From positions 2,100,001-2,132,000 of the forward strand of contig NC_016803.1 of assembly GCF_000189295.2 (NCBI RefSeq): 32,000 nucleotides of DNA, given 5' to 3'. Shown here piece after piece: positions 1 to 32,000 of the stretch. The notes below the pieces were generated by a model. That model did not search any database. It was not told the origin of the DNA and saw nothing but the letters and a program-made list of their open reading frames with translations. The translations under genes and the position numbers were made by a program. The DNA is from Pseudodesulfovibrio mercurii. Its GTDB lineage: Bacteria; Desulfobacterota; Desulfovibrionia; Desulfovibrionales; Desulfovibrionaceae. How positions within the stretch are numbered: the stretch's first letter is position 1; every line of letters begins with the position of its first letter.

Positions 1-459
1 CTCTTCACCTTCCTCACGCCCGAGCAGATCGCCGAGCTGGAGAAGCAGACCGAGGAGGCCCCGCACCTGCGCGCGGCCCAGAAGCGGCTGGCAGAAGAGG
101 TCACGACCATGATCCACGGCAAGCACGAGCTGGAACGCGTCCTGGCGGCCACCGAGGCGCTCTTCGGCAAGGGCGACATCAAGGCCATCGACCCCGGCAC
201 CCTGCGCGCCGCGTTCGAATCCGCGCCCGCCGTGCGCTACGCCCCCGGCGACGTGCCGGACCTGCCCCAGATGCTCGTGGACCTCGGCCTGGTCAAGTCC
301 AAGGGCCAGGGCCGCAAGGACATCCTGGGCGGCGGCGTGTACATCAACGGCGAGCGCGTGGAGGACGGCGACGAGATCACCGACACCCAGTTCATCGGCG
401 GGGAACTCCTCATCATCCGCAAAGGCAAAAAGAACTACGGGTTGGTGACTAAAGGGTAG
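1..459 (+). CDS. tyrS: Tyrosyl-tRNA synthetase, C-terminal part (5' end lies outside the window)
   Basis: Frame 1 is open from nt 1 to TAG 457-459. The translation LFTFLTPEQIAELEKQTEEAPHLRAAQKRLAEEVT...GRKDILGGGVYINGERV... looks like the TyrS anticodon-binding / S4-like C-terminal domain. Confidence 0.85.
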   Translation, partial: LFTFLTPEQIAELEKQTEEAPHLRAAQKRLAEEVTTMIHGKHELERVLAATEALFGKGDIKAIDPGTLRAAFESAPAVRYAPGDVPDLPQMLVDLGLVKSKGQGRKDILGGGVYINGERVEDGDEITDTQFIGGELLIIRKGKKNYGLVTKG

Positions 460-462
460 CGG

Positions 463-619
463 GAAGCGGCTTCCGATAGCGGGCCATCTGCACATTTTTT
501 CCGAGGGGCTTTCATCCTCACGTAGACGGCTACGCTGCGGTAAAAGCCCCCTGGAAGAAAATGCACAGCTGACCCACTCTCGAAAGCCTAGTGCGAACGC
601 GGGGGAGAGAGCCGCTGTC
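463..619. repeat. Type-1 structured intergenic repeat, copy A (long imperfect hairpin, core about 484-570)
   Basis: Shares gcggcttccgatagcgg..catctgcacattttttcc...cctcacgtagacggctacgctgcgg...ggaagaaaatgcacagc..cactctcgaaagcc..gtgcgaacgcgg with copies at 18019-18196 and 22850-23059. The arms ctgcacattttttcc / ggaagaaaatgcacag are complementary. Confidence 0.8.
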
Positions 620-655
620 GGGTGCTGCGCACCCGAATCGCTCCAGAAGAAATCG

Positions 656-688
656 GGCGCGGGTTGCGTGGCAAGCCGCGCCTTTTTT
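656..688 (+). terminator. Rho-independent terminator candidate downstream of tyrS
   Basis: Stem ggcgcgg (656-662) pairs with ccgcgcc (676-682) and is followed by TTTTTT (683-688). Confidence 0.6.
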
Positions 689-777
689 GCGTCCGCACGC
701 CGACCGATCGTGAGCAGCCGATTCTCCTGTGAAGCGCCACGGTTCACCCCCTCAACTCACACGTCACCCCGCACCAG

Positions 778-871
778 CACGGACCTGCCGAAGGCACACA
801 AAAAGTTTGGGAGAGTCCAGAGAACCCTTTTCAAAGGGTTCTCTGGTCCCCCCGAAGGGGCCGCCGGAGGC
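778..871. repeat. Type-2 palindromic intergenic repeat, copy A
   Basis: Has cacggacctgccgaaggcac-caaaaagtttgg, then the perfect palindrome ccagagaacccttttcaaagggttctctgg (817-846), then ggccgccggaggc. The same architecture occurs at 18197-18286 and 25690-25758. Confidence 0.8.
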
Positions 872-924
872 ATCTCGCGCCGCGAGGCTTGACCTCGGGC
901 GAAAATGGAGGCAAGTGAGCCTGC

Positions 925-1614
925 ATGAACGAAACATTATGGATACTGTTTGCATTGGTGGACCTGTGCATGGTCCTGGTGGTCTACCGGTTGTTCGGCA
1001 AGGTGGGGTTGTTCGGGCTGATGGTCTTCAACCTGCTGTTGTGCAACATCCAGGTGCTCAAGACCGTGGAGCTGTTCGGGCTGACCACGACGCTCGGCAA
1101 CGTGCTGTACGCCAGCGTGTTCCTGGCCACGGACCTGCTCAGCGAGTTCTACGGCAAGAAGGAGGCGCGCAAGGGCGTGCTCCTCGGGTTCGTGACCCTG
1201 CTGATGATGGTCGGATACATGCAGATCGCGCTCTATTTCCAGCCCGCCGCGTCCGACTTCGCCCAGCCGCACCTGGAGGCGCTGTTCGGGTTCCTGCCGC
1301 GCGTGGCCCTGGCCTCCATGGCCGCGTACCTGGTCTCGCAGCTGCATGACGTCTGGGCCTTCCACGCCATCCGGGCGCGCACGGGCGAGCGCCTCCTGTG
1401 GCTGCGCAACAACGCCTCGACCATGGTCAGCCAGCTGCTCGACTCGGTGATCTTCTGCACCATCGCCTTCTGGGGCGTGTTCCCCATGGACGTGTTCATG
1501 GAGATCCTGCTGTCCACCTACATCATCAAGGTGGCCGTGGCCGCCCTGGACACCCCGTTCATCTACCTGGCCAAGCATTTGTTCGAGAAGCAGCGCCAGG
1601 TTCAGTCCGCCTAG
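925..1614 (+). CDS. yhhQ: VUT-family (YhhQ/DUF165) queuosine-precursor transporter, multi-pass membrane protein
   Basis: 229-aa ORF, hydrophobic throughout. The motifs LGNVLYASVFLATDLLSEFYGKKEA and WLRNNASTMVSQLLDSVIF are typical of YhhQ/VUT proteins. Confidence 0.8.
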   Translation: MNETLWILFALVDLCMVLVVYRLFGKVGLFGLMVFNLLLCNIQVLKTVELFGLTTTLGNVLYASVFLATDLLSEFYGKKEARKGVLLGFVTLLMMVGYMQIALYFQPAASDFAQPHLEALFGFLPRVALASMAAYLVSQLHDVWAFHAIRARTGERLLWLRNNASTMVSQLLDSVIFCTIAFWGVFPMDVFMEILLSTYIIKVAVAALDTPFIYLAKHLFEKQRQVQSA

Positions 1615-1634
1615 CGGAAACTCATTGCCGTGAC

Positions 1635-1671
1635 AAAAAGGCCGCCGGAAGGTTCCGGCGGCCTTTTTTTT
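1635..1671. terminator. Bidirectional rho-independent terminator
   Basis: Run aaaaa, then ggccgccgg (1640-1648), loop aaggtt, then ccggcggcc (1655-1663) and TTTTTTTT (1664-1671). Confidence 0.8.
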
Positions 1672-1874
1672 GGGGAACTATCCCCGTAACTCCCTGACGG
1701 GAAAAATCAGATGTCGAAAGCCGCTTCGCGGCGCACGTCGGATGATTTCGCCTCCGGCGGGCAAGGACTCGCGCCCTTGCATCCCCCTTCCGCGCCTGCG
1801 GCGCAATGGCTCGTCGCTACGCAGCTCTCAACCGGCAAAAGGACCTGGATACGGCCATGTTTTGCGGTCGGCGA

Positions 1875-2525
1875 TCAGCCTTCCAGGGCGGTCAGGTCCG
1901 CGCCGGAGATGGCCTCGCGCCGGGCCAGAATCCTGTCCAGGGGCCAGTCCCACCAGCGGACGGCCTGGAGCCGGTCGATGGTCGGCTGGTCGAAGCGCAT
2001 GCGGATGACGCGGGCCGGGTTGCCCGCGACCACGGCGTAGGGGGGCACGTCGCACCCGACCACGGACCGGGCCCCGATGATCGCGCCGTCGCCGATGGTC
2101 ACGCCGGGCATGACCACGGCCTCCATGCCGAGCCAGACGTCGTTGCCGATGACGGTGTCGCCCTTGCGGCCGGGCAGGTTGAACAGGGCCTTAACCTCGT
2201 CGAAGCCGGTCTCCGGGGTCATGGTGAAGTTCCAGAAGGGGTAGGTGGAGAAGCCGCGCATGTCGTGGTTGGCCGAGCTGGTGATGAAGACCACGCCGTG
2301 GGCGATCTGGACGAACCGGCCGATGACGAGTCGTTCCGGGCTCAGGGGGAAGAGGTACGGGGCGATGGCCGCCGCGTAGTCCTCCACCGGGTTGAAGTTG
2401 GAATAGTAGCTGAAGTCCCCGATCTCCATGCGCGGGTGATCGACGACCTGGTTCAGGTTGACCACGGTCTTGACGACCGTTCCGTCGGGCAGGACCATGG
2501 GGTGGCGGGCGGTGGGATCGAGCAT
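1875..2525 (-). CDS. Xenobiotic O-acetyltransferase, Vat/CatB (hexapeptide-repeat XAT) family
   Basis: Translation MLDPTARHP...MEIGDFSYYSNF...LVIGRFVQIAHGVVFITSSANHDMRGFSTYPF...GDTVIGNDVWLGMEAVVMPGVTIGDGAIIGARSVV fits the family. Start 2525 was chosen over 2582 because GGAGAA lies 6-8 nt upstream. Confidence 0.8.
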   Translation of the reverse strand: MLDPTARHPMVLPDGTVVKTVVNLNQVVDHPRMEIGDFSYYSNFNPVEDYAAAIAPYLFPLSPERLVIGRFVQIAHGVVFITSSANHDMRGFSTYPFWNFTMTPETGFDEVKALFNLPGRKGDTVIGNDVWLGMEAVVMPGVTIGDGAIIGARSVVGCDVPPYAVVAGNPARVIRMRFDQPTIDRLQAVRWWDWPLDRILARREAISGADLTALEG

Positions 2526-2554
2526 GGGCGTTCTCCTCGGCTTCGGGAAGGATC

Positions 2555-2593
2555 GGGAAAGAAAAAGGGCTGTCCGGATCACCGCACAGCCCT
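2555..2593 (-). terminator. Rho-independent terminator after the SPOR gene
   Basis: On the minus strand, agggctgt..acagccct forms the stem (2566-2573 / 2586-2593), followed by TTTTTCTTTCC. Confidence 0.65.
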
Positions 2594-2612
2594 TGGGAAT
2601 ATCTCGCGCCGC

Positions 2613-3329
2613 CTAGTTCGCGGCGGTCTTCTTCTTGAGCAGCGGCTTGTCGATGCCGTATTTGGCCAGGACCGCCTTCATCTCCGAGGTGGACGCCGGG
2701 GTGCCGTGGTGCAGGACCTGGACGCGATGCCAGGTGGACCCCTTGGCCTCACCGGACTCCACACGGGCGTTCAATCCGGCTCCGGCCAGCTTGCCGCTCA
2801 GGGCCTTGGCCATCTCCACCTTGCGGAACGAGGCCACCTGGTAGACGTAGTCGTAGACCGGTTCGCCGGGCTGGGCCGGGGTCGGCGTGAACGCCGCGGG
2901 CGCGGGCTGGGCGGGTTCGGCGGCGGGCTTGGCCGTCGGTCTGGCCGGTTCCGGCTTGGGCTCGGGCTTGGGCGCGGGGGCCGGCTTGACGTCCTCGGCC
3001 GTGTTGTCGAGCATCTGCTGGGGCGAGGCCTTGAGCCGGTCCTGGTAGTCCAGTTCCTCAAGGGTCAGGACCTTGGGCGGATTGGCCTCGGCCACGGTCT
3101 GGCCGTGCTCGGCGCCGGGCATGATCTCCTGGAGGGGCGGCACGTCGGCCTCGGGCCGGTAGCCGCGCCCGATGAGGATGCCCATGACGAAAAAGAAGGT
3201 CAGGGCCAGGACGCCCACCCCGGTCAGGCTGATCATGCCGGGCAGGGACAGGGAGATGTCGTACTTCCGCTTGGTCGCGTTGAGCTTGGGCACCTTGAGC
3301 TTGTATTTCGGTTCCAGATTTTCCGCCAT
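2613..3329 (-). CDS. SPOR-domain protein with N-terminal membrane anchor and Pro/Ala/Lys-rich linker
   Basis: TM segment ISLTGVGVLALTFFFVMGILIG, then linker PAPAPKPEPKPEPARPTAKPAAEP, then a C-terminal YVYQVASFRKVEMAKALSGKL...WHRVQV SPOR-like fold. It lies 25 nt downstream of argS. Confidence 0.8.
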   Translation of the reverse strand: MAENLEPKYKLKVPKLNATKRKYDISLSLPGMISLTGVGVLALTFFFVMGILIGRGYRPEADVPPLQEIMPGAEHGQTVAEANPPKVLTLEELDYQDRLKASPQQMLDNTAEDVKPAPAPKPEPKPEPARPTAKPAAEPAQPAPAAFTPTPAQPGEPVYDYVYQVASFRKVEMAKALSGKLAGAGLNARVESGEAKGSTWHRVQVLHHGTPASTSEMKAVLAKYGIDKPLLKKKTAAN

Positions 3330-3354
3330 GGTCCTTCCCTCGGAGTTCGCGCCC

Positions 3355-4998
3355 CTACATGGATTCCGGGGCGTTCACGCCCAGCAGCCCGAGGCCGTTC
3401 GCCACCACCCCGGCCACGCAGTCGAGGAGCATGAGCCGGGCCGAGGCCACGTCGGGCTCGGCGCTGAGCACGTGGCAATTGGTATAGTACCTGTGGAGCG
3501 TCGAGGCAAGCTCTTGCAAATACATGGAGATCAGGTGCGGGCTCTGGGTCCGCGCGGCGGCCTCCACGTAGTCCGGGTACTGGTCCAGGAGCTTGAGCAG
3601 CTCCAGGTCCCACTCGGTGTCGAGCAGGGCCAGGGAGGCCGGGCTCACTGCGGCGGGCCGGATGCCAGCTTCCTCGGCCTTCTTGTCCAGGGAGCGGATG
3701 CGCGCGTGGGCGTACTGCACGTAGTAGACCGGGTTGTCCATGGACTTCTGCTTGACCAGCTCCAGGTCGAAATCGAGCTTGGAGTCGGACTTGCGCGACA
3801 GGAACATGAACCGGGCCGCGTCCGAGCCGACCTCGTCGACCACGTCCTTGAGGGTCTCGAACTGGCCCGCGCGGGTGCTCATGGCGATGGGCTGGCCGTC
3901 GCGCAGCAGGTTGACCAGGTTGACCAGGATGACGGACAGCCCGCCCGGTTTGCCCAGCGCCTCGCAGGCGGCCATCATGCGCGGCACGTAGCCGTGATGG
4001 TCCGCGCCCCAGATGTCGATGACCAGGTCGAAGCCGCGCTTGAACTTGTTGTCGTGGTAGGCGATGTCCGAGGCGAAATAGGTGGTGTCGCCGTTGCTCT
4101 TGCGCAGCACGCGGTCCTTGTCGTCGCCGAGCAGGGTGGACTTGAACCAGAAGGCGCCGTCCGCAGCGTAGCCCATGCCCGAGGCGGTCAGGTCGGCGAA
4201 GGTCTCGTCCACCTTGCCGTCGTTGACCAGGGACTTCTCCGAGAACCAGATGTCGTGGCGCACGTGGAAGGCGGCCAGGTCGTCCTTGATCCCCTGGAGG
4301 ATGACGCCCATGCCGTATTCCTTGCAGGCCTCGACGGCGTCCGCTTCGGGCAGGTCCAGGAGGTCGGGCCGCATGGCCATGAAATCGCGGGCGATGTCGG
4401 TGATGTACTCGCCCCGGTAGTAGTCCTCGGGCTCGGCCGGGTTCAGGCCGCCGAGCTGCCGGGCGCGGTACAGGATGGAGCCGCCCAGGATGCGCATCTG
4501 GCGGCCCGCGTCGTTGATGTAGTACTCGGCCTCCACGTCGTACCCGGCCTTTTCCAGGATGCGGGTCAGGGAGTCGCCGAGCGCCGCGCCGCGCCCGTGC
4601 CCGATGTGCAGGGGGCCGGTGGGGTTGGCGGAGACGTACTCCACCTGGACCTTGGTGCCGTTGCCCAGGGTCGAGGAGCCGTAGGCCTCGCCCTGGTCCA
4701 GGATCGCGGACACGGTCTCCCGCCAGAAGGCCGGAGCAAAGGTGAAATTCAGGAAACCCGGCCCCGCGATGTCGATCTTCTCGATGAGCGCATCGCCCGC
4801 CAGGGCCGCCTTGATGTCCTCGGCCACGGCGCGCGGCGCCTTCTTGGCGTCCTTGGCCAGCAGCATGGCCACGTTGGCCGACATGTCGCCGAAGGCGCTG
4901 TCCTTGGGCGGCTCGATGACCGCCTTGTCCGGCCACGGCAGGCCCAGTCCCTCAAGCGCCTGCTTCAGCGCCCCTTCCAGATGTATCTTCGCTCTCAT
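3355..4998 (-). CDS. argS: Arginyl-tRNA synthetase
   Basis: 547 aa. Motifs [20 protein letters not shown] (HIGH), [11 protein letters not shown] (KMSK-like) and the C-terminal DALR-type anticodon-binding region ending in M. Confidence 0.95.
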
Positions 4999-5130
4999 CG
5001 TCGAATATTCTCCTTAAACAAAGCTCGTGCGGCACGCTCTAGCACGAAACCCCACGCAATCCAAGCAGAGAAGCGGAGCCTTCCCCGGACCCCGCTCCCG
5101 CTCCCCGCCCGTTTCAGGATCGCGGGGGGG

Positions 5131-5168
5131 AAGAAACCGGCGCGCCCCTCCTTGCGGAGAAGCGCGCC
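5131..5168 (-). terminator. Terminator candidate after the DUF4198 operon
   Basis: Minus-strand hairpin ggcgcgcttctcc-gcaa-ggaggggcgcgcc (5139-5168) followed by GGTTTCTT. Confidence 0.5.
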
Positions 5169-5202
5169 GTCCGATTGGTCGCCTTCGAGTGCCGGGAAAC
5201 CG

Positions 5203-5661
5203 TTATCCGGCCCGTTTGCGCTGCCGCAGGACCATGACCAGCAGGGCCAGGTTGGCCAGGAGGCTCAGTCCGAGGCCCACGGATACCGGGGTCGCCCCAC
5301 CGCCCTGGGGAACGGACGCGGCCTGGGCGGCAAGGCCCGCCTCCGAGCCGGTCACGGGCACCTCCAGGGCGCCCTTGTGGCCCGACTCGTCCCAGGCGGT
5401 CACGGTCCAGGTGCCCGGCGCGTCCGGCACGAAGCTGACCACGCCGCGGGCGTCGGTGCGCCCGTTCTGGTATTCCAGGTCCGGCGGGCTGTCCGGGCCG
5501 AAGACCTTGGTCTCCGCGTAGGACATGGGCTCTCCCCCGGCATAGGCGAAGCGCACGGCCACGGCGTGGTCCGGGATCACGCCGTAGGTCACGCCGTGGC
5601 CCCAGGCCGGGGAGGAGAGGAGCAGCATGGCGCACAGCGCCGCGAACACCGTCCTGCCCAT
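5203..5661 (-). CDS. Small exported protein with C-terminal membrane anchor, operon partner of DUF4198 (function unknown, possibly metal-related)
   Basis: Signal peptide MGRTVFAALCAMLLLSSPAWG with predicted cleavage before HG. A beta-rich core (GTWTVTAWDESGHKG) is followed by the C-terminal TM VSVGLGLSLLANLALLVMVL plus RQRKR. The ATG lies 1 nt after the DUF4198 stop. Confidence 0.7.
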   Translation of the reverse strand: MGRTVFAALCAMLLLSSPAWGHGVTYGVIPDHAVAVRFAYAGGEPMSYAETKVFGPDSPPDLEYQNGRTDARGVVSFVPDAPGTWTVTAWDESGHKGALEVPVTGSEAGLAAQAASVPQGGGATPVSVGLGLSLLANLALLVMVLRQRKRAG

Positions 5662-5662
5662 G

Positions 5663-6430
5663 CTACTTCACCGGGAAGGCCAGCACGCTGCGCATGGCGT
5701 GCTGCTCGTAGTTGGCGCCCTTCTCGTCCACGACGTACTGCACGCGGACCATCCAGAAGCCGGGGGCGGAGATGGTGATGTCGGCCTTGCCCTCGCCGTA
5801 GGGCTCGGTGAAGTAGGCGTAGGCATTGGGGGTGTCCGTGAAGCCCGCATAGGTGGCGGTCACCGCGTCCGGGGACACGGGTTTCCCGTCGAGCAGGATC
5901 TGCACGGTCAGGGTGTCGCCCACCTTCAGCTCCAGCGGGTTGTTCAGGGGCACGATCTCCAGGGCGTCGCCGGTCTTGACGTCCCAGCCCTGGGTCCGGC
6001 CGCCCACCGGAATGAGGGTTTTGCAGAATTTCTCGTAGTTGCGCGACCAGACCACGCCCTTGAGGGTGGAGCGGTCGCCCTTGAGCACGCCCTTGGGCGT
6101 CTTGCTCCAGACCTCGCCCAGCCGGTGGCCGTGCAGCAGGGCCGCGCCCGGCTGGCCCAGCGTGACCGTACCGGTAAAGGACTTGAACGCCTGGTCGACC
6201 GCCAGGGGGATGTCCTTGCCCAGGTAGGAGGCTTTCACGTTGGCCGGGTTCTCCAGCTCCTCGCTCTTCATGAACACGTGCGCCGAGACCAGGGAAAAAG
6301 GCACCTCCTGACCCGGCGAATAGGTCTTCCAACTCTGCGGAACCAGGATGAATTCGTGGGCCGAGGCGGAGATCGCGGTGACGGCCACCAGGCACAGGGC
6401 CGCGCACAGCAGGGCGATACGTCGAGACAT
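5663..6430 (-). CDS. DUF4198-family periplasmic protein (COG5266-like nickel/cobalt uptake component)
   Basis: Signal peptide ...AVTAISASA with cleavage before HEFILVP, which matches the characteristic mature N-terminus HEFW/I-L-x-P of DUF4198. About 230-aa beta-rich body. Confidence 0.75.
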   Translation of the reverse strand: MSRRIALLCAALCLVAVTAISASAHEFILVPQSWKTYSPGQEVPFSLVSAHVFMKSEELENPANVKASYLGKDIPLAVDQAFKSFTGTVTLGQPGAALLHGHRLGEVWSKTPKGVLKGDRSTLKGVVWSRNYEKFCKTLIPVGGRTQGWDVKTGDALEIVPLNNPLELKVGDTLTVQILLDGKPVSPDAVTATYAGFTDTPNAYAYFTEPYGEGKADITISAPGFWMVRVQYVVDEKGANYEQHAMRSVLAFPVK

Positions 6431-6446
6431 GTTGTTCCTCCAAAAA

Positions 6447-6475
6447 AATTAGTATGTGAATGTTGCATACTAATT
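6447..6475. promoter_or_regulatory. Candidate operator: perfect 10-bp inverted repeat aattagtatg-N9-catactaatt upstream of the DUF4198 gene
   Basis: Arms at 6447-6456 and 6466-6475 are exact reverse complements. The site lies 17-45 nt upstream of start codon 6430, in an AT-rich patch. Confidence 0.5.
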
Positions 6476-6569
6476 AATAATTGGTAACACAAAGAGTCAA
6501 AACGAAAAATCAAATGAAAGGAGGAAGTCGGATAGAGCGGCCTAAGAGATCGGCGGCCCGCCCTATCCG

Positions 6570-7445
6570 TCAGCGCGAGATCAGCACGATGCCCGCGAGG
6601 ACGCAGCCGCAGCCGGTGAGCTGCTGCCAGCCCACGGGCTCGTGGAGGACCAGGGCGGACAGGACCAGGGCGGACACGGGCATGACCGCGGTGAAGACCC
6701 CGGCCGTGGACGGCGGGACTTTGGTCACGCCCGCGAACCAGAAGAGGTAGGCGAGCACGGTGACGAACGCCCCGTAGTAGCCGATCACCAGCCAGCCGGT
6801 GGCGGAGATGGCCGCGAGATCGGTGCGCGCGGCCTCGACGACCCCCATGGGCAGGAACCAGGCCAAGCCGAAGAGGGAGATGACGGTGGCCGCAGCCAGG
6901 GGCGAGAGGGGTTCGGGCACGGTCTTGCGGATGAGCAGGAACAGGGACTCGAAAAGCACGGCGGCCAGGACCAGCAGGTTGCCGACCACGGGGTTCGCGC
7001 CGCCCGGCCCGGCGGTCCCGACCAGATTGATGACCAGCACGCCCGCCACGGACAGGCAGATGCCGAGCAGAACCCGGCGCGACGGCCGGTCCCTGAGGAA
7101 GAGCCAGGCGATGAGCCCCATGCAGGCCGGGGTGGTGGAGGTGATGATCCCGGCCGAGGCCGGGCCGGTCAGGGTCAGGCCGTGGAGCAGGAACACGGTG
7201 AACAGGAAGGAGCCGCACAGGGACTGGACGGCCAGCTTGAGCCAGGTCCTCCGGCACAGGCTCGGCAGGCCGCCCTCGCGTGCGTTAAGCATGGGCAGGA
7301 GGATGGCCAGGGCCAGGGCGAAGCGCAGGGCCGAGGCCAGGTACACGGGCAGTTCCTCGACCATGATCCGGCCGGCGACCACGGAGCTGCCGACCAGGAT
7401 CATGGCCAGGGAGAGGTTGAGACGGGCGAGGTATTGTTTGGGCAT
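6570..7445 (-). CDS. DMT-superfamily (EamA-like) transporter
   Basis: 291 aa with about 10 predicted TM helices and two EamA-like halves (LRFALALAILLP..., TAGVFTAVMPVSALVLSALVLHE). Confidence 0.85.
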   Translation of the reverse strand: MPKQYLARLNLSLAMILVGSSVVAGRIMVEELPVYLASALRFALALAILLPMLNAREGGLPSLCRRTWLKLAVQSLCGSFLFTVFLLHGLTLTGPASAGIITSTTPACMGLIAWLFLRDRPSRRVLLGICLSVAGVLVINLVGTAGPGGANPVVGNLLVLAAVLFESLFLLIRKTVPEPLSPLAAATVISLFGLAWFLPMGVVEAARTDLAAISATGWLVIGYYGAFVTVLAYLFWFAGVTKVPPSTAGVFTAVMPVSALVLSALVLHEPVGWQQLTGCGCVLAGIVLISR

Positions 7446-7469
7446 GGGCGGACCATGCCCCAGTCCGGC

Positions 7470-8309
7470 TCAGGAGTTTTGAAGCATCTTGCGGTATCGG
7501 GCGGGGGTGATCCCGGTCTGGCGCTTGAACAGTCGGGTCAGGTGGGCCTGGTCCGCGAAGCCGCAGTCCATGGCGATGTCGGCCACGCGGCCCTCCCCGG
7601 CCAGGCGGCCGCGTGCCCGCTCCACCCGGACCTGGGTCAGGTAGGCGTGGGGCGTGATGCCGAGCTGTCCCTCGAAGACGCGCACCAGGTGGAAGGGCGA
7701 CAGCCCAGCCTCGCGGGCCAGGTCGGACAGGGGCAGGTCCTCGGCGAAGCGGTCCTCGATGACGGCCCGCGCCCGGTTCACGGCGCGGTGCTCCCGCCCG
7801 GCCCGGACCCCGCCCCGGCGGTCGTCCGCGTGCCGCTTGATCCAGGCGGCGAGCAGCCCGAGCAACCGGGTCTCCTTTTCCATGAGCGGGGTCTCCGGCT
7901 GTTCCAGGCAGCGATGAGTGCGGGTGATGCACTCGGCCAGGGCCGGGTCGTCGAGCACGCCCGCCCGGAAATGGGGCAGGTCGGGCTGATCCCTGAGCTC
8001 GCGCGCGGCGGCCATGAGCGCGGCCGGGGAGAGGTAGAACATGCGGTAGGCCCAGCCGCCCTCCCCGGCCCCCTGGCCGTCGTGGGGCTCGCCCGGCACC
8101 ACCAGGTTGACCTGGCCGCGCGCGGCCACCACGGACTCGCCGCGATAGCGGAAACGCATGGCCCCGTCCCCGATGCAGCCCACGGCGAACCCCTCGTGGA
8201 AGTGCCGGGAAAAGCGCTGGGTCACGAACCGCGCGCGCAACAACTCCACCCCGCCCCACAGGGGCAGGGTCGCGACGTGGCTGGTTTCCTGGCGGGCGGG
8301 CGCGGACAT
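7470..8309 (-). CDS. AraC-family transcriptional regulator (cupin-like N-terminal domain plus C-terminal HTH)
   Basis: The C-terminus LSDLAREAGLSPFHLVRVFEGQLGITPHAYLTQVRVERARGRL...IAMDCGFADQAHLTRLFKRQTGITPARYRK is a canonical AraC double HTH. The start is ambiguous: 8309 (MSAPARQ) or 8366. Confidence 0.85.
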   Translation of the reverse strand: MSAPARQETSHVATLPLWGGVELLRARFVTQRFSRHFHEGFAVGCIGDGAMRFRYRGESVVAARGQVNLVVPGEPHDGQGAGEGGWAYRMFYLSPAALMAAARELRDQPDLPHFRAGVLDDPALAECITRTHRCLEQPETPLMEKETRLLGLLAAWIKRHADDRRGGVRAGREHRAVNRARAVIEDRFAEDLPLSDLAREAGLSPFHLVRVFEGQLGITPHAYLTQVRVERARGRLAGEGRVADIAMDCGFADQAHLTRLFKRQTGITPARYRKMLQNS

Positions 8310-8510
8310 GGCCCGATCATGGCCCAGGCCGGGGGGAAAGGCAATCCGCCGGACCTGGGCGGGCATCGGGGCGGAGCCGTTTCAGCGCCCGGCCCGGATA
8401 CGATATCCCTCTAATTTCCTTATGTAAGAAAAATGTATGAAGGCGTGGTTTACGTACTGCGGACCTGAAAAACGACCCCTTGTTCAACCTCATCTGCAAG
8501 CGAGCTGCTC

Positions 8511-9143
8511 ATGCGACAAACATTTCTGACTCTGACTCTGGCCCTGGCCCTGGTGTTGTCCCTCTCCGCCCTGGCGGCCGCCGAGGACTGGCGGCTGGAA
8601 GGCGCCGTCGGCCTGAACTACGGCGAGGCGGGCGCCCGCGACGAGAACATCAACGGCACCGAAGTGGACGGTTCCATCGGCACGGGCAACGGCTTCACCG
8701 GCGCCGTGAACCTGTGGAAAGACCGGATGTTCGCCGACTGGTTCTCCCTGGGCGCCGCGTATTCGTTCCGCTCCAACAAGATGAACTACCACACCACCGG
8801 TTCCGGCGGCACTTCCCAGCGCATGAACACGGACATCATGATGAACGATTTCCAGATCAAGGCCGCCGCGCGCAAAAACGACGGCGACATCCATCCATAC
8901 ATCGGCGCGGGCCTGGGCTTCAGCTACATGAACGGCAAGATCTCCGTCGACGGCGGCTCCCAGGAGCGCGGCGAGACCTTCGCCCCGACCCTCAGCGCCT
9001 TTGTCGGCTACGACTACGACATCAACGAGACCTACTACACCGGCCTCGACGTGGCCTACACCTACTCCACCGGCGAGGTGGTAGGGATACAGGTGTACCA
9101 CAACACCCTGGGGGCCATGTTCAAGCTGGGCATGAAGTTCTAG
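8511..9143 (+). CDS. Outer-membrane beta-barrel protein (OmpW/OmpA-like small porin fold)
   Basis: Signal peptide MRQTFLTLTLALALVLSLSALAA, alternating beta-strand pattern, and a C-terminal ...GAMFKLGMKF ending in Phe. Confidence 0.75.
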   Translation: MRQTFLTLTLALALVLSLSALAAAEDWRLEGAVGLNYGEAGARDENINGTEVDGSIGTGNGFTGAVNLWKDRMFADWFSLGAAYSFRSNKMNYHTTGSGGTSQRMNTDIMMNDFQIKAAARKNDGDIHPYIGAGLGFSYMNGKISVDGGSQERGETFAPTLSAFVGYDYDINETYYTGLDVAYTYSTGEVVGIQVYHNTLGAMFKLGMKF

Positions 9144-9200
9144 CGCCCGAACCGCGCCGACTGCGCGCGGCCGCACGCCGCCTGCATTTTCCGGATACAG

Positions 9201-9242
9201 GGTCCGCATCGTGGTCATCCCGCGATGCGGACCGTCTTTTTT
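9201..9242 (+). terminator. Rho-independent terminator after the OMP gene
   Basis: Stem ggtccgcatcg (9201-9211) pairs with cgatgcggacc (9223-9233), followed by gtcTTTTTT. Confidence 0.8.
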
Positions 9243-9285
9243 GCGCGCCCCGCCGAAGACGACGCGGGGCGCGGGATGACGAGGC

Positions 9286-12200
9286 TCAGGAGACGAAGAT
9301 GTTGTCGATGGCCTGGGCTATCTCCTGCTCGTCGAAGCCCTCCTCGGCCAGGGCGGTGCGATAGCGCTTGATGCTCTTCCAGGCCTCCGCAGTGCGCTTG
9401 AGCGAGGCCAGCAGGTCGTAGCGCCGCCGTTGGGCGGTGTCGTTGATGGGGTCCAGGGCCAGGGCCTTGTCCACGACCTCCAGGGCCTGCCTCGGGGCGT
9501 TGCACCGGACCAGCAGGGCCGACCAGGCGACCAGCGCCCGGATGATGACCTCCCTGGCCTCCTGCCCGGCCGCCCAGGCCGCGGGCTGCTCGTAGGCCGC
9601 GCCCAACCGGCCGCGCATGTGCGTGAACGCGGTCTGCGCCTGCCAGTACCGGTCCCGGGCCGCGTGTTCCAGGCCTTCCCCGGCGTACCGCAGGGCCTGG
9701 TGCAGGTCGATGGCGCAATGCCTGAGATACAGTTTCTGGCCGTGGAGCTGCAGGTAGCGCTGCCGTGCATCCTCGCCGAAGACCGCGCCGATCCTGGCGC
9801 GCAGGCGCGACAGCATGGTGTCGAACTTGGAGCGCGTCTTTTCCGGGGAACTGCCCGGCCACAACTCCTCCTGAAGGGCCTCGACGCCGAGCACCCGGCG
9901 GGGGGACTCGCCCAGCAGCCGAAGGACCTTCCGCCACATGGGGGACAGCTCGTCCTCGGACAGGCTCACCGGCCCGAGGGACAGCCGCAGGGTCGCCGCG
10001 CACTCGATGCGCAACAGCGGGACGGGCGTCCCGTCGTCGAGGATGTCCAGTCCCAGCCGGTCGCGGGCCAGGTCCAGGGCGTAGCGCTTTTCGACGTTAT
10101 CCCTGACCGCCCGGCACAGCAGCCGCTCCATTATCCGGGGCGACCAGCCGAAAAAATGCGGAACCCGGCGCCGCCGCATGAGCCCGAGCAGGGCGCCCAG
10201 GTCCCGCAAGGCCTCCTGGTCGCGGCCGGTCCCGAAACGCATGGCGGCCCGGTAGGCATAGACGGTATGCGGATGGACGATGTCCCTGTCCCGATAGCCT
10301 TTCAGGCAGGCGTGGAAGACGCGTTCGGCGGCCCGGGTTTCGCCCAGCAGGGAGAGGGCGGCCCCGACCAGGGAGCGGGTCAGCAGACTGAACCAGATGC
10401 CGCCCCCGATGGCCCGCTGGCGAAGGGCCGCGCGCATGACCCGCAGGGCCTCCTCCCGTTTCCCCAGATGGGCGGCGGCGAGCATCCGGTAGTGCAGGAT
10501 CTGGCTGCGCATGTGCGGAAGGGTCTCGGGATGGGCGGCGTCGAAACCGGCGGCCAGGGCGTGGGCCTCGGCATAGCGCCCTTCCGTCATGAGCCTGTCC
10601 AGGTCCCAGACCACGAGGAAGACGGCGATGAACGACCGGTCGGGCTTATCCCCCCACTTGGTCCCGATGCACGCCCGCATGTGCCGGTACCCGGCGATGT
10701 CCCCGGCCATGAGGAGATAGTTCGCCTGCACGATGTCCAGCCAGTAGCGCACGGTCGGGCTGATCATGGTGTCGTTGGACAGCGGGAAGAACGGGGACAG
10801 CGCGTCCAGCGCGCCGTTCACGTCGCCGCCGAGCACGAGCAGCAGCAGTCGGCAGAGCAGCAGCTCGGGGTCCGTGTCCGCCTTTTTCCCCTCCGTGTGC
10901 GCCAGGGCCAGTTCGTAGTAGCGGCCCGCCATGGGCAGGTCCGATTCGAGATAGGCGTAGCCCAGGGACAGGGATTGCGCGACCAGCTTGATCAGGGGGG
11001 ACGGCAGCCGGTCCTTCATGGGCTCGAACAGCTCCACCGCGCGGCGCACCAGGTTGGCCCGGCGCCCGAACCGGCCCAGGATCATGACGTTGCAGGTGTT
11101 CAGCATGGCCGTGGCGATCAGCTCCCCCACCGGGTCGCCCTCCTCCCGGAGCAGGTCGATGGCCCGGCGCAGCGAATCGGCGCTGTCCTTGGGCCGGACG
11201 TTCAGGAGGACGATGCCGTGGACCAGGGTCATCCAGCCGCTGGCCGCCAGGACCGGGCCGGGCACGGCGTCGAGCAGGTTGAGCAGGGTCCAGTGGAGAT
11301 TGTCGGCGACCATGGCGAGGCCGTGGGCCTTCAGCGCGCCCTCGACCTCCACCCAGGCACCGGCCGCGACCAGATAGTCCAGGCCGATGCTGACCTCGCC
11401 CGCGTTCAGGAAGGCCGCGCCGCAGCGGGCCAGATAGGCCCGCCGCTCTTCGGCCGGGACGGCCGCCCCGCCCTTTTCCGCCAGGTGGGCCTGGAAGAGG
11501 TGGTGCAGGCGCAGGATGGTCCGGCCGCTCTCGACGCCAAAGCGCACGAACAGGTTGTTGGCCGCCATGGCGGTCAGCCAGTCCAGCAGGGCCGGGGAAA
11601 GCAGGTCCCCCAGCACGTCCGGGACGATGGCGTCCAGGGACGCGGCCAGCAGCAGCTCCCGCGCCGCGTCCGGGTCCATGGACACGGTCAGTTCATCGAA
11701 ATACCGGCCCACGGCCCGCACCTCGGCCGGGGACTTGAGCATGGTCGGGTCCTCGGTGTTGCGCAGCAGGACCAGGGCGGCGACCCACCCCTCGGTGGTC
11801 TCGAACAGCCGGTCGATGTGCTTCGTGCTGACGGGGATGCCGAACACGCCGCAGTACAGGCTGGCGATCTCCTCGCGGTTCAGGGCCAGGATCGACTGGT
11901 CCACGACCAGCTGTTCGCCGGGCGCGAAGAGCGCCCCGCCCGCCAGCCGCAACGGGAGGCGGGAGATGACGATCAGCCGCAGGGAGTGCGGGGTGTCGTC
12001 CTGAATGCGACGGATGAGCCGCAGGGCCGCGTCGTGCCCGAGCAGCCGGTGGGCATCGTCCATGACCAGGGTCAGGGGCGTGTCCAGGGCCTCCAGGGCC
12101 TCGCGCAGCCGGTGGACGCCGAGGTCGATGAGTTCGTCCGTGCTCAGCGGCTGCTCGAAGATGTTGAGCACGGCCTCGCTCTCAAGGGCCGGGCAGGACT

Positions 12201-12507
12201 TCTCCAGGGTCCGGGCGACGTCCTCGAAGAGCACGCGGGGGTCCGCGTGCCGCACCGAGCAGGTCACCCAGGCGAAGGGCGTGTCCGAGGTCTCGTCATA
12301 CTGGGAGATGAGGACGGTCTTGCCGGAACCCGCCTGGGCCGTGACCGAAAGCACCCGGATGTGCGACCGGTCCAGGTAGCGGCATTGTTCGAGGGCGTCG
12401 GTGCGCAGCAGCAGTGAATTGCGTGGAGCGGGGGCGGTCATGGTCGAGGTAGAGTGTACACAATACAGCGCGGTTGATGTACTATGCACAATTACACCTA
12501 ATCCCAT
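9286..12507 (-). CDS. Large STAND/MalT-like P-loop NTPase regulator with helical-repeat middle region and C-terminal SARP module (OmpR-type wHTH plus BTAD)
   Basis: Walker A is AQAGSGKTVLISQY and Walker B is LTLVMDDAHRL, followed by a long alpha-helical TPR-like region. The C-terminus VLRLLGESPRRVLGVEALQEELWPGSSPEKTRSKFDTMLSRLRARIG...YLRHCAIDLHQ is followed by a BTAD-like helical region. Alternative internal start at 12441 (MTAPAPRN). Confidence 0.8.
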   Translation of the reverse strand: MGLGVIVHSTSTALYCVHSTSTMTAPAPRNSLLLRTDALEQCRYLDRSHIRVLSVTAQAGSGKTVLISQYDETSDTPFAWVTCSVRHADPRVLFEDVARTLEKSCPALESEAVLNIFEQPLSTDELIDLGVHRLREALEALDTPLTLVMDDAHRLLGHDAALRLIRRIQDDTPHSLRLIVISRLPLRLAGGALFAPGEQLVVDQSILALNREEIASLYCGVFGIPVSTKHIDRLFETTEGWVAALVLLRNTEDPTMLKSPAEVRAVGRYFDELTVSMDPDAARELLLAASLDAIVPDVLGDLLSPALLDWLTAMAANNLFVRFGVESGRTILRLHHLFQAHLAEKGGAAVPAEERRAYLARCGAAFLNAGEVSIGLDYLVAAGAWVEVEGALKAHGLAMVADNLHWTLLNLLDAVPGPVLAASGWMTLVHGIVLLNVRPKDSADSLRRAIDLLREEGDPVGELIATAMLNTCNVMILGRFGRRANLVRRAVELFEPMKDRLPSPLIKLVAQSLSLGYAYLESDLPMAGRYYELALAHTEGKKADTDPELLLCRLLLLVLGGDVNGALDALSPFFPLSNDTMISPTVRYWLDIVQANYLLMAGDIAGYRHMRACIGTKWGDKPDRSFIAVFLVVWDLDRLMTEGRYAEAHALAAGFDAAHPETLPHMRSQILHYRMLAAAHLGKREEALRVMRAALRQRAIGGGIWFSLLTRSLVGAALSLLGETRAAERVFHACLKGYRDRDIVHPHTVYAYRAAMRFGTGRDQEALRDLGALLGLMRRRRVPHFFGWSPRIMERLLCRAVRDNVEKRYALDLARDRLGLDILDDGTPVPLLRIECAATLRLSLGPVSLSEDELSPMWRKVLRLLGESPRRVLGVEALQEELWPGSSPEKTRSKFDTMLSRLRARIGAVFGEDARQRYLQLHGQKLYLRHCAIDLHQALRYAGEGLEHAARDRYWQAQTAFTHMRGRLGAAYEQPAAWAAGQEAREVIIRALVAWSALLVRCNAPRQALEVVDKALALDPINDTAQRRRYDLLASLKRTAEAWKSIKRYRTALAEEGFDEQEIAQAIDNIFVS

Positions 12508-12648
12508 CGAATGTCAGCATAAAATTGAAAAAAAACGGGTCGGACGAGGACTCGCGGGGAATACTCCGGCGTGCCGTGGAGGGCAGGCGGACGTCCCGCG
12601 GGGCCGCCCGAGGGGGAGGAAAGGTCGGATTTCCCGCCGCCGGGCGGG

Positions 12649-14109
12649 CTACAGCTCCAGGTTGGTGAACGGCTTGCGCTTCCGTTTCTTCTTCTTTTTG
12701 GGCGGTTCGGGCAGGTTGTCGAGATCGAGAATCTTCTCGTCCTGGCGGTAGCGACGGGAGGACTCGGGTCGGCTCGCGACCAGACGCCGCGCCTGGTCGA
12801 GCTTGGCGTGGGCCAGGTCGTTCTCGGGGTCCAGGGAGAGGACGTGCTCGAAGAACGGGATGGCGTCGTCGGGGTAGCGCAGGTCCAGGTACAGGGAGCC
12901 GATGTTCAGGGCCGCGCCCACGCTGCCCGCATAGAAGTCGGGGTCGATGTCGAGCGCCTTTTCGAAACAGTCCAGGGCGGTCATGCGCTCCAGCCCCTCC
13001 CAGTGGGCCAGCCCCATGTTGTAATGGATGACCGCGTCCTCGGGGGCGATGGTCAGGGCCTTCCTGTAGACCTCCACGGCCTCGGCCCAGCGGCCCTCGC
13101 CGCGCAGGAGGATGCCCAGCCGGTTGAAGTGGACCAGGTCGTCGCGGCCGAGCACGCGCTTGGTGTCGATGACCCGGTTCAGGTACTTGACCGCCAGGTC
13201 CGGGGCGATGCCGGACACGGCGTCCACGATGCGCTCGGTCAGGTCGCCGACCATGGAGCGGGTCTCGCGCTCGGCGGCCTGGACGCTCTGGTCCAGGTAG
13301 CGCTCGGCCTGCTCGTGCTGGCCCTGGCGCAGGTGCTGCTCGGCGATGTCGATCTTGCGCTCCGGGTTGAGGGGCGAGAGGGTGTCCAGCTCCTTGAGGT
13401 AGGCCAGGGCGCGCTCGTCCTCCATGTCGCGGAAGGCCTCTGCCAGCTTGGCCAGGGGGGCCATGAAGATGGGGTTGGCCTCGTGGGCGGCCATGTAGGC
13501 CTGGACCGCCGCGTCCACCCGGCCGGTGCCCATGAGGGCGTCGCCGCGCATGGCCAGGCCGCGCGCCGAGTCCGGCCTCAGCGACAGGATGCGGTCCGAG
13601 GCGGCCAGGGCGGCCACATAGTTGTGGGCGTCCAGGAGGCTGCGGCAGTGCTCCATCTGGCGGCGCAGCTCCATGGGCGGGGAGATGGCGGCGGCCAGCT
13701 CCTCGATGACCTTGTTGGCCGAGGCGGGCTTGACCAGCACGCGGGACACGCCCAGCTCGAAGAAGTAGGCCACGGTCTCCTGGGTGGCCTCCCAGGTGAG
13801 CACGATCATGCGCGCCTCGGGGCACTCGCGCGACAGGCGGATGATGAAGTCCGTGGACGGGCGGTTGTCGATCATGCGCTCGATGAAGACCACGAAGGGG
13901 ATGTCCTGCTCGCGCAGCTCCACGCACTTGTCCACGGCCGCGTCCATGGAGGTGTAGGGCAGGAGGACCTCGCCGCGCAGGCCGATGACCCGCGAGACCA
14001 TGTTGCGCAGGGCGCGGGTGAACCCGTAGTCGTCCGAGACGTAGACGACGACGCCCCCGTCCTTTTCGATGAACCTGCGGACCACGGCGTCGGCGGTTTC
14101 CGGCGGCAT
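12649..14109 (-). CDS. Receiver-like (Asp->Glu pseudo-receiver) plus TPR-repeat protein, paralog 1, with polybasic C-terminal tail
   Basis: N-terminal CheY-like pattern VVYVSDD ... FVVFIERMID ... MIVLTWEA ... VLVKPAS, then multiple TPR units, then tail PPKKKKKRKRKPFTNLEL. Start 14109 (RBS aggggggtg) gives an N-terminus matching the paralog. The maximal ORF starts at 14154. Confidence 0.75.
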   Translation of the reverse strand: MPPETADAVVRRFIEKDGGVVVYVSDDYGFTRALRNMVSRVIGLRGEVLLPYTSMDAAVDKCVELREQDIPFVVFIERMIDNRPSTDFIIRLSRECPEARMIVLTWEATQETVAYFFELGVSRVLVKPASANKVIEELAAAISPPMELRRQMEHCRSLLDAHNYVAALAASDRILSLRPDSARGLAMRGDALMGTGRVDAAVQAYMAAHEANPIFMAPLAKLAEAFRDMEDERALAYLKELDTLSPLNPERKIDIAEQHLRQGQHEQAERYLDQSVQAAERETRSMVGDLTERIVDAVSGIAPDLAVKYLNRVIDTKRVLGRDDLVHFNRLGILLRGEGRWAEAVEVYRKALTIAPEDAVIHYNMGLAHWEGLERMTALDCFEKALDIDPDFYAGSVGAALNIGSLYLDLRYPDDAIPFFEHVLSLDPENDLAHAKLDQARRLVASRPESSRRYRQDEKILDLDNLPEPPKKKKKRKRKPFTNLEL

Positions 14110-14375
14110 GGGCACCCCCCCTGGCTGCGGTGGCGGGACGGCGTTCCGGCCCACGACCGTACCCTACGTGAAGTGGGGGAAAACGGTCAACCCGGCGGCG
14201 GGAAAGGGCTTTCCACGCCCCCGCTTCGCGAAGCGAACAAAAACCCCGCGCCGCAGGCGCCATATGGGGTGCAGGGGTGCGGGCCCCTGCCCGCCGGAGG
14301 CGAAATCACCCGTCAAACGCCGCGCAGCGGCATCCGACACTGATTTCCCCTAGCGTCAGGGGAAAAGATCCAAAA

Positions 14376-15710
14376 TCAGCCCACGGCGGCCTTGAGGGCG
14401 GCGAGCTTGCGGGCGGCGGTGGCGTTTTCGGGGTTGAGACGCAGGACGTTTTCGAAGCAGGGGATGGCGTACTCGTATTCGCGCAGGTCGGCGAACAGGG
14501 AGCCGAGGTTCATGGACACGGTTTCGCTGGCCTTGTAGAAGTCGGGGTTGTGGTCCACGGCCTTCTGGAAGCACTGGCCCGCCCGGCGCTTGTCCCCGCC
14601 GTCGTAGTAGGCCATGCCCATGTTGTAGTGCAGCCCCTCGTCCTCCGGGGAGATGCGCAGGGCCGAGGCGTAGTTGTCGATGGCCTCGCGCCATTTGCCC
14701 TGGCCGCGCAGGGCGATGCCGAGCTTGTTGAACAGGGCGATGTCCTCCTTGTCCAGTCGAGACCCCTTGGCCTCCAGGACCTTGGTCAGGTACTTCTCGG
14801 ACATGCCCGGATCGTCGGCCACGGCCTCGGAGATGGTCTCGGCCACGGCGCTGATCAGGCCCATGGCCTCGCGGGTCACGGTCTCGATGGCCTGGTCGAA
14901 ATAGACCTCGGCCTTGTCCATCTCGCGGCGCCGGGCGTGGACCTTGCCGATCTCGGTCTTGCGCTGGGCGTTCAGCGGGCTCAAGCGGTCGAGTTTCTTC
15001 ATGTACTTGAGCATTTCATCCTCGTCCACGCCCCGGTACGCCTCGACCAGCTTCTTGATGGGTTCCAGGTAGATCTTGGAGCTCTCATGGGCCCGGTGGT
15101 AGCTGTCGAGCGCCTTGTCCAGCTCGTTCTGGGCCATGTGCACGTCGCCCTTGAGCATCAGCCCGGCCGGGCTCTCAGGCTTGAGTTCGAGGACCTTCCT
15201 GGCGATCTGCATGGCCTCCATGAGCTTGCCCGCGGCCAGGCAGTTCTTGCCCAGGTGCATGTACTCGCTGAGCTTGCCCTGGGGCTTCACGGTGAAGGCC
15301 AGCTTCTCGATGATGTTGTTCATGGACGCGGGCTTGGAGATGACGTTTGACACGCCGATCTCGTAGAAGAAAGCGATGTTCTCGCGCTTGGTCTCGCCCA
15401 CCAGGACGATGATCTTGAGGTCCGGGAGCAGCCTCTTGAGGGTCATGATGGTGTCGGTGCTGGTGCTGCCGCCGATCATGCGCTCGATGAAGACGATGAA
15501 GTCCTGCCCGGTCTTGTGCATGGCCTGGACCTTCTTCAGTCCGGCGTGGACCGTCTCCAGGGCGGACAGGCAGTCGCGCTTGGTGCCGATGATCTTGAAG
15601 ATGGTCGAGGACAGCATCCGCTTGAAGAGCGGGTCCTCGCTGATCAGGACGATGGAACCGTTTGTCTTTTCAAAATAATCGTAGACGATGGAATCGTATT
15701 TACCGGCCAT
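14376..15710 (-). CDS. Receiver-like (Asp->Glu pseudo-receiver) plus TPR-repeat protein, paralog 2
   Basis: Pattern IVLISED ... FIVFIERMIGG ... IIVLVGE ... VISKPAS, then TPR repeats collinear with 12649-14109. Start 15710 is preceded by AGGGGAGAAC. The maximal ORF starts at 15788. Confidence 0.75.
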   Translation of the reverse strand: MAGKYDSIVYDYFEKTNGSIVLISEDPLFKRMLSSTIFKIIGTKRDCLSALETVHAGLKKVQAMHKTGQDFIVFIERMIGGSTSTDTIMTLKRLLPDLKIIVLVGETKRENIAFFYEIGVSNVISKPASMNNIIEKLAFTVKPQGKLSEYMHLGKNCLAAGKLMEAMQIARKVLELKPESPAGLMLKGDVHMAQNELDKALDSYHRAHESSKIYLEPIKKLVEAYRGVDEDEMLKYMKKLDRLSPLNAQRKTEIGKVHARRREMDKAEVYFDQAIETVTREAMGLISAVAETISEAVADDPGMSEKYLTKVLEAKGSRLDKEDIALFNKLGIALRGQGKWREAIDNYASALRISPEDEGLHYNMGMAYYDGGDKRRAGQCFQKAVDHNPDFYKASETVSMNLGSLFADLREYEYAIPCFENVLRLNPENATAARKLAALKAAVG

Positions 15711-15835
15711 GTTCTCCCCTGGTCGCGCCGGGCGACGATGATCTCTGCGCGCCCCTTTACCGCCGGGACGCGACGCCGAGAATGGCATGCGTCAGGACAA
15801 AAGGGAATGATAAATCGCCTTCGGGGATGGAGGAA

Positions 15836-16588
15836 TCAGAGTTCATGGACGTCCCCGGGCTCGGGCACGAACCCGTGCACCGAGGTCTCGGTCTCCACGG
15901 CCATGCGGATGACGTCCATCATGGTGTGCCGGATGGTCCGCTTCATGTGCACCAGGGCGCAGGCCCCGGCCCCGGACCGGCGGGCCATGTCCAGGGAGGT
16001 GCCCACGTCGCCGTGGCCGGTGGTGATCTCGTCCAGGGTGAAGGCCTCGTGGACCACCAGGTCGCAGTGCTCGGCCAGGTCCACGGTGGCGTCCGTGGGC
16101 TTGCCGTCGCCCGAGTAGTAGAGGGACTTGCCCCCGGCGTCCAGGCGCACGGCCAGGCAGGGCATGGAGTGGTCGTTCAGGGCGAAGCGGAAGCGGAAAC
16201 CGCCGTGCTTGAAGTCCTCGCCGGGCACGCACTCGATGAAGAAAATCTCGAAACCGGCCTTGGCCAGGGCGTTGGAATAGGCCAGCTCCATGAGCCGGTT
16301 GACCCTTGATTCGATGCCGCTCGGGCCGAGGATGGTCAGCCGCTTGGTCCTGCCCTCCTCCAGTGAGCGGACGATCAGGGCCGGGAGCCCGAAATAGTGG
16401 TCGGCGTGGAAGTGGGACACGTAGACCGCGTCCAGGTCGAGGGGCCGGGCCGCGTACCGCCACAACCCGCAGGAGACGTTGAAGCCGCAGTCCAGCAGGA
16501 TGGACGAATCGTTGTGCTCCACCAGCAGGGACGTGTTCGGCAACCGTTCGTCAAAGGCCTCGCCCACCCCGACAAAAGTCACACGCAT
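15836..16588 (-). CDS. MBL-fold metallo-hydrolase (RNase Z/BN-like)
   Basis: MRVTFVGVGEAF..., HxHxDH motif VSHFHADH, and distal H/D ligands (DLVVHEAF, HGDV). GGAG RBS upstream. Confidence 0.8.
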   Translation of the reverse strand: MRVTFVGVGEAFDERLPNTSLLVEHNDSSILLDCGFNVSCGLWRYAARPLDLDAVYVSHFHADHYFGLPALIVRSLEEGRTKRLTILGPSGIESRVNRLMELAYSNALAKAGFEIFFIECVPGEDFKHGGFRFRFALNDHSMPCLAVRLDAGGKSLYYSGDGKPTDATVDLAEHCDLVVHEAFTLDEITTGHGDVGTSLDMARRSGAGACALVHMKRTIRHTMMDVIRMAVETETSVHGFVPEPGDVHEL

Positions 16589-16665
16589 TGGCTGCTCCGT
16601 TGTCTTACGTTCTCCAAAGAGGATACCATTTAGCAGAAACGGCGGGAAAGCGAAAGAAGAAGGGC

Positions 16666-16917
16666 CTAATCGTCATCACGATTGCGCACGTCGTCACGCC
16701 AGGCGTTGAGCGGGGCGTAGCACCCCTGCCCGGCGTGCTGGGACCGCCTGACCTGCTCGGCGGTCTCGGGGTCGAGCATCAACCGGCACAGGTACCGGCC
16801 CGCCGCCTCGTCCCAGAACAGGTCGGGACAGCGTCGCATGTAGCCGTATCGCCGGTGGGACTCCATGCAGGGGTCCTGCAGGCAGCACCAGCCGCAGCCT
16901 ACGCACGGTTTGGACAT
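16666..16917 (-). CDS. Small Cys-cluster protein (YkgJ/UPF0153-like CxxCxxCC motif)
   Basis: MSKPCVGCGWCCLQDPC... Start 16917 has a GGAGAA RBS. The 125-aa maximal ORF (start 17043) has no better start support. Confidence 0.6.
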   Translation of the reverse strand: MSKPCVGCGWCCLQDPCMESHRRYGYMRRCPDLFWDEAAGRYLCRLMLDPETAEQVRRSQHAGQGCYAPLNAWRDDVRNRDDD

Positions 16918-17090
16918 GTTCGCGTTCTCCTCGGATACGGTTTCACAAGGGATACCGTCCCCCCTCCCGAAAGGCAAGGAGGCCCGGAGCACCGAGGCCC
17001 GACCGCGCCGCCCGCCATCCATACGCAAAAAGAATTGGACCATACCCGCCCGGCCCGTATACCCATTCAGAAAAACACGAGGTTTCCGCC

Positions 17091-17942
17091 ATGAACATAT
17101 TCACCGAGTCCGTGCCCTTCTACAAGATGCAGGGGTGCGGCAACGACTTTGTCGTCATCGACAACCGCGAACTCGGGGTGCCCGTGTCCGCCATGGCCGA
17201 CTGGGCCAAGGCCGTGTGCGCCCGCGCCTTCGGGGTCTGCGCCGACGGCCTCTTCTTCCTCGAAAACGCCGACAACCCGTCGCTGGCCTTCCGCTGGCAC
17301 TTCTACAACTCCGACGGCTCCCGGGCCGAGATGTGCGGCAACGCCTCGCGCTGCGCCGCCAAGCTGGCCCACGCCATCGGACTGGCCCCGGCCGAACTCG
17401 CCTTCGGCACCGACGCCGGACCGATCCGGGCCAAGGTCCTCCTGGACGGCCCGGAGGAAGGCCGCGTCAAGGTTCAGCTGACCCCGCCCCTCAGGACCGA
17501 AACCGACATCGTCATCGACGTGGACGGCAGCCCGCTGACCGTGCACTTCACGGACACCGGCGTGCCCCACACCGTGGTCTTCGTGGACGACGTGAAGAGC
17601 GTGGACATCATGGACCTCGGCCCCAAGATCCGCTACCACGAACGGTTCGCGCCCGCCGGGACCAACGTCAACTTCGCCCAGGTCCTCGACGAAAAGACCA
17701 TGCTCCTGCGCACCTACGAGCGCGGCGTGGAGGCCGAGACCTACGCCTGCGGCACCGGGGCCGCCGCCACCCAGCTCCTGGCCCACACCCTCGGCCTGAC
17801 CGGTGATCACGCCGACCTGACCACCACCGGCAACGAGGTCCTGACCGTGTTCCTCGAAAACGGCATGGTCTTCCTCCAGGGCGCCGCCGAGCTGACCTTC
17901 CAGGGCGAGTTTTACCTCAAGCCCATGGGCTTGAGCCTGTAA
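17091..17942 (+). CDS. dapF: Diaminopimelate epimerase
   Basis: KMQGCGNDFVVID, the catalytic Cys motifs MCGNASRC and YACGTGAAA, and a 283-aa length. Confidence 0.93.
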   Translation: MNIFTESVPFYKMQGCGNDFVVIDNRELGVPVSAMADWAKAVCARAFGVCADGLFFLENADNPSLAFRWHFYNSDGSRAEMCGNASRCAAKLAHAIGLAPAELAFGTDAGPIRAKVLLDGPEEGRVKVQLTPPLRTETDIVIDVDGSPLTVHFTDTGVPHTVVFVDDVKSVDIMDLGPKIRYHERFAPAGTNVNFAQVLDEKTMLLRTYERGVEAETYACGTGAAATQLLAHTLGLTGDHADLTTTGNEVLTVFLENGMVFLQGAAELTFQGEFYLKPMGLSL

Positions 17943-18014
17943 AACCACCCCGCCGAGACAAAAAAAGGGCCGCTCCTGGGAGCGGCCCTTTTTTTGTCTC
18001 GGCGGGGTGGTTTT
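17941..18014. terminator. 74-bp perfect palindrome; the inner part is a bidirectional rho-independent terminator after dapF
   Basis: The 36-nt arm 17941-17976 (aaaaccaccccgccgagacaaaaaaagggccgctcc) is the exact reverse complement of 17979-18014. The inner stem agggccgctcc/ggagcggccct is flanked by A7 and T7. Confidence 0.8.
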
Positions 18015-18018
18015 ACAG

Positions 18019-18196
18019 GGCGCGGCTTCCGATAGCGGCGCATCTGCACATTTTTTCCGGCCGGGCCAATCCTCACGTAGACGGCTACGCTGCGGTTGCC
18101 CCGGCCGGAAGAAAATGCACAGCCGCACCACTCTCGAAAGCCTGACACCGTGCGTCCTCGTCAAAGAAGAAAAAGCAGGCTGCTCTCCCGCGTTCG
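18019..18196. repeat. Type-1 structured intergenic repeat, copy B
   Basis: Has gcggcttccgatagcggcgcatctgcacattttttccggccgggccaatcctcacgtagacggctacgctgcggttgccccggccggaagaaaatgcacagc... The 3' module gctgctctcccgcgttcgcac is inverted relative to copy A. Confidence 0.8.
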
Positions 18197-18286
18197 CACG
18201 GACCTGCCGAAGGCACCCAAAAAGTTTGGAAGGGGGGGCCAGGGGGGAAACTTTTTTCAAAAGTTTCCCCCCTGGCCGCCGGAGGC
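18197..18286. repeat. Type-2 palindromic intergenic repeat, copy B (abuts the katA stop codon)
   Basis: Has cacggacctgccgaaggcacccaaaaagtttgg, then the palindrome ccaggggggaaacttttttcaaaagtttcccccctgg (18239-18275), then ccgccggaggc. Confidence 0.8.
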
Positions 18287-19800
18287 TATTTAACGGGAGT
18301 CGCGGCGACGCGTTCTTCCTGGGTCATTTGGGCGAGTTTCCTGACGTCGGCGAGTTTGAGTTTGAGGCCCTTGGCCACGCGGGTGCCGTAGTCCTCGTGG
18401 GTCAGGTAGAACAGGGCGCACTGACGCAGCTGGATGGGTTGGGGCACGCTCTGCATGGAGCCCACGATGTTGCTGACCAGGTTTTTGCGGTCCTGTTCGG
18501 TCATGACCACGGAGTAGAGGGTGCCGGGCTGGACGAAGTCGTTGTTGGGGTGGGTGTAGACATGGCGCTGCGCCACGCCCTCCAGGGGGATGTCGGGCTC
18601 GATGCTGACGTTGTCCGGGGCGGGCCCGTCAAAGGAGTTGGGCCAGTAGTTGGGACCGGAACCGCCGTTGTGGTCCACGCGCATGAAGCCGTCGCGCTGG
18701 TAGTTCATCTCCGGCGCGTGCTTGGCCTGGTTGACCGGGATGAGGTGGTAGTTGGGCCCCAGCCGGTGCAGGTGGGTGTCATGGTAGGAGAAGAGACGGC
18801 CCTGGAGCATCTTGTCCGGGGACACGCCGATGCCGGGCACGAGGTTGCTCGGGTTGAAGGCGGCCTGCTCGACCTCGGCGAAGTAATTCTCCGGGTTGCG
18901 GTTGAGCACGAGCTTGCCGACGGTGATGGGCGGGACCTCCTTGTGCGGCCAGACCTTGGTGATGTCGAAGATGTCCCAGGCGAAGTCCTCGGCCTGTTCC
19001 GGGGTCAGGATCTGCATCTCCAGGGTCCAGGACGGGTAATCGCCGCGCGCGATGGCATCGAACAGGTCGCGGGTGGCGTGGTCCGGGTCGGCCGAGCGCA
19101 TGGCCTCGGCCTCTGGCCCGGTCAGGTTTTTGATCCCCTGGTCGGTCTTGAAGTGGTACTGGACCCAGAAGTATTCGCCCTTGGCGTTGTACCACTTGTA
19201 GGTGTGGCTGGAGTAGCCGTTCATGTTCCGGTAGGTGGCCGGGGTGCCCCGGTCCGAGAAGAGGATAGTCACCTGGTGCATGGATTCCGGGGTCAGGGAC
19301 CAGAAGTCCCAGGCCATGGTCGGGCTCTTGAGGTTGGTCAGGGGATCGCGCTTCTGGGTGTGGATGAAGTCCGGGAACTTGAGCGGGTCGCGGATAAAGA
19401 AGACCGGGGTGTTGTTGCCGGTCATGTCGTAGTTGCCCTCTTCGGTGTAAAACTTGAGGGCGAAGCCGCGCGGGTCGCGCTCGGCGTCGGCGCTGCCCTT
19501 TTCGCCGCCCACGGTGGAGAACCGGGCGAAGACCTCGGTCTTTTTGCCCACCTTGGAGAGGAAGGCGGCCTTGGTGTACTTCCGCACGTCGGCCGTGACC
19601 TCGAAGTAGCCGTAGGCCCCCGCCCCCTTGGCGTGGACCACCCGCTCCGGGATGCGCTCCCGGTCGAAGTGCGCCAGCTTTTCGAGCAGGTGGACGTCCT
19701 GCATCAAGGCCGGGCCGCGCCCGCCCGCGGTCATGGTGTTCAAGTCGTTGCCCACGGGGCAACCAAAAGCGCTCGTCAATTTTTTCTTGCTTTTCGGCAT
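18286..19800 (-). CDS. katA: Monofunctional heme catalase (small-subunit type)
   Basis: 504 aa with [24 protein letters not shown], the distal His/Asn region, and [17 protein letters not shown] (proximal Tyr region). Confidence 0.95.
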
Positions 19801-19877
19801 GGTTGTCTCCTGGTTCGCGTTAAGGACATGGGAAAAGTTCCCGATTTTCGGCTATGGTTCCGGGGAACATACCACAG

Positions 19878-19902
19878 CTAAATAGTAATCGATAGCATTT
19901 AG
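19878..19902. promoter_or_regulatory. AT-rich imperfect palindrome upstream of katA (candidate peroxide-regulator operator)
   Basis: In CTAAATagtaatcgatagcATTTAG the outer 6-bp arms are exact complements. It is the only AT-rich patch in the katA 5' region, about 80-100 nt from the start codon. Confidence 0.3.
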
Positions 19903-19986
19903 TGCCGATTTTCGGGACCCGAGCCGCACGCAACGCGCAACCGTTGGCGGGAACGGGCTTTTTCGGGCACGATTCCCGCAGGGGAC

Positions 19987-20022
19987 GAAAAAAGGGCGCG
20001 CCATGGGGTCATGGCGCGCCCT
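19987..20022 (-). terminator. Rho-independent terminator after the thioesterase gene
   Basis: 13-bp perfect stem agggcgcgccatg / catggcgcgccct (19993-20005 / 20010-20022), followed on the minus strand by TTTTTT. Confidence 0.8.
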
Positions 20023-20061
20023 TGTCGGTTGCGTGCGGGGGAATGCAGGGGGCGGAGAGGG

Positions 20062-20511
20062 TCAGGGCCGGGCCGCGAGGATGGCCTCGTAGCGCTCGCG
20101 GGAGATGATCCGGTACTCGCCCCGGACCGTGGTGCAGGGCTTGCCGTCCGCGTTGAGGATGCGCCCCTTGAGCTTGAGGGCCGCGCCCTCGCGGGAGGCC
20201 AGGGCGCAGACCACCCGCACCGGCGAGCCGATGTAGACCGGCCGCAGGAAGCGGAAGCTTGCGCTGGCCGTGACCGCCTCCATGACCCCGGTGGCCTCGT
20301 ATCCGGCCCACCACATGGCCTCGTCCAGAAGCCCCATCTGGAGACCGCCGTGGAAGATGTCCCCCTGGCCGCAATACACGGCCTCGGGCGTGTAGTCGGC
20401 GTACACCCCGCCCTGCCCGTCGCGGTGGAAGGTCAGCTTCAGCCCGGACGGGTTGTTCGGGCCGCAAAAGAAACAGGTGCCGTCCGGAAAGGGATTGTCG
20501 ATGGCGCTCAT
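20062..20511 (-). CDS. PaaI-family (hotdog-fold) thioesterase
   Basis: MSAIDNPFPDGTCFFCGPNNPSGLKL...IFHGGLQMGLLDEAMWWA... Start 20511 has a GGAGGA RBS. Confidence 0.75.
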   Translation of the reverse strand: MSAIDNPFPDGTCFFCGPNNPSGLKLTFHRDGQGGVYADYTPEAVYCGQGDIFHGGLQMGLLDEAMWWAGYEATGVMEAVTASASFRFLRPVYIGSPVRVVCALASREGAALKLKGRILNADGKPCTTVRGEYRIISRERYEAILAARP

Positions 20512-20562
20512 CCGTCCTCCATGGTTTCGCCCTGCATACCCCACAAGCCTCCAAACCAAAAG

Positions 20563-20597
20563 GCCCCCGCACGCAAGTACGGGGGCCGTTTTTCGTC
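20563..20597 (-). terminator. Terminator after acs
   Basis: Stem ggcccccg (20572-20579) pairs with cgggggcc (20590-20597), followed on the minus strand by TTTTGGTTTGG. Confidence 0.7.
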
Positions 20598-20668
20598 ATT
20601 GTCCCGGTGAGGCCTTCAAGCGCTCCGCGCAGTTCCCGGCGCAGACGTGCCGCTCTCGGAAGCCGCCG

Positions 20669-22654
<1,986 letters not shown>

Positions 22655-22795
22655 CGAGATGCTCCTGATCTGTACGTTTCTTCGCCTCGCCCGCCTGGCA
22701 CGGGCCGCAACCCACTGGAATGCCGAGTCATGGCGGCTGTCCGCCGGTGACACCCCATCCTCTAGTGAATGGTCATGCGGACCGCTTCCTTTTTT

Positions 22796-22828
22796 AGGTG
22801 AACGGTAAAAATTGGGCAGGTGAACGGT
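22796..22828. promoter_or_regulatory. Exact 11-bp direct repeat aggtgaacggt x2 (22-bp period) upstream of acs
   Basis: Copies at 22796-22806 and 22818-22828 are identical. They lie about 140-175 nt upstream of the acs start. Confidence 0.3.
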
Positions 22829-22849
22829 TTGGCGACGGTGAGCGGTGCG

Positions 22850-23059
22850 GGAGGCGGCTTGCAATAGCGGCGCATCTGCACATTTTTTCCGGCCGGGCCA
22901 ATCCTCACGTAGACGGCTATCGCTGCTGTCGTCATCTCTAAGACCGAGCAAGCTCGGCCTAAGAGCTGAGGCACGCTGCGGTTGCCCCGGCCGGAAGAAA
23001 ATGCACAGCTGCACCACTCCCGCAAGCCTAGTGCGAGCGCGGTAAAAGAGCCGCTGTCC
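22850..23059. repeat. Type-1 structured intergenic repeat, copy C, carrying a 54-nt nested insertion (22920-22973)
   Basis: Same arms as copies A and B. The loop is interrupted after agacggcta by tcgctgctgtcgtcatctctaagaccgagcaagctcggcctaagagctgaggca, which is flanked by cgctgc on both sides. Confidence 0.8.
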
Positions 23060-23097
23060 TCATCCGTAGGGCTCGAAGACTCGCCAACGGCTGAAGG

Positions 23098-23748
23098 CCC
23101 GGAGGCATTCCTAGTCCAGCGCGTGGTTGCCGACGTGGACGACAACGTGATAAAGGAGATCCTGTACGACCCCTTCGGCGGGATCATCGAGGACACCAAC
23201 CCGAGCCTGCGCCTGCCCATCGGCTTCGCGGGCGGCCTCCACGACCGGGACCTGGGGTTCGTCCGATTTGGCTGGCGGGATTACGACGTCAGGACCGGCA
23301 GGTGGACCGCGCCGGACCCCATCGGGGACAAGGGCGGCGACCCGGACTGGTAGGATACTGTTTGGACGACCCGATTAATGGAATTGATCCATTGGGGCTG
23401 TTCCGATTCGGCAAAAAAGGACTGTGGATTCTGCCCGGTATAGGCACCGACGGCTCTACCGCAGACAAAGGAAACTATGAACTCAAACATGAGCACGGTT
23501 TCTATGAGGATGGTACGGGAGACAATGTCGGTTTGTTTAAAGATGGTTTAAAACGGGATCAAGATATCACCAAATACACGCTTGACGAAACACACTTTGG
23601 CGACAAACGAATGAGACAGGCTGAAGAGAGTCTTGATCCGGGAGATTACAAGCTGTGCAAGTGGGGAGGCAACTCCAATAATTGCCAGGATTATGCCGAT
23701 GCTCTGCGCGAACGTTATCGATTCTTACGCACTGCGGAAAAGCACTGA
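23098..23748 (+). pseudogene. Orphan Rhs/YD C-terminal core fragment plus variable toxin tip (cassette 1), disrupted by a 1-nt frameshift at about 23352
   Basis: Frame A reads ...ILYDPFGGIIEDTNPSLRLPIGFAGGLHDRDLGFVRFGWRDYDVRTGRWTAPDPIGDKGGDPDW then TAG (23351-23353). The -1 frame continues (Y)GYCLDDPINGIDPLGL plus a 115-aa tip ending at TGA 23746-23748. There is no upstream Rhs body and the 5' boundary is uncertain. Confidence 0.75.
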
Positions 23749-23797
23749 TGCAACAACAGCCGGGGGACAATTGTCTCCCGGCTGAAAAAGGATTTTT

Positions 23798-24334
23798 ATG
23801 AAAGGGTTAAAGGTATTCCTTCTCTGCCTAGTTCTCGGAGGCGTGTTTTTTTATAATTCCAACTGGTTTCAGTCATTTTTCCTGTACAACCGCTTTTACG
23901 AGAACATAGTTGATGTACCATTCGATGTGACAAAAAAAGGGGAGACGATTTCCTTTTCACTCAAGCACAAGTTCAATACTTGCTATGAATTGAATGTGGG
24001 AGTTCTTGATAAATACATTTTTCATCGTGGCATTGTTGGTCCAGGGGCTTTGAGGTATCGGTTCATTTCAAGAGGTCAAATCATCAAAGAAGGACTCACC
24101 TTTCCAGCGGAACGAAATCATCTCACACTTTATCGAGGGGTTACTTTAATAACCATACTGGTATTCGATCTCCCCTTCCCCGGCGCAGGGAGTGATGTAT
24201 CGCTGGAATTGACAGTAGATACCCCCATGACCTTTCTCAATGAACATGCAGGCAAGATTAGATGCAGCATCCGGCCCAACTATAGTGCAGACAGGGGGGG
24301 CTGCGATGAGGAATTACGAATAGATTCGATATAG
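23798..24334 (+). CDS. Candidate immunity protein for cassette 1 (N-terminal signal/anchor, exported)
   Basis: 178-aa ORF in AT-rich DNA immediately after the toxin tip, with AAGGA 6 nt upstream of the ATG. N-terminal hydrophobic segment LKVFLLCLVLGGVFFY. I recognise no family. Confidence 0.6.
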   Translation: MKGLKVFLLCLVLGGVFFYNSNWFQSFFLYNRFYENIVDVPFDVTKKGETISFSLKHKFNTCYELNVGVLDKYIFHRGIVGPGALRYRFISRGQIIKEGLTFPAERNHLTLYRGVTLITILVFDLPFPGAGSDVSLELTVDTPMTFLNEHAGKIRCSIRPNYSADRGGCDEELRIDSI

Positions 24335-24947
24335 CTCCGAGAGACCCCTTCGGGAGATCATCGAGGACACCAACCCGAGCCTGCGCCTGCCCCTCGGCTT
24401 CGCGGGCGGCCTCCACGACCGGGACCTGGAGTTCGTCCGCTTCGGCTGGCGGGATTATGACGTTCGGACCGGCAGATGGACCGCGCCGGACCCCATCGGC
24501 GACAAGGGCGGCGACCCGGACTGGTACGGCTACTGCCTGGACGACCCGGTGCACGGGGTTGATCCGGCGGGGCTTCGGACAGATATTGTCTATTACGACG
24601 GCCGAGTAGGCCACGTCGCGGTAGCTCCAGGTGGGGGAACCCCGGTTGGAAAATCTCCTGTCGGAGAAAAAGGATTGAGCGCGACAAAAGGGGTTTATAA
24701 AAAGGAAACAGGGGTTCCTATTTCAACAATCGAACTTGATACTACCCCAGAGCAAGAGTCGTACATGAAAGAATACCTGGATAGAGCCCAGAAAAGTAAT
24801 AGTGTCATATATGATTTGATAGATAGGAACTGTGTCAAAGGTGTTAATGACGTACTCGAGTCAGGTGGCTTGGATACCCCTAAGGGGATAAAGGGCATTC
24901 ACCCAGCAACATATATGGACAAATGGAAAAAACTTCTTGACAAATAA
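24324..24947 (+). CDS. Orphan Rhs C-terminal core fragment plus variable toxin tip (cassette 2); intact frame but no canonical start upstream of the core motif
   Basis: Open frame from 24324. It reads ...IIEDTNPSLRLPLGFAGGLHDRDLEFVRFGWRDYDVRTGRWTAPDPIGDKGGDPDWYGYCLDDPVHGVDPAGL plus a 123-aa tip. The first ATG/GTG/TTG in frame is GTG 24549, inside the DPxGL motif region. Confidence 0.7.
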   Translation: MRYSSERPLREIIEDTNPSLRLPLGFAGGLHDRDLEFVRFGWRDYDVRTGRWTAPDPIGDKGGDPDWYGYCLDDPVHGVDPAGLRTDIVYYDGRVGHVAVAPGGGTPVGKSPVGEKGLSATKGVYKKETGVPISTIELDTTPEQESYMKEYLDRAQKSNSVIYDLIDRNCVKGVNDVLESGGLDTPKGIKGIHPATYMDKWKKLLDK

Positions 24948-24981
24948 CACTGGCGGCGGGGAACCACCGCCAGCATTAATT

Positions 24982-25299
24982 ATGAAAAAATTTATACTCT
25001 CATTTTTGACTATTGGATTTTTACTGAGTTGCATCAGTGATATCTTGTTACGCAATAAAATTGCATATCAAATTCCGTTCATATTAAATCCATATACATA
25101 CATTCATTTGGCAACATATGGATATGATTCTATTTTAATTATACTATATGATGTTCTAGCGTATGCTATAAACATCTCCGTCTATACATTATTCGGTTAC
25201 TTGATTGCCGTTGGTAACCGCTTCCATCAGTTTAAATACTTTTTTGTTGCTCTATTTGTCGTATATCAAATTGTTGTTGTAAGCATATTCTGGCACTAA
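24982..25299 (+). CDS. Candidate immunity protein for cassette 2 (small polytopic membrane protein)
   Basis: 105 aa from ATG 24982 (the ORF track begins at TTG 24937). Three to four hydrophobic helices (FILSFLTIGFLLSCI, ILIILYDVLAYAINISVYTLFGYLIAV, FFVALFVVYQIVVVSIFW). Very AT-rich. Confidence 0.6.
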   Translation: MKKFILSFLTIGFLLSCISDILLRNKIAYQIPFILNPYTYIHLATYGYDSILIILYDVLAYAINISVYTLFGYLIAVGNRFHQFKYFFVALFVVYQIVVVSIFWH

Positions 25300-25428
25300 C
25301 CATCGCGCCATCTCTGGCCGCGCCGGGGTTGTCCCGGTTCGGCAACAGGTTCTGGTTTCGTTGCCTTTGCCCGCTTTTTCCTGACAATCGTCCTCAAGAT
25401 ACGCCCTTCCCGCAGAGGAGGCCGGACC

Positions 25429-25638
25429 ATGCTTGATCAGCCCCGATTCCCCCTGTTCGTCATTGGCGACAATGAAGCCCTCGTCTTTCTGAACCAGCGG
25501 GACGTGGGGGTGTTTGTGGAGCGCGACGACGTGGCGGACGGCATCTACCACGGATTCGACTTTGATGGCCGCGCCCTCAACTTCGCCTCCGGCCTGGGCC
25601 AGCTCACCAGAGGCGGCCTGCTCCTCGAAACAAACTAA
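25429..25638 (+). CDS. Hypothetical 69-aa protein
   Basis: ATG preceded by GAGGAGG 7 nt upstream. GC-rich codon usage like the host genome. No motif recognised. Confidence 0.45.
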   Translation: MLDQPRFPLFVIGDNEALVFLNQRDVGVFVERDDVADGIYHGFDFDGRALNFASGLGQLTRGGLLLETN

Positions 25639-25689
25639 CCACGCCCCCGGCACACCCACCCGCGCCCGCACGCCCCCCGCGAAGCGGCG

Positions 25690-25758
25690 CCAAAAAGCTT
25701 TGAAGGGGAGTCCAGAGGGGAAACTTTCTCGAAAGTTTCCCCTCTGGCCGCCGGAGGC
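25690..25758. repeat. Type-2 palindromic intergenic repeat, copy C (5'-truncated)
   Basis: Has ccaaaaagctttgaagg, then the palindrome ccagaggggaaactttctcgaaagtttcccctctgg (25712-25747), then ccgccggaggc. It ends 10 nt before the kinase stop codon. Confidence 0.8.
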
Positions 25759-25768
25759 ATTCCTCCCC

Positions 25769-32000: not shown

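Follow-up and report, generated by a model that had tools for sequence, protein, structure and literature searches.

Two putative permuted NlpC/P60 toxin domains with envelope-located immunity candidates in an orphan Rhs array of Pseudodesulfovibrio mercurii

Introduction

Permuted NlpC/P60 toxins are absent from the 2012 catalogue of polymorphic toxins, in which the papain-like entries all place the cysteine before the histidine (PMC3482391). Their biochemical characterisation came only in 2024-2026, with Tox-Act1 (PMC12994826). Tox-Act1 and Imm-Act1 are an effector and immunity pair of the Salmonella SPI-6 T6SS (PLoS Biol 2026; PMC12994826). The effector is a permuted NlpC/P60 phospholipase that loses its toxicity upon the substitutions H43A and C151A, is toxic in the periplasm only and cleaves PG and PE in vitro, and the immunity protein has two TM helices (PMC12994826). 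Many members of the clade are Rhs fusions, and stray matches to DUF4105 or Peptidase_C97 occur among them; according to the same paper, Rhs-borne toxins usually act in the cytoplasm (PMC12994826). The work on Tox-Act1 and TseH favours a lipid target (PMC12994826).

TseH/TsiH of Vibrio cholerae (PF25218) is also a T6SS antibacterial effector system with a permuted NlpC/P60 fold. The N-terminal domain of Lnb (DUF4105, PF13387) is another permuted NlpC/P60 domain and belongs to a housekeeping enzyme that has its own membrane domain and works on acyl chains at the periplasmic face. The histidine precedes the cysteine in the PPPDE/DeSI proteins (PF05903; 2wp7, 3ebq) too, which are isopeptidases of eukaryotes or viruses with protein substrates.

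Here we analysed a window of 32,000 nucleotides from Pseudodesulfovibrio mercurii, a sulfate-reducing deltaproteobacterium, in which two toxin tips follow remnants of Rhs cores. We consider it fairly probable that the tips are two permuted NlpC/P60 cysteine hydrolases in an acquired orphan Rhs array, that their immunity partners are located in the envelope, and that they would attack lipids (acyl esters) from the periplasm.

Results

The two cassettes lie on the forward strand, and their upstream neighbour is acs on the opposite strand. The G+C content drops to 0.30-0.48, compared to about 0.67 in the flanks. We suggest that 23108-25299 was acquired horizontally and forms an array of low G+C content, in which two orphan Rhs C-terminal cassettes follow each other. 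Each consists of a core remnant, the DPxGL motif, a proposed toxin domain and a candidate immunity gene. Both tips are directly 3' of a core remnant that ends in this motif, DPLGL (23386-23400) before tip 1 and DPAGL before tip 2, and an immunity gene candidate follows downstream, which is the order of an Rhs C-terminal cassette. Core remnant 1 (23108..23353, + strand, G+C 0.67) contains VVADVDDNVIKEILYDPFGGIIEDTNPSL and ends with GDKGGDPDW at a stop codon in the ORF list. This stop is a TAG that arises from a 1-nt deletion, visible in the ORF list and in the DNA alignment of the two cores, where TGGTA-GG stands opposite TGGTACGG. The remnants are 95% identical in DNA with core 1 frameshifted, and core remnant 1 is out of frame with tip 1 because the deletion created the TAG. 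Core remnant 2 (24345..24572, + strand, G+C 0.71), which reads DPFG..IIEDTNPSL and further on DPDWYGYCLDDPVHGVDPAGL, is in frame with tip 2. The common frame is open from 24324, has its first start codon at 24549 (GTG), and matched the Rhs_assc_core model TIGR03696 with 54.9 bits against a cut-off of 32.5. When a full-length Rhs shell with YD repeats and an N-terminal delivery domain was sought at the locus, only the core remnants of about 60-80 amino acids were found. Both cassettes are orphans at this locus. In this state neither toxin can be expressed: tip 1 is frameshifted, and tip 2 has neither a start codon nor an N-terminal region for delivery.

Tip 2 (24573..24947, + strand, 124 amino acids, G+C 0.45) is predicted to be a permuted NlpC/P60 domain with a His14/Cys87 dyad. 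The proposed catalytic histidine H14 is encoded by CAC at 24612..24614 (+), and the proposed nucleophile C87 by TGT at 24831..24833 (+), following an AAC codon for asparagine; the two are 73 residues apart. They are among the most conserved residues of the tip in 23-30 sequences, with C87, like Y80, invariant in a trimmed alignment of 23 sequences and H14 conserved in at least 90% of the 23-30. Composition-preserving shuffles of tip 2 produced H-x(40-90)-NC in 0.67% of cases. The AlphaFold model has a pLDDT of 94.9 and a pTM of 0.90, and DSSP makes H14 the first residue of strand 14-19 and C87 the first residue of helix 87-97. The top Foldseek matches in the PDB were exclusively H-box/NC permuted NlpC/P60 proteins: Aichivirus 2A (probability 0.90-0.93, E 0.04-0.06), parechovirus 2A, H-REV107, PLAAT3/4, HRASLS2 and AdPLA. 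The E-values of these matches are marginal (0.04-2), with TM of 0.41-0.54 and probability of up to 0.93. We take the predicted structure to indicate that tip 2 probably has this fold. In hhalign, H14 fell on PLAAT3 H23 and DeSI-1 H38, and C87 on PLAAT3 C113 and DeSI-1 C108, the histidine half being covered at a low probability of 23-27%. A search of the PDB with the tip 2 profile aligned its NC helix to residues 127-184 of 6v98, a 'cysteine hydrolase' which we take to be TseH.

Pfam matches among the tip 2 relatives were all sub-threshold and went to PPPDE in 17 of the 23, to Lnb_N (DUF4105) in 12, to LRAT in four and to TseH in two. The best Lnb_N match reached 21.9 bits against a cut-off of 22.2, over profile positions of about 100-150 only. 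Tip 2 itself passed no gathering threshold in Pfam, with PPPDE at 16.8-18.3 bits against 29.2 and LRAT not listed; for PPPDE, the best relative had an E of 1.3e-6. The relatives came from an exhaustive search of representatives; a word-indexed homologue search with tip 2 found nothing, and a renewed search with their profile (A3) returned only seven proteins. Weak Pfam matches of the relatives also extended to Tae4 and Amidase_6. A scan of genome contigs with a narrow alignment (A4) gave one locus, and the genome of the window was not among the results.

Tip 1 (23398..23748, + strand, G+C 0.48; residues numbered from 23386) is proposed to be a permuted NlpC/P60 domain of LRAT-like kind. The proposed catalytic histidine H35 (CAT, 23488..23490, +) is in strand 34-41 of the model. 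The proposed nucleophile C100 (TGC, 23683..23685, +), 65 residues further on, follows an AAT codon for asparagine in an N-N-C-Q-D motif. In an alignment of 35 sequences, H35, N47, Y88 and N98-N99-C100 are conserved in at least 90%, H35 and C100 being among the most conserved residues, and H37 beside H35 varies between His and Gln. A metal-binding reading of the H-E-H in tip 1 was considered and rejected because H37 is often Gln in the relatives. Asn47 (23524..23526, +, in strand 47-51 of the model) lies 12 positions after the first histidine, the distance at which a second His or polar residue is expected in LRAT, and it is a candidate third catalytic residue because the spacing is the same as that from H23 to H35 in PLAAT3. 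At this second histidine of PLAAT3, tip 2 has a conserved Gly instead. Shuffles of tip 1 that preserved composition gave H-x(40-90)-NC in 3.9%; for both tips, conservation among the relatives is a stronger test against chance than the shuffles.

The AlphaFold model of tip 1 has a pLDDT of 81.6, with low confidence at residues 16-30. Its secondary-structure order is that of PLAAT3, and C100 is the first residue of the last helix, 100-119 (DSSP); for the N-terminal half we infer the fold. The top Foldseek match in the PDB was PPPDE1 (3ebq), which was not significant (E 1.3, TM 0.46), and 2wp7 was also listed. Against viral structures there were non-significant matches only, with the permuted papain proteins YaeF/YiiX and a kobuvirus polyprotein scattered among them. 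Eleven of the 35 relatives matched LRAT (best 1.1e-5) and 11 matched PPPDE, and one of them (P0027) scored 26.1 bits for LRAT against a cut-off of 24.3, over profile positions 77-115 only. Tip 1 itself passed no Pfam gathering threshold (PPPDE 11.7 bits, cut-off 29.2; LRAT not listed), and phmmer searches of the PDB with the single sequences of both tips gave nothing meaningful, while their matches in Pfam and NCBIfam were all sub-threshold. In hhalign, the NC of tip 1 was aligned to that of PLAAT3 (63%, E 7e-5). A PDB profile search with the alignment A1 was dominated by its Rhs core part.

The initial annotation had read the His and Cys codons at 23488 and 23683 in tip 1 and at 24612 and 24831 in tip 2, and we found all four there, with the quoted peptides present in the translations. 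It had called tip 1 otherwise dissimilar to tip 2. This is right at the sequence level, because the two have no significant pairwise similarity (BLASTP E 0.02, in an irrelevant stretch); the profiles of the two families align with 86% probability in hhalign (E 5e-6). In both tips the histidine precedes the cysteine and each is invariant or at least 90% conserved, and in both models (DSSP) the cysteine is at the N-terminus of a helix and the histidine on a beta-strand. The His...Asn-Cys pattern noted there is confirmed, and its His and Cys rank as the most conserved positions of either toxin family. The likeness of tip 2 to the permuted papain-like, PPPDE-type pattern is supported by its confident model, by the H-box/NC proteins in Foldseek and by the alignment on DeSI-1 and PLAAT3. 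For tip 1, the same assignment is favoured by the LRAT and PPPDE matches and by the profile alignment to tip 2, but the structural match was not significant. Sequence-level matches of both tips cover the NC-helix half of the domain only, and for the histidine half an alignment comes only from hhalign at low probability or from the structure models. The superposition on PLAAT/2A in Foldseek and the hhalign equivalences would imply that His and Cys are adjacent in three dimensions. All lines of profile search and structure prediction led to the permuted NlpC/P60 branch and none to an unrelated fold, so the permuted papain-like reading is largely supported for both tips, more weakly for tip 1 than for tip 2.

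The annotation had further assigned an N-terminal signal or anchor to the first immunity candidate and a small polytopic membrane nature to the second, and hydropathy agrees with both. Imm1 (23798..24334, + strand, 178 amino acids), the candidate immunity protein for tip 1, has one hydrophobic segment at the N-terminus, a signal-anchor, followed by a soluble domain of about 150 amino acids with an LPFP motif, and it matched no family in Pfam and NCBIfam. Imm2 (24982..25299, + strand, 105 amino acids, G+C 0.30), the candidate for tip 2, has three to four hydrophobic segments and an I/L-N-P motif. The envelope placement extends to the loci of relatives. Homologues of Imm1 are directly downstream of tip 1 relatives in all six loci examined (L001, L003, L004, L009, L010 and L011; in L003 with 43% identity, E 1e-53), and small polytopic membrane proteins are downstream of tip 2 relatives in five of five (L002, L005, L006, L007 and L008). 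In L005, the protein encoded downstream of P0038 is 31% identical to Imm2 (pairwise E 2.5e-8 without composition correction), and BLASTP of Imm2 against the downstream protein of L002 was not significant. Homology within the Imm2 group is suggested tentatively by sequence, because it rests on L005 as an intermediate and on E-values without composition correction. In other genomes, too, either toxin family is followed by an immunity family of its own, and toxin and immunity gene co-occur. Stand-alone relatives of both toxins (P0036, P0065) bear Sec signal peptides, and such export fits a periplasmic site of action.

Discussion

By its description, Tox-Act1/Imm-Act1 appears to be the closest characterised analogue of the cassettes. 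Like Tox-Act1, the tips are polymorphic-toxin domains that probably have a permuted NlpC/P60 core with a His...Cys pair, which is essential in Tox-Act1. Like it, they escape standard HMMs and show only weak similarity to DUF4105, TseH and PPPDE, and fusion to an RHS core is found in its clade as well. Imm2 is small, membrane-embedded and encoded immediately downstream, as is Imm-Act1, and all five loci of tip 2 relatives are similar in this respect. However, the spacing from His to Cys is shorter in tip 1 (65 residues) and tip 2 (73) than in Tox-Act1 (108). Imm1 differs from Imm-Act1 in that it crosses the membrane once and has a periplasmic domain of about 150 amino acids, and unlike Tox-Act1 the cassettes here are orphaned and silent. 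A tblastn search for the Tox-Act1 clade among plasmids gave no match, and the homologue tables published with Tox-Act1, in the part available to us, contain no Desulfovibrio entries (PMC12994826).

The other known systems resemble the tips in part. The best structural neighbours of tip 2 are PLAAT/H-REV107/LRAT and the picornavirus 2A H-box/NC proteins (PF04970), a family that tip 1 relatives match too. Unlike PLAAT/LRAT, the tips are bacterial, fused to Rhs and set in a toxin-immunity context, they are without a C-terminal membrane anchor, and the sequences of the window score below threshold. The Y-x-L...N-C-x-x-F motif on the helix of tip 2 resembles that of PPPDE/DeSI, as does its dyad, which has no third residue, but the immunity proteins here point to an envelope target. 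Two tip 2 relatives match PF25218, and the E-values of 0.017-0.2 and 0.5 in the comparison with 6v98/TseH do not amount to membership; TseH is moreover a stand-alone effector, whereas the tips are Rhs tips. Lnb differs from the tips as a housekeeping enzyme. We conclude that both tips most likely belong, as new members, to the recently described kind of bacterial weapon that attacks lipids and includes Tox-Act1 and TseH.

In the mechanism that we propose, the histidine of the early beta-strand would activate the cysteine that stands in the Y-x-L...N-C motif, at the N-terminus of the late helix. Tip 2 would be a compact His/Cys dyad enzyme, PPPDE-like and without a third polar residue, and tip 1 probably a His-Asn-Cys triad enzyme with LRAT/PLAAT spacing. 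The most likely chemistry would be attack on fatty-acyl esters through an acyl-thioester on the cysteine, because the permuted members PLAAT/LRAT, Lnb, Tox-Act1 and TseH offer the analogy. The tips may thus act as phospholipase A or as acyltransferases on phospholipids and possibly on lipoproteins. By this analogy we infer a lipid substrate for both tips. They would act in the periplasm, at the periplasmic face of the membranes of the target cell, where a build-up of lysophospholipids would lead to lysis. Imm1, anchored in the inner membrane and with a periplasmic domain, would neutralise tip 1, and Imm2, embedded in the membrane, would neutralise tip 2.

It is also conceivable, but in our opinion unlikely, that both tips have the permuted NlpC/P60 fold and cut peptidoglycan, as amidases or endopeptidases, with immunity proteins that face the periplasm and block them. 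Such cutting has been proposed for TseH and is established for the canonical NlpC/P60 T6SS effectors Tae/Tse1. The weak matches that TseH, Tae4 and Amidase_6 gave among tip 2 relatives point in this direction, and so do the periplasmic soluble domain of Imm1, which resembles the classical Tai/Tsi immunity proteins, and the hydrolysis of cell walls, the activity with which the superfamily is mainly associated (PMC3482391). However, the nearest structures to tip 2 are PLAAT phospholipases/acyltransferases and viral 2A proteins, not peptidoglycan hydrolases, and a polytopic membrane protein such as Imm2 would be an unusual immunity protein for a peptidoglycan hydrolase. In addition, the permuted branch makes a hydrophobic pocket and acts on lipids, cells intoxicated by Tox-Act1 lyse while the shape of the sacculus is kept, and TseH has phospholipase activity (PMC12994826; PMC3142127, the latter as far as it was accessible to us).

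That the tips are isopeptidases or proteases of PPPDE/DeSI type, acting on a protein of the target cell, seems quite improbable, although a cytoplasmic substrate would fit the usual Rhs toxins. PPPDE is the most frequent Pfam match of the tip 2 relatives (17/23) and PPPDE1 the top PDB match of tip 1, and tip 2 is without a third polar residue like the DeSI dyad enzymes. However, the PPPDE matches all score below threshold and are confined to the NC helix, which is common to LRAT and DUF4105. Both immunity families are located in the membrane or the periplasm in every locus examined, relatives carry Sec signal peptides, and we know of no ubiquitin or SUMO substrate in bacteria. The cytoplasm as the usual site of Rhs toxins speaks in favour of this reading (PMC12994826).

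Action on lipoproteins, in which acyl chains would be removed or transferred in the manner of Lnb and the biogenesis of the outer membrane disrupted, is very unlikely in our judgement. The authors of the Tox-Act1 study raise it for their clade (PMC12994826), and Lnb_N (DUF4105) matches 12 of the 23 tip 2 relatives, the best of them just short of its cut-off (21.9 vs 22.2 bits). On the other hand, Tox-Act1 cleaves PG and PE in vitro (PMC12994826), and tip 1 matches LRAT and PPPDE, not Lnb_N. Finally, it is hardly credible that the His...Asn-Cys is a coincidence and that one or both tips, tip 1 in particular, have another fold or mechanism such as an H-E-H metal site. In favour of this, the structural matches of tip 1 are not significant, the confidence of its model is low at residues 16-30 and the invariant-looking HEHGFYEDG block could bind a metal. 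Against it, many relatives have Gln for H37 but keep H35 and C100, and C100, in N-N-C, is the first residue of a helix. Pfam matches also recur to two related families of permuted papain proteins, one above threshold, and both tip 2 and PLAAT3 can be aligned to the tip 1 profile.

The two tips enlarge a known class incrementally and do not represent a new mechanism. The locus adds two mutually divergent versions, side by side in one sulfate-reducing deltaproteobacterium, with different immunity solutions in the envelope, of which Imm1 is one without a described family. It offers testable toxin-immunity pairs, with which it can be asked whether a dyad enzyme (tip 2) and an LRAT-spaced triad enzyme (tip 1) both attack phospholipids, and how such enzymes are neutralised by periplasmic as against intramembrane immunity proteins. 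It also poses the question of the purpose of stand-alone orphan cassette arrays. Since the toxins are not expressible here, the array may serve as a recombination reservoir for full-length rhs genes elsewhere, as a retained immunity island, or as both.

More tentatively, and with some doubt, we suggest that the tip 1 family could be a distinct, undescribed clade of LRAT/PLAAT-like toxins with a His-Asn-Cys triad and a new single-pass periplasmic immunity fold. It would then stand beside Tox-Act1 as a second toxin-immunity system of permuted NlpC/P60 type that targets lipids and was recruited independently. If this is true, the stand-alone orphan arrays of these sulfate reducers would mainly be acquired immunity islands rather than reservoirs of toxins. 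The family is marked by the motifs HEHGFYEDG...N...NNCQDYAD. Some 36 relatives are known, most of them from Desulfovibrionaceae, and in databases the family occurs only in short orphan forms or in forms with a Sec signal.

Organization of the island

The GC content is about 0.63-0.72 across the window, with the exception of an island at roughly 23000-25300. The island is flanked on one side by the acetyl-CoA synthetase gene (acs, minus strand), itself preceded by genes for a 4HBT thioesterase and a catalase, and on the other by a Ser/Thr kinase gene (minus strand). Both of its cassettes have one design: a remnant of the Rhs core, a toxin tip and an immunity gene. The first comprises a core remnant (23108-23353, GC 0.67), the tip 1 toxin (23398-23748, GC 0.48) and its immunity candidate imm1 (23798-24334, GC 0.43), and the second a core remnant (24345-24572, GC 0.71), the tip 2 toxin (24573-24947, GC 0.45) and imm2 (24982-25299). 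With a GC content of 0.30 against about 0.67 for the genome, imm2 is the most extreme compositional outlier of the window, which indicates a recent foreign origin.

A DPxGL motif stands directly before the start of each toxin, and the core remnant of tip 2 matches TIGR03696 (Rhs_assc_core) at 54.9 bits, the cut-off being 32.5. The final portion of the Rhs core is encoded twice, by direct repeats of about 171 nt with about 95% identity (23182-23352 and 24356-24526), which are a plausible substrate for swapping or deletion of cassettes via homologous recombination. Near the island, the window contains neither a full-length rhs gene nor a secretion-system gene. Alignment of the DNA of the two core copies revealed a 1-nt deletion in core 1 (TGGTA-GG, compared to TGGTACGG in core 2; window 23340-23360), which creates a TAG stop and breaks the reading frame between the core remnant and tip 1, so that tip 1 is a pseudogenised orphan. 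Tip 2 shares the frame of its remnant, but this frame opens only at 24324 and its first start codon is a GTG at 24549. Owing to the frameshift in one and the lack of an earlier start codon in the other, both are true orphans. The toxins are thus silent in the P. mercurii genome, and the cell may still be protected by imm1 and imm2.

The orphan array (22650-25770) is situated between housekeeping genes and not downstream of a full-length rhs gene. Similar stand-alone arrays of Rhs fragments and immunity genes were found in relatives (L001, L003, L004, L005 and L010), beside hisG, groEL and other genes. Instead of being orphan clusters of the classical kind, such arrays may represent islands of acquired immunity.

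Conservation of the His...Asn-Cys motif

The initial annotation proposed that both tips carry a His...Asn-Cys motif of a permuted papain-like fold and are paired with envelope-located immunity candidates. Checking of the codons placed all four His and Cys residues as claimed, with an Asn directly before each Cys. The pattern H-x(40-90)-NC arose in 3.9% of composition-preserving shuffles of tip 1 and in 0.67% of those of tip 2; the decisive test was conservation, which showed that the pattern is not due to chance.

For tip 1, 36 relatives of at most 228 aa were present in the databases, mostly from Pseudodesulfovibrio, Paucidesulfovibrio, Desulfovibrio and metagenomes. At least 90% conserved in their alignment were H35 (codon 23488), N47, Y88 and N98-N99-C100 (Cys codon 23683), numbered from 23386, and H37, close to H35, alternates with Gln. 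Even on Mb-scale contigs, none of the 36 (P0001-P0036) formed part of a full-length Rhs protein; the family is so far known from orphan or stand-alone forms only. A word-indexed homologue search with tip 2 returned no match, and an exhaustive search identified 30 relatives, several of which are the ends of longer proteins matching Pfam RHS or RHS_repeat. The trimmed 23-sequence alignment shows no variation at C87 (24831) and Y80 and at least 90% conservation of H14 (24612); the family also has a conserved T-T-P-E-Q block before the helix preceding the Y-x-L...N-C motif.

Fold of the two tips

The permuted fold is supported for tip 2 and probable for tip 1. Sub-threshold Pfam matches to PPPDE were found in 17 of 23 members of the tip 2 family (best E 1.3e-6) and matches to Lnb_N/DUF4105 in 12 (best 21.9 bits, cut-off 22.2), besides LRAT in four and TseH in two; all of these are circularly permuted NlpC/P60 families. 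Against the PDB, the tip 2 profile aligned its NC helix to 6v98 ('cysteine hydrolase') with a non-significant E-value. The AlphaFold2 model, built from a 30-sequence alignment, is confident (pLDDT 94.9, pTM 0.90), and in it H14 opens a strand (14-19) and C87 a helix (87-97). Its best Foldseek match in the PDB was Aichivirus 2A (prob 0.90-0.93, E 0.04-0.06), and the other top matches included parechovirus 2A, H-REV107, PLAAT3, PLAAT4, HRASLS2 and AdPLA, with TM-scores of 0.41-0.54. All of these belong to the H-box/NC (LRAT-like) family; the matches are singly marginal and jointly consistent. Using PLAAT3 and DeSI-1 sequences identical to PDB 7zom and 2wp7, hhalign placed H14 on PLAAT3 H23 and DeSI-1 H38, and C87 on the respective catalytic Cys, C113 and C108. 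The conserved G26 occupies the position of the second His of PLAAT3 (H35), so the alignment suggests that tip 2 is a compact enzyme with a His/Cys dyad.

Among 35 relatives of tip 1, Pfam LRAT and PPPDE were each matched by 11, and one (P0027) exceeded the LRAT gathering threshold (26.1 bits compared to 24.3) in the NC region only. The tip 1 profile aligned with that of tip 2 (probability 86%, E 5e-6) and with PLAAT3 (probability 63%, E 7e-5), NC on NC. In the AlphaFold model (pLDDT 81.6, with residues 16-30 unreliable), the order of elements is PLAAT-like (strand-strand-strand-...-helix-helix); H35 is part of strand 34-41 and N47 of strand 47-51, and the last helix starts at C100. Because the 12-residue spacing from H35 to N47 equals that from H23 to H35 in PLAAT3, we infer that tip 1 would use a His-Asn-Cys triad. 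Its Foldseek matches were non-significant, the top one being human PPPDE1 (E 1.3, TM 0.46) with 2wp7 also among them, and permuted-papain matches in a viral structure library were scattered and likewise non-significant. The assignment of tip 1 to the permuted NlpC/P60 fold is less secure than that of tip 2.

Immunity partners and delivery

Both immunity candidates are of membrane or envelope type, as had been proposed, and the pairing recurs in the loci of relatives. By hydropathy, imm1 has a basic N-terminus and a single N-terminal hydrophobic segment that would anchor about 150 soluble residues. A homologue directly follows the tip 1 relative in all six loci examined: L003 of Pseudodesulfovibrio sp. 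zrk46 (43% identity, E 1e-53), L004, L001, where the gene is frameshifted, L009, L010 and L011. imm2 has 3-4 hydrophobic segments, and in L002, L005, L006, L007 and L008 the gene after the tip 2 relative encodes a small polytopic membrane protein (61-123 aa). The one in L005 is 31% identical to imm2, and an I/L-N-P motif is common to several; homology within this group is tentative, because the E-values were obtained without composition correction. Neither immunity family matched Pfam or NCBIfam. In a Desulfovibrio MAG (L002:514-4720), three orphan Rhs tips in a row carry different toxins, and a polytopic membrane protein (98-265 aa) comes after each; the third tip is the tip 2 relative P0040.

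In stand-alone relatives of both toxins, a Sec signal peptide is joined to the last ~20 residues of an Rhs core. The genes of two such small proteins, P0065 (tip 2 relative, L007:632-2487) and P0036 (tip 1 relative, L009:694-2558), each lie between a Transglut_core2 (transglutaminase-like) gene, directly upstream, and a gene for a membrane or anchored immunity protein downstream. The Transglut_core2-linked forms are a second, non-Rhs delivery context, and the Sec signals are consistent with toxins that act outside the cytoplasm.

Comparison with known systems and probable activity

In the 2012 catalogue of polymorphic toxins, papain-like domains appeared only with Cys before His (PMC3482391). 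Lipid binding is known for the permuted branch (PMC3142127). The closest characterised system is Tox-Act1/Imm-Act1 of Salmonella, in which the toxin has a permuted NlpC/P60 core with essential H43 and C151, is toxic in the periplasm only and cleaves PG and PE to lysophospholipids, and the immunity protein has two TM helices (PMC12994826). DUF4105/Lnb and TseH are its relatives, and its homologue table holds numerous proteins fused to RHS, in which DUF4105 or Peptidase_C97 matches occur now and then (PMC12994826). Judged by these table annotations, the tip 2 family has the same signature of RHS fusion with DUF4105/Peptidase_C97; the published homologue tables examined contained no Desulfovibrio entries. 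The spacing from His to Cys is 108 residues in Tox-Act1, compared to 73 in tip 2 and 65 in tip 1.

By analogy, the most likely activity of both tips is that of hydrolases or acyltransferases that form an acyl-enzyme. They would act from the periplasmic side on acyl esters of membrane lipids and would be blocked by envelope-located immunity proteins. Hydrolysis of peptidoglycan, cleavage of isopeptide bonds in proteins, action on lipoproteins and a coincidental His...Asn-Cys motif are each less likely, because the published behaviour of permuted members and the topology of the immunity proteins count against them. The two tips are probably new representatives of a toxin class that was defined only recently, and tip 1 with imm1 possibly forms a distinct sub-family.

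A 60-aa fragment of tip 2 is 100% identical to a hypothetical protein of P. mercurii. Public annotation apparently calls just such a 60-aa protein from tip 2 (24765-24947; P0037, MKEYLDRAQ...), and the call is without the His-bearing half of the toxin. Just past imm2 lies a small ORF (25429-25638, plus strand), which overlaps a high-GC stretch containing a number of alternative ORFs. It shares 32% identity (E 6e-12) with an ORF of 113 aa (L003:7251-7592) that likewise comes after the orphan array of Pseudodesulfovibrio sp. zrk46, and may either confer additional immunity or be a gene associated with the island.
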